Below are positions 1 to 64,000 of a DNA stretch of 64,000 bases, piece after piece. The notes below the pieces were generated by a model. It was not told the origin of the DNA, made no database searches, and saw only the letters and a program-made list of their open reading frames with translations. The stretch covers positions 16,073 to 80,072 of IMG/VR virus record IMGVR_UViG_3300032308_002078. One strand, 5' to 3'. The position numbers were made by a program, and so were the translations under genes. This DNA comes from a virus (Duplodnaviria > Heunggongvirae > Uroviricota > Caudoviricetes). Numbering within the stretch: the stretch's first letter is position 1; each line of letters starts with the position of its first letter.

Positions 1-252
1 TATACAATAGTTAGAATTGAAGTCTGTGAGTGGGTTAAAACTCCATACACTATATTAAATTATTTTAAAAAACAATTAAATGATGGTATTGAACCTGTAA
101 TTCAAGATACTACAAGATATGTTTTAAGTCTAGATGAATTTTTATATTGGATGAAGATGATTAAATCAGGCGTAAAAAATGAAATGAATGTGTTAGGTAG
201 AAAAATGACTATTAAACAGATTGTAGATGAAATTAAAGCAGGAAAATTATGA
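1..252 (+). CDS. partial CDS (3' end), hypothetical protein
   Basis: Open frame from window start to TGA at 250-252, overlapping the next start (ATGA). Confidence 0.45.
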   Translation, partial: YTIVRIEVCEWVKTPYTILNYFKKQLNDGIEPVIQDTTRYVLSLDEFLYWMKMIKSGVKNEMNVLGRKMTIKQIVDEIKAGKL

Positions 253-1202
253 TAAAGGTTAAAGTATTTTATTTAATAATGCCTTGGCAAATTGATTATG
301 CTTTATTATCATACACTCAGTTTAAAAAATCACATTATTATATAAAAGATGATGTTGAGGTGACTATAGACACTCACTTAAACTTATCTAGTTATATTAC
401 TGATTGGGATAATAGTCAAATACCTAAAGAATTCTTTATAAAAAAATATAATGATTTAGCTGTTTTATTAAAAGATTATAAACATAATTCTATAATCTAT
501 GATGGAGAAGAAAATTATGGTTTATTAGATATGCAAAAAATAGCATATGGAGAAGAATATGACTATTACATTCCAGTATGTCCAGACATGTATTTTAGTG
601 AACATTTATTAACGTACTTAATAGAAGCCGCTAGATTGGTAAAAAACAAATATTTTGTTATTACTCCTGAAATACATAAGATGTGGGATTGGACATGGGA
701 TGAAATAACTAATCAACAATATATGGATGTTCCTTATGATGAGTGGAACTCAACTGATATTTTTGATATTAGACATAATTTAAAAACAAATCACAATGCT
801 GATAAATTATTAGTTCCTACTCAAAGAAGTAAATGGGCTATTTGGTTTGACATCTATAGCAAATCATTTTATGAAGATTTATGTCCCGTACATGATGATT
901 GGATAGGATATGGTCCTTGGGATTGGTATTCAATGATGTTATCAGAATATATAAAATCTTTAGGAGTTGATTTTCAACAATATGTTTTAAAAGGAGAAAC
1001 TATATTTGAATATTCTGTTGGTCCTTTAAAAGATAGAGATTTTACTAATTATTATAAAGATTTTTTAAAGATAAAAGTAGGAGCTAAAGAACAAAGAGAT
1101 AAATTTGAAGCTAGAATGGGGGAATATCTTCAAAAAGGATTTCAAATGGTTAAAGATAAAAACATCATTCCTGAAGATATTCACATTAAATTAATAAAAT
1201 AA
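249..1202 (+). CDS. hypothetical protein, first gene of a glycosyl/methyl-transferase cluster
   Basis: 317 aa ORF; no recognisable motif; tightly coupled to downstream methyltransferase and GT2. Confidence 0.45.
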   Translation: MIKVKVFYLIMPWQIDYALLSYTQFKKSHYYIKDDVEVTIDTHLNLSSYITDWDNSQIPKEFFIKKYNDLAVLLKDYKHNSIIYDGEENYGLLDMQKIAYGEEYDYYIPVCPDMYFSEHLLTYLIEAARLVKNKYFVITPEIHKMWDWTWDEITNQQYMDVPYDEWNSTDIFDIRHNLKTNHNADKLLVPTQRSKWAIWFDIYSKSFYEDLCPVHDDWIGYGPWDWYSMMLSEYIKSLGVDFQQYVLKGETIFEYSVGPLKDRDFTNYYKDFLKIKVGAKEQRDKFEARMGEYLQKGFQMVKDKNIIPEDIHIKLIK

Positions 1203-1208
1203 ACTAAT

Positions 1209-1865
1209 ATGAAAAAATATTCAAATGATACTTATGCTGATCCTAATGGAGTTAAAAGATGGGATTTAATTAACCATTTAATAAAAAATTATGATTTTCT
1301 AAATTATTTAGAAATAGGAGTAAATGATGGGGTTTGTATAAGGAAAATTAATGCCCCACATAAAGATGGTGTTGACCCATCACCTGGTTCTGAAGTTGGA
1401 GGTATGGATGTTCCTGAAATTAATTATCCTATTACATCTGATGAGTTTTTTAATTTTATTAAAGGACATGATATTAAATATGATGTTATTTTTATAGATG
1501 GTCTTCATCATTCTGATCAAGTTGATAAAGATATAAAAAACTCATTAAACCATTTAGTACCAAATGGGTTTATTATATTACATGATTGTAATCCACCTGA
1601 ATTTATAAATCAAGTTGTCCCAAGAATTTCAGGTACATGGAACGGAGATGTATGGAAATCAGTAGTTAAACTTAGATGTACTGAACCTAGCTTAGAAATA
1701 AAAGTAGTAGACACTGACTGGGGAGTAGGTATAGTTAAACAAAAACAACAAGAAATTTATGATAAAGTTTCTTTAGAAAAGTGCTTAGAGTGGAGTTATT
1801 TTGACTCACATAGAGAAGAATTATTAAACATTATATCAGTAGACAATTTTTATAAAACATATTAA
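1209..1865 (+). CDS. class I SAM-dependent methyltransferase (TylF/CmcI-like O-methyltransferase fold)
   Basis: Motif I-like LEIGVNDG, acidic VIFIDGLH, and NGFIILHDCNPP, as in macrocin O-MTase-like enzymes. Confidence 0.5.
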   Translation: MKKYSNDTYADPNGVKRWDLINHLIKNYDFLNYLEIGVNDGVCIRKINAPHKDGVDPSPGSEVGGMDVPEINYPITSDEFFNFIKGHDIKYDVIFIDGLHHSDQVDKDIKNSLNHLVPNGFIILHDCNPPEFINQVVPRISGTWNGDVWKSVVKLRCTEPSLEIKVVDTDWGVGIVKQKQQEIYDKVSLEKCLEWSYFDSHREELLNIISVDNFYKTY

Positions 1866-1866
1866 T

Positions 1867-2769
1867 ATGATATCATTAATCATCCCAACAAACAAAACCA
1901 ACTCAGAGTACACTAACAATATTTTAAATAATATCAAAGAGATTTACCCTGATGTTGATGTAATTATTGAAGAAAACGACAGTGTTACTTTAGGTATAAA
2001 CTATAATAACGCTGTAGCTAAAGCAAAAGGTGAAAAAATTATTCTACTCCATAACGATATGATTATTAAACCTGGTTTTATTGAAACTATGGATAAACAT
2101 ATTACTAAAGGTAGGATAACAACTTATACAAGAATTGAACCACCTATCTATCCAGACACATACGCCGGTAAAGTTATTTTAGATTGTGGTTATGACTTAA
2201 ATACCTTTAATAAAGAAAAATTTTTAAATCACAACATAGAAGAAAAATTAATAGATGGAGGTTCTCAATTATTTTTTGGATGTATGAAAGAAGATTATTT
2301 AGGTATTGATGGTAATACCTTTAAAATGTTTTGTGAGGATGATGATTTACATTTAAGATATAAAATAGCAGGATTTGAACATAAAGTTAGTTCAGCTCAT
2401 GTTTATCATTTTGTTAGTAAAACATCTCGTGTAGGTGATTATCAATCTATAGAACAAGAATCAAATATTAATTTTATTAAGAAATGGGGATTTAGAAAAT
2501 CAGAATATAATGTTGTTTATAATAAAAAATATATTTTAAATAAAAATAATGATTCATTAAAAAACGCTTTAGAAATTTGGTTTAATGGAGGAGAGGATAT
2601 TATTGTTGAAATTAATAGTGAAGCATTCACACAACAGGATTATATGTATGTTCAACAATTAAATGATATTATAAAAGAAAATAATGAATTAGGAGTTTTT
2701 GAATTAGGTAATCTTAAAATAACAGTTAATTCATTAGAAGAGCAACAACAAAAATATATTAGACTATGA
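1867..2769 (+). CDS. glycosyltransferase family 2
   Basis: N-terminal ISLIIPTNKTN signature; acidic CEDDDLHLR (DxD-like) motif; GT-A fold pattern. Confidence 0.6.
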   Translation: MISLIIPTNKTNSEYTNNILNNIKEIYPDVDVIIEENDSVTLGINYNNAVAKAKGEKIILLHNDMIIKPGFIETMDKHITKGRITTYTRIEPPIYPDTYAGKVILDCGYDLNTFNKEKFLNHNIEEKLIDGGSQLFFGCMKEDYLGIDGNTFKMFCEDDDLHLRYKIAGFEHKVSSAHVYHFVSKTSRVGDYQSIEQESNINFIKKWGFRKSEYNVVYNKKYILNKNNDSLKNALEIWFNGGEDIIVEINSEAFTQQDYMYVQQLNDIIKENNELGVFELGNLKITVNSLEEQQQKYIRL

Positions 2770-2920
2770 TATTCAAGTTTTATAGCAGAAACGACAAAAA
2801 TCAAGAGACAATTGGTCGTGTAGTTACAACCTCAAGGTTACAAGCAGCTAAATTATTTGCTGAGAGAAAACAACTCCCATTAAAAGAATTCTTAAAGATA
2901 TTTGGTGTAACAACTATCAT

Positions 2921-3301
2921 ATGAAAAACTTTGGTAAAAATTTAAAAGTTCAACCTAAGAAAAAAGGTGTGAATGAAAAAGAACTATTTATTGATATTAT
3001 AAATGTCTTTGATGAATGTAACCAACGTACTGAGGATTTAGAAGAAACGTATATGATGGGCATTTCTAATTATGACGAGGCCTTCTACCTAATGATTGAG
3101 AACTTGCTTTATATACACTATGGTGAGTGGAAAACCGACATTATATTATGGTGGGTATATGATAGATTTGGACCTGAAGGTGAGATAATGCCTATTGAAT
3201 TAAATAACCATGATGATAAAACCAAAGAAGAAGTTATAGTTGAAACAGCTGAACAACTTTGGTCATTTTTAAAACGAATTGATAAATTAGATAATAAATA
3301 A
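2921..3301 (+). CDS. hypothetical protein
   Basis: 126 aa ORF. Confidence 0.35.
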   Translation: MKNFGKNLKVQPKKKGVNEKELFIDIINVFDECNQRTEDLEETYMMGISNYDEAFYLMIENLLYIHYGEWKTDIILWWVYDRFGPEGEIMPIELNNHDDKTKEEVIVETAEQLWSFLKRIDKLDNK

Positions 3302-3304
3302 GTT

Positions 3305-3610
3305 ATGAGAAATTGTACAGGGTGTGGTGAGCCAATTCATCCAAAACGTTTAGAAATTATGCCTAACACAACACGTTGTGTAGCATGTTCTACAGTCCAG
3401 AAAAAAGGAGCAGTAACAATATTAAAAGGTATTGGTGACCATACTTGGGTTGAAACTATTCATTTGGAACATGAAGATTATAAAGCTTATATTGAGGCAG
3501 AAAATAAACTTCGTAAAAACGGAAATAAATTATTTGATCCAATTGAAGAAAAAACTGACATACCTTTTGGATTTAGTGAAACTAAATTAGATAAAGATAT
3601 AGATGCCTAA
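3305..3610 (+). CDS. DksA/TraR-family C4 zinc-finger protein
   Basis: CTGCGEPIHPKRLEIMPNTTRCVAC four-Cys finger typical of TraR/DksA C-terminal domain. Confidence 0.45.
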   Translation: MRNCTGCGEPIHPKRLEIMPNTTRCVACSTVQKKGAVTILKGIGDHTWVETIHLEHEDYKAYIEAENKLRKNGNKLFDPIEEKTDIPFGFSETKLDKDIDA

Positions 3611-3643
3611 AGCTAAACCTTTTAAAATTTTTTAATATTTATA

Positions 3644-4486
3644 ATGGACATAAAAACCATTAAAATGAATATTAATACAAAGATTTATCTAGTTACTAAT
3701 TGTTATAATGATCCTAATAAAGTTTATATAGGCAAAACTAAAAATAATAGAAAAAATGACCATAAAAAAACTTATGGAGATCAAACAGAATATACTTATA
3801 TTGATGAAGTTAATAGTTTAGATTATAAAGACTGGGAACCACTAGAGACATATTGGATAGAACAATTTAGACAATGGGGTTTTGAAATAATGAATAAACG
3901 AAAAAAAGGAGGAAGTGGACCTGATTTTTGTAGTGAAAACACAAAAATCAATATTGGAAAAAACAATCGTGGAAAGAAAAAACCTGGAGTTAGTTTAGCT
4001 TTAAAAGGAGTAAAAAGACCATATATAATAGGAGTTGCTGAAAAAATAAGTGAATCTAAACAAGGTATGAAATTAACAGAAGAGTGGAAATACAAAATCA
4101 GTGAAAGCACTAAAGGTAATACAAATCGTTTAGGTACCACTCAATCCCTAGAAACTAAAGATAAAATTAGTAAAGCTTTAAAAGGTAAAAAACGAAATGA
4201 AGAAACAATTCAAAAAATGAAAAAACCTAGACTTGATTCTTCTAATTTTGGAAAACATAGAAAAGGAACAAAAGCAAGTAAAGAAACTTTAAAAAAACAA
4301 AAACAAGCTAAACATTATTTATTAAAACCTGTTGTTCAATATGATAAACAAGGTAACATTATTAATGAATTTGACGGTGTACGAGAAGCTTCAAGACAAA
4401 CAGGATGCTATGACTCAGCAATAACTTTATGCTGTCAGGGAAAATTAAAAACAACAAAAGGATTTATTTTTAAATATAAAAACTAA
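3644..4486 (+). CDS. GIY-YIG homing endonuclease with NUMOD3-like repeats and C-terminal NUMOD1/HTH
   Basis: IYLVTN...VYIGKTKN (GIY-YIG); repeated GKK.S.ET modules; C-terminal VVQYDKQGNIINEF...GFIFKY; own upstream TATTTATAAT motif. Confidence 0.75.
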   Translation: MDIKTIKMNINTKIYLVTNCYNDPNKVYIGKTKNNRKNDHKKTYGDQTEYTYIDEVNSLDYKDWEPLETYWIEQFRQWGFEIMNKRKKGGSGPDFCSENTKINIGKNNRGKKKPGVSLALKGVKRPYIIGVAEKISESKQGMKLTEEWKYKISESTKGNTNRLGTTQSLETKDKISKALKGKKRNEETIQKMKKPRLDSSNFGKHRKGTKASKETLKKQKQAKHYLLKPVVQYDKQGNIINEFDGVREASRQTGCYDSAITLCCQGKLKTTKGFIFKYKN

Positions 4487-4488
4487 AA

Positions 4489-5136
4489 ATGCCAAAAGCC
4501 AAACACCTAGGAAAAGAAATGATATTAGCCGCTATGGCTAAAACTAAATCTAATAAAGCTAGTGCTAGATACTTGAACGTTTCATACATACATTATAAGA
4601 AATGGGCTAAAAAATATGAAGCCACACAACCTGGTTATACTGATTTGTTTGAACAACATAAAAACCAATCTGGTAAAGGTATTCCTAAGTTTTTAAGTAA
4701 TGGTAGTCCAAGAAAAGAATTTGCTTTATTAGATTTAATTGAAGGTAGAATAGATCCATCATCATTTAATCCAGCTAAAATAAAATATAGACTTATACAA
4801 GAAGGTTATTTACAAGAGGAATGTTCTACTTGTGGGTTTCATGAACGTAGGGTATTAGACTATAAAATGCCTTTAATTATGCATTTTAAAGATGGTAACA
4901 AACAGCATTATCGACTTGAAAATATACAGTTATTATGTTACAATTGTTATTACTTATACCAAGGTGATTTATTTACTGGTAAACAAATTGAGGGAATGGA
5001 AGACCATGTATCTAAAAATGAATCTAAAGTGGATTGGGAAGTAGATGATTATACTAAAGAACGTTTAAAGGAATTAGGTCTATATGATTCAAAACCAATA
5101 GATGATGATCCTTATGATTTAATATCTAGACTTTAA
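4489..5136 (+). CDS. HNH homing endonuclease (Mob-like)
   Basis: CSTCGFHERRVLD...HFKDGNKQHYRLENIQLLCYNC, an HNH/His-Me finger with flanking Cys pairs; N-terminal HTH-like region. Confidence 0.6.
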   Translation: MPKAKHLGKEMILAAMAKTKSNKASARYLNVSYIHYKKWAKKYEATQPGYTDLFEQHKNQSGKGIPKFLSNGSPRKEFALLDLIEGRIDPSSFNPAKIKYRLIQEGYLQEECSTCGFHERRVLDYKMPLIMHFKDGNKQHYRLENIQLLCYNCYYLYQGDLFTGKQIEGMEDHVSKNESKVDWEVDDYTKERLKELGLYDSKPIDDDPYDLISRL

Positions 5137-5187
5137 ATCTAACGGCCAAAATTTTGGACTTCATAATATTTATAATAAATAAATACT

Positions 5188-5871
5188 ATGAAAGAAATAA
5201 CTTATATTTATTATTTACATACTGGAGATAATATGCCTTTTTATATTGGAAAATCTATATCTCCTAAAGGTAGAATTAGTGAACATAAAAGAAATTTTGG
5301 GGATGTTGTTTTAGAAATAATAGATTATATTCCTACTAAAGACTGGTTATTTTGGGAAAAATGGTATATTGAACTTTTTAAATCTTGGGGATTTAAATTA
5401 AAAAATAAAAACAAAGGTGGAGGTGGAACTGATTTCCATAGTGAAAAAACTAAACAATTAATGTCTAAACCTAAACCAAAAGGATTTGGAGAAAAAACTA
5501 CCCAACGTCTTTTAGGGAAGAAACAATCTCAAGAAACAATAGATAAAAGAGCCGCTAAAAATAAAGGAAAAAAACGAACTTTAGAACAAAGAGCAACTCT
5601 TAGTAAAGTTTTTAAAAATAGAGTATTTAGTGAAGAACGTAATAAAAAAATTGGTGATGCTCAAAGAGGTATTCCTCAACCTAAATCTCAAGAATGTATA
5701 GCTAAATTAAAAAAACCTATTATACAATATGATAAACAAGGTAATTTTATTAAAGAATGGGACAGTTCTACAGACGCTGGAAAATTTTATGGGTCAAATG
5801 CTACCATCCAAAATGCATTAGCTCAAAGAAGATGTAAAAGTGCTTATGGTTACGTTTGGAAGTATAAATAA
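5188..5871 (+). CDS. GIY-YIG homing endonuclease
   Basis: ITYIYYL...FYIGKS...GRISEHK; NUMOD3 repeats; C-terminal IIQYDKQGNFIKEW...GYVWKY. Confidence 0.75.
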   Translation: MKEITYIYYLHTGDNMPFYIGKSISPKGRISEHKRNFGDVVLEIIDYIPTKDWLFWEKWYIELFKSWGFKLKNKNKGGGGTDFHSEKTKQLMSKPKPKGFGEKTTQRLLGKKQSQETIDKRAAKNKGKKRTLEQRATLSKVFKNRVFSEERNKKIGDAQRGIPQPKSQECIAKLKKPIIQYDKQGNFIKEWDSSTDAGKFYGSNATIQNALAQRRCKSAYGYVWKYK

Positions 5872-5891
5872 GGATTTGTATATTTATCTAT

Positions 5892-6080
5892 GTGAAAAAA
5901 AAACGAGTTCCTTTACTTAAAAAAAATAAACATAAGAAACATGACGCTATTGTCAATGATTTTGAAACACAAAAAAACAAACATTTAGAAAAGTTAGCAA
6001 CAAAAACACTAGCAGAACAAGAAAAACTAAGTAAATTAAAAGAAAAGAACATTAACACAGATTTTTTTAAATTATTTTAA
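5892..6080 (+). CDS. lysine-rich small basic protein
   Basis: 62 aa, more than 30% Lys/Arg. Confidence 0.3.
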   Translation: MKKKRVPLLKKNKHKKHDAIVNDFETQKNKHLEKLATKTLAEQEKLSKLKEKNINTDFFKLF

Positions 6081-6082
6081 TT

Positions 6083-6418
6083 ATGGTAGCAGAGATAACA
6101 GTTAACAACACAGAAGAATTTCAAGAACTAGTAGACAATAAAGACTTCAGAATAGCTAAAGCTATTGTAGATGGTATTTTAGATAATATTGATACAAAGA
6201 AAAAACATGTTCATGTTTTGACTATCACTTGTCTTGAAGAAGGTGAAATATATGATATTACAGTTGAACGAAAACATTTTGCTGAGACATTAGAAGAAAA
6301 TTTACCTTACTATATTAGAGAAGAACAATATGAGGATTGTCAGCGTATTGTTAATAGTATTAATAAACTTAAAACTCCAGTAGTTAAGCAAAGAGGAAGA
6401 CCAAAAAAGAATAATTAA
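6083..6418 (+). CDS. hypothetical protein with C-terminal AT-hook-like motif
   Basis: C-terminus KQRGRPKKNN (GRP core of AT-hook). Confidence 0.35.
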   Translation: MVAEITVNNTEEFQELVDNKDFRIAKAIVDGILDNIDTKKKHVHVLTITCLEEGEIYDITVERKHFAETLEENLPYYIREEQYEDCQRIVNSINKLKTPVVKQRGRPKKNN

Positions 6419-6468
6419 GTTTGGCTTAATAAACTTTTAATATTATATTTAAAACAAAAATAAATGTT

Positions 6469-6786
6469 ATGAAAAATTTAATCACAGAAGAGTTCAAAGA
6501 AAAGTTCAAAACAGCATTTGCTCGTTTTATGAATGTCACCATTGTAGCGTCAACTTTGATTGCTGGTTTTGGATTGGGTTATTATTTTCAAGAGTTGAAG
6601 ATGAAACCACAAGCTGTTAATGAAACTATCTTGAATAAAGAAGTTAGGATTGCTGTTGACTCAGAAAACAAACTAATAATTATGGACCGCAAAACAGGTC
6701 AATATATTATTTATAGTGATTCTGTAGGTAGTGCTATCTTTAAAATGTATGCAGCTAAAATTGCATCACCTGTATTAACTAAATAA
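6469..6786 (+). CDS. small membrane protein
   Basis: Hydrophobic segment VTIVASTLIAGFGLGYYF. Confidence 0.35.
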   Translation: MKNLITEEFKEKFKTAFARFMNVTIVASTLIAGFGLGYYFQELKMKPQAVNETILNKEVRIAVDSENKLIIMDRKTGQYIIYSDSVGSAIFKMYAAKIASPVLTK

Positions 6787-7322
6787 TGAAACATATGTTT
6801 GCTAAATTAAAAAATTGGTATCTTATTATCGTTTTGGGAATTATTACTTTAATGTATTTTAATATTAATAGAAAAATTGATGAATTTGAAGACCGTTTAG
6901 ATTTAGCAACAGGAACTATTTCACTCCAGATGTATGAGTCAATTGAACACTGGAGTGATAGTTTCAACATTCCAAAACATATCGCTTATAATGTAGCTTA
7001 TCTTGAAACACGTTATAGGGGTCCATTTGATTTTGATTACAACCCGTATCAAAAATCATTTGCTGGTGCTGTTGGGCCAATGCAAATCATTACTAGATGG
7101 GCTAGACCATATGTTAGAAAACGTTTAAGTGAAAAGGAATTAAAAACTAATATTGATCTTAATGTTAAGATTAGTATGCAAATGCTTCATAAATGGCATT
7201 CAATTCATAGAGACTGGACACTCGCCTGTGGGGCATATAATAGTGGTCAACCAATTAGAAATGAATATGCTGTTTATGCTACTACTAATAAAGATTATAA
7301 GAATAAATGGGAAAGACTTTAA
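6786..7322 (+). CDS. lytic transglycosylase (SLT domain), membrane anchored
   Basis: N-terminal TM; AYLETRYR...SFAGAVGPMQI matches SLT catalytic Glu and AGA.G.MQ motif. Confidence 0.6.
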   Translation: MKHMFAKLKNWYLIIVLGIITLMYFNINRKIDEFEDRLDLATGTISLQMYESIEHWSDSFNIPKHIAYNVAYLETRYRGPFDFDYNPYQKSFAGAVGPMQIITRWARPYVRKRLSEKELKTNIDLNVKISMQMLHKWHSIHRDWTLACGAYNSGQPIRNEYAVYATTNKDYKNKWERL

Positions 7323-7637
7323 TCACAAAGCCATGTATGTATCAGCATGGCAGCAGCAAAATCTAAAAAAACAGCAGTAAGCGCTTCATCGCTTTACAAA
7401 GAAAAACCTAAAAAATCTAGAAAAGGTATTGTAGCAAAAACAAAAACAAGTAAAACAAAAACATCTAAGTTATATAAAAAAATAAGTGTCGGACAAGGTT
7501 AAAAACAATTTATGAGTAAAACAAGCAGCAATCAAAAGTTAGCAGTTCTAAAAATTTGGTTAGAAGAACAAAAACGAAAAGGTAAAATTAAAAAACAACC
7601 TACTTGGTTAAAGGAAATCTTAAACGAAGATTAATAA

Positions 7638-7820
7638 ATGAAACTAGATGGAGGTGCTTTGGAATTCTTTCAAAGTCTACCTGATGACTTAATGGTTCAA
7701 ATAGCTATTAATGATTGGGATGCTTTAGAAAGATTATGTATAGCATTATCCTTAGACATTCAACTTATCATTGAAGATGCTGAGCGATTGAAGAAAAAGA
7801 AAAGAAAAAACAAAAACTAA
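7638..7820 (+). CDS. hypothetical protein
   Basis: 60 aa ORF, overlapping start of next gene. Confidence 0.3.
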   Translation: MKLDGGALEFFQSLPDDLMVQIAINDWDALERLCIALSLDIQLIIEDAERLKKKKRKNKN

Positions 7821-8770
7821 TGAATAAGTTTCAAATAATAAATTACAATTCAGACAGTCAACAAATAGAAATCAGGGTTAATTATCCTGTAAAAGATGGC
7901 TTTATCATAACTAAGGATATAGATTTAGACACTACTATTTATAAAATGAAAATCTGGGATGTACAACCAGGTTTGTTTGTCTTTTTTGTACCAACACCTA
8001 GACATGGTTTTGATTTTCAAAATGAGGATTTTGGTGGATTTACTTTTGAACTTATTGATAAAGGTGTTATTCTAGAAAGACAAATTCTTCGTTTTAGATA
8101 TACTAACATGTATAAGCATAAACAAAACATAAATGACTTTTATCATCCAGTATTTGTTAATTATAGGGAGTTTTTTGTTTATGACAGGTACAAAACATTT
8201 AATTTAGAAGGATGTAATAATGTTATTGACGCTGGAGCTAGTGTAGGTTTATTTACTCAATATATTTTAAATAAAGGAGCTAAACAAGTAGCATCTGTTG
8301 AATGCGATGATAGAAGTATTGTAGCTTTATTTAGTAACTTTATAGGCAATCCAAAAGTTAAAATTGTTGGGATGGCTTTATCTGATACCAATGGAGAAAA
8401 AGAATTATATTGGAAAGAAGATAACCCATTAGTAAACAGTTTAGATGTTGAAGGTAGTGAATTTAAAACTTATGATAGCCCTAACTATAAAATAGTTAAA
8501 ACTACTACTTTAGAAACTTTAATTTCTAATCTAGAATGGGATAAGATTGATTTACTTAAAATAGATATTGAAGGTAGTGAGTGGGATGTTATTGATGTTA
8601 CATCAGATGATACTTTTAAAAATATAAATAAAATATTATTAGAATATCATTGGCCAAAAGGTAGATTACAGTCTGTAATTTCTAGGTTCCAATCTTTAGG
8701 ATTCAAACATATGTTTGAACCTGGTTGTGATGGAAGTGAAGAAAATGGCACTGTATTCTTTTCAAAGTAA
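7820..8770 (+). CDS. FkbM-family methyltransferase
   Basis: VIDAGASVGLFTQYI...VASVECDDRSIVALFSNF...KIVGMALSDTNGEKELYW follows the FkbM (Methyltransf_21) pattern. Confidence 0.6.
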   Translation: MNKFQIINYNSDSQQIEIRVNYPVKDGFIITKDIDLDTTIYKMKIWDVQPGLFVFFVPTPRHGFDFQNEDFGGFTFELIDKGVILERQILRFRYTNMYKHKQNINDFYHPVFVNYREFFVYDRYKTFNLEGCNNVIDAGASVGLFTQYILNKGAKQVASVECDDRSIVALFSNFIGNPKVKIVGMALSDTNGEKELYWKEDNPLVNSLDVEGSEFKTYDSPNYKIVKTTTLETLISNLEWDKIDLLKIDIEGSEWDVIDVTSDDTFKNINKILLEYHWPKGRLQSVISRFQSLGFKHMFEPGCDGSEENGTVFFSK

Positions 8771-8782
8771 TTAAAGAAAAGA

Positions 8783-8830
8783 TTTGGCCTTATAAAATAA
8801 GGATGTTATATTTATGTCATAATAAAGGTT
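8783..8830 (+). promoter_or_regulatory. conserved host-type promoter motif (class 1)
   Basis: GATTTGGCCT-N13-GATGTTATATTTATGTCATAATAAAGGTTATG; TTTG and TAtaTTTa fit the Bacteroidetes -33/-7 consensus. Confidence 0.5.
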
Positions 8831-9304
8831 ATGGCATTACATAGAATAATTGAAACACACAAAGTAAATATTTTAGGTCAAGAAATTACTTATACTAATA
8901 AGTTTCTTAAGTATTCTAAAAGTACATCTTATGGTTTTAAACCATCTAAGAGTTTAGTTAGTAATGGTGTTTATGTATTTAAATACACTTATGAACATCC
9001 GCAATTACCACCTACATTATTTATAGCTCCTGTATCAGGTAAAAAATATATTGTTCCTACTTGGAAAGAAGTTCATCCTGAAACTACTTTAGCTGATATC
9101 AATTGGATTAAACCAACCAAAATAGAGGCTCCAGTCGAAAAAGAAACTTGGAAGTTTGAATCATCAAGTGAAAAAGGATTATTTTATAAAGTTACTAAAC
9201 AGGGTTCAGAACTAAAATGTAACTGTTCTGGTTTTTTTAGATGTAAAGATAGAAGTAAAGGTTGTAAACATGTTCAAGAAGTTCGTAAACAATTAAGCAA
9301 ATGA
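8831..9304 (+). CDS. SWIM-type zinc-finger protein
   Basis: C-terminal KCNCSGFFRCKDRSKGCKHV (CxC...CxH). Confidence 0.35.
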   Translation: MALHRIIETHKVNILGQEITYTNKFLKYSKSTSYGFKPSKSLVSNGVYVFKYTYEHPQLPPTLFIAPVSGKKYIVPTWKEVHPETTLADINWIKPTKIEAPVEKETWKFESSSEKGLFYKVTKQGSELKCNCSGFFRCKDRSKGCKHVQEVRKQLSK

Positions 9305-9519
9305 TAGTAGATAAACGTCCTATAAAAGACAAAATTGAAATTGATTTGTTGGGTCCTGAAGGTAATGCTTTTACACTATTGGGTATCGCTAAGGATTTAA
9401 GTCATAAATTAGGTGAGAATTGGGATGAAGTTCATGCTAATATGACAGCGGCTGATTATGAGTGGTTAATTCAAACTATGGATCACTATTTTGGAGATTA
9501 TATAATAATGTATAGATAA
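9301..9519 (+). CDS. hypothetical protein
   Basis: 72 aa ORF with overlapping start and stop. Confidence 0.3.
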   Translation: MIVDKRPIKDKIEIDLLGPEGNAFTLLGIAKDLSHKLGENWDEVHANMTAADYEWLIQTMDHYFGDYIIMYR

Positions 9520-9935
9520 TGGCAGAAAAAGGTAGACCTAAAGAAACACCACCTGTTCAACTTGATAAGTGGACTAGAGAATTTTATGAAATTCCAACCA
9601 AACCCGAATTAGGTTGGAGAATGAATTGGTACTATGATAAAAGTAAAAATTCAAATGGTCCTTACAAAACAGAAATTTCATATCCTAAAGGTTACAAACA
9701 TGAAAAGTTTAAAGCTGAAAAAGGTAAAGCATATAATGGACAATCAGTAGTGATGGTATTTAAAACATCAGACCGTTCAAATGCTAAAACTAAAATGAAA
9801 GTTTGGAGTCATGAAAATATAGATTATATTATTTCAGCTCCTTCATTACCTGGTATACCTGATACAGCTGTTGTCTTAGAAACAGCAATAGGTGAAGAGT
9901 TTATTGAATTTTTCAAGTCTAAGTATTCCTTATAA
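9519..9935 (+). CDS. hypothetical protein
   Basis: 138 aa ORF. Confidence 0.4.
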   Translation: MAEKGRPKETPPVQLDKWTREFYEIPTKPELGWRMNWYYDKSKNSNGPYKTEISYPKGYKHEKFKAEKGKAYNGQSVVMVFKTSDRSNAKTKMKVWSHENIDYIISAPSLPGIPDTAVVLETAIGEEFIEFFKSKYSL

Positions 9936-9951
9936 TATTTATAATAAAATT

Positions 9952-10614
9952 ATGGCAACTAGAGGACAAATAGCTTATTTAGCAGATCCAAATACAATAT
10001 TTTCAATTTATGTTCATTATGATGCTTACCCTGAAGCTTTAGGTAAAACTTTAAACACTAATTTCAATTCAGATGAACAAGCAAGTAGCTTAGTAATGGA
10101 TGGTAATGATATTAGATTCATTGATGATGATGGAACAGTAGAACGTTTTGATAAAGGTGGAGCTAAACAAATTAAAGGCGAAGAACCAGAAGAATTATTT
10201 AGTGAATTATATTCACACGCTGACAATGCAGCAGCTGATTATGTTTATGTTTGGTTAGAAGATAAATGGGTTGCTCTTAAAATGAGTAAGGGTAGACAGT
10301 ACTTTGTAGGTACTTTATTAGACCAAATAAGAAAAATAGAACCAACTATGGAAAATAAAGATAAAATGAAAGAAGGTTATTATGGTACTACTAATGTAGA
10401 GAACCATATTCAAACCTTAGGATATGATTCATTTGAAGATTTCTTCAGTGACAATCCAGGTGGTGAAGAAGCTTTAATTAGCTGGATTGAAAGTGTTCCT
10501 GAGTTTAGAAAAATGCTTATGCAACAAGGAATGATGGAAGCTAAAAAAGATAAAGAAGAAATGGATGAGGCGTTTGTTCGTCAAATGAAATATAAAGCAG
10601 GTATCATAAAATAA
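9952..10614 (+). CDS. hypothetical protein (start revised to the ATG after the ATATTTATAATAAA motif)
   Basis: ORF-track start 9892 lies inside the previous gene; a conserved promoter motif at 9937-9951 precedes Met 9952 (MATRGQ...). Confidence 0.4.
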   Translation: MATRGQIAYLADPNTIFSIYVHYDAYPEALGKTLNTNFNSDEQASSLVMDGNDIRFIDDDGTVERFDKGGAKQIKGEEPEELFSELYSHADNAAADYVYVWLEDKWVALKMSKGRQYFVGTLLDQIRKIEPTMENKDKMKEGYYGTTNVENHIQTLGYDSFEDFFSDNPGGEEALISWIESVPEFRKMLMQQGMMEAKKDKEEMDEAFVRQMKYKAGIIK

Positions 10615-10635
10615 AAAAACAAATTAAATAAAAAA

Positions 10636-10666
10636 GAGGGGTTTGGCTTTGTCAGACCCCTTTATT
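10636..10666 (+). terminator. rho-independent terminator
   Basis: GAGGGG..CCCC(T) hairpin followed by T-run; contains the GTTTGGCTTT promoter upstream element. Confidence 0.5.
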
Positions 10667-10858
10667 ATATTAACGATATGATGAAACAGGAAGATAAATT
10701 TAACGGTTTAAGTAAAGGACAGGTTAAACAAATTATTCGTCGTAACATGATTACAAGAGTAAAAGCAAGTAAAAAAGTTTATGACCGCAAGAAGGAAAAG
10801 AGGGGTTTGGCTTTTGGAGAATAATTTGTTATATTAATATTATAAGGAAATAAAGGTT

Positions 10859-11038
10859 ATGGTAAATTTAGAAAATATTAAAAAAGCTATTAAGTTACAA
10901 AAAGAAGCAAATTACCAAATTGATATGTTTGGTGAAGCGCATGTTGATGGTGTAAATGAAATGTTAGAATTAATTGACAATTTTAATCTTGAAGAGTGTG
11001 ACATGTTTTTAGAATTGTGGAAGGAGGAAGGATTATGA
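10859..11038 (+). CDS. small hypothetical protein (59 aa, not in ORF track)
   Basis: ATG directly after TTATATTAATATTATAAGGAAATAAAGGTT promoter and start context; MVNLENIKK... Confidence 0.35.
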   Translation: MVNLENIKKAIKLQKEANYQIDMFGEAHVDGVNEMLELIDNFNLEECDMFLELWKEEGL

Positions 11039-11103
11039 TAGTAACAATAATAATAGCAGCAGCTTGGACCGGATGGACAATTCATGTATTAAGAAAATAA
11101 GTT

Positions 11104-11289
11104 ATGATAGATTTTAGATTTGAAGACGCTAAAGGGAAAATGGTTTTCCTAAAACTAAATGAGGAAGGAGATGAATCAACAGAGTATGTTGAAGTAAACA
11201 CTATGGATGATTATTACAATTTAGAGAGAATTATTTATGCTTATCAAGAACAAGGCATATTAAGTGAATATTTTATTTATTATAATTAA
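11104..11289 (+). CDS. hypothetical protein
   Basis: 61 aa. Confidence 0.3.
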   Translation: MIDFRFEDAKGKMVFLKLNEEGDESTEYVEVNTMDDYYNLERIIYAYQEQGILSEYFIYYN

Positions 11290-11292
11290 GTT

Positions 11293-11520
11293 ATGAAGAA
11301 AACAAATATAGTTACCCCAATGTGGAAAAATTGTTTAGCAATTCTTGAATCAGGTGATTTAGAATTAGCTGATACTAAACTAATGGAATTGGTTTGGAAA
11401 CTAGCTGATTATACTATGCAAGGTTTTAAAGACGCTGATAAAATTGAAGGTGTAAAATTGGAAGTTTGGAAAGAACGCACCTGGTATGCAATCCAGAACG
11501 CAGGTTTACTCCCAGATTAA
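11293..11520 (+). CDS. hypothetical protein
   Basis: 75 aa. Confidence 0.3.
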   Translation: MKKTNIVTPMWKNCLAILESGDLELADTKLMELVWKLADYTMQGFKDADKIEGVKLEVWKERTWYAIQNAGLLPD

Positions 11521-11523
11521 GTT

Positions 11524-11832
11524 ATGGCTGAAAAAAGAGGACAATTAGAAAAACTAAGATATAATTTTGACACATCCAAAGCTGTTTATGTCAAAATGAA
11601 TGATAAAATGTATCGAGTAACAGAACGTGACTTTAGATCATTTAATGGTGAAAGATATATTTTTGAAAAAGTAGATGGTGAGTACCAACATGTACCTTAT
11701 AAAGGTCCTATTTATTATCATAATACAAATAAGAAATGTAAAGAACCAATTGGTGTAAATAAGGTTCAATATGCTCATAATATGCCTTGGGTTTCAGTTA
11801 GACGCCCTCATGAAAGCTATTTAGTTGATTAA
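11524..11832 (+). CDS. hypothetical protein
   Basis: 102 aa. Confidence 0.35.
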   Translation: MAEKRGQLEKLRYNFDTSKAVYVKMNDKMYRVTERDFRSFNGERYIFEKVDGEYQHVPYKGPIYYHNTNKKCKEPIGVNKVQYAHNMPWVSVRRPHESYLVD

Positions 11833-11873
11833 AATAAGAGATGCCAATATTTATAACATATAACTGTTATTAA

Positions 11874-14423
11874 ATGGCGAGTCTACTCAACAATGCTTCA
11901 CTCTTATTAAACCCAGCAGGCAGTATAATTGCCTATGAAGAGGATAAAATATTTTCTGTATTACCATCAAATGGTACTGGTGATTTTACTTTTACTGGTG
12001 GTGATGGAGGTACTAGAGTAAACCAACAAGGATATGTTGAAGTAACACCTGCTAACACAAACACATATAGTGAAAAATTTGGAACTGGATTTTGGAATAA
12101 TTTTGGTGGTACAATAACAGATGACTCAGTTATAGCTCCTAATGGAACATTAACAGGTACTACTTTTAATGGTAGCCCAGCAGGTACATATAAAACATAT
12201 CCGGGTATTGCAGTAGGACAAGTTTACACAGTTTCAATGTATGTTAAATTAGGAACTGCTACAAACTGTGTTATTATTATAAATAATACTCAAGCATGGA
12301 ATACAGTTGGAGGTAAATCATTTACAAGTGCTGATGGGTTAAATACTACTGATTGGACAAGAATATCTTTTACATTTACTGGCCCTGCTTTTGGTGCTAT
12401 AAACTGGCATATTGGTTATCAGTTTGAGTCAGGGGTAACTCAACAAACAAATGGTACTTACTTTGTTTGGGGTGCACAACTTAATATTGGCTCAACAGCT
12501 AAACCATACCAACCAACAACAGACCGCTTAAATTACCCTCGTATAACTTATCAAAATGGTAGAGGTGCTTTATTGAGTGAACCACAGAGAACAAATGTTA
12601 CAACTAATAGCCAAACTATAAGTGCAGGTACCGGTACTACTGTTTCTTTGGATAGTGGAATATCTCCTGATGGAACTCAAAACGCTGATAAACTTATAGA
12701 AGATACAAGTACAGGAACTCATATAACAACATTTGGAGGTTCTTTAGGTGGTTCTGTAGATTCAAGTACTTTTTGTGTTAGTATCTTTGCTAAAGCTGCT
12801 GGTAGAACACGTTTCATAATATTCGACAATAATCAGGGTGCAGGTGCTGCTATAAATGTTTTTGATTTAGGTAATGGTACAAAAATTAGTGGGAATGGAA
12901 CTATTGAAAATTATGGAAACGGGTGGTATAGGTGTATTATTTTTCCATCAAAAACTGATAATACAACAGCTAATATACAAATTAGATTAATTAATACAGG
13001 AACAAATGATAGTTACACTGGAGATGGATCTAGCGGTATCTTTTTTTGGGGTAAACAAATCGAAGTAGGTGAATTTCCAACCTCATACATCCCAACAACA
13101 TCAGCAACAGTAACTAGACCTATAGACCAATTCTTTAAAAATGATTCACCAGCTTTAAGTACTACTAGTTGGACATTTTATATGTCTGGAGTTAATATAG
13201 GAAAAAATCAAAATTCTAGTGGGAATCCTATTGATGCTGTAAACTGGAGTTTTGATAGTGGTGCTGGTCCTTATGGGGCAAACTCAATACATAACTACAA
13301 TAATACAGTGTATTATTATGATACTGTTAATGGGGCAGCATTTTTAGGGGCAATTGGTAGTACAACTACAAAATTTGCAGTTACTAAAAACGGAACTACA
13401 TTTAAATTTTTTAGAGATGGAGTTTTAACTACAACAAGTACACTTTCTTTAGCAAGTAATGTTTGGGATTCATTTAGAATGTATGGTGATGTAGATGGCC
13501 AAGGCCAAGCATTTTCAAATAACCCATCTACATTAGCTATTTTACCCTCAGCTTTATCAGATTCAGATGCACAATCACTAACCACAGTCCGCTCAGGTTC
13601 AGGTGGTAACATCTCATACTACGGACCATACACAATCCATACATTCACAGGCTCAGCAACATTCACTCCTTCATTTACAGGTCCTGTAGAGGTACTTGTT
13701 GTTGCTGGAGGTGGTGGAGGAGGTTCTGGTTTTAATAGATCTGCCTGTGGTGGTGGAGGTGGTGCTGGAGGTTTACTTTATGCTTCATCCTATGGTGTAT
13801 CTGCTGGTACTGGAATAACTGTCACTATTGGTGCCGGTGGTGCTGGTGGACCTGCAGGTACAGGAAGCCCTACAGGAGATGGTTCTAATGGCTCTAATTC
13901 AATATTTGGAGGATTAACATCTATTGGTGGTGGTGGAGGTACTACTTATTTTGATACTAATGGTAAAAATGGAGGTTCTGGAGGTGGAGCTGGAGGTGCT
14001 GGTGGTTATACTCCAGTAGGCGGACAAGGAATACCAGGCCAAGGAAATAATGGCGGAAACCAAGTTGGTTCAGGACAAAGTACAGACACTACATCTTGTG
14101 GAGGTGGTGGAGGTGCTGGAGCTGTAGGAGCAAACGGAGTTACCTCTCAAAGAGGAGGTAATGGTGGTATTGGTCTACCTTACTATATTTCAGGATTTTC
14201 TACTTATTATGCTGGTGGTGGTGGTGGAGGTGCTTCACAAGTAGGTGGTGGATTTGGAGGTCTTGGTGGTGGAGCCAATGGAGGTAATTTAGATAGTAAT
14301 GGATCTAGTGGTGTTAATTATACAGGTGGAGGCGGAGGCGGAGCTAGTTCAGGGGTTGGAGTAGCAGCAACAGCAGGTGGTACAGGAGGTTCAGGCATAG
14401 TAATAGTACGTTATTTAACTTAA
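11874..14423 (+). CDS. tail fibre / receptor-binding protein with C-terminal glycine-rich domain
   Basis: 849 aa; Asn/Thr/Gly-rich beta-type sequence; C-terminal YTIHTFTGSATFTP...VEVLVVAGGGGGGSG... long GGxGG repeats ending GGSGIVIVRY, the same module as in ORF 17121. Confidence 0.55.
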   Translation: MASLLNNASLLLNPAGSIIAYEEDKIFSVLPSNGTGDFTFTGGDGGTRVNQQGYVEVTPANTNTYSEKFGTGFWNNFGGTITDDSVIAPNGTLTGTTFNGSPAGTYKTYPGIAVGQVYTVSMYVKLGTATNCVIIINNTQAWNTVGGKSFTSADGLNTTDWTRISFTFTGPAFGAINWHIGYQFESGVTQQTNGTYFVWGAQLNIGSTAKPYQPTTDRLNYPRITYQNGRGALLSEPQRTNVTTNSQTISAGTGTTVSLDSGISPDGTQNADKLIEDTSTGTHITTFGGSLGGSVDSSTFCVSIFAKAAGRTRFIIFDNNQGAGAAINVFDLGNGTKISGNGTIENYGNGWYRCIIFPSKTDNTTANIQIRLINTGTNDSYTGDGSSGIFFWGKQIEVGEFPTSYIPTTSATVTRPIDQFFKNDSPALSTTSWTFYMSGVNIGKNQNSSGNPIDAVNWSFDSGAGPYGANSIHNYNNTVYYYDTVNGAAFLGAIGSTTTKFAVTKNGTTFKFFRDGVLTTTSTLSLASNVWDSFRMYGDVDGQGQAFSNNPSTLAILPSALSDSDAQSLTTVRSGSGGNISYYGPYTIHTFTGSATFTPSFTGPVEVLVVAGGGGGGSGFNRSACGGGGGAGGLLYASSYGVSAGTGITVTIGAGGAGGPAGTGSPTGDGSNGSNSIFGGLTSIGGGGGTTYFDTNGKNGGSGGGAGGAGGYTPVGGQGIPGQGNNGGNQVGSGQSTDTTSCGGGGGAGAVGANGVTSQRGGNGGIGLPYYISGFSTYYAGGGGGGASQVGGGFGGLGGGANGGNLDSNGSSGVNYTGGGGGGASSGVGVAATAGGTGGSGIVIVRYLT

Positions 14424-14424
14424 T

Positions 14425-14625
14425 ATGGATATAATAGAACAATATTTAGGGTTATGGGGTGTAGATGTAGCAGTTAAAAAATTACGTCCACATGCTCAAT
14501 TTGAACTTTACAATACAACATTTACTAAGTGGGTTGATCCTACAGGAACACAACCTCCTACTTGGGAAGAAATAAACAAACAAATAGAAAAAGATAAAGA
14601 ATTATGTCATACTTTGCACACATAA
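14425..14625 (+). CDS. hypothetical protein
   Basis: 66 aa. Confidence 0.3.
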   Translation: MDIIEQYLGLWGVDVAVKKLRPHAQFELYNTTFTKWVDPTGTQPPTWEEINKQIEKDKELCHTLHT

Positions 14626-14942
14626 ACGAAAACAGTGTTGTTACTACCGTTATAGTAGCAACTCAAGAATTTATTAATACAGGTAGTGAAGGCGATCCTG
14701 CTAGTTGGATAGAGACATCTATAGACGGTAGTTTCCGCAAACAATATGCGGGTATAGGTTATACTTATGATGCTCAAGCAGATGTATTTATATATCCTCA
14801 ACCTTATCCTTCTTGGGTTTTAGATTCAAATTATGATTGGGTTGCTCCTGTTCCTTATCCAAACGATGGTAAGTGTTATGTGTGGGATGAGACAATTATT
14901 AACTGGGCAGAAGTACCTTGTATGCCAACTGGATCTATTTAA
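14604..14942 (+). CDS. hypothetical protein
   Basis: 112 aa. Confidence 0.35.
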   Translation: MSYFAHINENSVVTTVIVATQEFINTGSEGDPASWIETSIDGSFRKQYAGIGYTYDAQADVFIYPQPYPSWVLDSNYDWVAPVPYPNDGKCYVWDETIINWAEVPCMPTGSI

Positions 14943-14943
14943 T

Positions 14944-15333
14944 ATGCATAACTACCAATATAGAAAATATATGATGAGTGATTTATTTCTGTTAAATGAG
15001 ATAACTCAAAGTTATACTAACCCAATTACAGAGGAAACTAGTTTTACTTACACTCAAACAGTTTATATAATGGGTCCAATTTGTGAACAATATGTAAGTG
15101 CAAGTTCTCCTATGGGAATGCCTATTATGTCTTGTTCACTTTGGTCTACAGCATCGGCAGTAGATATTTTATGGGATCAAGAACCACTACCTAATTTTAG
15201 TTCAAGTGAGGTATGGCCTTTTCCAGGTACAGAATTAACTACATTTGGCAATGCAATGCCTATTTACCAAAAAGATTATTGTGAGCGTTTCTATTGTCCT
15301 ACAGGTTCAGGTCCAATACCTCCACCTCTTTAA
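14944..15333 (+). CDS. hypothetical protein (start revised; track ORF 14833 begins inside previous gene)
   Basis: ATG at 14944 immediately after stop of preceding ORF; MHNYQYRKY... Confidence 0.35.
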   Translation: MHNYQYRKYMMSDLFLLNEITQSYTNPITEETSFTYTQTVYIMGPICEQYVSASSPMGMPIMSCSLWSTASAVDILWDQEPLPNFSSSEVWPFPGTELTTFGNAMPIYQKDYCERFYCPTGSGPIPPPL

Positions 15334-15351
15334 TATTTATAATAAACCAAT
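15334..15351 (+). promoter_or_regulatory. class 2 (late-type) motif AATATTTATAATAAA
   Basis: One of at least 11 copies 5-25 nt upstream of start codons of tail-fibre, endonuclease and other genes (3621, 5164, 9937, 11842, 15335, 18603/18624, 19483, 27383, 29373, 49135, 60594). Confidence 0.45.
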
Positions 15352-17121
15352 ATGCCAAATCCTGTTGCTGTTAATGATCTAAGTCCTATATCCGGAAGCC
15401 TGCAAACCTCTAGGATAAGTTATGCTGTAGATACAGCAGGTAAAGATTATGGTCAAGACTACAACGGTACTACCTGGTATTCAGATATTCCACAAAACGG
15501 AAGTCAATATACAATTATTTCAGATAATTACACAGCTAACTACTATGTATCTCGTTCAAATGCCGAAGGTGCTTATGTTGAAGGTGGTTTACCAGCAGTA
15601 GATGAATATTCTGCTCCTGTGTTTTGGTTGACGGCAGGTACATCAAGTTTAGATATTATAACTATTGTGAATGGATTACCTGATAGAAGAGGACAAATAC
15701 CATTTAACTCGGGTTCTCAAGCATTAAATTGGGTCGCCTCATCAAGTAATTATTTTGCTGTTGGGCCTCCATATGAACAAATTGATGCTGATTCTTTAAA
15801 ATTATATTTAAATGCAGGTCAAATTATTTCTTATCCAACTACAGCTTCTACTTGGTATGATATAAGTGGATATAATGGTTTAGGAACTTTAACTAATGGA
15901 CCTACATTTAATACAAATGGATGGATTGCTTTTGACGGAACAAACGATTATGTTAACTTTTTTAATAACCTTAATCTAAACATAGGTACTAGTAACTTTT
16001 CAGAAACAGTTACTTTTTTAATCAACTCAGTTACAAGTGGTCAAAGAATAACTTTTAAAAGATTTGGAGGTTTAGGGTATGGTTACTCTATGTTTATAGA
16101 TGGAACTGGAGCACTTGGATTTGAAATTCTTACCCCAAGTACATCTATTACTGCGTATGGTGGGTATCCTTCAACAGGAAGATGGCATCAAGCAACATTT
16201 TCATTAGATAGAGCAGGAAATGGTATATTATATCTTGATGGGGTTGCAGGTACTCCTGTTAACTTTAGTTCATTAGTTGGGTTAGATATTTCTAATAATG
16301 AGGATTTTTGTTTAGCAGCAGTAAGTCCTGCTATTGGTGGTGGTGCTTACTTAAATGGAAACTTATCAACAGTATCTTCATACTCTAAACAATTATCAGC
16401 AGCAGACGTGGCTCAAAACTACTACGGTGGTCCAATTGTAACAAATGGTTTAGTATATGCTCTAGATGCAGGTAATTTAGTATCATATCCCAAATCAGGA
16501 ACAACATGGTATACTTTAACAGGGAGTGTAGATGGAACTTTAACAAATGGCCCTACATTTAGTTCCCTAAACGATGGGTATATTAATTTTGATGGAACTA
16601 ATGATTATGTTGGGTTTGGAAATAACATATTATTTCCTGGAGTATCATTAAATGGAACTATTTCTGAATTAACAATAGACGTTTGGGTCAATTGGAACCA
16701 ATTCTGTGTTGGTGGAGCATTAGATGAAATTATATCATGGTGGGCTTCAGGAACTCAGACATATTCAGATGGTTTCCTAGGAACTTCTATTATATCTCCG
16801 TATTCTCCAACCAACCCTGGAATCCGCTTTGGAGATGATTGGGTTGGTACAGGGGTAACATTTACAGCTGCTACTGATGTAAATAAATGGTGGAATATAA
16901 TGGCTATAAAATCCTCCAATAATGCTTACATATACATAAACGGAGAATTAAGAGCGACTAAAGGTAGTGCTTTAGATTGGGGTTTTAATAATTATGCCTA
17001 TGTCGCTGCTCATGGAGGTGGGGCAACAGAATTTTTAGATGGAAAAATAGCCTCATTACGCCTATACAATAGAGCACTCACCGCAGCAGAAGTCTTACAA
17101 AACTATAACGCAACAAAATAA
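15352..17121 (+). CDS. tail fibre paralogue with two concanavalin A-like/LamG lectin domains
   Basis: Conserved N-terminus MPNPVAVNDLSPISGSL..ISYAVD; repeated LDAGN..SYP..GTTWY.L.G...GTLTNGPTF...FDGTNDYV and LYNRALTAAEVLQNY LamG-type modules. Confidence 0.55.
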   Translation: MPNPVAVNDLSPISGSLQTSRISYAVDTAGKDYGQDYNGTTWYSDIPQNGSQYTIISDNYTANYYVSRSNAEGAYVEGGLPAVDEYSAPVFWLTAGTSSLDIITIVNGLPDRRGQIPFNSGSQALNWVASSSNYFAVGPPYEQIDADSLKLYLNAGQIISYPTTASTWYDISGYNGLGTLTNGPTFNTNGWIAFDGTNDYVNFFNNLNLNIGTSNFSETVTFLINSVTSGQRITFKRFGGLGYGYSMFIDGTGALGFEILTPSTSITAYGGYPSTGRWHQATFSLDRAGNGILYLDGVAGTPVNFSSLVGLDISNNEDFCLAAVSPAIGGGAYLNGNLSTVSSYSKQLSAADVAQNYYGGPIVTNGLVYALDAGNLVSYPKSGTTWYTLTGSVDGTLTNGPTFSSLNDGYINFDGTNDYVGFGNNILFPGVSLNGTISELTIDVWVNWNQFCVGGALDEIISWWASGTQTYSDGFLGTSIISPYSPTNPGIRFGDDWVGTGVTFTAATDVNKWWNIMAIKSSNNAYIYINGELRATKGSALDWGFNNYAYVAAHGGGATEFLDGKIASLRLYNRALTAAEVLQNYNATK

Positions 17122-18596
17122 TGAGTAGATTCGAAGGACCACAAGGTATAGTAACAAACGGTTTAGTATTAAACCTAGATGCAGGCGATCCGGATTCATA
17201 CACTCGCTCACAACCTCCATATGTTGAGGTATTAGTTGTTGCTGGTGGTGGTTCTGGAGGGATAAGAGAGTCTAATAGTAATCCTTTTTGCGGAGGTGGA
17301 GGTGGCGGAGCTGGTGGTTTGATTTACAATAGTGCTTATCAAATTACTAATGCTGCTGCTATCACAGTTACTGTTGGTGCTGGAGCTGCTTCTCCAACTT
17401 CAAATAATGTTAATGGTAATAACGGATCAAACTCAGTATTTGGATCATTAACTGCTATTGGAGGTGGAGGAGGAGGTGCATATCAAGCAAATGGTGTTTC
17501 TGGAGGTTCTGGAGGTGGAGCAGGTAGAGATGCTGTTACTGCAGGCGGAGCAGCTACAGCCGGCCAAGGTTTTCAAGGAGGTAATGGAGGTTTAAATCCT
17601 GTAGGATCTGGAGGAGGAGGAGGTGCAGGACAGCCGGGTGCTATAGGAACTGCTATTGGGGGTAAAGGAGGAGATGGTTTAGCATTCTCTATTTCTGGTA
17701 CTTCTACAACTTATGCTGGTGGTGGAGGAGGTGCTTCTTTTAATAATAATGCAACCCCTAATTCTGGTTCTGGGGGTGGGGGAAATGGTGCTGTTGAAAC
17801 TAGTAATCCTATAGCTACTGCAGGACAAGCTAATACAGGTGGTGGTGGAGGTGGAGACAAAGGTGGAGCAGGTGGCTCAGGCATCGTCATAGTACGTTAT
17901 CCAGGTTTACCAGCAGCAACCGGAGGTACAATCACATACCTAAACGGATATACAATCCATACATTTACTACTAGTGGTACATTTACTCCATATCAATGGT
18001 ATAGTAATACCAATTCAGTATATAGTGGATCTTTAATTAACGGTCCTGCATTTAATTCCCAAATTGTTGGTGGATATTTCCAATTTGATGGAACTGATGA
18101 TTATGTTTTATTTGATGCTCCTATTGGCTCAACTACTACAGTTTCTGTTGAAATGTGGAGTAAAATCCCATCATCTTATCCTAGTGATATGTTTTTTGGT
18201 TGGAATGCTTATGATGTTTGGTGTGATAATGGTAATATAGGATATAACACAAATAATGGTGATGTGTATGGTATTTCAGCAGCTACAGTTTCTTCTTTAG
18301 GATTAGTAAATAACTGGGTACAATATGTTTTTGAAATGAGGAGTGATGTTTCCTATACTAATAATAAAATATACATTAATGGTATTTCTCAATCTTTATC
18401 TCAACTACAAAATAGTGAAAATGGAGGAAATAGAAATTTTAATAGTGGAGCAGGAGTATTTCCTGGATATAGAGCATCTTTAGCAAGTTATTTAATGGCC
18501 TATCAAGTAGGTTCATTTAGAGTATATAATAGAGCTCTTTCAGCAGCAGAAATAACTCAAAACTTCAACGCACAAAGAAATAGATTCGGTTTATAA
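17121..18596 (+). CDS. tail fibre protein with N-terminal glycine-rich domain and C-terminal LamG-like domain
   Basis: VEVLVVAGGGSGG...GGxGG repeats...GGSGIVIVRYPG then YTIHTFTTSGTFTP...FDGTDDYV...YNRALSAAEITQNF. Confidence 0.55.
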   Translation: MSRFEGPQGIVTNGLVLNLDAGDPDSYTRSQPPYVEVLVVAGGGSGGIRESNSNPFCGGGGGGAGGLIYNSAYQITNAAAITVTVGAGAASPTSNNVNGNNGSNSVFGSLTAIGGGGGGAYQANGVSGGSGGGAGRDAVTAGGAATAGQGFQGGNGGLNPVGSGGGGGAGQPGAIGTAIGGKGGDGLAFSISGTSTTYAGGGGGASFNNNATPNSGSGGGGNGAVETSNPIATAGQANTGGGGGGDKGGAGGSGIVIVRYPGLPAATGGTITYLNGYTIHTFTTSGTFTPYQWYSNTNSVYSGSLINGPAFNSQIVGGYFQFDGTDDYVLFDAPIGSTTTVSVEMWSKIPSSYPSDMFFGWNAYDVWCDNGNIGYNTNNGDVYGISAATVSSLGLVNNWVQYVFEMRSDVSYTNNKIYINGISQSLSQLQNSENGGNRNFNSGAGVFPGYRASLASYLMAYQVGSFRVYNRALSAAEITQNFNAQRNRFGL

Positions 18597-18678
18597 TTAA
18601 TATTTATAATAAAATAATAATATTTATAATCGCCAAGTCGAGGTGGCATTTAAGATATTAAAAATATAATACCCAAGC

Positions 18679-19470
18679 GTGAGTAAGGACCTCGACCCTG
18701 AAAGCGTCTTGGGTTTTTTATTTATGAATAATATAACTTACATATACGAATTATCAAAAAATGGAATACCATTTTATATTGGAAAAACAATATCCCATGT
18801 TGTTAGAAAACATTACCATAAATTAACTTATGGGAAAGATATTGTATTTACTATCATAGATGAAATACAAGGAGATAAAAATCAATGGAAACCTTTAGAA
18901 ATGTATTGGATAAACCAATATCAACAATGGGGTTTTGTTTTAAAAAATAAAAATGAAGGTGGTGGAGGTAGAAAAATTATTTATACTAGAGAAGAGATAA
19001 GACAAAGACGTAACGAACAAACCAAACAATGGAATAAAATCCACCCAGAAGTAAGTAAAAAATATTCTGAAGAAAACAAAGAAAAATTTAAAGAATATAG
19101 AGAAACAAATAAAGAAAAAATGCTTCAACAAACTAAAGAATGGAGAAAAAATAATCCTGAGTTAGCTAAACAAATGGTAAAAGATTATCAGGAGAAACAT
19201 AAAGAACAGATTAAATCCTATATGCAGGAATGGCAATCCGCTAACAAAGAAAAAATAAGAGAGTATAATAGAATTTATAAAAATTCAAAATCTACCAAAC
19301 AAAGAAAAAATATAATTCAATATACTTTAGACGATATTTTTATCAAAGAATGGAATTCAGCTACTGAAGCTGCTTTATTTTTAAATAAAAAAACACCTGC
19401 GGCAATATATGAAGTATGTAATGGAAAACGAAAAACTATTTATGGATATAAATGGGGATATAAAAATTAA
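18679..19470 (+). CDS. GIY-YIG homing endonuclease inserted between tail-fibre genes
   Basis: ITYIYEL...FYIGKT; Lys/Glu-rich repeats; C-terminal IIQYTLDDIFIKEWNSATEAALFL...GYKWGY; two ATATTTATAATAAA motifs upstream. Confidence 0.7.
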   Translation: MSKDLDPESVLGFLFMNNITYIYELSKNGIPFYIGKTISHVVRKHYHKLTYGKDIVFTIIDEIQGDKNQWKPLEMYWINQYQQWGFVLKNKNEGGGGRKIIYTREEIRQRRNEQTKQWNKIHPEVSKKYSEENKEKFKEYRETNKEKMLQQTKEWRKNNPELAKQMVKDYQEKHKEQIKSYMQEWQSANKEKIREYNRIYKNSKSTKQRKNIIQYTLDDIFIKEWNSATEAALFLNKKTPAAIYEVCNGKRKTIYGYKWGYKN

Positions 19471-19506
19471 TTAATTTATCAATATTTATAATAAAATAAT
19501 AATAAC

Positions 19507-19791
19507 ATGGCAACACAAGAATCTGAATATGCTAATCGCAGGTTTGTAATTTTCAACGTTACAGAACTCCCCCTTATTGACTTTAACCAAGTCTATGAAA
19601 CATCAATTGATACAGTTCGTAAATCAGTTGATGAAACTCAAACATTCGTAAAATACGATATGCCCCAACCTTCATCAGTTACTGCTTTAACTACAAAATC
19701 TATAGAATACACATATGATGAGATTCTAACTATTCTAGCGACTCCAGAATGGACAGACCCTAACCCATTTCCTTCAGGTTCAATAGGTTAA
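19507..19791 (+). CDS. hypothetical protein
   Basis: 94 aa. Confidence 0.35.
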   Translation: MATQESEYANRRFVIFNVTELPLIDFNQVYETSIDTVRKSVDETQTFVKYDMPQPSSVTALTTKSIEYTYDEILTILATPEWTDPNPFPSGSIG

Positions 19792-19795
19792 TTGA

Positions 19796-22057
19796 ATGTC
19801 TAGGCCTATAGCATATAATGCTTCAGGTCCTTTGTCTGGTAGTATTAGAGGAGGATCTGTTAATTACACTGTAGACAGTGGTAATAGGGACTATACTACC
19901 TTTGCCTCTAAAAAATGGGTACCTTCGGCAGACGGAGTTGCCCCAATTGTATTTGTAACAGATTCATATACTCAAGGGTTTGAAGGTAATCCTAATCTAG
20001 CAGTACCATTGTTTTATTCTTGTAATGGAACAGGTTCGGCAGCTATTATCTATACCGCAAACCGCATACCTGGTTCACCAGGTAATTACAGTGATGCAAA
20101 TGTTGCATTAAATGATTTAATAACTGCTAGAGGTTATTTTATTTTAGAATCAAATGATCCATTTGAGGGAGTAGATGCTGATAGTTTATTATTAGATGTT
20201 GATGCCTCTAAAATGTCTTCTTATCCTCAAGTAGGTACTAACTGGATTGATTTGAGTGGTAATGGAAATACAGGAGCTTTACAAAATGGGGTATTATTTA
20301 GTTCAAGTGGATGGTTTAATTTTGATGGAACTAATGATCAAGTAGCTACTTCTGTTACTAGAGGAACTCTAGGAGATAGTACTAGTGTTGAAGCTACTTT
20401 CCAATATCAAGGAAATAGTGGAGATGCTTATCGCCCTATTATTGGAGGTAATGACCCTGGAGCAGGTACTGAATTCTTTTTAGGTAAAAATTTTGGTAAT
20501 ACTTATTTTGGTGTTCAAGATGGAAATTATGATGGGGGTTTTGTAACAGGATATAATGTGTTCGATGGTAGATGGCACCATATGGTTTACACATATAATA
20601 ATAATACTGGAAAGATTTATTTAGATGGTACTTTAAGAAATACTGGTACTTTTTCTAAATGTAATATTGGGGAACAAATTTATATTGGAGCTGAAGTACA
20701 AGAAGGATACTGGTGGAAAGGAAATATATCTCAGGCAAAATATTACACACAAACATTAACTGAAACTCAAGTCAAACAAAACTACTTCGGTTCACCAATA
20801 GTCACAGACGGTCTAGTATTTGCTGTTGATGCTAATAATATAGTATCATATCCTAAATCAGGAACATCAGTATATAATTTAACAGGTAGTGCAACTACAG
20901 GAACATTAACAAACGGAACATCATTTAATATATCAAATGGTGGTTCTTTTATGTTTGATGGTACTAATGATTATATTGTATTTCCTGACGACACTAATTT
21001 AGATAGTCAAGCTATCACAATGGAAAGTTGGAGTAATATAAGTACACTTTTCCAAAATGGATTTTTATTTGAAAAAGGAAATGTAAACACTCAATACAGT
21101 AATTTTTTTAATAGTGACGGTACTTTTTACTTTAGAACAATGGGTTTAAGTGCCCAAGATTTAACATTCTATTGCCCTAGTTACATAAGTCCTAATACTT
21201 GGAATCATATTGTTTGCACATATGGAGCAGGAATTAAAACAATTTACATAAATGGTATTCAAATAGCTCAACAAACTGGATTAACTGGTATTATTCCTAC
21301 AAATCCAGCTGGTTTGTTTTTAGGAGCTTATGGACCTGGTTCAAGTTATTTCTTAAATGGTAAAATAGCTAATTCTAGAGTATACAACAAAGCACTTACA
21401 GCTGCCGAAGTCCTCCAAAACTACCAAGCCGAACAATACAGATTCAAAACATTCCCTGGTATTCCAACAAACGGATTAATACTCCATCTAGATGCTAATA
21501 ATAAACAATCTTACCCAGGTACAGGTACAGTGTGGTACGATATTTCAGGACAAGGGGCTAATGCTGATTTAGTTAATGGTGTTGCTTATAACTCAGCAGG
21601 ATACTTCTTCTTTGATGGAACAGACGATATAGCAAACTCTATTAACATATCTCAAGAATATAGAGATTTAGTTATAGGAATATGGAGTGAAAGCAATGGT
21701 GGTCTAGAAATGGTATTCTCACTTTATGGAGGATCAGATGCTTCTTTTAGATTAAATGCCAATAATATATTTAGTGCTAATAATAGTGATGACTGGCAAT
21801 TTGGATCTAATAATTTAGTATTTGTTGATGGAGTATATACTCCTGATGCTAATTTAGCTAGTCAATTCCATTTTGTAAGAACTTATAGATCAAATAATGT
21901 AGATTTTGGAACTTCATTTAGATATAGCTTATCATCTACATTCTTAAGTAGATATTTTAAAGGTAAAATAGCATTTGTCTTAGCTTATAATAGACAATTA
22001 TCAGATGCTGAGGTTAGAGGATTATATTATTATTATAAAGACAGATTTCCATTCTAA
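19796..22057 (+). CDS. tail fibre paralogue with multiple LamG-like domains
   Basis: N-terminus MSRPIAYNASGPLSGSI..VNYTVD is paralogous to ORFs 15352 and 22057; three FDGTND/YN(K/R)ALTAAEVLQNY modules. Confidence 0.55.
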   Translation: MSRPIAYNASGPLSGSIRGGSVNYTVDSGNRDYTTFASKKWVPSADGVAPIVFVTDSYTQGFEGNPNLAVPLFYSCNGTGSAAIIYTANRIPGSPGNYSDANVALNDLITARGYFILESNDPFEGVDADSLLLDVDASKMSSYPQVGTNWIDLSGNGNTGALQNGVLFSSSGWFNFDGTNDQVATSVTRGTLGDSTSVEATFQYQGNSGDAYRPIIGGNDPGAGTEFFLGKNFGNTYFGVQDGNYDGGFVTGYNVFDGRWHHMVYTYNNNTGKIYLDGTLRNTGTFSKCNIGEQIYIGAEVQEGYWWKGNISQAKYYTQTLTETQVKQNYFGSPIVTDGLVFAVDANNIVSYPKSGTSVYNLTGSATTGTLTNGTSFNISNGGSFMFDGTNDYIVFPDDTNLDSQAITMESWSNISTLFQNGFLFEKGNVNTQYSNFFNSDGTFYFRTMGLSAQDLTFYCPSYISPNTWNHIVCTYGAGIKTIYINGIQIAQQTGLTGIIPTNPAGLFLGAYGPGSSYFLNGKIANSRVYNKALTAAEVLQNYQAEQYRFKTFPGIPTNGLILHLDANNKQSYPGTGTVWYDISGQGANADLVNGVAYNSAGYFFFDGTDDIANSINISQEYRDLVIGIWSESNGGLEMVFSLYGGSDASFRLNANNIFSANNSDDWQFGSNNLVFVDGVYTPDANLASQFHFVRTYRSNNVDFGTSFRYSLSSTFLSRYFKGKIAFVLAYNRQLSDAEVRGLYYYYKDRFPF

Positions 22058-24384
22058 TGCCACAACCAGTATCATATAACCCCGGAACACCAGTATCAGG
22101 TAGCATACAAGAAAATAGTATCTCATATGTTGTTGATGGTCAAAACCGTAACTACAGAGGTGGTTTCGGAGGACTATCTTGGATGAGTGAAGTACCGGCA
22201 GCCAACAATGTTATTTTTATAGGTAACTCTGTTAGTTTAGGTAGAGGACCAGCTAATATACCTTTATTTTATCCCTCATATAATAACAGTGCGGCCAATA
22301 TTATTTATGCCGCTAATACATTACCGGGTTCACCTAGAAACTTTACTACAACAGGTAGTGCTTATAATTGGGCGGCAACAAATAATTTCTTTATTAATAA
22401 CTCAGATAACCCTATTCCTAGGATTGATGCTGATGGGTTAGTATTATATTTAAATGCTTCCCTCCCAACTTCATACCCACAAACAGGAACAACATGGTAT
22501 GATTTATCAGGATATGGGAATAATGCTACTTTATATAATGGATTAAATTCAAACTGGAATTCAAATGGGTGGTTTTCATTTGATGGGGTAGATGACAATG
22601 CCGCTATAAATTATGATTCTACTAGTATGGCTGCTTGGACTGGAAGTCAAACTATTATATTTTGGGAATATCATACCTTTAATGATGGAAGTAGAAGAAA
22701 TTTATGGAATCAAGCATACGGTGGGGCGGGAACATGGACACATGAACAAGGATATAACATAAATTACTTCTATGGAAACTCAGGAACAGACAATAGTCCA
22801 TATACAGCATTAACCTCAGATCCAACTCCTTTAGGTAGATGGAATATGTTAACTACAACTAGAGATCCAAGTCAAGTAAAATGGTATATAAATAATATTA
22901 ATACAAATAATCAATCAAATCCATTTGGTGTACTTACTCTTACAACAGCTGGTATAACTATAGGAAATGGTTATACAGGAGTACCTTGGGTTGGTAATAT
23001 AGGAGCTATAGCAGCTTATAATAAAGCTTTAACTCAAGCTGAAATAAATCAAGTATATTTCCAAGGTAATATTGTTACAGGTAGTTTAGTATTCATGGTA
23101 GATGCTAATAATTTAGTATCATATCCTAAATCAGGAACAACATGGTATAATTTAACAGGTAGTTCAGGAAATGCTCTATTTTATAATGGACCTACTTATT
23201 TACCCCAATACGGAGGAGGTATTAATAGAGACAATACTGATGATTTTATATCAGCTAGTATCAGTGTTTCTACTACTACAAACTATAGTGTAGAAACTTG
23301 GTTTAAAGCAAATCCACTAACTGGAGCTAACTATAATGCTTTAATTAGTGCTTGGAACGCACCCGGTGGTGGAGCAGGGTCATGGGAATGGCAGTTTTAC
23401 AATGGTGTATTAGGAGTTCATCCAAACTACACAGTAGCTTATACTCCCAATACAATAGCTCATGCTGTTTATACTCAAAATGGAACAGAAACAAAAATTT
23501 ATTTAAATGGGATACTACAACAAACAAGTACTACTTCTGGTGTTGATTTAAGAAATGGAAGTATAGGAATTGGTAATTTAAGTGCTCCTGGGTATGGTGG
23601 ATATAATTTAGAAAGCACATTCTATAATGTTAGATTATATAATAAAACATTAACCTCAGATGAAGTCCAACAAAACTATCAAGCAACTAAAGATAAATTC
23701 CTAGGTCAAAATATAGTAACAAATGGATTAACACTTTATTTAGATTCTGCTAATAAAGATTCATATCCCGGAACAGGAACAACATGGTATGATTTAAGTG
23801 GGAATGGATATAATGGAACATTAATAAATGGACCTTCATTTTTATCTAACCAAAATGGAGGCATCTTAGACTTTGATGGAGTTGATGATTATACTTCTTT
23901 AGGGTCTTCAGCTGCTTCTTTAATACAAGGAAAAACAGCAGTCACTATAGGTATTTTCTTTAAATTAGATGTTTTAGATACTTTAAGAGGATTAATAGGT
24001 ACTTTAAATTATTTTTGTGGTGGAAATTTAGGATTGGTAGCTAGGGGCGATGTTTTAACCTTTTATAACGATACAGGGATTTGCTATGATGTAGGTATTT
24101 CAAGTTTTGTAGAAACAGGAAAATGGATATATGCTGTAGGAACATATGATGGAACTACTACTAGAATATATGGAATTAAAGATGGAACTTTATCCCAAAG
24201 TAGTGGAACAAGTAAAAGCGGAGCTACAAATACTTTCACCTCAGATTTTATAGTTATAGGAAACCAATACCCCTATTATTTTACAAATGGACAATGTGGT
24301 ACAGCCTTTGTTTATAACAGAGTATTAAGTCAAGCAGAAATCCTTCAAAACTACAACGCTCAAAAAACAAGATTTGGCCTTTAA
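22057..24384 (+). CDS. tail fibre paralogue with multiple LamG-like domains
   Basis: N-terminus MPQPVSYNPGTPVSGSIQ..ISYVVD; repeated SYP.TGTTWYDLSG..NG.L.NG and LSQAEILQNYNAQKTRFGL modules. Confidence 0.55.
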   Translation: MPQPVSYNPGTPVSGSIQENSISYVVDGQNRNYRGGFGGLSWMSEVPAANNVIFIGNSVSLGRGPANIPLFYPSYNNSAANIIYAANTLPGSPRNFTTTGSAYNWAATNNFFINNSDNPIPRIDADGLVLYLNASLPTSYPQTGTTWYDLSGYGNNATLYNGLNSNWNSNGWFSFDGVDDNAAINYDSTSMAAWTGSQTIIFWEYHTFNDGSRRNLWNQAYGGAGTWTHEQGYNINYFYGNSGTDNSPYTALTSDPTPLGRWNMLTTTRDPSQVKWYINNINTNNQSNPFGVLTLTTAGITIGNGYTGVPWVGNIGAIAAYNKALTQAEINQVYFQGNIVTGSLVFMVDANNLVSYPKSGTTWYNLTGSSGNALFYNGPTYLPQYGGGINRDNTDDFISASISVSTTTNYSVETWFKANPLTGANYNALISAWNAPGGGAGSWEWQFYNGVLGVHPNYTVAYTPNTIAHAVYTQNGTETKIYLNGILQQTSTTSGVDLRNGSIGIGNLSAPGYGGYNLESTFYNVRLYNKTLTSDEVQQNYQATKDKFLGQNIVTNGLTLYLDSANKDSYPGTGTTWYDLSGNGYNGTLINGPSFLSNQNGGILDFDGVDDYTSLGSSAASLIQGKTAVTIGIFFKLDVLDTLRGLIGTLNYFCGGNLGLVARGDVLTFYNDTGICYDVGISSFVETGKWIYAVGTYDGTTTRIYGIKDGTLSQSSGTSKSGATNTFTSDFIVIGNQYPYYFTNGQCGTAFVYNRVLSQAEILQNYNAQKTRFGL

Positions 24385-24433
24385 TTTGGCTTCATAAAAC
24401 ATCATTAGTATATTACATTATCATTAAATTTCA

Positions 24434-24637
24434 ATGATATTTATACTCATGACTAACGAAGAGCTAATAGAAGAATTATACCACAAGGCTCATGTAAAGG
24501 GTTTCTTTCATGAGTTACATGAAAAAGTAAATGAATTAACTCAAAATAATAAATACAAATGTAAACATGATTTAGTTCGAACAGCATATAATGAGCTTAA
24601 AAAAATTAAGCTTGCTCAACCTACCCCAACAACCTAA
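24434..24637 (+). CDS. hypothetical protein
   Basis: 67 aa. Confidence 0.3.
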   Translation: MIFILMTNEELIEELYHKAHVKGFFHELHEKVNELTQNNKYKCKHDLVRTAYNELKKIKLAQPTPTT

Positions 24638-24649
24638 TCTGTATATACA

Positions 24650-24688
24650 AAAGTTGTAAACATAAGTTATAAACACAAGTTATAAACA
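24650..24688. repeat. three tandem 13-bp direct repeats AAGTT(G/A)TAAACA(T/C)
   Basis: aagttgtaaacat aagttataaacac aagttataaacat directly upstream of the SGNH hydrolase gene. Confidence 0.6.
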
Positions 24689-24708
24689 TAAAACCATAAG
24701 TTTTTATC

Positions 24709-25443
24709 ATGAAACAAAACATCATCAAAAGTAATCAATTAATATTGATTAATTGCTTCAAAGCAATACTACTATTCATATTAGTAGCTATTTTAGGATT
24801 TCTCACAAGTTGGGTGTTATGGAGTAAAACACCAAAACTAGCACCAACCAATGACCCATTACACCCAATTGGACCGTATATTAAAACAGTAGTTGTTGAT
24901 ACGGTAAATGATATTAGAGGCAAACGAGCATTGTTTATAGGCGACTCACATACGGCTAATCACGGCTATGGTTGGCAGGTACAACTATGTCAAGCAACAG
25001 GTTTAATACAAAACAATATTTCAGTTGGAGGCAAAACAACAAGTTGGATGCTTCAACAAGCCCAAATGTATGTAACTTCAAACTATGACTATTGTTTTAT
25101 ATACGGAGGTGCTAATGACATGTATAATAGCCATATAAGTGCTGGAATGGCGTTTAATAACATTCAATACATGGTTAACATATGTAAGTACAAAGGTGTT
25201 AAACCAATTGTATTAACTGGATTTGATTATTCAGTTTGTACTAGGACTGAAAATAAAGCATATCCAGGTAAAGGGGCTGAGTTACAAAGGATGTTACTAG
25301 GGCAGCTTCAGAATGCAACAGTGGTGGATACGAGAGTAGTCTATCGTAGCGATTGTGGTGATGCTTTATGCCATATGAATTATTCAGGGCATCAGAAGAT
25401 GGCACAAGCTGTAATTAGGGCTTGTAAGTTTAGGAAGTATTAA
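24709..25443 (+). CDS. SGNH/GDSL-family hydrolase (esterase), membrane anchored
   Basis: N-terminal TM; block I LFIGDSHTANHGYGW; later YGGANDMYN; probable catalytic His near C-terminus. Confidence 0.6.
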   Translation: MKQNIIKSNQLILINCFKAILLFILVAILGFLTSWVLWSKTPKLAPTNDPLHPIGPYIKTVVVDTVNDIRGKRALFIGDSHTANHGYGWQVQLCQATGLIQNNISVGGKTTSWMLQQAQMYVTSNYDYCFIYGGANDMYNSHISAGMAFNNIQYMVNICKYKGVKPIVLTGFDYSVCTRTENKAYPGKGAELQRMLLGQLQNATVVDTRVVYRSDCGDALCHMNYSGHQKMAQAVIRACKFRKY

Positions 25444-25570
25444 TTATATTTAGGTAATGTGGTTGCAAAAGAATAAGAAAAAATGAAAATTAATCCTTGG
25501 AGCATTATTTTGATTTTAACTTTCAGTATTATAGTATCAACAACAAATAAAATAATAAAAAATAAAGAAT

Positions 25571-26416
25571 ATGAAAAAACTACTAATGACTCTAGTGCTT
25601 ACTTTGATGACAGCACTATCTTTATCCGCGAAATGTGATTGGAGCACACTTAAACTTCAACAATGGAATGAACGTAACTACTATAAGTGGTATGTAAGTG
25701 GGAAAGTATTAGATGATACTTGTGTAGATTGGATGTTTATGGTTTATGATTTTCAAACCAAAAAGACTGATACTGTTAGAGATAACAGAGGGTTGGTAGA
25801 AGTTCAATTTAACGTTAAGGGTAAGTATAAAATGTATTTGAAGGTTTGGAACAAATGTGAGAAGTGTGACACAGCCCTTTACCGGCCTTTAGAAATTATA
25901 CAATTCCCAGGTGCTAAAGTATCTAGTGTAGTAAAGACAGTAGATTGTAAAAAATATACATTTGAAATGAGCTACATTAAAGGATATCCTTTGAAAGATA
26001 CTTGTATGAGCTACTACTTAATGTTCTATTCAGGCCCTTGGATGGCTAAAATGAGTCAAGGTGAATGGGATTCACTCAGTGATTATCAAATTGGAATGGA
26101 GTATGATTTCCCAGATGCTGATTTCTTAGGGTATACTGAAACACGAACTGCTGATTATATCTTTAAAGATACAGGCCGTGTATTAGTGATTGCTCAATGG
26201 TGGAACAAATGTCTTAGACAAGATACGTTTATGTTTAGAAAGCTAGATGTTTGTAAACGTTCTAATGTTTCTAATGTAGTTACATTTAATCGCCCCGAAC
26301 CAAAATTGGTTGCAATGTATGATATTATGGGTCGTCCAGTCCAATATGTTCGTGAAAATGAAATTACTATTTATTTGTATAGTGATGGTTCAACACGAAA
26401 AATAATTAAAAAATAA
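25571..26416 (+). CDS. secreted cysteine-rich protein
   Basis: Signal peptide MKKLLMTLVLTLMTALSLSA; multiple Cys. Confidence 0.4.
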   Translation: MKKLLMTLVLTLMTALSLSAKCDWSTLKLQQWNERNYYKWYVSGKVLDDTCVDWMFMVYDFQTKKTDTVRDNRGLVEVQFNVKGKYKMYLKVWNKCEKCDTALYRPLEIIQFPGAKVSSVVKTVDCKKYTFEMSYIKGYPLKDTCMSYYLMFYSGPWMAKMSQGEWDSLSDYQIGMEYDFPDADFLGYTETRTADYIFKDTGRVLVIAQWWNKCLRQDTFMFRKLDVCKRSNVSNVVTFNRPEPKLVAMYDIMGRPVQYVRENEITIYLYSDGSTRKIIKK

Positions 26417-26436
26417 TTTAAAAATATTTTACAATA

Positions 26437-26462
26437 GGGTTGGCTTTCGCCAACCTTTTTGT
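26437..26462 (+). terminator. rho-independent terminator
   Basis: GGGTTGGC tttc GCCAACC hairpin followed by T-run, then promoter motif. Confidence 0.55.
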
Positions 26463-26486
26463 TATATTAACTGTATAATAAAAGTT

Positions 26487-26909
26487 ATGAAAAAAATAGA
26501 ATACACTAATCGTTACAATGATGTTTTTACATTTAGTAAAACAGAAGATGGTAACATTTTGTTTGAAGGAGAGTTTAAATGGATGCGTTGTGGTTGGCCT
26601 AATGTTTATGATAATGCTTATGAAGCTTATTGTGCTGATGTTGATAGTGATGAGAGAATGACAATGGGTGAATTTAAGAAAGCCGTTCATGAATATGATC
26701 CTGAAACATTTAAATCAACTCCATTATCTAAACAATACGCTAAGTTAGTTTATTCAGACCAAAGTAGAATTGATATGATAGACGCCAGTGGCGGTCCATA
26801 TTTACATAGTGGTTATGATATGGGAATGTTTGATAAATCATTTAAAGGAATGATTGTTAAAGAATTTAAACCAGTTCCAGAAGGATATTTAATTATTATT
26901 GAAAAATAA
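26487..26909 (+). CDS. hypothetical protein
   Basis: 140 aa. Confidence 0.35.
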   Translation: MKKIEYTNRYNDVFTFSKTEDGNILFEGEFKWMRCGWPNVYDNAYEAYCADVDSDERMTMGEFKKAVHEYDPETFKSTPLSKQYAKLVYSDQSRIDMIDASGGPYLHSGYDMGMFDKSFKGMIVKEFKPVPEGYLIIIEK

Positions 26910-26912
26910 GTT

Positions 26913-27269
26913 ATGGAAAATACATTTATCTACAATTTAAGCGAGACCGAGTATTTGGTATTTAAATCACAACGTGATTGCTTTGAGTTATTCAGTGGAC
27001 ATGAAGGTTCAGAAACAAACAGTAAACTAGCTACTTATAAAGGAGGTAGATGGATATTTAATGATTATAATCAGAAAAAATTATTCTGGTTTTTGTTTAG
27101 TATTTATAAAAAGGATTTTGGTAAGGCGCTTAAACAATATATTCGCTCACAACAAGATAAACCTAAAACATATATGATTACTTGTGCTAAACGTAGGGTT
27201 GATATTAAAATTACAAAAATAAAACGTAATATGTGGGATTGGTTTTATGGAACATTTTATGGCAAATAA
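26913..27269 (+). CDS. hypothetical protein
   Basis: 118 aa. Confidence 0.35.
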   Translation: MENTFIYNLSETEYLVFKSQRDCFELFSGHEGSETNSKLATYKGGRWIFNDYNQKKLFWFLFSIYKKDFGKALKQYIRSQQDKPKTYMITCAKRRVDIKITKIKRNMWDWFYGTFYGK

Positions 27270-27360
27270 TAGATTAGACGAACAGTATCAAAGATTGCTT
27301 CAAGACATTATTGATTTTGGAGTTGATAAGAAAGATAGGACAGGGACTGGTTTCCTTTAA
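27259..27360 (+). pseudogene. thyA: vestigial 5' fragment of a thymidylate synthase gene (33 codons)
   Basis: Translates MANNRLDEQYQRLLQDIIDFGVDKKDRTGTGFL*, the canonical ThyA N-terminus including the DRTGTG motif; stops after 33 aa; lies upstream of the GIY-YIG gene and the intact thyA. Confidence 0.5.
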
Positions 27361-27407
27361 CAACTACTAAAAAAACTAGGCCTTCTGTATATTTATAATA
27401 AAATATT

Positions 27408-28082
27408 ATGAGTATAGGAATATATAAAATAACAAATCCAAAAGGACAAATATATGTTGGACAGTCTATTAATATTGAAAGAAGATTTAAAGAATATAAA
27501 AGATTAGCTAAACGTGCTGCTGGAAGAAAAATTTTAAATTCATTAAAAGGGTTTGGGGTTAAAAATCATGTTTTTGAAATTATTGAAGAATGTTTAATAG
27601 AACAATTACATGAAAAAGAATATTATTGGAAAAAATATTATACATCAGTAGAAAATGGTTTAAATTGTGATTATTTTGATAATAGTGGAGGACCTAGAAG
27701 TGAAGAAACAAAACGTAAAATTTCTGAAGGAGCTAAAGGTAAAAAACGGTCTGAAGAAACAAAACAAAAACTTAAAAAACCTAAAACAGAAGAACATAAA
27801 CAAAATATAAGTAAATCAAAACAAAATATATCTGAAGAAACAAAACGTAAAATTTCTGAGGGTAAAAAAGGAAAAACACCTAATAGGGATTATAAAGAAT
27901 GGGCTAAAACAAGAACAAATCCTATTCTTCAATATGATTTAGATGGAAATTTTATTAAAGAATGGGAAGGAACAAAAGCTGCAGCTTTATATTTAGGTTG
28001 TGATCCTACTACTATAACAGCAAATTTAAGAGGAATAACAAAAAAAGGATACGGTTTTATATGGAAAAGAAAAACAATTTAG
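27408..28082 (+). CDS. GIY-YIG homing endonuclease adjacent to thyA
   Basis: GIYKITNPKGQIYVGQSINIERRFKEYKR; NUMOD3 repeats SEETKRKISEGKKGK; C-terminal ILQYDLDGNFIKEW...GYGFIWK. Confidence 0.7.
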   Translation: MSIGIYKITNPKGQIYVGQSINIERRFKEYKRLAKRAAGRKILNSLKGFGVKNHVFEIIEECLIEQLHEKEYYWKKYYTSVENGLNCDYFDNSGGPRSEETKRKISEGAKGKKRSEETKQKLKKPKTEEHKQNISKSKQNISEETKRKISEGKKGKTPNRDYKEWAKTRTNPILQYDLDGNFIKEWEGTKAAALYLGCDPTTITANLRGITKKGYGFIWKRKTI

Positions 28083-29140
28083 ATCCACAATATAATAATT
28101 TATTGAAGGATATTTTAGAAAATGGAATTAAAAAACAAACCAGAAATGGAGAAGTAATTTCAGTATTTGGAAGACAAATTCGACATAATATGTCAGATGG
28201 GTTCCCTCTTTTAACAGGGAAAAAGATGTTTTTTAAAGGTATTGTAACTGAATTACTATGGTTCTTACGTGGTGATACAAACATTAAGTTCCTTGTTGAT
28301 AATGGTTGTCATATTTGGGATGGTGATGCTTATAAGAGATATGTTAATAGTCCTGAAGTGAAGATTCCATATAGTAAAGAAGATTTTATCAATAAAATTA
28401 AAACAGATAAAGAGTGGGAAGATAAGTGGGGTGATTTAGGACCAATTTATGGTAAACAATGGAGAAATTGGAATGGAGATAATTTTATTTATGGTGACTT
28501 TAAAAATGGTATAGACCAAATCCAAAATCTAATCAACGACCTTAAAACAAATCCAGACTCAAGACGATTGATGGTTAATGCTTGGAATGTAGGTGAATTA
28601 AATCAAACGGTTCTTCCACCTTGTCATTACAGCTGGCAAATGTATACAAGAGAGTTGAGTAGAGAAGAAAGAATAGAAAACTATAACTCTAAATTTGAAA
28701 ATAAAATAGAAGTACCGTTTATAAAATTAAACTTGGGAGATGCAATAGAAAATACTATCGATATGACTCTAAGTCAAGTTAACATACCAACACGAGCAAT
28801 CTCTTTAATGTGGAATCAACGTTCGGTTGATGTATTCCTAGGTTTGCCGTTTAATATCGCTTCATACGGTCTATTACTTGAGATGATTGCACGTGAAGTA
28901 AATATGGTGCCTGAATATTTAATCGGTCATTTAGGCGACACACATTTGTATTCAAACCATATTGAACAAGCTAAAGAACAAATTAGCAGAACACCTAAAA
29001 AATTACCTACATTAAAAATGAGTTCGGGTCATAATTTTAGAGCAGCAATGGATGGTAAAGTAGATGAAATTGACTTGAATGATTTTATATTACTTGGATA
29101 TGAACCACACCCAACAATTAAAGCCCCTTTATCAAATTAA
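28061..29140 (+). CDS. thyA: thymidylate synthase (ThyA) with about 50-aa internal insertion
   Basis: Conserved ThyA blocks RNGEV...FG.Q.R, GFPLLTGKK, ELLWFLRGDTN, DLGPIYGKQWRNW, R.LMVNAWN, LPPCH (catalytic Cys), DVFLGLPFNIASYGLL, GDTHLYSNH, GYEPHP.IKAP; insertion after the PCH block as in some phage and Firmicutes ThyA. Confidence 0.85.
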   Translation: MEKKNNLDPQYNNLLKDILENGIKKQTRNGEVISVFGRQIRHNMSDGFPLLTGKKMFFKGIVTELLWFLRGDTNIKFLVDNGCHIWDGDAYKRYVNSPEVKIPYSKEDFINKIKTDKEWEDKWGDLGPIYGKQWRNWNGDNFIYGDFKNGIDQIQNLINDLKTNPDSRRLMVNAWNVGELNQTVLPPCHYSWQMYTRELSREERIENYNSKFENKIEVPFIKLNLGDAIENTIDMTLSQVNIPTRAISLMWNQRSVDVFLGLPFNIASYGLLLEMIAREVNMVPEYLIGHLGDTHLYSNHIEQAKEQISRTPKKLPTLKMSSGHNFRAAMDGKVDEIDLNDFILLGYEPHPTIKAPLSN

Positions 29141-29142
29141 CT

Positions 29143-29376
29143 ATGAATTATACTAATGTTGCTATGATTGAAGAGTATGCTAAACCAATTGTTGCCTCAT
29201 GTGATTGGGATGCATTACTTGACTTAATAGATGATTATTTTGGTCCTGAAAGTAAACGATTAGGATGGTATGTTAGTAATGCTAAGTACCCTGATACTTA
29301 TGTTGGTTACTTTGAGTATAGAGATAGTTATGGTGATGTTGTTGAAGTAAAAATTTACGAGGTAGATTTTAAATAA
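29143..29376 (+). CDS. hypothetical protein
   Basis: 77 aa. Confidence 0.3.
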   Translation: MNYTNVAMIEEYAKPIVASCDWDALLDLIDDYFGPESKRLGWYVSNAKYPDTYVGYFEYRDSYGDVVEVKIYEVDFK

Positions 29377-29390
29377 TAATATTTATCGCT

Positions 29391-29840
29391 GTGCGATTTA
29401 TATTAATTATATTAACTTTATTCACATCTAATATTGTTTATAGCCAAATTATTTTACCGGTTACGGCGAGTCAATATACTAAAACTATTGACTCGGCTAT
29501 AACACTAATCAAAATAACAGACACAGCTGTTTATAATAGATTAGATTCAATGGTTGATGTAATTGATATGTGGTTAAGTGCTTTTTCCTCTTGTGATACT
29601 AAAGTTATCTACATAAGTCGAAACGATGTTTTATTAGGTGTTCAAAACGTAGCTGCTGTTTTGGTTCATGAAAGTCAACATTTATGGATTTGGCATTCAA
29701 ATATTAATTTAAATAAACAAGATGAGGAAATAATGTGTTATAAGTATGAGTTAGCATTTTTAGATAAAATACCTAACTGTGAAAAATATCTTAAAAAACA
29801 TGCTATAAATGCTATAATTGAGTTTGGCTCTTCAAAATAG
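29391..29840 (+). CDS. secreted protein with HExxH-like motif (GTG start)
   Basis: Signal-like N-terminus MRFILIILTLFTSNIVYSQ; VLVHESQHLW. Confidence 0.3.
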   Translation: MRFILIILTLFTSNIVYSQIILPVTASQYTKTIDSAITLIKITDTAVYNRLDSMVDVIDMWLSAFSSCDTKVIYISRNDVLLGVQNVAAVLVHESQHLWIWHSNINLNKQDEEIMCYKYELAFLDKIPNCEKYLKKHAINAIIEFGSSK

Positions 29841-29858
29841 GATTCATATATTTACGTT

Positions 29859-30059
29859 ATGGAAAAAAATAATAAATCAACTAGTTTGGGTTTGGGTACT
29901 ATCTTGTTTTTGATTTTCTTAACACTTAAACTAGCTGGTTTGGGTGTTGTTGCTACTTGGAGTTGGTGGTGGGTGTTTTCACCTATTTTGATTCCTATAG
30001 CTGCTTTATTAATAATATTTACTGTTATTGGAATAGCTACTTATATTGATTCAAAATAA
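29859..30059 (+). CDS. small membrane protein (two TM)
   Basis: 66 aa; two hydrophobic helices. Confidence 0.35.
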   Translation: MEKNNKSTSLGLGTILFLIFLTLKLAGLGVVATWSWWWVFSPILIPIAALLIIFTVIGIATYIDSK

Positions 30060-30289
30060 TGACAAACATTCCAGTATTAGATTTGCATGGTGTTAAACAT
30101 GAAGATGTTGCCTTAATAGTAGAAGAGTGGGCTATTATGTGGGATTATCGAGTATTAGGTTTTCAAGGTAAAATCATTACAGGTAATAGCACTAAAATGA
30201 AAACACTAGCAGTAGGTGCTTTAAAAAAACATAAGTTTGATCACCAAGTTATGGGTGATGGATCAATTTTAATTTCAGGAACAATATGA
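30059..30289 (+). CDS. hypothetical protein
   Basis: 76 aa. Confidence 0.3.
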   Translation: MTNIPVLDLHGVKHEDVALIVEEWAIMWDYRVLGFQGKIITGNSTKMKTLAVGALKKHKFDHQVMGDGSILISGTI

Positions 30290-30708
30290 GCAAAGAATAT
30301 AACGAGTGGTATTGGAAATTATACAGATGGTTTTTATGGGATGTTAAACATGTTCATAAAACAGTTTGGACAGGTATTAAAAATCTTTGGAAATGGTTCC
30401 CTATTATTTGGAAAGACCGAGATTGGGACTATTACTATATCTTCCAGGTACTAAAATTTAAATTAGAAAAACAAGCTAAACATTTAGGTGAAAGAAATTG
30501 GCATGAAAGTTCTAAACGTGATGCTGAGTTAATGATGACTTGTGTTAGGTTGATTAATAAACTTCAAAATGAAGATTATTATGAAGCATATTATGATAGT
30601 AGACCTATGAATAATGAAATGATGCATAGATGTCAAGCGCAGCATAACAAAGCCAAACGTTTATTATTTAAGATAATGAATGATAGGATTGGTAGTTGGT
30701 GGGACTAG
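30286..30708 (+). CDS. hypothetical Trp-rich protein
   Basis: 140 aa. Confidence 0.35.
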   Translation: MSKEYNEWYWKLYRWFLWDVKHVHKTVWTGIKNLWKWFPIIWKDRDWDYYYIFQVLKFKLEKQAKHLGERNWHESSKRDAELMMTCVRLINKLQNEDYYEAYYDSRPMNNEMMHRCQAQHNKAKRLLFKIMNDRIGSWWD

Positions 30709-30761
30709 TTTGGCTCCTTAAAATAATATTCATATATTAACATTATAAAGAAATAAAAGTT

Positions 30762-30932
30762 ATGCCTCCAGAAAATTTTACTATTACTACACTTACTATT
30801 TCAATGGAAGAATTTCAACAAATTTTTCCTTGGTTTGAAAATCTAGGTACTGAAAAACCAAAATCTAAACGCGGTAGAAAACCTAAAGCACATCATGTAA
30901 CAGACAAGGCTGTTGAAATGAAACACTCTTAA
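30762..30932 (+). CDS. small protein with AT-hook-like motif (56 aa, not in ORF track)
   Basis: Follows promoter motif; ...KPKSKRGRKPKAHH. Confidence 0.3.
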   Translation: MPPENFTITTLTISMEEFQQIFPWFENLGTEKPKSKRGRKPKAHHVTDKAVEMKHS

Positions 30933-30936
30933 AATT

Positions 30937-31155
30937 ATGACAAAGAAAATATTTTATTTATTTTACATACTAACAATGGTTGTTGGTATAGTATTAGCTA
31001 GTAACGTTGTTATTGGCATAGCATTACCTCTTATCAATATGGCAAGTACTGGTGGGGTTGCTTTGGGGGTTTTAATATTGCTTTGGTTAGCAATGCTTGT
31101 TACATTAGCAGTATATGTTACTGTTAAATTTATTAAACGAAAAATTTTAAATTAA
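30937..31155 (+). CDS. small membrane protein
   Basis: 72 aa; two TM segments. Confidence 0.35.
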   Translation: MTKKIFYLFYILTMVVGIVLASNVVIGIALPLINMASTGGVALGVLILLWLAMLVTLAVYVTVKFIKRKILN

Positions 31156-31160
31156 AAAAT

Positions 31161-31574
31161 ATGATAGTATTACTCGTTTTATTATTCACAGGTGCAGTAC
31201 TTATGACTGTAACCTACTTAGTACAGTTCCATGTGAATTTAGATGGAAAAAAAGAAAGGATTATCAAAGATGGTTTGATTAAAGAATTAATGAATAAAGC
31301 CGTTGCTGATCCTGATCCAAATTCACTCATTATTGATGTTAATGCACAAACTATTACAATGGGGAATATTGTAATTAGAAAAGATTACGGTGATGTGTTT
31401 TGGTTTCCTTACGAAGTGGCGATAACTGACGGTAGTAGCTATTATTGTAACCAAAAAACAGTAGGATATATTATCCATTATAGTAAAGATTATTATTTAG
31501 TTAGAGATTTATTAAAGAAATCAAAAACGGATATTGAAAAAACACAAAGAGAAAAATTAAACTTGAACAAATAA
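31161..31574 (+). CDS. membrane-anchored protein
   Basis: N-terminal TM MIVLLVLLFTGAVLMTVTYLV. Confidence 0.35.
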   Translation: MIVLLVLLFTGAVLMTVTYLVQFHVNLDGKKERIIKDGLIKELMNKAVADPDPNSLIIDVNAQTITMGNIVIRKDYGDVFWFPYEVAITDGSSYYCNQKTVGYIIHYSKDYYLVRDLLKKSKTDIEKTQREKLNLNK

Positions 31575-31577
31575 AAA

Positions 31578-32429
31578 ATGAATACACTAATTAAAGTAGC
31601 TATTATGCTCGGAGTAGCAGTAGTAGCAGGTTTTGCAATCATCGGTCTAGAAAGAATCGATGCAGGTCATGTAGGTATCAAAGTTAATTTGATTGGTACC
31701 GGTAAGGGAGTAGATAACGCAACCGAAGTAACTGGTTGGGTATTTTACAACCGTTTCACAACTAAGATTGTTGAGTTTCCAACATTTGTACAACATAAAG
31801 AGTACAGGAAAGTTGAAGACAGTGATGAATCATTTGTAATTAACTCTAAGGACGGTAGTGAGTTCCATGTTTCACCACTACTAAACTACTCAGTACAACG
31901 TGAAAAAGTACCTTATATCTTTACTAAGTACCGTGTTGAGTTGGGTGCTATTGAAGCTGGATTTCTAAAAACTGCTGTTTATGATGCCTTTAGGGTTGTT
32001 GCTAATAGTTATACTGCTGATGAATTGATTTCTAATCGTGAATTGTTTGAGAATAAAGTTAGAAAGAATTTGGAAAGTCATTTGTTGCCTGAAGGATTTA
32101 TTTTGGCTCAATTTACTTCAAACCTAGTCTATCCAGAAACATTTAAGAAAGCTATTGAAGCTAAAAATAATGCAGTACAGTCAGCGTTGAGAGCTGAAAA
32201 TGAAGTTAAAACAGCTGAAGCACAAGCTAAAATTAAAGTAGCAACTGCCGCTGGTAATGCTCAAGCAATGTTGACAAGTGCTAAAGCAGAAGCTGAAGCA
32301 AACCGTTTGAAACAACAAACAATTACACCAATGTTGTTACAACTTGAATGGGTTAATAAATGGAATGGTAAATTGCCTGAAACAATGTTAGGTCAAGGCA
32401 GTAATACATTTTATGGATTAAATAAATAA
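31578..32429 (+). CDS. SPFH/band-7 (stomatin/prohibitin-like) membrane protein
   Basis: N-terminal TM; SPFH core with Ala-rich coiled-coil tail (AEAQAKIKVATAAGNAQAMLTSAKAEAEANRLKQQ), architecture of HflK/C-like proteins. Confidence 0.6.
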   Translation: MNTLIKVAIMLGVAVVAGFAIIGLERIDAGHVGIKVNLIGTGKGVDNATEVTGWVFYNRFTTKIVEFPTFVQHKEYRKVEDSDESFVINSKDGSEFHVSPLLNYSVQREKVPYIFTKYRVELGAIEAGFLKTAVYDAFRVVANSYTADELISNRELFENKVRKNLESHLLPEGFILAQFTSNLVYPETFKKAIEAKNNAVQSALRAENEVKTAEAQAKIKVATAAGNAQAMLTSAKAEAEANRLKQQTITPMLLQLEWVNKWNGKLPETMLGQGSNTFYGLNK

Positions 32430-32448
32430 TAAATTTAAAAACATTTTA

Positions 32449-32480
32449 AAGAGAGGTTTGGTTTTCCAAACCTCTTTTTT
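32449..32480 (+). terminator. rho-independent terminator
   Basis: GAGAGGTTTGG tttt CCAAACCTCT hairpin plus T7 run. Confidence 0.65.
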
Positions 32481-32492
32481 TATATTAACAGT

Positions 32493-33149
32493 ATGAAAAT
32501 AGTATTAGAAAAAGGTCAAAACTTATTTTTTACTAGTGATACTCACTATAATCACTCTAACATTTGTAGAGCAACTACAAGGTGGACTGATGCTGATAAT
32601 GTGACTCGTGATTTTAAATCACTTGATCATATGAATGACACTATTGTTAATAACATTAATGAGATAGTAGGGGAAAATGATATTTTAATTCACTTAGGTG
32701 ATTGGTCATTTGGTGGTTTTGAAATGATTGAAGAATTTAGGAGCCGTATTATATGTAAGAATGTTCATTTAGTGCTCGGTAATCATGACCACCATATTGA
32801 GCGTAATAAAGACGATATAAGGCGTTTATTCACATCAGTAAACCATTATATTAACTTAGATGTTAGATGTCATTCACTTACAAAGAAAGGTGAGATGCAT
32901 AAATTTAAGTTTGTACTAATGCATTTTCCTATCGCAAGTTGGGATGGTATGAATGATAATGTTATTCATCTTCATGGACATGTTCATTTACCTAAGCATC
33001 AAAGAATTGCTGAAGGTAGAGCAATGGATGTTGGGGTAGATGGAAATGACATGTACCCAGTAGGTATATTTGGGGTACTTAATTTACTTAAAAACCAACC
33101 AATTAAAAAATTGTGTTTACCAAAGGACCATCATGAAAAGCGTATTTAA
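32493..33149 (+). CDS. calcineurin-like metallophosphoesterase (candidate 2',3'-phosphatase of an RNA-repair module)
   Basis: Phosphoesterase motifs FTSDTHYNH, HLGDW, LGNHD, HGHVH. Confidence 0.65.
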   Translation: MKIVLEKGQNLFFTSDTHYNHSNICRATTRWTDADNVTRDFKSLDHMNDTIVNNINEIVGENDILIHLGDWSFGGFEMIEEFRSRIICKNVHLVLGNHDHHIERNKDDIRRLFTSVNHYINLDVRCHSLTKKGEMHKFKFVLMHFPIASWDGMNDNVIHLHGHVHLPKHQRIAEGRAMDVGVDGNDMYPVGIFGVLNLLKNQPIKKLCLPKDHHEKRI

Positions 33150-33495
33150 TGTGAAAGACTTTATACTACACTCAGAAGCTTTAGAGTTAAAGCAACTTGG
33201 ATTTGATGAACCTTGTTTTGGTGTTTATGCCACAAAGGATGGATATGTCAGAAAAAGTGCATATGATGAAATTGGAGATGCTCCAACTTATTCACAAGCA
33301 TTTAGATGGTTTAGAGATAAGTACGACCTATATTGTTATGTTGAACCATATAAAGATAATCAATTTGATTATGTAGTGGTTAGTGATTTGTTTGGACAAG
33401 AAGACTGCGATGGCGAATTATTGAATACCTACGAAGAAGCAGAACTTGCTTGTCTTAGAGAAATGATTAAAATAGTAAAAGAAAAACAAAAATGA
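33134..33495 (+). CDS. hypothetical protein (track ORF 33070; probable start MKSVF)
   Basis: 120 aa between phosphoesterase and kinase. Confidence 0.3.
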
Positions 33496-33872
33496 AAGAA
33501 CTAATATTACTTCGTGGAATCCCAGGCAGCGGAAAGTCAACATTTGCAAAACTTGTTTGTAATCAACATGTTGAGGCAGATATGTTTTTTATGCAAGATG
33601 GAGAATATAAATTTGATGCTTCTAAACTTAGGCAAGCACATGCTTGGTGTCAAGAAAAAACTGAAACATGGATGAAAATGCGTTATAATGTAGTTGTTTC
33701 AAATACATTTACTCAAGAATGGGAAATGGAAGCGTATTATAAATTAGCTGAACAGTATGGTTATCGAGTTCATTCTATTATAATGGAGAATAGACATTTT
33801 GGTATTAATGAGCATAATGTGCCTGTAGACAAATTAGAACAAATGAAAAATAGATTCGAGGTAAAATTATGA
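33492..33872 (+). CDS. P-loop polynucleotide 5'-kinase (T4 Pnk kinase-domain-like)
   Basis: Walker A LLRGIPGSGKST; VVVSNTFTQEWEMEAYYKLAEQYGYRVHSI and NVPVDKLEQMKNRF parallel T4 Pnk kinase-domain blocks. Confidence 0.55.
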   Translation: MKELILLRGIPGSGKSTFAKLVCNQHVEADMFFMQDGEYKFDASKLRQAHAWCQEKTETWMKMRYNVVVSNTFTQEWEMEAYYKLAEQYGYRVHSIIMENRHFGINEHNVPVDKLEQMKNRFEVKL

Positions 33873-34132
33873 GCGAAGAATATTCACCTTATTGTCCTAT
33901 ATGTGAGGGGTGTGGAGAAGATGGTTGCTGTTCAGCAGTGCATTGTCAACAACATCCTGATGGTAGTTACTGCCAAACATACCTACAAGATCTAAAACAT
34001 GCTTACCTAATGAATGATTGGTGGTATAAAAATGTTTATGATACCTTATCACCTGAGTTAAAAGAACAATGTGATGCTGAGTTTGATAAAGCTTATGATC
34101 ATTGTTACAAAGAGCTTGGCTCCTCAGAATAA
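33869..34132 (+). CDS. Cys-rich small protein
   Basis: CPICEGCGEDGCC..HC motif cluster. Confidence 0.3.
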   Translation: MSEEYSPYCPICEGCGEDGCCSAVHCQQHPDGSYCQTYLQDLKHAYLMNDWWYKNVYDTLSPELKEQCDAEFDKAYDHCYKELGSSE

Positions 34133-34167
34133 TGATGTTATATTTATAGTATAATAAAAATAAAGTT

Positions 34168-34509
34168 ATGAGAGTAATAGAAGTATCAGGAGAATTAGTA
34201 TTTGAAGACGGAACTCGTTTATATTCAAGCCATGAGAGTAGTTGTTGTGAGTCACATTATTTGGACTTTGAACATATTAGTATAGATGATTTTGAAGGAC
34301 TTGATTTTGATTTATCAAATGATAATTTCTTTGAAGCCGTAGATGGTTATGGTATTCGTTTAGTTCCTACAAATGGTTTTCCAGTATCTATTCCAGGTTA
34401 TGGTTATAATAATGGATATTATAGTACTGAGCTTGAATTAGTTTTAAGTTCACCTGATGGGAACCGTAGAGTGTTTGATATTAGTGATTGTCAAGAAATA
34501 AATTATTAA
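34168..34509 (+). CDS. hypothetical protein
   Basis: 113 aa. Confidence 0.3.
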   Translation: MRVIEVSGELVFEDGTRLYSSHESSCCESHYLDFEHISIDDFEGLDFDLSNDNFFEAVDGYGIRLVPTNGFPVSIPGYGYNNGYYSTELELVLSSPDGNRRVFDISDCQEINY

Positions 34510-34518
34510 ATAAAAGTT

Positions 34519-35652
34519 ATGGAAAATAATAATAGTGTATGTTTTGTAGCTCGTATTAACGAGATTAAACCAATTGAAGGTGCAGATAACATTGAGTTAG
34601 GTGTTATTGGTGGTTGGAATTGTATTATTAAGAAAGGAGAATACACCGAAGGTGATTTAGTTGTAGTAGCAACTACTGATGCTGTTATACCTCAAGAATT
34701 ATCTGATTCAATGAATGTAACTAATTATTTGAGAAAAGGTCAAAGAGTTAGAACAGTTAAATTAAGAGGTGTATATAGTGAGTGTTTAATTATCCCTATT
34801 AGTATCGCAGCTAAAGCAACTGGTTTTGCTAATACTAAGTTTGATGAAGGTGATGATATGATGGATACATTGAAAATTTTTAAGTACGAACCACCAGCAG
34901 TTGAAGTACAGCTAGCTTCAGGTCGTAAAATTAGATATAGTCAAAATCCAAACTTTGGTATTTACTACAAGTTCCCAAACATTAAAAACGTTAAAGGAAT
35001 GTTTAATGAAGAAGATGTTGTAGAAGTATCTCGTAAGATTCACGGTACTAATGCTCGTTATGGTATTGTTAAGAAAAACAAACTTAGTTTGTGGGATAAA
35101 GTAAAACGTTTATTTGGAGACAAATGGATTGAATATGAATACGTTTATGGTAGCCATAATGTGGAGAAAGGATCTGATTCACAAGGTTTTTACGATACTG
35201 ATGTTTGGAGAACAATTGCTGATAGATACAACATTAGAGAAAAGCTGTGGAAATTCTTTAAACACACTAAAGATCTATATAATACTAGTGAGGGTATTAT
35301 TATCTACGGAGAAATTTATGGCCCAGGTATTCAAAAGAACTATGACTATGGTTTAAAAGAAATTGAGTATGCTGGTTTTGATGTTACTATTAACGGTGAA
35401 TACCAACCGACTTCTAGAAGTTATGTAATTCATGATAACTTAGGGCTTAGTTATGTACCTGTATTAGAATTTAATGTTTGGTCTGAAGATTTACTTACTA
35501 AATATACCTTTGATAAAATTGAAGGCACTAAAGTACCACATGAAGGAGTAGTAGTTAAATCAACTGATGGTGATAGACGTAAAGTTGCAAAGGTAATTAA
35601 CCCAGACTATCTAATTTATGGAGAAAAAAATAACGTAGGAGATTCACACTAA
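34519..35652 (+). CDS. RNA ligase, Rnl2 family (nucleotidyltransferase)
   Basis: Motif I RKIHGTNAR (KxHGxN, as in T4 Rnl2 EKIHGTNFS); motif IV-like YGEIYGPGIQKNYDYG (T4 Rnl2 FGEFAGPGIQKNVDY). Confidence 0.7.
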   Translation: MENNNSVCFVARINEIKPIEGADNIELGVIGGWNCIIKKGEYTEGDLVVVATTDAVIPQELSDSMNVTNYLRKGQRVRTVKLRGVYSECLIIPISIAAKATGFANTKFDEGDDMMDTLKIFKYEPPAVEVQLASGRKIRYSQNPNFGIYYKFPNIKNVKGMFNEEDVVEVSRKIHGTNARYGIVKKNKLSLWDKVKRLFGDKWIEYEYVYGSHNVEKGSDSQGFYDTDVWRTIADRYNIREKLWKFFKHTKDLYNTSEGIIIYGEIYGPGIQKNYDYGLKEIEYAGFDVTINGEYQPTSRSYVIHDNLGLSYVPVLEFNVWSEDLLTKYTFDKIEGTKVPHEGVVVKSTDGDRRKVAKVINPDYLIYGEKNNVGDSH

Positions 35653-35655
35653 AAT

Positions 35656-35850
35656 ATGAAAACACCTGAAGAACAAATAAAAGAAGTAATGGAAATGACT
35701 GATGATATGTTGGTTGAAATCCATAAAGACCTTGTTGAAAAAGTTGGAGAAGAATCAGCAAATAACTGGGTTAGGATGCTTAAAAAATTTAGAGAGGAAG
35801 AAATTGAAATGTTTAAACAAAACCAAAATGATAACAGGAGAACAACCTAA
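35656..35850 (+). CDS. hypothetical protein
   Basis: 64 aa. Confidence 0.3.
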   Translation: MKTPEEQIKEVMEMTDDMLVEIHKDLVEKVGEESANNWVRMLKKFREEEIEMFKQNQNDNRRTT

Positions 35851-36196
35851 ACTATTAGTTGCGATTGACGAAAATGGCAACATAGGTCTTGATGAAAATC
35901 AAGCGGAATTAATGGGCTTAATTGAAAACGAATTTAATTGGAAATTGGTTCGTGAACGTGATGGGCTAACTAATCAATCTAAAGATATTAAATGGATTGA
36001 ATGGAATGAGGAAGGTAGATTTAAAGCTGATCATAAAGAACCAGCAGTAGGTCGAGCATTACTTATGTCTCCATTTAATGATTTTTTTACTTGGATGACA
36101 ACAGATGTTACAGAAATTTTGGAAAACCAAGAGGATTATGTTAAATTTAGGACACGAAATAGTAATTACGAGTTATGGAAACTAAAAAACGATTAA
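35829..36196 (+). CDS. hypothetical protein (likely start MITGEQPK; track ORF 35702 overlaps previous gene)
   Basis: Frame continues to 36196. Confidence 0.3.
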
Positions 36197-36468
36197 CTAG
36201 AGAACAAAAACGAGAACAAGCTGTTGTTGATTTAATTAATCAAATGTTTATTATTGCTGGTCATGAAGTTACATTTGACGATATTAAGGACCGAAAAGAT
36301 GATTGGTATATGAAATGGACTATGACTGTTGAGCAGAGTGAAGAATTGAAAAAATGGGGTATAGATTACCTACGTAAGAATCTTAAAATAAATAAAGCAT
36401 CAGCCGAAAAGGAAATGATGTGGTTTAATTTACAATGGGGTTTAACTTATTCTAACTGGGAAGAATAA
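36175..36468 (+). CDS. hypothetical protein
   Basis: 97 aa. Confidence 0.3.
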   Translation: METKKRLTREQKREQAVVDLINQMFIIAGHEVTFDDIKDRKDDWYMKWTMTVEQSEELKKWGIDYLRKNLKINKASAEKEMMWFNLQWGLTYSNWEE

Positions 36469-36669
36469 ACAAAAATGAAAAGTAAAATATTTAGAGCATT
36501 TATGCTTATTGGGATTTTAGGTAATGTGGGGGTAGGGATATCTTACCTTATAACTGGTGGTTGGTCAATAGCTATAATGCATATTGGTTGTGGTCTTATT
36601 TTTACACCTATGTATTTAAAGTTAAAAAATAATCCTAAGTAAAAGAAGGTTTAAAGAGGGTTTTAAGGG

Positions 36670-36728
36670 CTTGGCCTCATGTGATTGTGATGTTATATTT
36701 ATGTCATAATAAAAAACGATAAAAGGTT
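36670..36728 (+). promoter_or_regulatory. conserved promoter motif (class 1); 45-bp near-identical copy of 49877-49929
   Basis: CTTGGCCT...GTGATGTTATATTTATGTCATAATAAAAAACGATAAAAGGTTATG. Confidence 0.5.
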
Positions 36729-37550
36729 ATGAAAAATGTAAATGTTGTAAAAAGAGGCCGTCCAAGTAGTAAGAGTGTTCAAAACGTTACTTACACTCCA
36801 TCACTTATTGATTTTTCAAATGTAACAAAATTGAGTGACTTGAATATTGATTCACGTATGATGAATTCAATGAAATCAGGTTTAAATATTGATAGTATGT
36901 TCTCACATGAAGGAGGTATTCCAGCTGCAACTAACATTATGATGATTGGTGACCCAGGAGTAGGTAAAACAACTGTATTATTAGATGTGTTGAGTGCTGT
37001 TCAAAATAAAGGAGGTAAATGTTTATTTATTTCAGGTGAGATGGGTAAGAAGCAAATGTTCAAATACACAGAACGCTTTAAACAATTTGGATGTATTGAA
37101 ACATTGTTTATGCAAGATTTTTTAGATTACAATACTAAAGATGTAATTGAGCAAGTTTTGAATCGTGGTTATGATTTAGTATTGATTGATTCAGCAGCTG
37201 AAATTATTGAAGGTGTTCGTGACGACAACAATTGGGATCGTAAAATGGCTGAGTCATGGTTGGTTGATGTTTGTATCAAGAATAATAAAGGTGAAAATAC
37301 AGATACTAAATTCACTTCGTTTTTGTTGATTCAACAAGTAACTAAATCAGGTGTATTTGCAGGTTCAAACAAACTTAAGCACCTTGTTGATGCAATGGGA
37401 GAAATGAGAAGAGAATCAGAGCGTGATGGTTCAGGTACTTATATTAACTTTACTAAAAACAGAAATGGTTTGGTTGATGTTAAAATGTATTATGAATTGA
37501 ATAACAGTAAAATTAAGTACGGTCAAATGATGTCTAACAATAATGATTAA
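36729..37550 (+). CDS. RecA-superfamily ATPase (Sak4/DnaB-C-terminal-like)
   Basis: Walker A GDPGVGKTT; Walker B-like DLVLIDSAAE; size and pattern of phage Sak4/RadA-like ATPases. Confidence 0.5.
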   Translation: MKNVNVVKRGRPSSKSVQNVTYTPSLIDFSNVTKLSDLNIDSRMMNSMKSGLNIDSMFSHEGGIPAATNIMMIGDPGVGKTTVLLDVLSAVQNKGGKCLFISGEMGKKQMFKYTERFKQFGCIETLFMQDFLDYNTKDVIEQVLNRGYDLVLIDSAAEIIEGVRDDNNWDRKMAESWLVDVCIKNNKGENTDTKFTSFLLIQQVTKSGVFAGSNKLKHLVDAMGEMRRESERDGSGTYINFTKNRNGLVDVKMYYELNNSKIKYGQMMSNNND

Positions 37551-37558
37551 TATAAATT

Positions 37559-37837
37559 ATGGCAACTAAAGCATTTAAAGCAACATTAGAACTAGGTTAT
37601 AACAATGGTTTCCAAATGACATTTGAAAATGGTTGCACAATCAGTGTTCAATTTGGTAAATACACCTATAGTGATCAAGGTGAAACAACAGCAGAAGTAG
37701 CCGCTTGGGATAATAAAGGCAATTGGTTGATGTTTGATGAGGATAAATGGACAGAAATTGAAAATGGTTCTGATGTTATGTCTCATCAAACAACAAGTGA
37801 TGTTGCTAAATTAATTTACACTTTAAGTCAATGGTAA
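37559..37837 (+). CDS. hypothetical protein
   Basis: 92 aa. Confidence 0.3.
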   Translation: MATKAFKATLELGYNNGFQMTFENGCTISVQFGKYTYSDQGETTAEVAAWDNKGNWLMFDEDKWTEIENGSDVMSHQTTSDVAKLIYTLSQW

Positions 37838-37838
37838 T

Positions 37839-38252
37839 ATGAATGTACATAATTTAGATAGAGAAGAAATGGAATCACTTTATAATTTATTAGGTAAAAT
37901 GCTTAATGAAGATGAAGATAAAAAAGAACCATTAGATAAAATGATTGATGAAATCATGGATGAATTTAACTTTGCTACAGTACATAAAACAATGGTAGCT
38001 CTAGATTGGAAATGGGCATCCTCTAAAAATTATATCCCTAGTATGGATGAACTGAGGGCAGAAGCAGAACGTTTGTTACGTGATGTCGCTGATGTAAGAT
38101 TAAATATGTGGCAAGATGAGGATTGGAAATCACCTATAATTTGCAGCACAGGAGGCTTTTCAGCTACAGCATGGTGTAATGAAGATAAAACTAAAATTAC
38201 AAGATTAAATTTAGACTTTGTAGTATCATCTTGGAAATCACGTATTGATTAA
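37839..38252 (+). CDS. hypothetical protein
   Basis: 137 aa. Confidence 0.3.
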   Translation: MNVHNLDREEMESLYNLLGKMLNEDEDKKEPLDKMIDEIMDEFNFATVHKTMVALDWKWASSKNYIPSMDELRAEAERLLRDVADVRLNMWQDEDWKSPIICSTGGFSATAWCNEDKTKITRLNLDFVVSSWKSRID

Positions 38253-38628
38253 TATGGATCAACATAGAAAAGCAGCCTTAGAAATTATTCACGAGTACTA
38301 TTATGCACTGCCTAATAATGGTTATTTAAATCATGGTCTATTAAGTTGTGATAAGCGTTATAAAGAAGCAACACAGTGCGCTTTAATAGGCGTTAAACGA
38401 ATTATTTTAATTTTAGAATTCATGTCAACCGAATCAAATGATCCTGCTATTATGGGTAGAATAAATTTCTATGATAAGGTACAGGATGAACTATACAAAA
38501 TACAGGCCGATAACCATAAAATGAAATTAAATGAGCTTCCTACATCATCTGAGTATGAAATAAGTGTAGAAGAAGCAGTAGCATACTTTGAACGAGCAGA
38601 ACAAAATAAGAACAATGAGCAACAATAG
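38245..38628 (+). CDS. hypothetical protein
   Basis: 127 aa. Confidence 0.3.
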   Translation: MINMDQHRKAALEIIHEYYYALPNNGYLNHGLLSCDKRYKEATQCALIGVKRIILILEFMSTESNDPAIMGRINFYDKVQDELYKIQADNHKMKLNELPTSSEYEISVEEAVAYFERAEQNKNNEQQ

Positions 38629-38995
38629 TATAAAAGCAAATGAATTAAGAATTGGTAATTATGTATTCGACAATTTAGGTGGCACACTTAAAATTAAAGC
38701 TGTAAGTACAGAATCAGATTTACCCCATATTAAAGGTATACCACTAACCGATGAATGGTTTAAAAAGTGGGGGTTTTATAAAGATGGTGAATATTGGAGT
38801 AAAGGCATATTTGATTACAAATATTGCTTTAAATATAGGGATTGGGCTAATAATTGGGCCTTCTATCAAGAATATACAGACAGTCCAAACCCAAAAGATG
38901 ATGGAATAAAATACCCTATATCGTTTGATATTGAATATGTTCATCAGTTACAAAACCTATGGTTTGCATTATTATATGAAGAAATTGAACCATAA
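38588..38995 (+). CDS. hypothetical protein
   Basis: 135 aa. Confidence 0.3.
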   Translation: MNEQNKIRTMSNNSIKANELRIGNYVFDNLGGTLKIKAVSTESDLPHIKGIPLTDEWFKKWGFYKDGEYWSKGIFDYKYCFKYRDWANNWAFYQEYTDSPNPKDDGIKYPISFDIEYVHQLQNLWFALLYEEIEP

Positions 38996-39049
38996 ATTTG
39001 GCTCCCCAAAATAGGATTCATATATTAACAATATAAAGAAATTAAGGTT

Positions 39050-39268
39050 ATGCAAGAAGAAAGATTTGTAATTACTAAATACGAAAACAATCCAGGATGG
39101 GATAGAATTGACATTAAACAAAAATGGTCAGAATGGGGTGTAGAAGGTCATTTGGATGGTGATGTTGAATTTTCATGTTATACAAATGATAGTGGTACTC
39201 ACAGTTTGTTTGTAAATCAAGATGAACTAAAGCAACTAATTGAATTTCTACAATCTAAAGTTAAATAA
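39050..39268 (+). CDS. hypothetical protein
   Basis: 72 aa. Confidence 0.3.
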   Translation: MQEERFVITKYENNPGWDRIDIKQKWSEWGVEGHLDGDVEFSCYTNDSGTHSLFVNQDELKQLIEFLQSKVK

Positions 39269-39273
39269 AAGTT

Positions 39274-39525
39274 ATGACAAACAATAAACAACAAACAGCA
39301 GTGGATGCTGCAGAATTGGCTTTAAAACTTTATCCATTTAGTGGTGATTCGGTAAGAAATGCATTTATTACTGGGTATAACAAAGCCAAGGAAATGGAGA
39401 AGGAACGGATGATTGGTTTTACAAACAAATACATAAACTCAGAACTTTGGGTAAACTGCAACGCAATTGAATCTGACAGCACTGTAGAACAATATTACGA
39501 ACAAACCTACGGAGGTAACAAATGA
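39274..39525 (+). CDS. hypothetical protein, tandem paralogue 1
   Basis: MTNNKQQT...EQYYEQTYGGNK; paralogous to the next ORF. Confidence 0.4.
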   Translation: MTNNKQQTAVDAAELALKLYPFSGDSVRNAFITGYNKAKEMEKERMIGFTNKYINSELWVNCNAIESDSTVEQYYEQTYGGNK

Positions 39526-39773
39526 CAAACAATAAACAACAAACACCTGTTGAGTGGTTTTTTATGACTATGAATGTTTGTGGACTATTACCAACTGAAG
39601 AGATAGTTGAGTATTATAATCAAGCCAAAGAAATGCAGAAGCAAATGACAATAAAACTTTATAATGATTATGAAAATTATTTAGAAGAAGCATTTAAACA
39701 CCAAAACGGTGGTCAAGCAGTAATATTGTCATTTGAAGAATTTTACGAACAAACATACGGAGGTAACAAATGA
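39522..39773 (+). CDS. hypothetical protein, tandem paralogue 2
   Basis: MTNNKQQT...EEFYEQTYGGNK; ATGA overlap with neighbours. Confidence 0.4.
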   Translation: MTNNKQQTPVEWFFMTMNVCGLLPTEEIVEYYNQAKEMQKQMTIKLYNDYENYLEEAFKHQNGGQAVILSFEEFYEQTYGGNK

Positions 39774-39918
39774 ATAAAATAGATTACGTATCAGGATTAC
39801 AATGGGACGAATATGGTAATCCAAACCCAATTATAGATAATGAACAATATATTGTTGATTATAATGCAATGGAAGAAGAATGGGAGATGGATAACTACAA
39901 TGAAATGATAGATGAACA

Positions 39919-40116
39919 ATGACACAACACGAATTTACAGAACATAGAAACACATGGCTAAAAGAATGGGCCGATAAATGGAGGTTACTAGATATTGATT
40001 TTGAAACATACATGGTAATGAAAGGTATGGCGCCTGAAGAATACAAGGCAATGAATGAGGACAGTTGGAAAACATCTGAACTTATTAGTGATGACTGGAA
40101 TGAAAAATTAATATAA
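39919..40116 (+). CDS. hypothetical protein
   Basis: 65 aa. Confidence 0.3.
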   Translation: MTQHEFTEHRNTWLKEWADKWRLLDIDFETYMVMKGMAPEEYKAMNEDSWKTSELISDDWNEKLI

Positions 40117-40207
40117 AAATGATAATATTAGCAGCAGTAATTGTATCTTGTCCTTTATGGTTGATAGCATCATTTCTAAAAGACATAGTTAAACAAGGAT
40201 ATAAAAA

Positions 40208-40489
40208 ATGAAAACATATAGAAAAATAGCAACAGTACAAGCCAAGTTATTTGAACAAGGAGATGAAAATGGATTCATACATCCTGGAGGTATTGGAGGT
40301 GCGATGACGGATTTAAAATATGGGTTTAAACCAGAATTGGTACCATACATTAAAACATTAGAAAATCCATTTCACATAGGTGAATTTGGTAAACATTATA
40401 TCTGTGTGGGTGTGAAGGGTGAACGATGGTTAGTTGAGAAAGATATATTTGAATTAACATACGAGGAGGTAACAAATGAAACTATATAG
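40208..40489 (+). CDS. hypothetical protein
   Basis: 93 aa. Confidence 0.3.
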   Translation: MKTYRKIATVQAKLFEQGDENGFIHPGGIGGAMTDLKYGFKPELVPYIKTLENPFHIGEFGKHYICVGVKGERWLVEKDIFELTYEEVTNETI

Positions 40490-40949
40490 ACATAAAACAA
40501 CTAAGGTAATCATGAGTCAATATGATTACAACCATTTATCATTTGCTGAACAACAACAAATGGAGCCAACTGATAGAGTAACGGTTGCGGAACTAAATCA
40601 AATGTCCCGAGACACATCTTACTGGGTAAGTGAACCCACTAATGTAGGAGTGAAGGAGGGGGGAGTGAATGAGACAATGACGGTGAATAATAATCCAGGG
40701 ACAAATAACATGACGACGGGACAAAACAATACGGGAACATATCCTGAACCAAATCAAATATGGTCACATTATAAGGGTGGACGGTATGAGATTATAGCGA
40801 TGTGTAACCATACAACGACAAATGAATTGTTGGTAATCTATAAATCACTCTCGTTTAATGGGTTTCATGCTCGCCCGTATAGTGAATGGCATGATGAGGT
40901 ATGGGAAGGGGCTCATTGTAAAACAAGATTTACATTAGTATCATGGTAA
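40476..40949 (+). CDS. DUF1653-like protein
   Basis: C-terminal YKGGRYEII...LVIYKSL..NGFHARPYSEWHDEVWEG..RFTLV resembles the DUF1653 signature. Confidence 0.4.
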   Translation: MKLYRHKTTKVIMSQYDYNHLSFAEQQQMEPTDRVTVAELNQMSRDTSYWVSEPTNVGVKEGGVNETMTVNNNPGTNNMTTGQNNTGTYPEPNQIWSHYKGGRYEIIAMCNHTTTNELLVIYKSLSFNGFHARPYSEWHDEVWEGAHCKTRFTLVSW

Positions 40950-41161
40950 CAACATTTATAACACTGGCAATCATAGGTTGGGTAATCAATCTCATATTCG
41001 GGATAGGAACAATGATGGATGGGTGGAAGAATAAGGATAAAAGAATATTCGAATTGGGTATATCGGTAACGGTAATAGGATTAATCTTTGGTTTGGTAAC
41101 GGGATGGGTGATTTTGTTTAAATTGATTAGTGGAAAGTATATTGATAAACATTTTGAATAA
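40943..41161 (+). CDS. small membrane protein
   Basis: 72 aa; two TM. Confidence 0.35.
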   Translation: MVTTFITLAIIGWVINLIFGIGTMMDGWKNKDKRIFELGISVTVIGLIFGLVTGWVILFKLISGKYIDKHFE

Positions 41162-41344
41162 TAATGTCTATAACGGGTGACAAACATCCCCTATATAGAT
41201 ATACAAAGATACTAATATAAGTATTGTATGTGACAAAACGGGGGTACGATGTGGTATGTGGAAGGGCAGATGGGTTAACCCCTTTTCCGCGCGCAGCCAA
41301 GCCCTACACTATATAAAAAAGGATATACCTTCTCGCACCTCTCG

Positions 41345-41398
41345 CTTGGCCTTTGCATGATGTGATGTTATATTTATAGCATAATAAAAATAAAGGTT
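41345..41398 (+). promoter_or_regulatory. conserved promoter motif (class 1)
   Basis: GCTTGGCCTTTGCATGATGTGATGTTATATTTATAGCATAATAAAAATAAAGGTTATG. Confidence 0.5.
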
Positions 41399-41815
41399 AT
41401 GAAAAATATTATCATCACAAACAGAAACAAGGATTTGAAAGTGTTATCATTTATGGGTGAATTTAAAGCTGGTAAAGGTACTTACCGCGTCATCACTAAA
41501 TGCCAAGCCGGGTTTATGGTTTCGAGTGAGATTGAAGCCAATAGCGCAGTTGCAGCATTCAGACGTTACAAACCAAAAGCAATTCAATCGATTGCATACA
41601 TTACCAACATCGGTCACCCAATTACAGTATATGCTCGTGCCGGTAAGAAAGTATGGGCGAGTGAGTGTTTCTTAAGTGAGGTGACTGTAGGTGATATTAA
41701 CCAAGCACTTCATAACACAGCATTATATAATCAGGGCCAATACGAGGCAGTTAATGCTAAGACATGGGCCGATAAGGCTTATGTGATGAATGAGGTTAAA
41801 GAGGTTGCAGCATAA
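41399..41815 (+). CDS. hypothetical protein
   Basis: 138 aa. Confidence 0.35.
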   Translation: MKNIIITNRNKDLKVLSFMGEFKAGKGTYRVITKCQAGFMVSSEIEANSAVAAFRRYKPKAIQSIAYITNIGHPITVYARAGKKVWASECFLSEVTVGDINQALHNTALYNQGQYEAVNAKTWADKAYVMNEVKEVAA

Positions 41816-41874
41816 GTTTGGCCTCCCAAACACACTATGTTATATTTAAGTATAATAAAAAACAAATAAAGGTT

Positions 41875-42024
41875 ATGGTAAAAATAGGAGATAAAATAGC
41901 AGTTAAAGACAAGGACCTTAAAGGTAGAACGTTCACTGTAATTAGCACCGACGGTAAAACAGCTTATATTCAGGATGTTCATAACTTTGAAAGATGGACT
42001 GTAAGTGTTAAAATTATACGCTAA
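41875..42024 (+). CDS. small hypothetical protein (start revised to MVKIGDK after the promoter motif)
   Basis: Track ORF starts at TTG 41818 inside promoter element; ATG 41875 has the AAAGGTTATG context. Confidence 0.35.
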   Translation: MVKIGDKIAVKDKDLKGRTFTVISTDGKTAYIQDVHNFERWTVSVKIIR

Positions 42025-42431
42025 TAATATAAATATGAAACAAATACTCAAACAATCAGTAATTGGTGGGCTTTATTTATTTTCAATAGCTTCTTTTGGG
42101 GCTGTGGTGGTGATTACTCTTTATGCCCTAGCGGGTAAGTAGTATGCAGTACGGTGTGTGTACGTAGTACGTACGTATGCATCACCGGGTAAGGACCACG
42201 TGCGTTGTTATCCCCGTAATGTGGGATATGTGGGAAAAGGGACTTAGATCGATTTTTAGATCTAATATAAAAGTAACCCATCGACAAGTATATACTTATA
42301 TCCCATAACATAATCCCAATTTCCATATAGGGAAAATTTTTAAAAATTCAAAGGACCAAAAGAAGATCTCTTAAAAAGAAGTTTGGCTATCCAAGAATAT
42401 ATACGTATATTTATTTCATAATAAAGGTTAT

Positions 42432-42971
42432 ATGATCACAGAAAAAGCAATATTAACAAACGGAAAAAAAGTTGAAGCTTTCAAGTCTCAGTATTTTGTA
42501 AATAGTGAAAAAATAGCTCGTGAATCAGGTGAGTTAGGTAAAAAAGAAAATGGTGATTGTGTTGTAAGAGCGTTTGCGGCTGCTTTAGATTTACCATATG
42601 ATAAAGCACATGCTTGGGTTAAAAAGGAATTGAAACGTAAAGATCGTAAAGGTACATTTGTAAGTTCATATGCTAAAAATATTTTAGGTAAAATTAAAAA
42701 CGGTAAAAAGATTGATTATATTGGAGCTCATCCAACACGCAATTTTTTAAAATATTCAATTGGTAGTGATAAGGTTTTAGTTAATCCAAAATACAAAACC
42801 AAAACAGGTTATACATTAAAATCATTTATCGAAAATAATCCAGTAGGTAGATTTGTATTAATTGTTCAAGGCCATGCGGTAGCAGTTGTTAACGGAGTAT
42901 TGTATGGTAACAGAGATGAACAATGGAAAGGTTTATATCGTTCAGTTTGGTTTGGGTTTGAAATGAAATAA
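42432..42971 (+). CDS. hypothetical protein with Cys and His pair (possible papain-like peptidase fold)
   Basis: GDCVVRAFAAAL early and QGHAVAVVNG late resemble Cys/His dyad spacing; weak. Confidence 0.25.
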   Translation: MITEKAILTNGKKVEAFKSQYFVNSEKIARESGELGKKENGDCVVRAFAAALDLPYDKAHAWVKKELKRKDRKGTFVSSYAKNILGKIKNGKKIDYIGAHPTRNFLKYSIGSDKVLVNPKYKTKTGYTLKSFIENNPVGRFVLIVQGHAVAVVNGVLYGNRDEQWKGLYRSVWFGFEMK

Positions 42972-43038
42972 AGGGGTTTGGCTTTTGGAAATAAGGATGT
43001 TATATTAACATTATAAGAAAAAATAAATAATAAAGGTT

Positions 43039-43227
43039 ATGGAAACAAGAGTAAGTTTAGTAATTAAAAGTCATTTAAATGATGCAATGGATGAAGTTCA
43101 TAATAATCCCGAATTAGTTCAAGCACGTTTACGTTTTGTAAAGTATTTGGTTCATATGTTTCCAGATACAGATGAAAAAATTGATGTGGATGTAGTTTAC
43201 AAACAATTTAAATTAGGTGATGTTTAA
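43039..43227 (+). CDS. hypothetical protein
   Basis: 62 aa. Confidence 0.3.
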   Translation: METRVSLVIKSHLNDAMDEVHNNPELVQARLRFVKYLVHMFPDTDEKIDVDVVYKQFKLGDV

Positions 43228-43377
43228 TATACTATTATTTTTTTGGTATTGTTTTGGGTTCTATTGGGGTATTACCCAATTAGTTAAATTCATAAAGAGA
43301 AAACTATCCTAGTTTGGCTACCAAGAAAAAGATCGGTATCTTCATAATATAATAAATTATATAGTTAAATAAAGGTT

Positions 43378-43572
43378 ATGATAAAAGATGAAAAATTAAC
43401 TCAACAAGCAATTTCTTATCTCGAGAAATGTGACGGATGTAAAGCGTCAATAAAAAGCGTCCCATGCAACGATATAGAGGCCAGATTCTCTGCCTATCTG
43501 AGAGTTAAAAAAGGCATGTCCTTGGTTGCCATGGTTGATTGGGAAAAAGTTTCTAAACACTTTACCGCATGA
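43378..43572 (+). CDS. hypothetical protein
   Basis: 64 aa. Confidence 0.3.
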   Translation: MIKDEKLTQQAISYLEKCDGCKASIKSVPCNDIEARFSAYLRVKKGMSLVAMVDWEKVSKHFTA

Positions 43573-44057
43573 TAAAATATATTTCTCCAGATGCCATTAC
43601 CAACAATCCAGAGTATCTGGAAGTTGATATTCGTCCAGATATAGACGGTGGTCATAAGATGTCTCGTGTAACTCATTTTACTCGAATATCAACCGATGAT
43701 GGATGGGATACTGTGGTATATTACCGCTATATAGGGTCTAATAACAACTCAAACTCCGTTCGCAATAAGCTCGGTGGCTTTGTTTATATATTAACTAATA
43801 ACGCCTATCCGGGTATTTGTAAGATAGGCATGACTACAAACTCTCCCGAACATCGCCTTCATCAAATCAATAATGCCGGGGTGATGGATGATTGGGAAAT
43901 AGCTTTTTCTATACAAACAGGTCGTCCTTATGATTTTGAAAAGTATATCCATAGTATGCTATCCGAGGTTAGGACTAGGGGCGATAGGGAGTTTTTTGAT
44001 ATACCTGTGAGTGAGGCTATTGAATTAATTAATGAGTCCTCACATAAATTTAAATAA
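43569..44057 (+). CDS. T5orf172 (GIY-YIG-like) domain protein
   Basis: GGFVYILTNNAYPGICKIGMT...RLHQIN...REFFDIPVSEAI follows the T5orf172/MUG113 pattern. Confidence 0.5.
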   Translation: MIKYISPDAITNNPEYLEVDIRPDIDGGHKMSRVTHFTRISTDDGWDTVVYYRYIGSNNNSNSVRNKLGGFVYILTNNAYPGICKIGMTTNSPEHRLHQINNAGVMDDWEIAFSIQTGRPYDFEKYIHSMLSEVRTRGDREFFDIPVSEAIELINESSHKFK

Positions 44058-44115
44058 ATTGTATATACGTATTATTTTGGGGTGTAGGGTCAAGCCAAAT
44101 TTGCAAAAGAAAAAA

Positions 44116-44174
44116 GGTTTGGCTTTTGGAGAATGAAATGTTATATTTAAGTATAATAAAAATAAATAAAAGTT
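44116..44174 (+). promoter_or_regulatory. conserved promoter motif (class 1 variant TTATATTTAAGTATAATAAAA)
   Basis: GGTTTGGCTTTTGGAGAATGAAATGTTATATTTAAGTATAATAAAAATAAATAAAAGTT; same variant at 41816-41874. Confidence 0.5.
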
Positions 44175-45347
44175 ATGAAAAAAGATCTTATTTCAATCAA
44201 CGTTAACGAACTTAAGGATTTCTTAGGTCACATCATTTCAAACAACCGTTATTTGCAAGAACAAAGTAAGTCACCTGTTAGTGTAGAAGTAATTGGTGAA
44301 AGTGGTATTGGTAAAACATCTGCTATTATTCAATTGGCTAAAGAACAAAATCTTAACTTTGTTAAGTTGAACTTAGCCCAAATTGAGGAAATTGGTGACT
44401 TGGTAGGTTTTCCAATTCGTCAATTTGAAGTAGAAATTAATAATGAAAAAACTTGGGTTGATGAACATGCTTTTGATGAGTACCTTAAACTAGGATATAG
44501 GTCAACTGGTCAAAACAGAATGAGTTATTGTCCACCTGAATGGATTGCTAATAAAGAAAAAGGTGGTATTTTGCTTTTGGATGACTGGAATAGAGCTGAT
44601 GTTAGGTTTATTCAGGCTATTATGGAATTGATTGATCGTCAACAATATGTTAGTTGGTCATTGCCTAAAGATTGGCATATTATTCTTACCGCTAATCCTG
44701 ACAATGGAGATTATTTAGTTAATAGTATTGATAATGCTCAAAAGACTCGATTCATTAGTGTTAATTTGAAGTTTGATATTGATTGTTGGGGTAAGTGGGC
44801 TGAGGAAAATGATATTGATGGTAGATGTATTAACTTCCTATTGATGCATCCAGAACTAGTTACTACAGATGTTAATAGTAGAAGTGTATCTATGTTCTTT
44901 AATTCTATTTCTTCAATTAAATCATTTGATGATAGTTTGCCTTTGATTCAAATGATTGGAGAAGGTTCAGTTGGGCCTGAGTTTAGTAGTTTGTTTACTA
45001 TGTTTATTAATAATAAGTTGGATAAAATGATTTCACCTGAAAATATCTTTAAACAGGATGAAAAATATGTTTTGACTACTTTGAAATCTCTAGTTGGTAA
45101 AGATAGTAAATATAGAGCTGATATTGCCTCAACATTATCTACTAGGATTGTTAACTATTTGGATTTGTATTCTAAAAACAATCCAGTTGAAAAAGATACT
45201 ATTGGTAGAATTTCTAAACTAGTTACTGAGGAGATTTTTACTACTGATATTTGTTATAATATGGTTAAGTCAATTTATAACAATAATATGAGTAAATTCA
45301 AAACCATGATTATGGATAAAGAATTAGTAAAATATATTATGAAATAA
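44175..45347 (+). CDS. MoxR-like AAA+ ATPase (AAA_5/CbbQ-NorQ type)
   Basis: Walker A GESGIGKTS; Walker B ILLLDDWNRAD; sensor HIILTANP; about 390 aa. Confidence 0.6.
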   Translation: MKKDLISINVNELKDFLGHIISNNRYLQEQSKSPVSVEVIGESGIGKTSAIIQLAKEQNLNFVKLNLAQIEEIGDLVGFPIRQFEVEINNEKTWVDEHAFDEYLKLGYRSTGQNRMSYCPPEWIANKEKGGILLLDDWNRADVRFIQAIMELIDRQQYVSWSLPKDWHIILTANPDNGDYLVNSIDNAQKTRFISVNLKFDIDCWGKWAEENDIDGRCINFLLMHPELVTTDVNSRSVSMFFNSISSIKSFDDSLPLIQMIGEGSVGPEFSSLFTMFINNKLDKMISPENIFKQDEKYVLTTLKSLVGKDSKYRADIASTLSTRIVNYLDLYSKNNPVEKDTIGRISKLVTEEIFTTDICYNMVKSIYNNNMSKFKTMIMDKELVKYIMK

Positions 45348-45356
45348 GATCCGACA

Positions 45357-45386
45357 TTGGGGGTTTGGTTTTCCAAATCCCCTTTG
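45357..45386 (+). terminator. rho-independent terminator
   Basis: GGGGGTTTGG tttt CCAAATCCCC hairpin plus T-run, then promoter motif. Confidence 0.55.
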
Positions 45387-45416
45387 TTATATTTAATTAA
45401 ATAAGAAATAAAAGTT

Positions 45417-46523
45417 ATGAAATTAGAAAATTGTATAACACCTAAGTACACGTATAATACCTACCAAAAATTAGGTTATTTTTACACAGGTTGGGATAAT
45501 ACAGGTAATAAAACTTTCCTTACCCAAATTGAGTTACAAGATTATAAAGGCAAAATTAATGCTATTCTTAATAATTCAGGTAAAGGAGAGATAGGTAAAG
45601 TTCTTTATGTAGGTAAAGGTTCTAATATCCCTCGTCATAAGATTAAAGTTTTTATAGAAGAAAACAAAATTAAAAAAACTTCTATTATTGAAAAATCAGA
45701 TACTGTCTTTTTTGATAAAAAAGTAATTAATGATGTTTATAAATGGTTTAACCAATGTAAAGAAGTAAAAATAGCTATTGTTCCTTTTACTAAAGAATTA
45801 TTAAATGTTATTAAAACAATAAATAGTTTGACTACCCAAACTAATTATCTTAAACAATATACTGATTCTTTTAATAATAAATCAAATATGGTTATTTACT
45901 ATAATGAGTATAATAATTATCCACAAGAATTTAAGCAAGCACTTGGTAATTTGGATTGGGTAGATTACCATGAACAAGATACTTACCGTACAAAGAATAT
46001 TGAAGATATATTTAATACTCTTGAATATTACTTTAAAAATCCTCACGGTAATATTATTTGGGATGATACTATTTTAGAAACACTTAATTCTGATGGTATT
46101 GATTTAGATGATGATTATATTTCTACTTTAGATTCTATGTTTGCTAGTAGAGAATCAGATAATATTAGATTAGCTATTGAGATGATGGCTAATGTTAATT
46201 TAAATAAATTTGGTTTGACAATTGCTCTTTTATTAAATAAATATAAAGAGGCTATGAATTGGGGTAATGGTAATACAGGTAGTCAAGCATATAAAACACT
46301 AGACCGTTATTTTAAAAATAAAGGAATTAATTGGAAATATGATTTCAGAACATTTAGTGCTGGTCTATATAAAAATTATTCTCATGATAATGAAGCTAAG
46401 AAAACTATTGAACATTTTGTTTTAGGAAATATTAATAATTTTTTAAGTGAAAATGGGTTTAGATTAGATGGAGGATGTTTACAAATAGATAGTTTTAAAA
46501 TATCATTACATAATAAAAAATAA
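45417..46523 (+). CDS. hypothetical protein between MoxR ATPase and VWA protein
   Basis: 368 aa, Asn/Lys-rich. Confidence 0.35.
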   Translation: MKLENCITPKYTYNTYQKLGYFYTGWDNTGNKTFLTQIELQDYKGKINAILNNSGKGEIGKVLYVGKGSNIPRHKIKVFIEENKIKKTSIIEKSDTVFFDKKVINDVYKWFNQCKEVKIAIVPFTKELLNVIKTINSLTTQTNYLKQYTDSFNNKSNMVIYYNEYNNYPQEFKQALGNLDWVDYHEQDTYRTKNIEDIFNTLEYYFKNPHGNIIWDDTILETLNSDGIDLDDDYISTLDSMFASRESDNIRLAIEMMANVNLNKFGLTIALLLNKYKEAMNWGNGNTGSQAYKTLDRYFKNKGINWKYDFRTFSAGLYKNYSHDNEAKKTIEHFVLGNINNFLSENGFRLDGGCLQIDSFKISLHNKK

Positions 46524-46527
46524 AGAT

Positions 46528-46549
46528 TTGGCCTTCGGGCCATTTTTTG
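46528..46549 (+). terminator. rho-independent terminator
   Basis: TGGCC ttcg GGCCA hairpin plus T6. Confidence 0.55.
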
Positions 46550-46570
46550 TTATATTAATATAAATAGGTT

Positions 46571-47752
46571 ATGAATAACGTTTACGAAGAAATCGCAAAA
46601 TTTTCTAAGCAATTAATGCTTAAAGAACCATTTTATGGTTTAGTTTTAATTAGTCTTAATAAAGAGCTAGATAAAAACATCCAGACAGCTTATGTTACTC
46701 CAGATAAGATTAATACTAAATTAAAAGTTAATCCTGAGTTTTGGGGTACATTAGATGATAAGACTAAATTAGGAGTATTAAAACATGAATTACTTCATAT
46801 TTGTTTTTTTCATTTAACTAATTGGGATCGTTTTGAGAATAAAAAAGTTTATAATATGGCTGCTGATTTAGAAATCAACCAGTATATTAATTCTGATATG
46901 AAAGGTGAGGCTTGGGATGGATTGGAAATTGATGGTCCTACTTTTGCACCTCTTAATTTAGAACCTAAAAAAGGTACAGGTTATTATTATGGTAAATTGA
47001 TGCAAGAAATTCAAGACAATCCAGAGGGTGATATAGCTAAAATGGCTAGTGAAAGTGGAGATTTTGTTTTGGATTTGGATGGGGTTGAAGGTTTGAGTGA
47101 GGCTGAAAAGAAACTCATTGCTAAACAAATTGACCATCAATTAAAAGATGTAACTAATGCCTTAGAGAAAAAAGGTAGCAGCAGAGGTTTAGTACCAGGT
47201 GAAATGAAAGACTATATTGATAGTTTGTTTGAAATTGTTGAACCTGTTATTGATTGGAAATCATATTTAAGACGTTTTAATAGTATGTCTACTATGGTTT
47301 ATACTAAAAAAACTCGTCGTAAACCGAACAGACGTTTTGGAACTGGTCCTGCCCTTAAAATAAAACAAAAGAAAAGAACATTAGTTGCTATTGATACTTC
47401 AGGTTCTGTTAGTAATGATGATTTAGTAGAGTTTTTCAATGAAATTTATCATATATACAAATCAGGTACTTATGTTGATATTATAGAATGTGATGCTAAA
47501 GTTAGAAGGGTTTATGAGTATAAAGGTGAAAGAAATGAGATTGAAGTACAAGGTAGAGGTGGTACTGATTTTGAACCTGTAATGGTTTACCTAGCTGAGA
47601 ATAGAGACAAATATGCTAATTTGATTTACTTAACTGATGGTGAATGTACTGCTCCTCAAACTCAACCTAAGAAACCTATGTTATGGGTTCATAGTTCAGG
47701 TCATAATATAAATGATACTCTACCAGGTGCTAAAGTAAGAATTGTAAGATAA
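46571..47752 (+). CDS. VWA-domain protein with N-terminal HExxH putative metallopeptidase domain (DUF2201-like)
   Basis: LKHELLHICFFHL (HExxH); MIDAS motif LVAIDTSGSVS followed by VWA fold features (GGTDF, YLTDGE). Confidence 0.6.
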   Translation: MNNVYEEIAKFSKQLMLKEPFYGLVLISLNKELDKNIQTAYVTPDKINTKLKVNPEFWGTLDDKTKLGVLKHELLHICFFHLTNWDRFENKKVYNMAADLEINQYINSDMKGEAWDGLEIDGPTFAPLNLEPKKGTGYYYGKLMQEIQDNPEGDIAKMASESGDFVLDLDGVEGLSEAEKKLIAKQIDHQLKDVTNALEKKGSSRGLVPGEMKDYIDSLFEIVEPVIDWKSYLRRFNSMSTMVYTKKTRRKPNRRFGTGPALKIKQKKRTLVAIDTSGSVSNDDLVEFFNEIYHIYKSGTYVDIIECDAKVRRVYEYKGERNEIEVQGRGGTDFEPVMVYLAENRDKYANLIYLTDGECTAPQTQPKKPMLWVHSSGHNINDTLPGAKVRIVR

Positions 47753-47955
47753 TGGAAGAATTATTAGGTGGTAGGACTAATGAAGAATTTATTGACTTTA
47801 TGTCTGATATGCTTATATCAGATAATGCTTTAGCAAATAATATATTAAATCAACATTTTAACTTATATACAAAAGAATGTTATAATCTACGAATTAATAT
47901 TATCATTGAGTATTTGAGTAAAAAAGAAAAATTAAAAAACAATGGAAACATTTGA
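47752..47955 (+). CDS. hypothetical protein
   Basis: 67 aa. Confidence 0.3.
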   Translation: MEELLGGRTNEEFIDFMSDMLISDNALANNILNQHFNLYTKECYNLRINIIIEYLSKKEKLKNNGNI

Positions 47956-48409
47956 AAAATTTATAATCGAAAAAGAATTAGTAGACGGCTTTGCTGATAT
48001 TATTAAAAGCACTGATGAAGAGGGTATTAAAATGGCCTTGGATATTATTGCTAATAGAGATACTACTCATAAAGAAAGTCAAAAAAACTTTATGGAAATA
48101 ATGAATAAAATTATTAAAGATGAAGAATTATTTCCTGTGACTGAAGTATGGATTGTTAAGCTAGGAGGTAGAATCTTAACATGTGGAGGCAATTCAGGAT
48201 TTGTTTCAGAAACAGATGCTAGAAGACAATTGTCTCTTCATTTAACAAAATTAATAGGTTCTAAAAGTAAACGTTATGATAATAACAATTACCGCCGTAG
48301 ATTTACTCCTTACCAAATTGCTTTAAGACAAATCTTTAAATCAGGAAATGATTTAAGAAACTTCTTAATTAAAAATGGTTTAATTGAAATTGTAAGTATT
48401 AAATATTAA
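47942..48409 (+). CDS. hypothetical protein
   Basis: 155 aa. Confidence 0.3.
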   Translation: METFEKFIIEKELVDGFADIIKSTDEEGIKMALDIIANRDTTHKESQKNFMEIMNKIIKDEELFPVTEVWIVKLGGRILTCGGNSGFVSETDARRQLSLHLTKLIGSKSKRYDNNNYRRRFTPYQIALRQIFKSGNDLRNFLIKNGLIEIVSIKY

Positions 48410-48411
48410 AA

Positions 48412-49134
48412 ATGGAAAGAAAAATTAATCGTATGCCTTCAATGTGGGAGGATAGATTTTTAGCTTTAATGGCTGTTAATGATAAACTTGTTTTAGGAGG
48501 AAGTGTAGCTTTGCATATCTTGGATATTATAAAATATGATTTTGTAGGAAGAACTCCTGATTTAGATTTTAGTTTAACTGAGGCTCTTAATGAAGATGAA
48601 TTGTCTGTATTAGTTGATTTTTTTAATTTAAGTATCCTTAGAAGTACTAATGACTATGAGGAAGAAAATGGAATGCCTAAACCTATAAACATACCAGATA
48701 CTTTAGAGAAAGAACTAATTTTGTTAGAAACAAATTATCCAATAGGTATTTCATTAACTGATGAAGAATTGAATGAATATAAGAAAAAATATTATAAAGT
48801 AGATTTCTTTAATAATGATTATTTAAAGAAAAGAGATTGGTTTGAGTTAGATTATTTTGGAACACCTATTAAGCTTACTCATCCAAGTATTATCTTTGCC
48901 GCCAAAATGAAATATGCTACTGATAATAGAGTAGGAAAACAATATAAACACTTCCAGGATATTAAGAATATTAATTGGGATAATTATTTTCCAATTGTTA
49001 AATCAATCCAACCCCATTATTCAATAGATACATCAACTAAAGATAAAAACGGAAATCATACATATGCTTTAGAAAAATATAAGTTTGACATTGGAATAGC
49101 AGATACACATAATGGTAATGATTTGCCTTTCTAA
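48412..49134 (+). CDS. putative nucleotidyltransferase-fold protein
   Basis: LGGSVALHILDI...GRTPDLDFSL matches the Pol-beta-type hG[GS]...D.D pattern. Confidence 0.35.
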   Translation: MERKINRMPSMWEDRFLALMAVNDKLVLGGSVALHILDIIKYDFVGRTPDLDFSLTEALNEDELSVLVDFFNLSILRSTNDYEEENGMPKPINIPDTLEKELILLETNYPIGISLTDEELNEYKKKYYKVDFFNNDYLKKRDWFELDYFGTPIKLTHPSIIFAAKMKYATDNRVGKQYKHFQDIKNINWDNYFPIVKSIQPHYSIDTSTKDKNGNHTYALEKYKFDIGIADTHNGNDLPF

Positions 49135-49148
49135 CATATTTATAATAT

Positions 49149-49631
49149 ATGGCTAAAATTGTATTATTGAGTTGTACTAAATCTAAGTTGGACAAGCCAG
49201 CTCCAGCTAAAGACATGTACTCACCTTCTCCTATGTTCCAAAAAACAAAGGTATACGGTGAAGCTCTTAAACCTGATAAAATGTTTATTTTATCTGCTAA
49301 GTATGGTTTATTACCTATGGATAAGCAGATTGAACCTTATGATTTGACTCTTAAAACTATGAAAAAAGAAGAAAAAGATCAATGGGGTGAGACAGTAAAA
49401 GGCCAAATGAGTAAAATGGGTGTTAATCCTCAATCTGATAAATTTGTTTTCTTAACAGGGGCTGAGTATATGAAACCATTAGAAAGTTTTATACCAGCAG
49501 AGAATGTAGAAAAACCAATGGAAGGAAAACGTATGGGAGAAAGATTAAGTTGGTTAAATTCACAAGCACAAAAACTAAAAGAAATAGTTAAAAAAATTAA
49601 AAAACTTATATATGAGCATTTCAAAGGATAA
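49149..49631 (+). CDS. hypothetical protein
   Basis: 160 aa; conserved-looking IVLLSCTKSK...FILSAKYGLLP. Confidence 0.3.
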   Translation: MAKIVLLSCTKSKLDKPAPAKDMYSPSPMFQKTKVYGEALKPDKMFILSAKYGLLPMDKQIEPYDLTLKTMKKEEKDQWGETVKGQMSKMGVNPQSDKFVFLTGAEYMKPLESFIPAENVEKPMEGKRMGERLSWLNSQAQKLKEIVKKIKKLIYEHFKG

Positions 49632-49848
49632 ACTTAATGAATACATTGATTTGTATTTAAATGATGTAGCTGACTATGGTAGTAATAAAGATAACATCAT
49701 AGCAGAAAACACGCTTAAACCCGTTAAATACCTTATATTAGAGTCTAAAAAGGATGCTATGACGACTTTGTTAGAAATGGCAGTTAAGTCGAATATGGAG
49801 GGGAGAGAAGTAATTGAAGATTTTATTCTTTATTTAGAAAATCTTTAA
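49612..49848 (+). CDS. hypothetical protein
   Basis: 78 aa. Confidence 0.3.
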   Translation: MSISKDKLNEYIDLYLNDVADYGSNKDNIIAENTLKPVKYLILESKKDAMTTLLEMAVKSNMEGREVIEDFILYLENL

Positions 49849-49860
49849 CCTTTCTTAACT

Positions 49861-49929
49861 TTTGGCTTGGCCTTTGGTGAGTGTGATGTTATATTTATGT
49901 CATAATAAAAAACGATAAAAATTAAGGTT
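49861..49929 (+). promoter_or_regulatory. conserved promoter motif (class 1)
   Basis: TTTGGCTTGGCCTTTGGTGAGTGTGATGTTATATTTATGTCATAATAAAAAACGATAAAAATTAAGGTT. Confidence 0.5.
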
Positions 49930-50739
49930 ATGTTAGACATCAGAAACACAGAATTCATCGACAAGAAAGAAATTAAGAACCGTGCCAAATCAATTTTCAC
50001 TGAAAAAGGTGCGCCAAATGTAAGTGACAAGTACGCTCATATTTCAACTGAAAAAATCATTGACGATATGGCTATTCTAGGTTGGGGAGTGGTTGACGCT
50101 AAAGAAGTTAAAGCTCGTAAAGCAGATACAATGGGTTTCCAAAAACACCTAGTTGTGTTCCGTAACAATGAAATTCAAATCACTTCAGAAGATGGTGATA
50201 ATGTGTTTCCACAAATTTTGCTTACTAATTCACATGACGGTAAAAACGCTTTTACTTTCACAGCTGGTTTGTTTAGAATGGTTTGTGAAAATGGTTTGGT
50301 TGTTTCAAGCAAAGAATTTGAAAATATGAAACTTCGTCACTACGGTTACACATTTGAAGAATTGCAAGAAACAATTAAGTCAATGGTTGAAAAATTGCCT
50401 TTAACTGTTGAGTCACTTAATAAGTTTCGTTCAGTAGAATTGGGTCAAGAACAAATGCTTGATTTTGCTAAGAAAGCTTTGTTGACTCGTTTTGATGAAA
50501 AAGAATTGGAGAATATTAAAATCGATTTTAATGATTTGTTGACTCCAACTCGTCCAGAAGACAAAGGTTCTGATTTGTGGAGTATTTATAATGTAGTTCA
50601 AGAAAAATTAACACACGGAATGTTTAATTACGGTTACGGAACTAAAGTTCGTAAAGCTCGTAAAATTAAGAACTTCAGTAAAGATTTGGAATTGAACGAA
50701 AAATTATACGGTTTGGCTCTTGAGTACGTTCCCGCATAA
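49930..50739 (+). CDS. DUF932-like phage/plasmid protein
   Basis: QILLTNSHDGKNAFTFTAGLFRMVCENGLV resembles the DUF932 core (NSHDG...R.VC.NG). Confidence 0.45.
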   Translation: MLDIRNTEFIDKKEIKNRAKSIFTEKGAPNVSDKYAHISTEKIIDDMAILGWGVVDAKEVKARKADTMGFQKHLVVFRNNEIQITSEDGDNVFPQILLTNSHDGKNAFTFTAGLFRMVCENGLVVSSKEFENMKLRHYGYTFEELQETIKSMVEKLPLTVESLNKFRSVELGQEQMLDFAKKALLTRFDEKELENIKIDFNDLLTPTRPEDKGSDLWSIYNVVQEKLTHGMFNYGYGTKVRKARKIKNFSKDLELNEKLYGLALEYVPA

Positions 50740-50753
50740 GGGAATGTATTCAA

Positions 50754-50800
50754 GTTTGGAAATACAAAAATTAGTTCTTATATTTACGACATAATAAAAA
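50754..50800 (+). promoter_or_regulatory. conserved promoter motif preceding first tRNA sub-array
   Basis: GTTTGGAAATACAAAAATTAGTTCTTATATTTACGACATAATAAAAA, followed within 6 nt by tRNA-Leu. Confidence 0.45.
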
Positions 50801-50805
50801 CAATT

Positions 50806-50891
50806 GCTACTGTGGCGGAATAGGTAGACGCGTTGGACTTAAAATCCAATGGACAGTAATGTTCGTACCGGTTCGATTCCGGTCAGTAGTA
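50806..50891 (+). tRNA. tRNA-Leu (anticodon TAA), class II
   Basis: Acceptor GCTACTG/CAGTAGT; D-arm TGGCGGAATAGGTAGACGC; anticodon loop CTTAAAA; long variable arm; T-loop TTCGATT. Confidence 0.7.
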
Positions 50892-50924
50892 CAAAAAATA
50901 AAAAATTATATATTTATATCAAAA

Positions 50925-51115
50925 TGAAAAAAGTATTATTTATCGCCGCTATTTTCGCTTTGGCTTCTTGCTCAAACGAAACTACTACCTCTTCAACCGA
51001 TTCAACATGTGTTGATTCAACTTGTTCTGATTCATTTAACACTGATTCTCTTATCCAAATCACAGAAGCACATGCTGATTCTTTGCATACAGAGATTATG
51101 GAGTTGAAAAAATAA
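50925..51115 (+). CDS. small lipoprotein embedded in tRNA array
   Basis: MKKVLFIAAIFALASC lipobox; Ser/Thr/Asp-rich mature region; track ORF 50849 starts inside tRNA-Leu. Confidence 0.45.
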
Positions 51116-51126
51116 TAACTCTAAAC

Positions 51127-51209
51127 GCCGAGATCGCATAGCGGTTGATTGCACCTGACTTGTAATCAGGTTCCGTAAGGACACGCCAGTTCGAATCTGG
51201 CTCTCGGCT
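51127..51209 (+). tRNA. atypical class II tRNA with anticodon loop CTTGTAA (reads as UGU)
   Basis: Acceptor GCCGAGA/TCTCGGC; 3-bp D-stem; AGCGGTTGATT D-loop like the Tyr and Ser genes here; anticodon stem CCTGA/TCAGG; 14-nt variable arm; T-loop TTCGAAT. Confidence 0.45.
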
Positions 51210-51270
51210 CAAATGTAGTCTTCAATTAACTCCCCGACCCAATTAAAATGTTAGTTGGAGGCTACTCCCC

Positions 51271-51345
51271 GCGGGTGTCGTATAATGGTTATTACACTAG
51301 CCTTCCAAGCCTGTGATGTCAGTTCGATTCTGTCCACCCGCTCCA
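51271..51345 (+). tRNA. tRNA-Gly (TCC)-like with weakened anticodon stem; encoded CCA
   Basis: Perfect acceptor GCGGGTG/CACCCGC; loop CTTCCAA identical to bacterial Gly-UCC; anticodon stem CTAGC/GCCTG pairs at only 3 of 5 positions. Confidence 0.45.
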
Positions 51346-51370
51346 AAAAGAAAGAAAAAAATTAAATATA

Positions 51371-51420
51371 GTTTGGCGATTTAAAATTCCTTACATATAT
51401 TTATCACATATTAAAACACA
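51371..51420 (+). promoter_or_regulatory. promoter-like motif inside tRNA array
   Basis: GTTTGGCG ... TACATATATTTATCACATATTAAAA, a variant of the recurrent GTTTGGC(T) / TTATATTTA motif. Confidence 0.4.
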
Positions 51421-51554
51421 TTAAAACATGAAACATTGTAGATCATATCAGTTTAGTCTTAAAGCCGCTTGGATGAATCGTCCGGTGTCTGAGGATATTA
51501 AATTGATAGGGCTTATGATGTGATGTTTTTAAAGACATATTGAAACACAAAGTA

Positions 51555-51584
51555 AGCCCGATTCACAAGATCGGGCATTTTTTA
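51555..51584 (+). terminator. rho-independent terminator
   Basis: GCCCGAT tcacaa GATCGGGC hairpin plus T6. Confidence 0.65.
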
Positions 51585-51586
51585 TG

Positions 51587-51605
51587 TTCTTTGACGTATG
51601 AGAAA
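51587..51605 (+). repeat. 19-nt exact direct repeat TTCTTTGACGTATGAGAAA (second copy at 53086-53104)
   Basis: Both copies sit 5-7 nt upstream of the first tRNA of a sub-array (Phe at 51610; Leu-TAG at 53110); contains TTGACG. Confidence 0.55.
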
Positions 51606-51609
51606 AATT

Positions 51610-51682
51610 GCGACGGTAGCAAAGATGGTCAATGCACTGGACTGAAAATCCAGCCATGCAGGTTCGAGTCCTGCCCGTCGCA
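51610..51682 (+). tRNA. tRNA-Phe (GAA)
   Basis: Acceptor GCGACGG/CCGTCGC; anticodon stem-loop CTGGA CTGAAAA TCCAG. Confidence 0.7.
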
Positions 51683-51691
51683 CAAATAAAC

Positions 51692-51767
51692 AGCGTAGTA
51701 GAGGAGTCTGGTTTATCTCATCTGCTTTGGGAGCAGAGGCACGCCGGTTCGAATCCGGCCTACGCTA
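51692..51767 (+). tRNA. tRNA-Pro (TGG)
   Basis: Acceptor AGCGTAG/CTACGCT; anticodon stem-loop TCTGC TTTGGGA GCAGA. Confidence 0.7.
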
Positions 51768-51775
51768 CAAAATAT

Positions 51776-51849
51776 GACTTCGTAGCTCAATAGGTTAGAG
51801 CACCTCACTTTTAATGAGGGGGTTTCGAGTTCGAGTCTCGACGGGGTCA
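51776..51849 (+). tRNA. tRNA-Lys (TTT)
   Basis: D-arm TAGCTCAATAGGTTAGAGC; anticodon CCTCA CTTTTAA TGAGG. Confidence 0.7.
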
Positions 51850-51855
51850 CAATTT

Positions 51856-51931
51856 CTTTCCTTCGCTTAGTTGGTTTTAAAGCATCTCTTTTACACAGAG
51901 AAGATCGTTGGTTCGAATCCAGCAGGAAAGA
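51856..51931 (+). tRNA. tRNA-Val (TAC)
   Basis: Acceptor CTTTCCT/AGGAAAG; anticodon TCTCT TTTACAC AGAGA. Confidence 0.65.
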
Positions 51932-51940
51932 CAAATAAAT

Positions 51941-52022
51941 GCCAGTATCGCATAGCGGCAATTGCTGGGGACTGTAAATCCCCTCTCTTTGGAGTTCGTA
52001 GGTTCGAGTCCTGCTGCTGGCA
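51941..52022 (+). tRNA. tRNA-Tyr (GTA), class II
   Basis: Anticodon GGGGA CTGTAAA TCCCC; long variable arm; acceptor GCCAGTA/TGCTGGC. Confidence 0.7.
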
Positions 52023-52029
52023 CTAAAAT

Positions 52030-52103
52030 GGAGATATAGCTCAATTGGTTAGAGCGCCTGCCTGATACACATAAGGTTATAGGTTCGAGTCCTATTTTCT
52101 CCA
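52030..52103 (+). tRNA. tRNA-like gene, possibly Ile (GAT), with non-pairing anticodon stem
   Basis: Canonical acceptor, D-arm (TAGCTCAATTGGTTAGAGC) and T-arm; anticodon region CCTGC CTGATAC ACATA does not form a stem. Confidence 0.3.
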
Positions 52104-52112
52104 CAATTAAAT

Positions 52113-52185
52113 GGTGTATGTAACTCAGAGGAAGAGTACTCGCTTGTGACGCGAGAAGTCGGGATTTCGAAACTCCTCATATACC
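52113..52185 (+). tRNA. tRNA-His (GTG) with G-1
   Basis: 8-bp acceptor G-GTGTATG/CATATAC-C; anticodon CTCGC TTGTGAC GCGAG. Confidence 0.65.
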
Positions 52186-52191
52186 CTAAAA

Positions 52192-52275
52192 GGAAAATGA
52201 CCCTTGATGGTGATAGGGCTTGCCTGCTAAGCAATGTGTACCTTCGGGTATTTGGTTCGATTCCAACTTTTTCCG
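52192..52275 (+). tRNA. tRNA-Ser (GCT), class II
   Basis: 3-bp D-stem CCC/GGG; anticodon TTGC CTGCTAA GCAA; variable arm hairpin TACC ttcg GGTA; discriminator G. Confidence 0.65.
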
Positions 52276-52296
52276 CTATGTAAAAAATACTTATAA

Positions 52297-52759
52297 AAAA
52301 CAGATTATGAACTTCAAGACCCTATCAAACAGAAAAACAGTTGACTTAGTTGACTACATTAAAGCGTATTTAAACGACAACCCCAACACCGAATTGTTAG
52401 TTGGGTGCGACTCGCAAAACTATGCTTATAACACAACTTATGCCACTGTAGTAGCGCTTTATAAGCCGAAGGGTGGTGCGCATGTTTTATTCAATAAAGA
52501 AGTTTTACCTCTAGAAAAAGTAAGACAAGTACGTTTAATGAATGAGGTTTGGAAGTCTGTTGAAGTAGCAGAATTACTTAAAAATTCAGGTTTACCTCAA
52601 GTTAAATATATTGATATAGACATCAACCCAGACAAAAAATATAAATCAAATGAAGTATTAAGAGCGGCAGTTGGTTTAGTTGAAGGTATGGGTTATAAAG
52701 TTAGATACAAATCATTAGGCGTTATGGCAACATACGCTGCTGATATGCTAGTAAAATAA
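52297..52759 (+). CDS. hypothetical protein between tRNA sub-arrays (start revised to MNFKT)
   Basis: Track ORF 52220 starts inside tRNA-Ser; ATG 52297 follows it; 154 aa. Confidence 0.4.
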
Positions 52760-52763
52760 CAAT

Positions 52764-52836
52764 TGTTCTTTCGTCCAACGGATTAGGACACTTCGCTACG
52801 AACGAAGAAATAGGGGTTCGAATCCCTTAAGAACAA
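52764..52836 (+). tRNA. tRNA-Arg (ACG)
   Basis: Acceptor TGTTCTT/AAGAACA; anticodon CTTCG CTACGAA CGAAG. Confidence 0.65.
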
Positions 52837-52842
52837 CTAAAA

Positions 52843-52912
52843 GTTCAGGTTGGTTTAGGAAGCCGGGTAGTCTGCAAAACTACTGAAGTAGGTTCGATTC
52901 CTACCTTGAACT
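52843..52912 (+). tRNA. tRNA-Cys (GCA)
   Basis: Anticodon GTAGT CTGCAAA ACTAC; short D-arm. Confidence 0.55.
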
Positions 52913-52919
52913 CAAATAC

Positions 52920-52990
52920 GCGAGTGTGGTGAAATGGTATCATAATGGTCTCCAAAACTATTGTTGAGGGTTCGAATCCTTCCACTCGTG
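52920..52990 (+). tRNA. tRNA-Trp (CCA)
   Basis: Acceptor GCGAGTG/CACTCGT; anticodon ATGGT CTCCAAA ACTAT. Confidence 0.6.
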
Positions 52991-53020
52991 CAAAAGAAAG
53001 TTAAAAAGTTTTAAAAACAG

Positions 53021-53068
53021 GTTTGGCTTTCATAAGACATGATGTTATATTTATGTCATAATAAAAAT
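53021..53068 (+). promoter_or_regulatory. conserved host-type promoter motif driving second tRNA sub-array
   Basis: GTTTGGCTTT-N14-GATGTTATATTTATGTCATAATAAAAA, near-identical to copies at 8783, 36670 and 49861; no ATG follows, tRNA-Leu starts about 40 bp downstream. Confidence 0.55.
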
Positions 53069-53109
53069 AATAAGAATTAAAAAGTTCTTTGACGTATGAG
53101 AAATTAAAT

Positions 53110-53191
53110 GCCGAGGTGGTGGAAATGGTAGACACACCGGTCTTAGAAACCGGAGCGTAACAGCATGCGAGTTCGACTCTCGCCCACGGTA
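53110..53191 (+). tRNA. tRNA-Leu (TAG), class II
   Basis: D-arm TGGTGGAAATGGTAGACAC; anticodon CCGGT CTTAGAA ACCGG; long variable arm. Confidence 0.65.
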
Positions 53192-53196
53192 CAAAT

Positions 53197-53318
53197 AGTC
53201 AAATGGCGGAATGGTAAACGCTGTGTATGCTCGATTAGACACCAGTACGAGGCAATGAAAATCTTGCACGTAGGGCTTAGAAAACTGGTTATAGGTTCGA
53301 ATCCTGTTTTGACTACCA
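53197..53318 (+). tRNA. unusually long (about 120 nt) tRNA-like gene A; encoded CCA
   Basis: Acceptor AGTCAAA/TTTGACT; Leu-like D-arm TGGCGGAATGGTAAACGC; T-arm ATAGG TTCGAAT CCTGT; about 65 nt between D-arm and T-arm including a CCAGT...ACTGG hairpin. Confidence 0.35.
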
Positions 53319-53372
53319 AGTTAACCCACTAAGACTAGAAACGGGTGACAGCTCGGAAAGTACGAGCAATAT

Positions 53373-53478
53373 AGTCAGGTGGCGGAAGTTATCGGTAGAG
53401 TGATGATTGATTGGAAGACATTAAGTTGACACCCACTCAATATGTAGCTTAATGCAGGTTCGAATCCTGTTCTGACTA
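53373..53478 (+). tRNA. unusually long (about 106 nt) tRNA-like gene B, paralogue of A
   Basis: Same ends as A (AGTCAGG TGGCGGAA ... GGTTCGAATCCTGTTCTGACTA); internal 7-bp stem CATTAAG/CTTAATG enclosing 22 nt. Confidence 0.35.
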
Positions 53479-53528
53479 CGGAGAATGGTTAGTACTAAAC
53501 AACAAAATCGAAAAGGAAGTACAAATAC

Positions 53529-53603
53529 GCCTTCATAGCTCAGTGGTAGAGCAAGCGGCTGTTAACCGCTGGGTCGTAGGTTCAAATCCTGCTGAGGGCG
53601 CCA
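53529..53603 (+). tRNA. tRNA-Asn (GTT); encoded CCA
   Basis: Anticodon AGCGG CTGTTAA CCGCT; acceptor GCCTTCA/TGAGGGC. Confidence 0.7.
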
Positions 53604-53609
53604 ATAAAT

Positions 53610-53681
53610 GGCCCGTTCGTCTATCGGTTAGGACACCAGGTTTTCAACCTGTAAAGACGAGTTCGATTCTCGTACGGGCTA
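53610..53681 (+). tRNA. tRNA-Glu (TTC)
   Basis: Anticodon CCAGG TTTTCAA CCTGT; acceptor GGCCCGT/ACGGGCT. Confidence 0.65.
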
Positions 53682-53694
53682 CAAAAAAATAAAT

Positions 53695-53769
53695 AGCGGG
53701 GTAGAGCAGAGGTAGCTTGCAAGGCTCATAACCTTGAGGTCGCTGGTTCGAGTCCAGCCCCCGCTACCA
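53695..53769 (+). tRNA. tRNA-Met (CAT) copy 1; encoded CCA
   Basis: Acceptor AGCGGGG/CCCCGCT; anticodon CAAGG CTCATAA CCTTG. Confidence 0.65.
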
Positions 53770-53779
53770 AAAAATAACT

Positions 53780-53857
53780 AGCGGGGAACTAGAGCTGGTG
53801 CACTGACGAGTCTCATAAGCTCGGACTAGGTGGGTTCGATTCCCACCCCCGCTACCA
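53780..53857 (+). tRNA. CAT-anticodon tRNA copy 2 (initiator Met, elongator Met or Ile2); encoded CCA
   Basis: Same acceptor AGCGGGG/CCCCGCT; anticodon CGAGT CTCATAA GCTCG; D-arm and variable region differ from copy 1. Confidence 0.55.
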
Positions 53858-53864
53858 AATAAAT

Positions 53865-53935
53865 TACCCTCTCGTCTAACGGCAGGACAAGTGGTTTTGG
53901 GCCACTGAATCGGAGTTCGAATCTCTGGGGGGTAA
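53865..53935 (+). tRNA. tRNA-Gln (TTG)
   Basis: Anticodon AGTGG TTTTGGG CCACT; acceptor TACCCTC/GGGGGTA. Confidence 0.6.
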
Positions 53936-53942
53936 CAAAAAT

Positions 53943-54015
53943 GGGCTGTTGGTATAGTCGGCTAACACGATTGCCTTGCACGCAGTAGTCCCCAGTTCGA
54001 ACCTGGGACGGTCCA
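53943..54015 (+). tRNA. tRNA-Ala (TGC) with G3:U70
   Basis: Acceptor GGGCTGT/ACGGTCC gives the G3-T70 wobble identity pair; anticodon ATTGC CTTGCAC GCAGT. Confidence 0.65.
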
Positions 54016-54027
54016 CAAAAATAATTT

Positions 54028-54102
54028 GGTCTATTAGTGTAGTGGTTAACACGCCTCACTGTCTATGAGGTAGCCTCGGTTCGAATCCGTGATAGACCGC
54101 CA
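54028..54102 (+). tRNA. tRNA-Asp (GTC); encoded CCA
   Basis: Perfect acceptor GGTCTAT/ATAGACC; anticodon CCTCA CTGTCTA TGAGG. Confidence 0.7.
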
Positions 54103-54110
54103 ACATATAC

Positions 54111-54198
54111 GGAAGTTTGGCAGAGTTGGCCGATTGCGCTAGTCTTGAAAACTAGAGATGCCGAAAGGTATCCGGGGGTTCGAATCCCTCAGCTTCCG
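54111..54198 (+). tRNA. tRNA-Ser (TGA), class II
   Basis: Anticodon CTAGT CTTGAAA ACTAG; long variable arm GATGCCGAAAGGTATC; discriminator G. Confidence 0.7.
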
Positions 54199-54308
54199 CA
54201 CCTTAAAACCAGTTCAGGTCCGTGATCAAGGGAGGCCTGTTCTTCTCGTGCAAGAAAGAAATCACGTTAAATCTCCCCACGCTAGGTGGTATTGGTGACC
54301 TAGCACTT

Positions 54309-54380
54309 GCCTCCATAGTTAAATGGATATAACAGGAATCTTCTAAGTTCTAGTTCGTGGTTCGATTCCACGTGGAGGTA
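54309..54380 (+). tRNA. tRNA-Arg (TCT)
   Basis: Acceptor GCCTCCA/TGGAGGT; anticodon GGAAT CTTCTAA GTTCT; T-arm CGTGG TTCGATT CCACG. Confidence 0.6.
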
Positions 54381-54435
54381 TAAAAAATTTCTCATACAGC
54401 TTGGATATTTAAAAAAACATTATTATATTAACATT

Positions 54436-54873
54436 ATGAATTTGACAAAAGCACTAAAACACAAAAAGAAGCTTGTTAAACAAGCAGATGAAGCGTTTAT
54501 GCGTTTCCAAAGGTATAATTCTCAAAATAAAGAGAATGTAGATAAAGGTTATGACCCAGAAACTGCTTACCGTAAATGGATTGCTTTAACACAAGAGTTG
54601 ATTACTCTAAAAACTAAAATCCATAATGCAAACGCTCCTATTGCAAATAAAATTTTCCGTTTGGGTGAATTAAAGAATTTGGTTTCTCGTTTACGTAATA
54701 TTGATACTAAAAAAGGACTTATTAGAGAGCATCGTTCAGCAGATTCTATTCCTGTTGAATATGTAGCATACATGGATTTGTTTACTAAAGATAATCAAAT
54801 TTTTAATTGGGAACAAGAAATTGAAACCATTCAAGAAGAGATTGAGGCATTTAATGCCATCACAAAGATATAA
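54436..54873 (+). CDS. hypothetical protein
   Basis: 145 aa; follows TTATATTAACATT promoter motif. Confidence 0.35.
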   Translation: MNLTKALKHKKKLVKQADEAFMRFQRYNSQNKENVDKGYDPETAYRKWIALTQELITLKTKIHNANAPIANKIFRLGELKNLVSRLRNIDTKKGLIREHRSADSIPVEYVAYMDLFTKDNQIFNWEQEIETIQEEIEAFNAITKI

Positions 54874-55096
54874 CCAATTTAAAGAGTAAAATTAGATTAG
54901 TAGCGCCTTGTACAAATCTGCTTGCGGATTTATACATACCCTAGATAGATAACAAATCTATCCTCATAAGACTGATGCTTGGATATTGATTTTGATAAAT
55001 GCCTTAAGATTTAAAATTCAAAATTTAATATTGGGAAAACTCAAATCTTAAAACTTTTCAGCGAACATTTAATTTTACTCTACTTTGGTTTTTTTT

Positions 55097-64000: not shown

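What the first reader, a model, noticed from the sequence alone, without database searches (positions are those of the whole stretch)
53197..53478. Two paralogous, over-long tRNA-like genes with a Leu-type D-arm and 30-50 extra internal nucleotides
Genes A (about 120 nt) and B (about 106 nt) both start AGTCA(A/G)(A/G)TGGCGGAA and end GGTTCGAATCCTGTT(T/C)TGACTA. These ends give a canonical acceptor stem, a D-arm and a T-arm. Between the D-arm and T-arm, however, they carry 65 and 48 nt, where a class II tRNA has about 30. Each internal segment forms a long hairpin: CCAGT...ACTGG enclosing 37 nt in A, and CATTAAG...CTTAATG enclosing 22 nt in B. The two internal sequences are unrelated to each other. 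I could not find a convincing 5-bp anticodon stem with a 7-nt loop in either gene. They could be tRNAs with small intervening sequences, tRNAs with hyper-extended variable arms, or tRNA-shaped decoys or structured RNAs. They sit between the Leu(TAG) and Asn genes.
Basis: seen in the sequence. Interest (0 to 1): 0.6.

Follow-up and report, generated by a model that had tools for sequence, protein, structure and literature searches.

The report
Phage tRNA-shaped RNAs with swappable bodies
The two over-long "tRNAs" are real members of a large, apparently undescribed family of phage RNAs that keep an almost invariant leucine-tRNA-like frame but replace the anticodon part with hundreds of different, exchangeable structured inserts, so they cannot decode codons and probably use the tRNA frame as a carrier.

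Summary
Gene A (53197-53315) and gene B (53373-53478) share a 7-bp acceptor stem, U8, a canonical T arm and A73, and neither has an anticodon arm. ARAGORN misses both; Rfam's tRNA model gives A 41 bits with a 59-nt insertion and B 17.7 bits.

They are not isolated oddities. The same frame (AGUCAGG...ACAGGUUCGAAUCCUGUCCUGACUA) occurs in more than 150 uncultivated viral contigs, up to 8 copies per tRNA array. It is absent from cultured phages and from host genomes apart from 18 MAG contigs, mostly Bacteroidota.

- **Bodies:** among 209 unique elements the tract between D arm and T arm is 16-146 nt and falls into 180 unrelated sequence types.
- **Selection:** within a type the body is conserved, with compensatory changes.
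- **Exchange:** near-identical phages carry unrelated bodies in the same slot, and a close relative of this window has A but lacks B.
- **No anticodon hairpins:** these occur only at chance level.
- **Conserved positions:** they match the LeuRS identity set (A73, A15:U48, G18G19, elbow); the variable part is what LeuRS ignores.

Best reading: non-decoding, tRNA-scaffolded RNAs processed like tRNAs, with an exchangeable effector body of unknown target.

The parts
53197..53315 (+). Gene A: tRNA-shaped RNA, 119 nt (A1 to discriminator A73). It is the A-type body on the family frame, here with the acceptor variant AGUCAAA/UUUGACU.
   Evidence: Sequence. Rfam tRNA model 41 bits with a 59-nt insertion. 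Homologues with a near-identical body in L156, L158, L159, L160, L162 and L163. Pair counts 99.5% paired, with acceptor pairs 6:67 and 7:66 switching AU<->GC.
53197..53221 (+). Gene A 5' frame: acceptor 5' strand (53197-53203), U8 G9, and a Leu-type D arm GCGG-AAUGGUAA-ACGC (53206-53221) with A14, A15, G18G19 and A20a.
   Evidence: The D-arm half matches annotated phage tRNA-Leu genes. Family profile. D-stem covariation across the family.
53222..53290 (+). Gene A body: U26; hairpin 1 GUGU-12 nt-ACAC (53223-53240) in the anticodon-arm position; long arm CCAGU...ACUGG with inner helices ACG/CGU and GCAA/UUGC (53241-53289) in the variable-arm position; then U94, which corresponds to U48 (53290).
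   Evidence: Constrained fold. The whole-RNA fold is not more stable than shuffles, z = -0.2. The body is almost invariant in 6 distinct homologues, with one compensatory pair A59:U68 <-> G:C.
53291..53318 (+). Gene A 3' frame: T arm AUAGG-UUCGAAU-CCUGU (53291-53307), acceptor 3' strand (53308-53314), A73 (53315) and an encoded CCA (53316-53318).
53347..53372 (+). Conserved leader hairpin GACA-GCUCG-GAAAGUA-CGAGC followed by AAUAU, ending directly before gene B.
   Evidence: Fold z = -3.3 for the spacer. The same motif occurs 17 times in the window and loci. Ten copies lie 3-6 nt upstream of an element, the others before tRNAs, ORFs or unassigned sequence. The stem covaries: GCUCG/CGAGC, GCUUG/CAAGC, GCACG/CGUGC. 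L165 has a related hairpin, ACGGG/CCCGU, before its B-type element. No Rfam match.
53373..53478 (+). Gene B: tRNA-shaped RNA, 106 nt, the B-type body on the family frame. Layout: acceptor 53373-53379 / 53471-53477; D-loop remnant with a 6-nt insertion and no D-stem 3' strand (53380-53397); single long body arm (53398-53450) with an invariant apical segment GGAAGACAUUAAGUUGACACC; AAU (53451-53453); T arm GCAGG-UUCGAAU-CCUGU (53454-53470); A73 at 53478.
   Evidence: Rfam tRNA model only 17.7 bits. Homologues L068, L123, L159, L164, L165 and L166. Pair counts 100% paired, 7 pairs with changes on both sides, including a completely different acceptor stem in L165 with the same body.

Best explanation
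Genes A and B are two members of a large, phage-specific family of non-decoding, tRNA-shaped RNAs built from two modules.

**Module 1, the frame.** It is nearly invariant and derives from a class II tRNA-Leu: acceptor stem AGUCAGG/CCUGACU, U8, Leu-type D loop with A14, A15 and G18G19, U48, T arm ACAGG-UUCGAAU-CCUGU and A73.

**Module 2, the body.** It replaces the anticodon arm and variable arm. It is structured, conserved within a type, and differs completely between types.

**Proposed mechanism.** These steps are inferred unless marked as shown.
1. The RNAs are transcribed with the tRNA array. They are cut out by RNase P and the 3' tRNA-processing enzymes, because they carry the same flanks as the neighbouring tRNAs (flanks shown).
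2. They receive or keep CCA and fold into an L shape through the conserved elbow and the A15:U48 pair. This makes them stable, tRNA-like and possibly chargeable by LeuRS.
3. The frame therefore acts as a natural tRNA scaffold, and the body is the working part. It would bind a host or phage factor, most plausibly in a phage-host conflict, given how fast bodies are exchanged between otherwise near-identical phages (exchange shown). The targets of bodies A and B are unknown.

Shown here: family membership, modular architecture, RNA-level selection on both frame and body, absence of an anticodon arm, and cassette replacement and gain or loss. Inferred: expression, processing, charging and the effector role.

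The confidence of 0.5 is for the whole statement, including the inferred scaffold-plus-effector mechanism. For the shown parts alone I would put it at about 0.9.
For: **The frame recurs.** The two-sided pattern is found in 18 viral loci and the 3' 21-mer in at least 120 loci. That gave 228 elements, of which 209 unique ones are 60-200 nt long. There are up to 7-8 per locus, interleaved with tRNAs.

**The frame is conserved beyond the search key.** U8 97%, G10 89%, A14 87%, A15 88%, U48 85%, A73 92%, C74 98% and U-1 82%. Searches keyed on the body still return the same frame in nearly every homologue, the one exception being L165's different acceptor stem.

**RNA-level selection acts on the frame.**
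- D-stem variants are compensatory: GCGG/ACGC, GTGT/ACAC, GCTC/GAGC, GCAG/ATGC.
- The acceptor covaries: AGUCAAA/UUUGACU in A-type, and AACAGAG/CUCUGUU in L165 with the B body.

**Bodies are diverse.** They span 16-146 nt with a median of 52. They form 180 clusters, 159 of them singletons. No k-mer is shared apart from displaced D-arm halves.

**Bodies are selected.** Helices in each of the seven clusters with three or more members appear to carry compensatory changes, read by eye from the alignments. For the A and B types this was counted. Mean fold z is -0.7, and 12% fall below -2.

**They are not decoders.** ARAGORN/187, with scattered anticodons. Hairpins of 5 bp/7 nt with U33 and R37 number 7/208 against 7.65 +/- 2.7 in shuffles.

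**Cassettes turn over.**
- L009 and L007 are identical over flanks and frame but carry unrelated bodies of 46 and 74 nt.
- Four related phages with conserved flanks carry four unrelated bodies in one slot.
- Body identity among flank-related pairs is bimodal, either 100% or 30-57%.
- L162, a close relative of the window, has A but lacks the spacer plus B, with the junction in the shared ...TGACTAC.
- L159 has the A-spacer-B order, like the window.

**Leu identity.** The A15/U48/A73 triad is present in 155/209 family members, 42/43 true tRNA-Leu of the same loci and 77/336 other tRNAs. For E. coli LeuRS, A73, A15:U48, G18G19, A20a and the D/T-loop contacts are required, while the anticodon arm and long variable arm are dispensable (PMC9976931).

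**Phage-specific.** No cultured phage carries it. Among 185,579 species genomes there are 18 hits, all MAG contigs and mostly Bacteroidota.
Against: - There are no expression data, so processing, CCA status, charging and stability are all inferred.
- No target or partner was found. No protein family is shared by more than 16 of 137 loci. A and B bodies show no complementarity to the 64-kb window above chance. No body matches any Rfam family.
- A's whole-molecule fold is no more stable than shuffles (z = -0.2), and B's z is -1.1.
- Conservation of the frame is partly an ascertainment effect, because the frame was the search key for most loci.
- B lacks a D stem, so its elbow, and with it any LeuRS or RNase P recognition, is less certain.
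- An A1:U72 first pair is unusual for bacterial tRNA-Leu.
- The strict sequence invariance of the acceptor stem is not explained by a pure scaffold role, because the processing enzymes need only the shape.
Confidence: 0.5

Rival explanations
1. Frame-centred tRNA mimicry. The RNAs work because they are leucine-accepting tRNA mimics. Host LeuRS charges them, and they may be bound by EF-Tu. They would then titrate or redirect LeuRS, EF-Tu or a tRNA-directed host enzyme or toxin, or donate leucine outside translation. On this view the body mainly prevents decoding and tunes the shape.
For: The conserved positions are exactly the LeuRS identity set, and the variable part is what LeuRS ignores (PMC9976931). 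The acceptor stem is invariant in sequence, not only in pairing, which suggests sequence-specific protein recognition. Plant-virus tRNA-like structures are a precedent for aminoacylated viral mimics (papers listed).
Against: This view does not explain three things: why hundreds of different bodies exist, why each is conserved with compensatory changes, or why phages carry up to 8 different ones. The B body also occurs on a different acceptor stem (L165). B lacks a D stem. Charging was not tested.
Confidence: 0.2
2. Processing punctuation. The elements are tRNA-shaped cleavage signals that let RNase P and RNase Z cut polycistronic transcripts. Only the acceptor/T-arm/elbow is needed, and the rest drifts.
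For: The flanks match those of real tRNAs: U-1, then C74 followed by an A-rich trailer. Some elements stand alone between protein genes in phages without tRNAs. The conserved part is what RNase P recognises (established knowledge of RNase P substrates).
Against: Neutral drift would not give body types conserved across distinct phages with compensatory changes. It would not give wholesale replacement between phages whose flanks are about 95% identical, nor tandem pairs separated by only 57-92 nt. It also gives no reason to retain bodies of 50-130 nt, or for an invariant acceptor sequence.
Confidence: 0.1
3. DNA-level element. The constant halves act as short inverted or direct repeats for recombination, like a miniature mobile element or cassette system, and the RNA shape is a relic.
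For: Cassette replacement and unit gain or loss have junctions inside the constant ends. The acceptor halves form a 7-bp inverted repeat.
Against: Compensatory changes keep the acceptor, D and T stems and the body helices paired. Tertiary-pair positions 15 and 48 and the T-loop are conserved. Flanks are tRNA-like. All this points to selection on the RNA. No recombinase or transposase is consistently nearby. No target-site duplications were seen.
Confidence: 0.07
4. Decaying tRNA-Leu pseudogenes or assembly debris in a tRNA array.
For: The D arm and class II layout derive from tRNA-Leu. B has lost its D stem. ARAGORN and Rfam at default settings miss both genes.
Against: The same frame is kept in more than 200 elements from very different phages. 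The A and B bodies are each conserved in at least 6 other contigs. Covariation is present.
Confidence: 0.03
5. Intron-containing tRNAs that are spliced to canonical decoding tRNAs.
For: The over-length is internal. ARAGORN with the intron option can force a model: A as Gly(gcc) with a 32-nt intron and B as Ile(gat) with a 24-nt intron.
Against: The forced models have arbitrary anticodons and intron positions across the family. No anticodon-stem exon is conserved next to the insert. Anticodon-type hairpins occur at chance level. The inserts are far too short for group I introns. A bulge-helix-bulge splicing system is not known in bacteria (established knowledge). The window already encodes a full tRNA set.
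Confidence: 0.03

Closest known systems
Bacteriophage T4 species 1 and 2 RNAs (rnaC, rnaD)
   Same: They are small stable RNAs encoded inside a phage tRNA cluster and longer than tRNAs (139 and 119 nt). rnaC ends in a canonical T arm plus an acceptor-like 3' strand. Their function is still unknown (PMC3014915; PMC9697503).
   Different: There is no sequence similarity. In T4 rnaC the acceptor partner lies internally, not at the 5' end. T4 has no multi-copy family with a constant frame and exchangeable bodies, and no Leu-type D arm was seen.
Engineered tRNA scaffold for recombinant RNA expression in E. coli
   Same: The anticodon arm of a tRNA is replaced by an arbitrary structured RNA, while the acceptor, D and T parts are kept, so the chimera is processed and stabilised like a tRNA. 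This rests on my own knowledge of the method; the approach is referred to in PMC3753655.
   Different: That is a laboratory design. Here the same architecture is natural, phage-encoded, multi-copy and diversified into at least 180 body types.
Class II tRNA-Leu
   Same: Shared features are the D arm GGCGGAAUUGGUAGACGC, the A15:U48 pair, A73 and a long extra arm between the anticodon arm and T arm. The 5' half matches annotated phage tRNA-Leu genes. The identity triad is as in the true tRNA-Leu of the same loci.
   Different: There is no 5-bp/7-nt anticodon arm. The first pair is A1:U72. The interior is 16-146 nt rather than about 31-39. ARAGORN assigns no consistent identity.
tRNA-like structures (TLS) at the 3' ends of plant RNA virus genomes
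   Same: These are viral RNAs that mimic the tRNA acceptor/T-arm/elbow, lack a decoding function and are recognised by host tRNA enzymes (abstracts).
   Different: A TLS is the 3' terminus of an RNA genome in a eukaryotic virus, is built from pseudoknots, and accepts Val, His or Tyr. The elements here are separate genes in DNA phages, with a true acceptor stem formed by the 5' and 3' ends.
Bacterial and phage YrlA (Y RNA-like) RNAs
   Same: They are non-coding RNAs with a tRNA-like domain (T arm, D arm, acceptor-like stem) joined to a second functional module (PMC4201824).
   Different: No Rfam YrlA match falls on A or B. The only weak hits span adjacent true tRNAs. By my own knowledge the topology is also permuted: in YrlA the RNA ends lie in the Ro60-binding stem that replaces the anticodon stem, whereas here the ends form the acceptor stem.

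Membership tests
Canonical decoding tRNA (Rfam RF00005) | 7-bp acceptor stem closed by the 5' and 3' ends, plus a discriminator base | tested here: met
   Present in both A and B. It covaries among homologues.
Canonical decoding tRNA (Rfam RF00005) | T arm with a 5-bp stem and a UUCRANY loop | tested here: met
   A has AUAGG-UUCGAAU-CCUGU and B has GCAGG-UUCGAAU-CCUGU.
Canonical decoding tRNA (Rfam RF00005) | D arm with a 3-4-bp stem and G18G19 in the loop | tested here: inconclusive
   A meets this, with GCG(G)/(A)CGC and GG in the loop. B keeps the GG-containing loop segment but has no complementary 3' strand.
Canonical decoding tRNA (Rfam RF00005) | Anticodon arm: 5-bp stem, 7-nt loop, U33 and a purine at 37 | tested here: not met
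   Neither A nor B has one. In the family, 7/208 have one, against 7.65 expected from shuffles.
Canonical decoding tRNA (Rfam RF00005) | Score at or above the curated threshold (29 bits), and detection by ARAGORN | tested here: inconclusive
   A scores 41 bits, but only when the region is searched alone, and with a 59-nt insertion. B scores 17.7 bits. ARAGORN finds neither.
Intron-containing tRNA | Conserved exon halves that form an anticodon stem-loop after removal of a defined intron (group I, or bulge-helix-bulge) | tested here: not met
   The sequence next to the D arm and T arm is not conserved. ARAGORN with the intron option gives arbitrary positions and anticodons. No intron family in Rfam matches.
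tmRNA | tRNA-Ala-like end (G3:U70) plus an internal tag reading frame and pseudoknots | tested here: not met
   ARAGORN's tmRNA search and the Rfam tmRNA families find nothing. Pair 3:70 is U:A. The interior is only 50-70 nt.
YrlA / Y RNA-like | Match to RF02553, with RNA ends in the Ro60-binding stem | tested here: not met
   No match falls on A or B at E <= 10 or E <= 1. The ends form the acceptor stem.
Leucine-accepting tRNA (LeuRS substrate, bacterial type) | A73, the A15:U48 pair, G18G19 and A20a in the D loop, and an intact D/T-loop elbow. Anticodon and long arm are not required (PMC9976931). | tested here: inconclusive
   All the sequence determinants are present in A. In B, A14, A15, G18G19, U48 and A73 are present but the D stem is missing. 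In the family, 155/209 carry the A15/U48/A73 triad. Charging itself cannot be tested with these tools.
The AGUCAGG-frame phage family defined here | Acceptor AGUCARR/YYUGACU, T arm RYAGG-UUCGAAU-CCUGU, A73 then C74, and a non-anticodon body of variable length | tested here: met
   A and B both fit. Their bodies recur on the same frame in other viral contigs.
T4 rnaC/rnaD | Sequence or structural homology to the T4 species 1 and 2 RNAs | tested here: not met
   No similarity was seen when reading the T4 sequences. The phage-collection BLAST of the window region and of the frame listed no T4 hit among the records shown. The two share only the context and a T arm.

The most novel reading that the evidence does not exclude
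Phages of Bacteroidota and their relatives maintain a natural "tRNA-scaffold display library". A single LeuRS- and RNase P-compatible tRNA frame presents hundreds of different structured RNA modules. These are shuffled between phages as cassettes and act as RNA-based counter-defence or host-takeover effectors, for example as decoys or aptamers against host immune or RNA-binding proteins. Genes A and B would be two such effectors that travel as a pair.
Probability: 0.25. Interest if true: 0.9.

Novelty: new variant of a known kind. Interest (0 to 1): 0.75.

Why it matters
If this holds, phage tRNA arrays are more than codon-supply or anti-nuclease backup sets. They would also host a second, hidden class of genes that standard tRNA finders either miss or mislabel with random anticodons.

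A constant, enzyme-compatible tRNA frame carrying exchangeable structured bodies would be nature's version of the tRNA scaffold used in biotechnology. It would also be a new reservoir of RNA modules under rapid turnover, the signature usually seen for phage-host conflict genes.

The family offers a concrete comparative handle on the decades-old question of what non-tRNA stable RNAs in phage tRNA clusters (T4 RNA C and D) are for.

It also gives clear experiments: Northern blots or small-RNA sequencing, RNase P and LeuRS assays, and pull-downs with body A or B.

In practice, annotation pipelines should flag this family rather than calling it, for example, "tRNA-Phe(aaa)".

Tried and rejected
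1. **Introns.** ARAGORN with the intron option gave arbitrary anticodons and intron positions, and anticodon-type hairpins occur at chance level. Rejected.
2. **Shared body motif.** I suspected a recurring CUUAGAA, like a Leu(UAG) anticodon loop. The k-mer test against dinucleotide shuffles found only displaced D-arm halves (GTAGACGC) enriched. Rejected.
3. **Antisense to the phage's own genome.** The longest complementary matches of bodies A and B in the 64-kb window (9-11 nt) lie within the shuffle distribution. No support.
4. **Conserved partner protein.** All-against-all clustering of 2,211 ORFs from 137 loci put the largest family (DUF932) in only 16 loci. The neighbours read in L008, L009 and L018 are ordinary, unrelated phage genes.
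5. **Known RNA families for the bodies.** Rfam at gathering and at permissive E-values gave only the tRNA model.
6. **Cultured relatives.** BLAST of the region and of the joined frame against 50,697 phage records gave only ordinary tRNA matches.
7. **Host tRNA origin of the frame.** The 3' 21-mer occurs in only 18 of 185,579 species genomes, all MAG contigs.
8. **Literature.** Seven full-text searches found no description of this family. The IMG/VR structured-RNA survey mentions unspecified tRNA-like candidates only (PMC10690425).
It is not maintained in homologues.
10. **Sigma-70-type promoter or intrinsic terminator between A and B.** None was found.
Full report
**1. What is in the window**

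The window is low-GC (about 30%) phage-like DNA. It carries an array of 24 ARAGORN tRNAs between 50.8 and 55.2 kb. Between tRNA-Leu(TAG) (53110-53192) and tRNA-Asn (53529-53603) lie the two reported genes.

- **Gene A** runs 53197-53315: AGUCAAA-UG-GCGG-AAUGGUAA-ACGC-[69 nt]-AUAGG-UUCGAAU-CCUGU-UUUGACU-A. An encoded CCA follows.
- **Gene B** runs 53373-53478: AGUCAGG-UG-GCGGAAGUUAUCGGUAGAGUG...-GCAGG-UUCGAAU-CCUGU-UCUGACU-A.

ARAGORN finds neither gene, and Rfam at gathering threshold on the whole window finds neither. When the region is searched alone, the tRNA model aligns end to end with A at 41 bits, with 59 nt inserted in the anticodon region. B reaches only 17.7 bits. No tmRNA, tRNA-Sec, YrlA or other family matches either gene.

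**2. They belong to a large family**

- An exact two-sided pattern taken from A and B found 18 viral contigs.
- Parsing all loci gave 228 elements, of which 209 unique ones are 60-200 nt long. Relaxed rules gave 255.
- Loci hold up to 7-8 copies, interleaved with ordinary tRNAs, for example L030, L015, L036, L043 and L063. Other elements stand alone between protein genes in contigs without tRNAs.
- Contigs range from 4.5 to 310 kb.
- No protein family is shared by more than 16 of 137 loci, so the carriers are diverse.
- No cultured phage in INPHARED has the family.
- Among 185,579 species genomes there are 18 hits, all MAG contigs, mostly Chitinophagia, Sediminibacterium, Flavobacterium, Saprospirales and other Bacteroidota.

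The frame is therefore phage-borne and is not a host tRNA. A phage protein in the window with a type IX secretion sorting domain also points to a Bacteroidota host.

**3. Constant frame**

Most loci were found through the 3' end, so that part is constant by construction. Positions that were not in the search key are also conserved:

| Position | Conservation |
|---|---|
| U8 | 97% |
| G10 | 89% |
| A14 | 87% |
| A15 | 88% |
| U48 | 85% |
| A73 | 92% |
| C74 (followed by an A-rich trailer) | 98% |
| U-1 | 82% |

G18 and G19 are also conserved. The real tRNAs of this array have the same kind of trailer.

Searches keyed only on body sequence returned the same frame in nearly every homologue. The one exception, L165, has a different acceptor stem.

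The helices are RNA helices:
- D-stem variants are compensatory: GCGG/ACGC, GTGT/ACAC, GCTC/GAGC, GCAG/ATGC.
- The A-type acceptor switches AU<->GC at two pairs.
- L165 carries the B body on an entirely different acceptor, AACAGAG/CUCUGUU, with five pairs changed on both sides and 100% of cells paired.

**4. Hypervariable but selected bodies**

- The tract from position 26 to 48 is 16-146 nt, with a median of 52 and no preferred length.
- The 209 bodies fall into 180 similarity clusters, 159 of them singletons.
- No k-mer is shared across bodies beyond displaced D-arm halves in elements with D-loop insertions.
- Minimum-energy folds give one arm in 54% and two arms in 41%. Mean z is -0.7 against shuffles.
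- Within a type the body is conserved, and helices in each of the seven clusters with three or more members appear to carry compensatory changes (read by eye from the alignments).

Both window genes have body homologues.

- **A-type** occurs in L156 (two copies, 245-kb contig), L158, L159, L160 (two copies, 310-kb contig), L162 and L163. The body is almost invariant, with one compensatory pair.
- **B-type** occurs in L068, L123, L159, L164, L165 and L166. It has an invariant apical segment and a covarying basal helix.

**5. Not decoders, not intron-containing tRNAs**

ARAGORN of 187 elements, with scattered and often implausible anticodons. With the intron option it forces arbitrary introns. 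Hairpins of anticodon type occur in 7 of 208 elements, against 7.65 +/- 2.7 in shuffles. Nothing next to the insert is conserved as an exon half. One member, L063 13031-13101, does look like a normal tRNA-Lys(UUU) at 66 bits, so the frame can also carry a real anticodon arm.

**6. Cassette behaviour**

- L009 and L007 are identical across flanks, across the first element and across the frame of the second element. The second body is 46 nt in one and an unrelated 74 nt in the other.
- Four related phages (L124, L136, L075, L133) have well-conserved flanks. Each has one element in the same slot between the same genes, with four unrelated bodies.
- Across all flank-related pairs, body identity is either 100% or 30-57%.
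- L162, a close relative of the window, has gene A followed directly by the sequence that follows gene B in the window. This is a clean 163-nt difference whose junction lies in the shared ...TGACTAC.
- L159 has A, a spacer, then B, like the window.

Units are thus gained, lost and replaced at the constant ends, far faster than the flanks diverge.

**7. What the conserved part corresponds to**

The D-arm half matches annotated phage tRNA-Leu genes. The A15/U48/A73 triad is present in 155/209 family members and in 42/43 true tRNA-Leu of the same loci. Only 77/336 other tRNAs have it.

According to the identity review PMC9976931, E. coli LeuRS requires A73, the A15:U48 pair, G18G19, A20a and the D/T-loop contacts. 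The anticodon arm and long variable arm are dispensable, and minimal tRNA-Leu lacking both is still charged. The family conserves what LeuRS, RNase P and the CCA-adding enzyme read, and it varies what LeuRS ignores. This match is an inference from sequence; charging was not tested.

**8. Mechanism proposed**

The RNAs are made with the tRNA array and are cut out and finished like tRNAs. They fold into an L through the conserved elbow. The frame would give processing, stability and possibly leucylation, and the body would be the specific working part. Rapid body turnover between near-identical phages is the pattern usually seen for conflict genes, so I favour a host-interaction or counter-defence role. 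There is no direct evidence for any target:
- no partner protein;
- no antisense match in the window;
- no known RNA family for any body.

The rivals are frame-centred LeuRS/EF-Tu mimicry, processing punctuation, DNA-level recombination modules, pseudogenes and introns. They are weighed in the rival list, and the last two are contradicted by the data.

**9. Comparison with known systems**

- **T4 rnaC and rnaD** are the nearest natural precedent. They are stable RNAs in the T4 tRNA cluster whose role is still unknown. rnaC ends in a T arm and an acceptor-like strand. I saw no homology, and T4 has no frame-plus-cassette family.
- **The engineered tRNA scaffold** is the nearest functional analogy (and my own knowledge).
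- **Plant-virus tRNA-like structures and YrlA** share mimicry but differ in topology and context.
- **Literature:** I found no description of this family in Rfam 15 or in seven literature searches. An IMG/VR survey mentions unspecified tRNA-like candidates.

**10. Verdict**

The elements are real, under selection, and part of an apparently undescribed modular family. Their function remains inferred.

Noticed in passing
window 53347-53372; also L001, L006, L019, L040, L051, L054, L056, L078, L082, L098, L135, L140, L141, L159, and a related hairpin in L165: A conserved hairpin motif, (U)UGACAGC-YYGG-AAAG(U)AC-RRGC-AAnAU, with a covarying stem and a GAAAGA-type loop. It occurs 17 times in the window and loci: ten copies lie 3-6 nt upstream of family elements, and the others lie before a tRNA, ORFs or unassigned sequence. 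It may be a leader, processing or promoter-associated element. It has no Rfam match.
   Followed up: partly
window 52191-52275 (+): A class II tRNA-like gene, apparently tRNA-Ser(GCU). ARAGORN misses it, and it is just above the Rfam threshold (30.6 bits for tRNA, 35.6 for tRNA-Sec). It overlaps the mechanical TTG start of the ORF 52220-52759, whose real start is probably the ATG near 52307.
   Followed up: partly
window 52030-52104 (+): ARAGORN calls this 75-nt gene tRNA-Ser(tga) and draws a poorly paired anticodon stem. That identity is doubtful for a class I-length tRNA, and the gene may be the otherwise missing tRNA-Ile.
   Followed up: partly
window 51127-51210 (+): An 84-nt tRNA with anticodon UGU (Thr) has a long extra arm and a D arm resembling that of the neighbouring tRNA-Tyr. 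A class II-shaped tRNA-Thr is unusual.
   Followed up: no
window 52220-52759 (+): An ORF inside the tRNA array encodes an RNase H-like protein (Pfam PF04308, E = 3e-19). Relatives occur in Vibrio phages and in huge uncultured phages.
   Followed up: partly
window 49930-50739 (+): A DUF932 protein is encoded directly upstream of the tRNA array. The same family is the most frequent neighbour of family elements (16 of 137 loci), and in L020 an element starts just after its stop codon.
   Followed up: partly
window 55213-57105 (+): A phage-encoded 630-aa protein has a signal-peptide-like N-terminus, a cohesin domain and a type IX secretion C-terminal sorting domain. This suggests a Bacteroidota host.
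   Followed up: no
L162, region aligned to window 54103-54110: The close relative L162 has about 120 extra bases between tRNA-Asp and tRNA-Ser that the window lacks. It also lacks one of the window's two adjacent tRNA-Met genes (53695-53769). Array content differs by whole units.
   Followed up: no
L036 4124-4186 (+): A match to the Rfam freshwater-1 RNA motif (70.1 bits, gathering threshold 72, E = 4e-14) lies inside a tRNA array that also carries five family elements.
   Followed up: no
L012 1142-1297, L045 484-643, L089 4837-5005, L127 3737-3918, L042 87-228: Some family members carry a second insertion of 25-70 nt inside the D loop, between GGCGGAA and GGUAGACGC. The frame therefore tolerates cargo at two sites.
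   Followed up: no
L063 13031-13101 (-): One element on the family frame is a normal-looking 71-nt tRNA-Lys(UUU), at 66 bits. The same acceptor and T arm can therefore also carry a genuine anticodon arm.
   Followed up: partly
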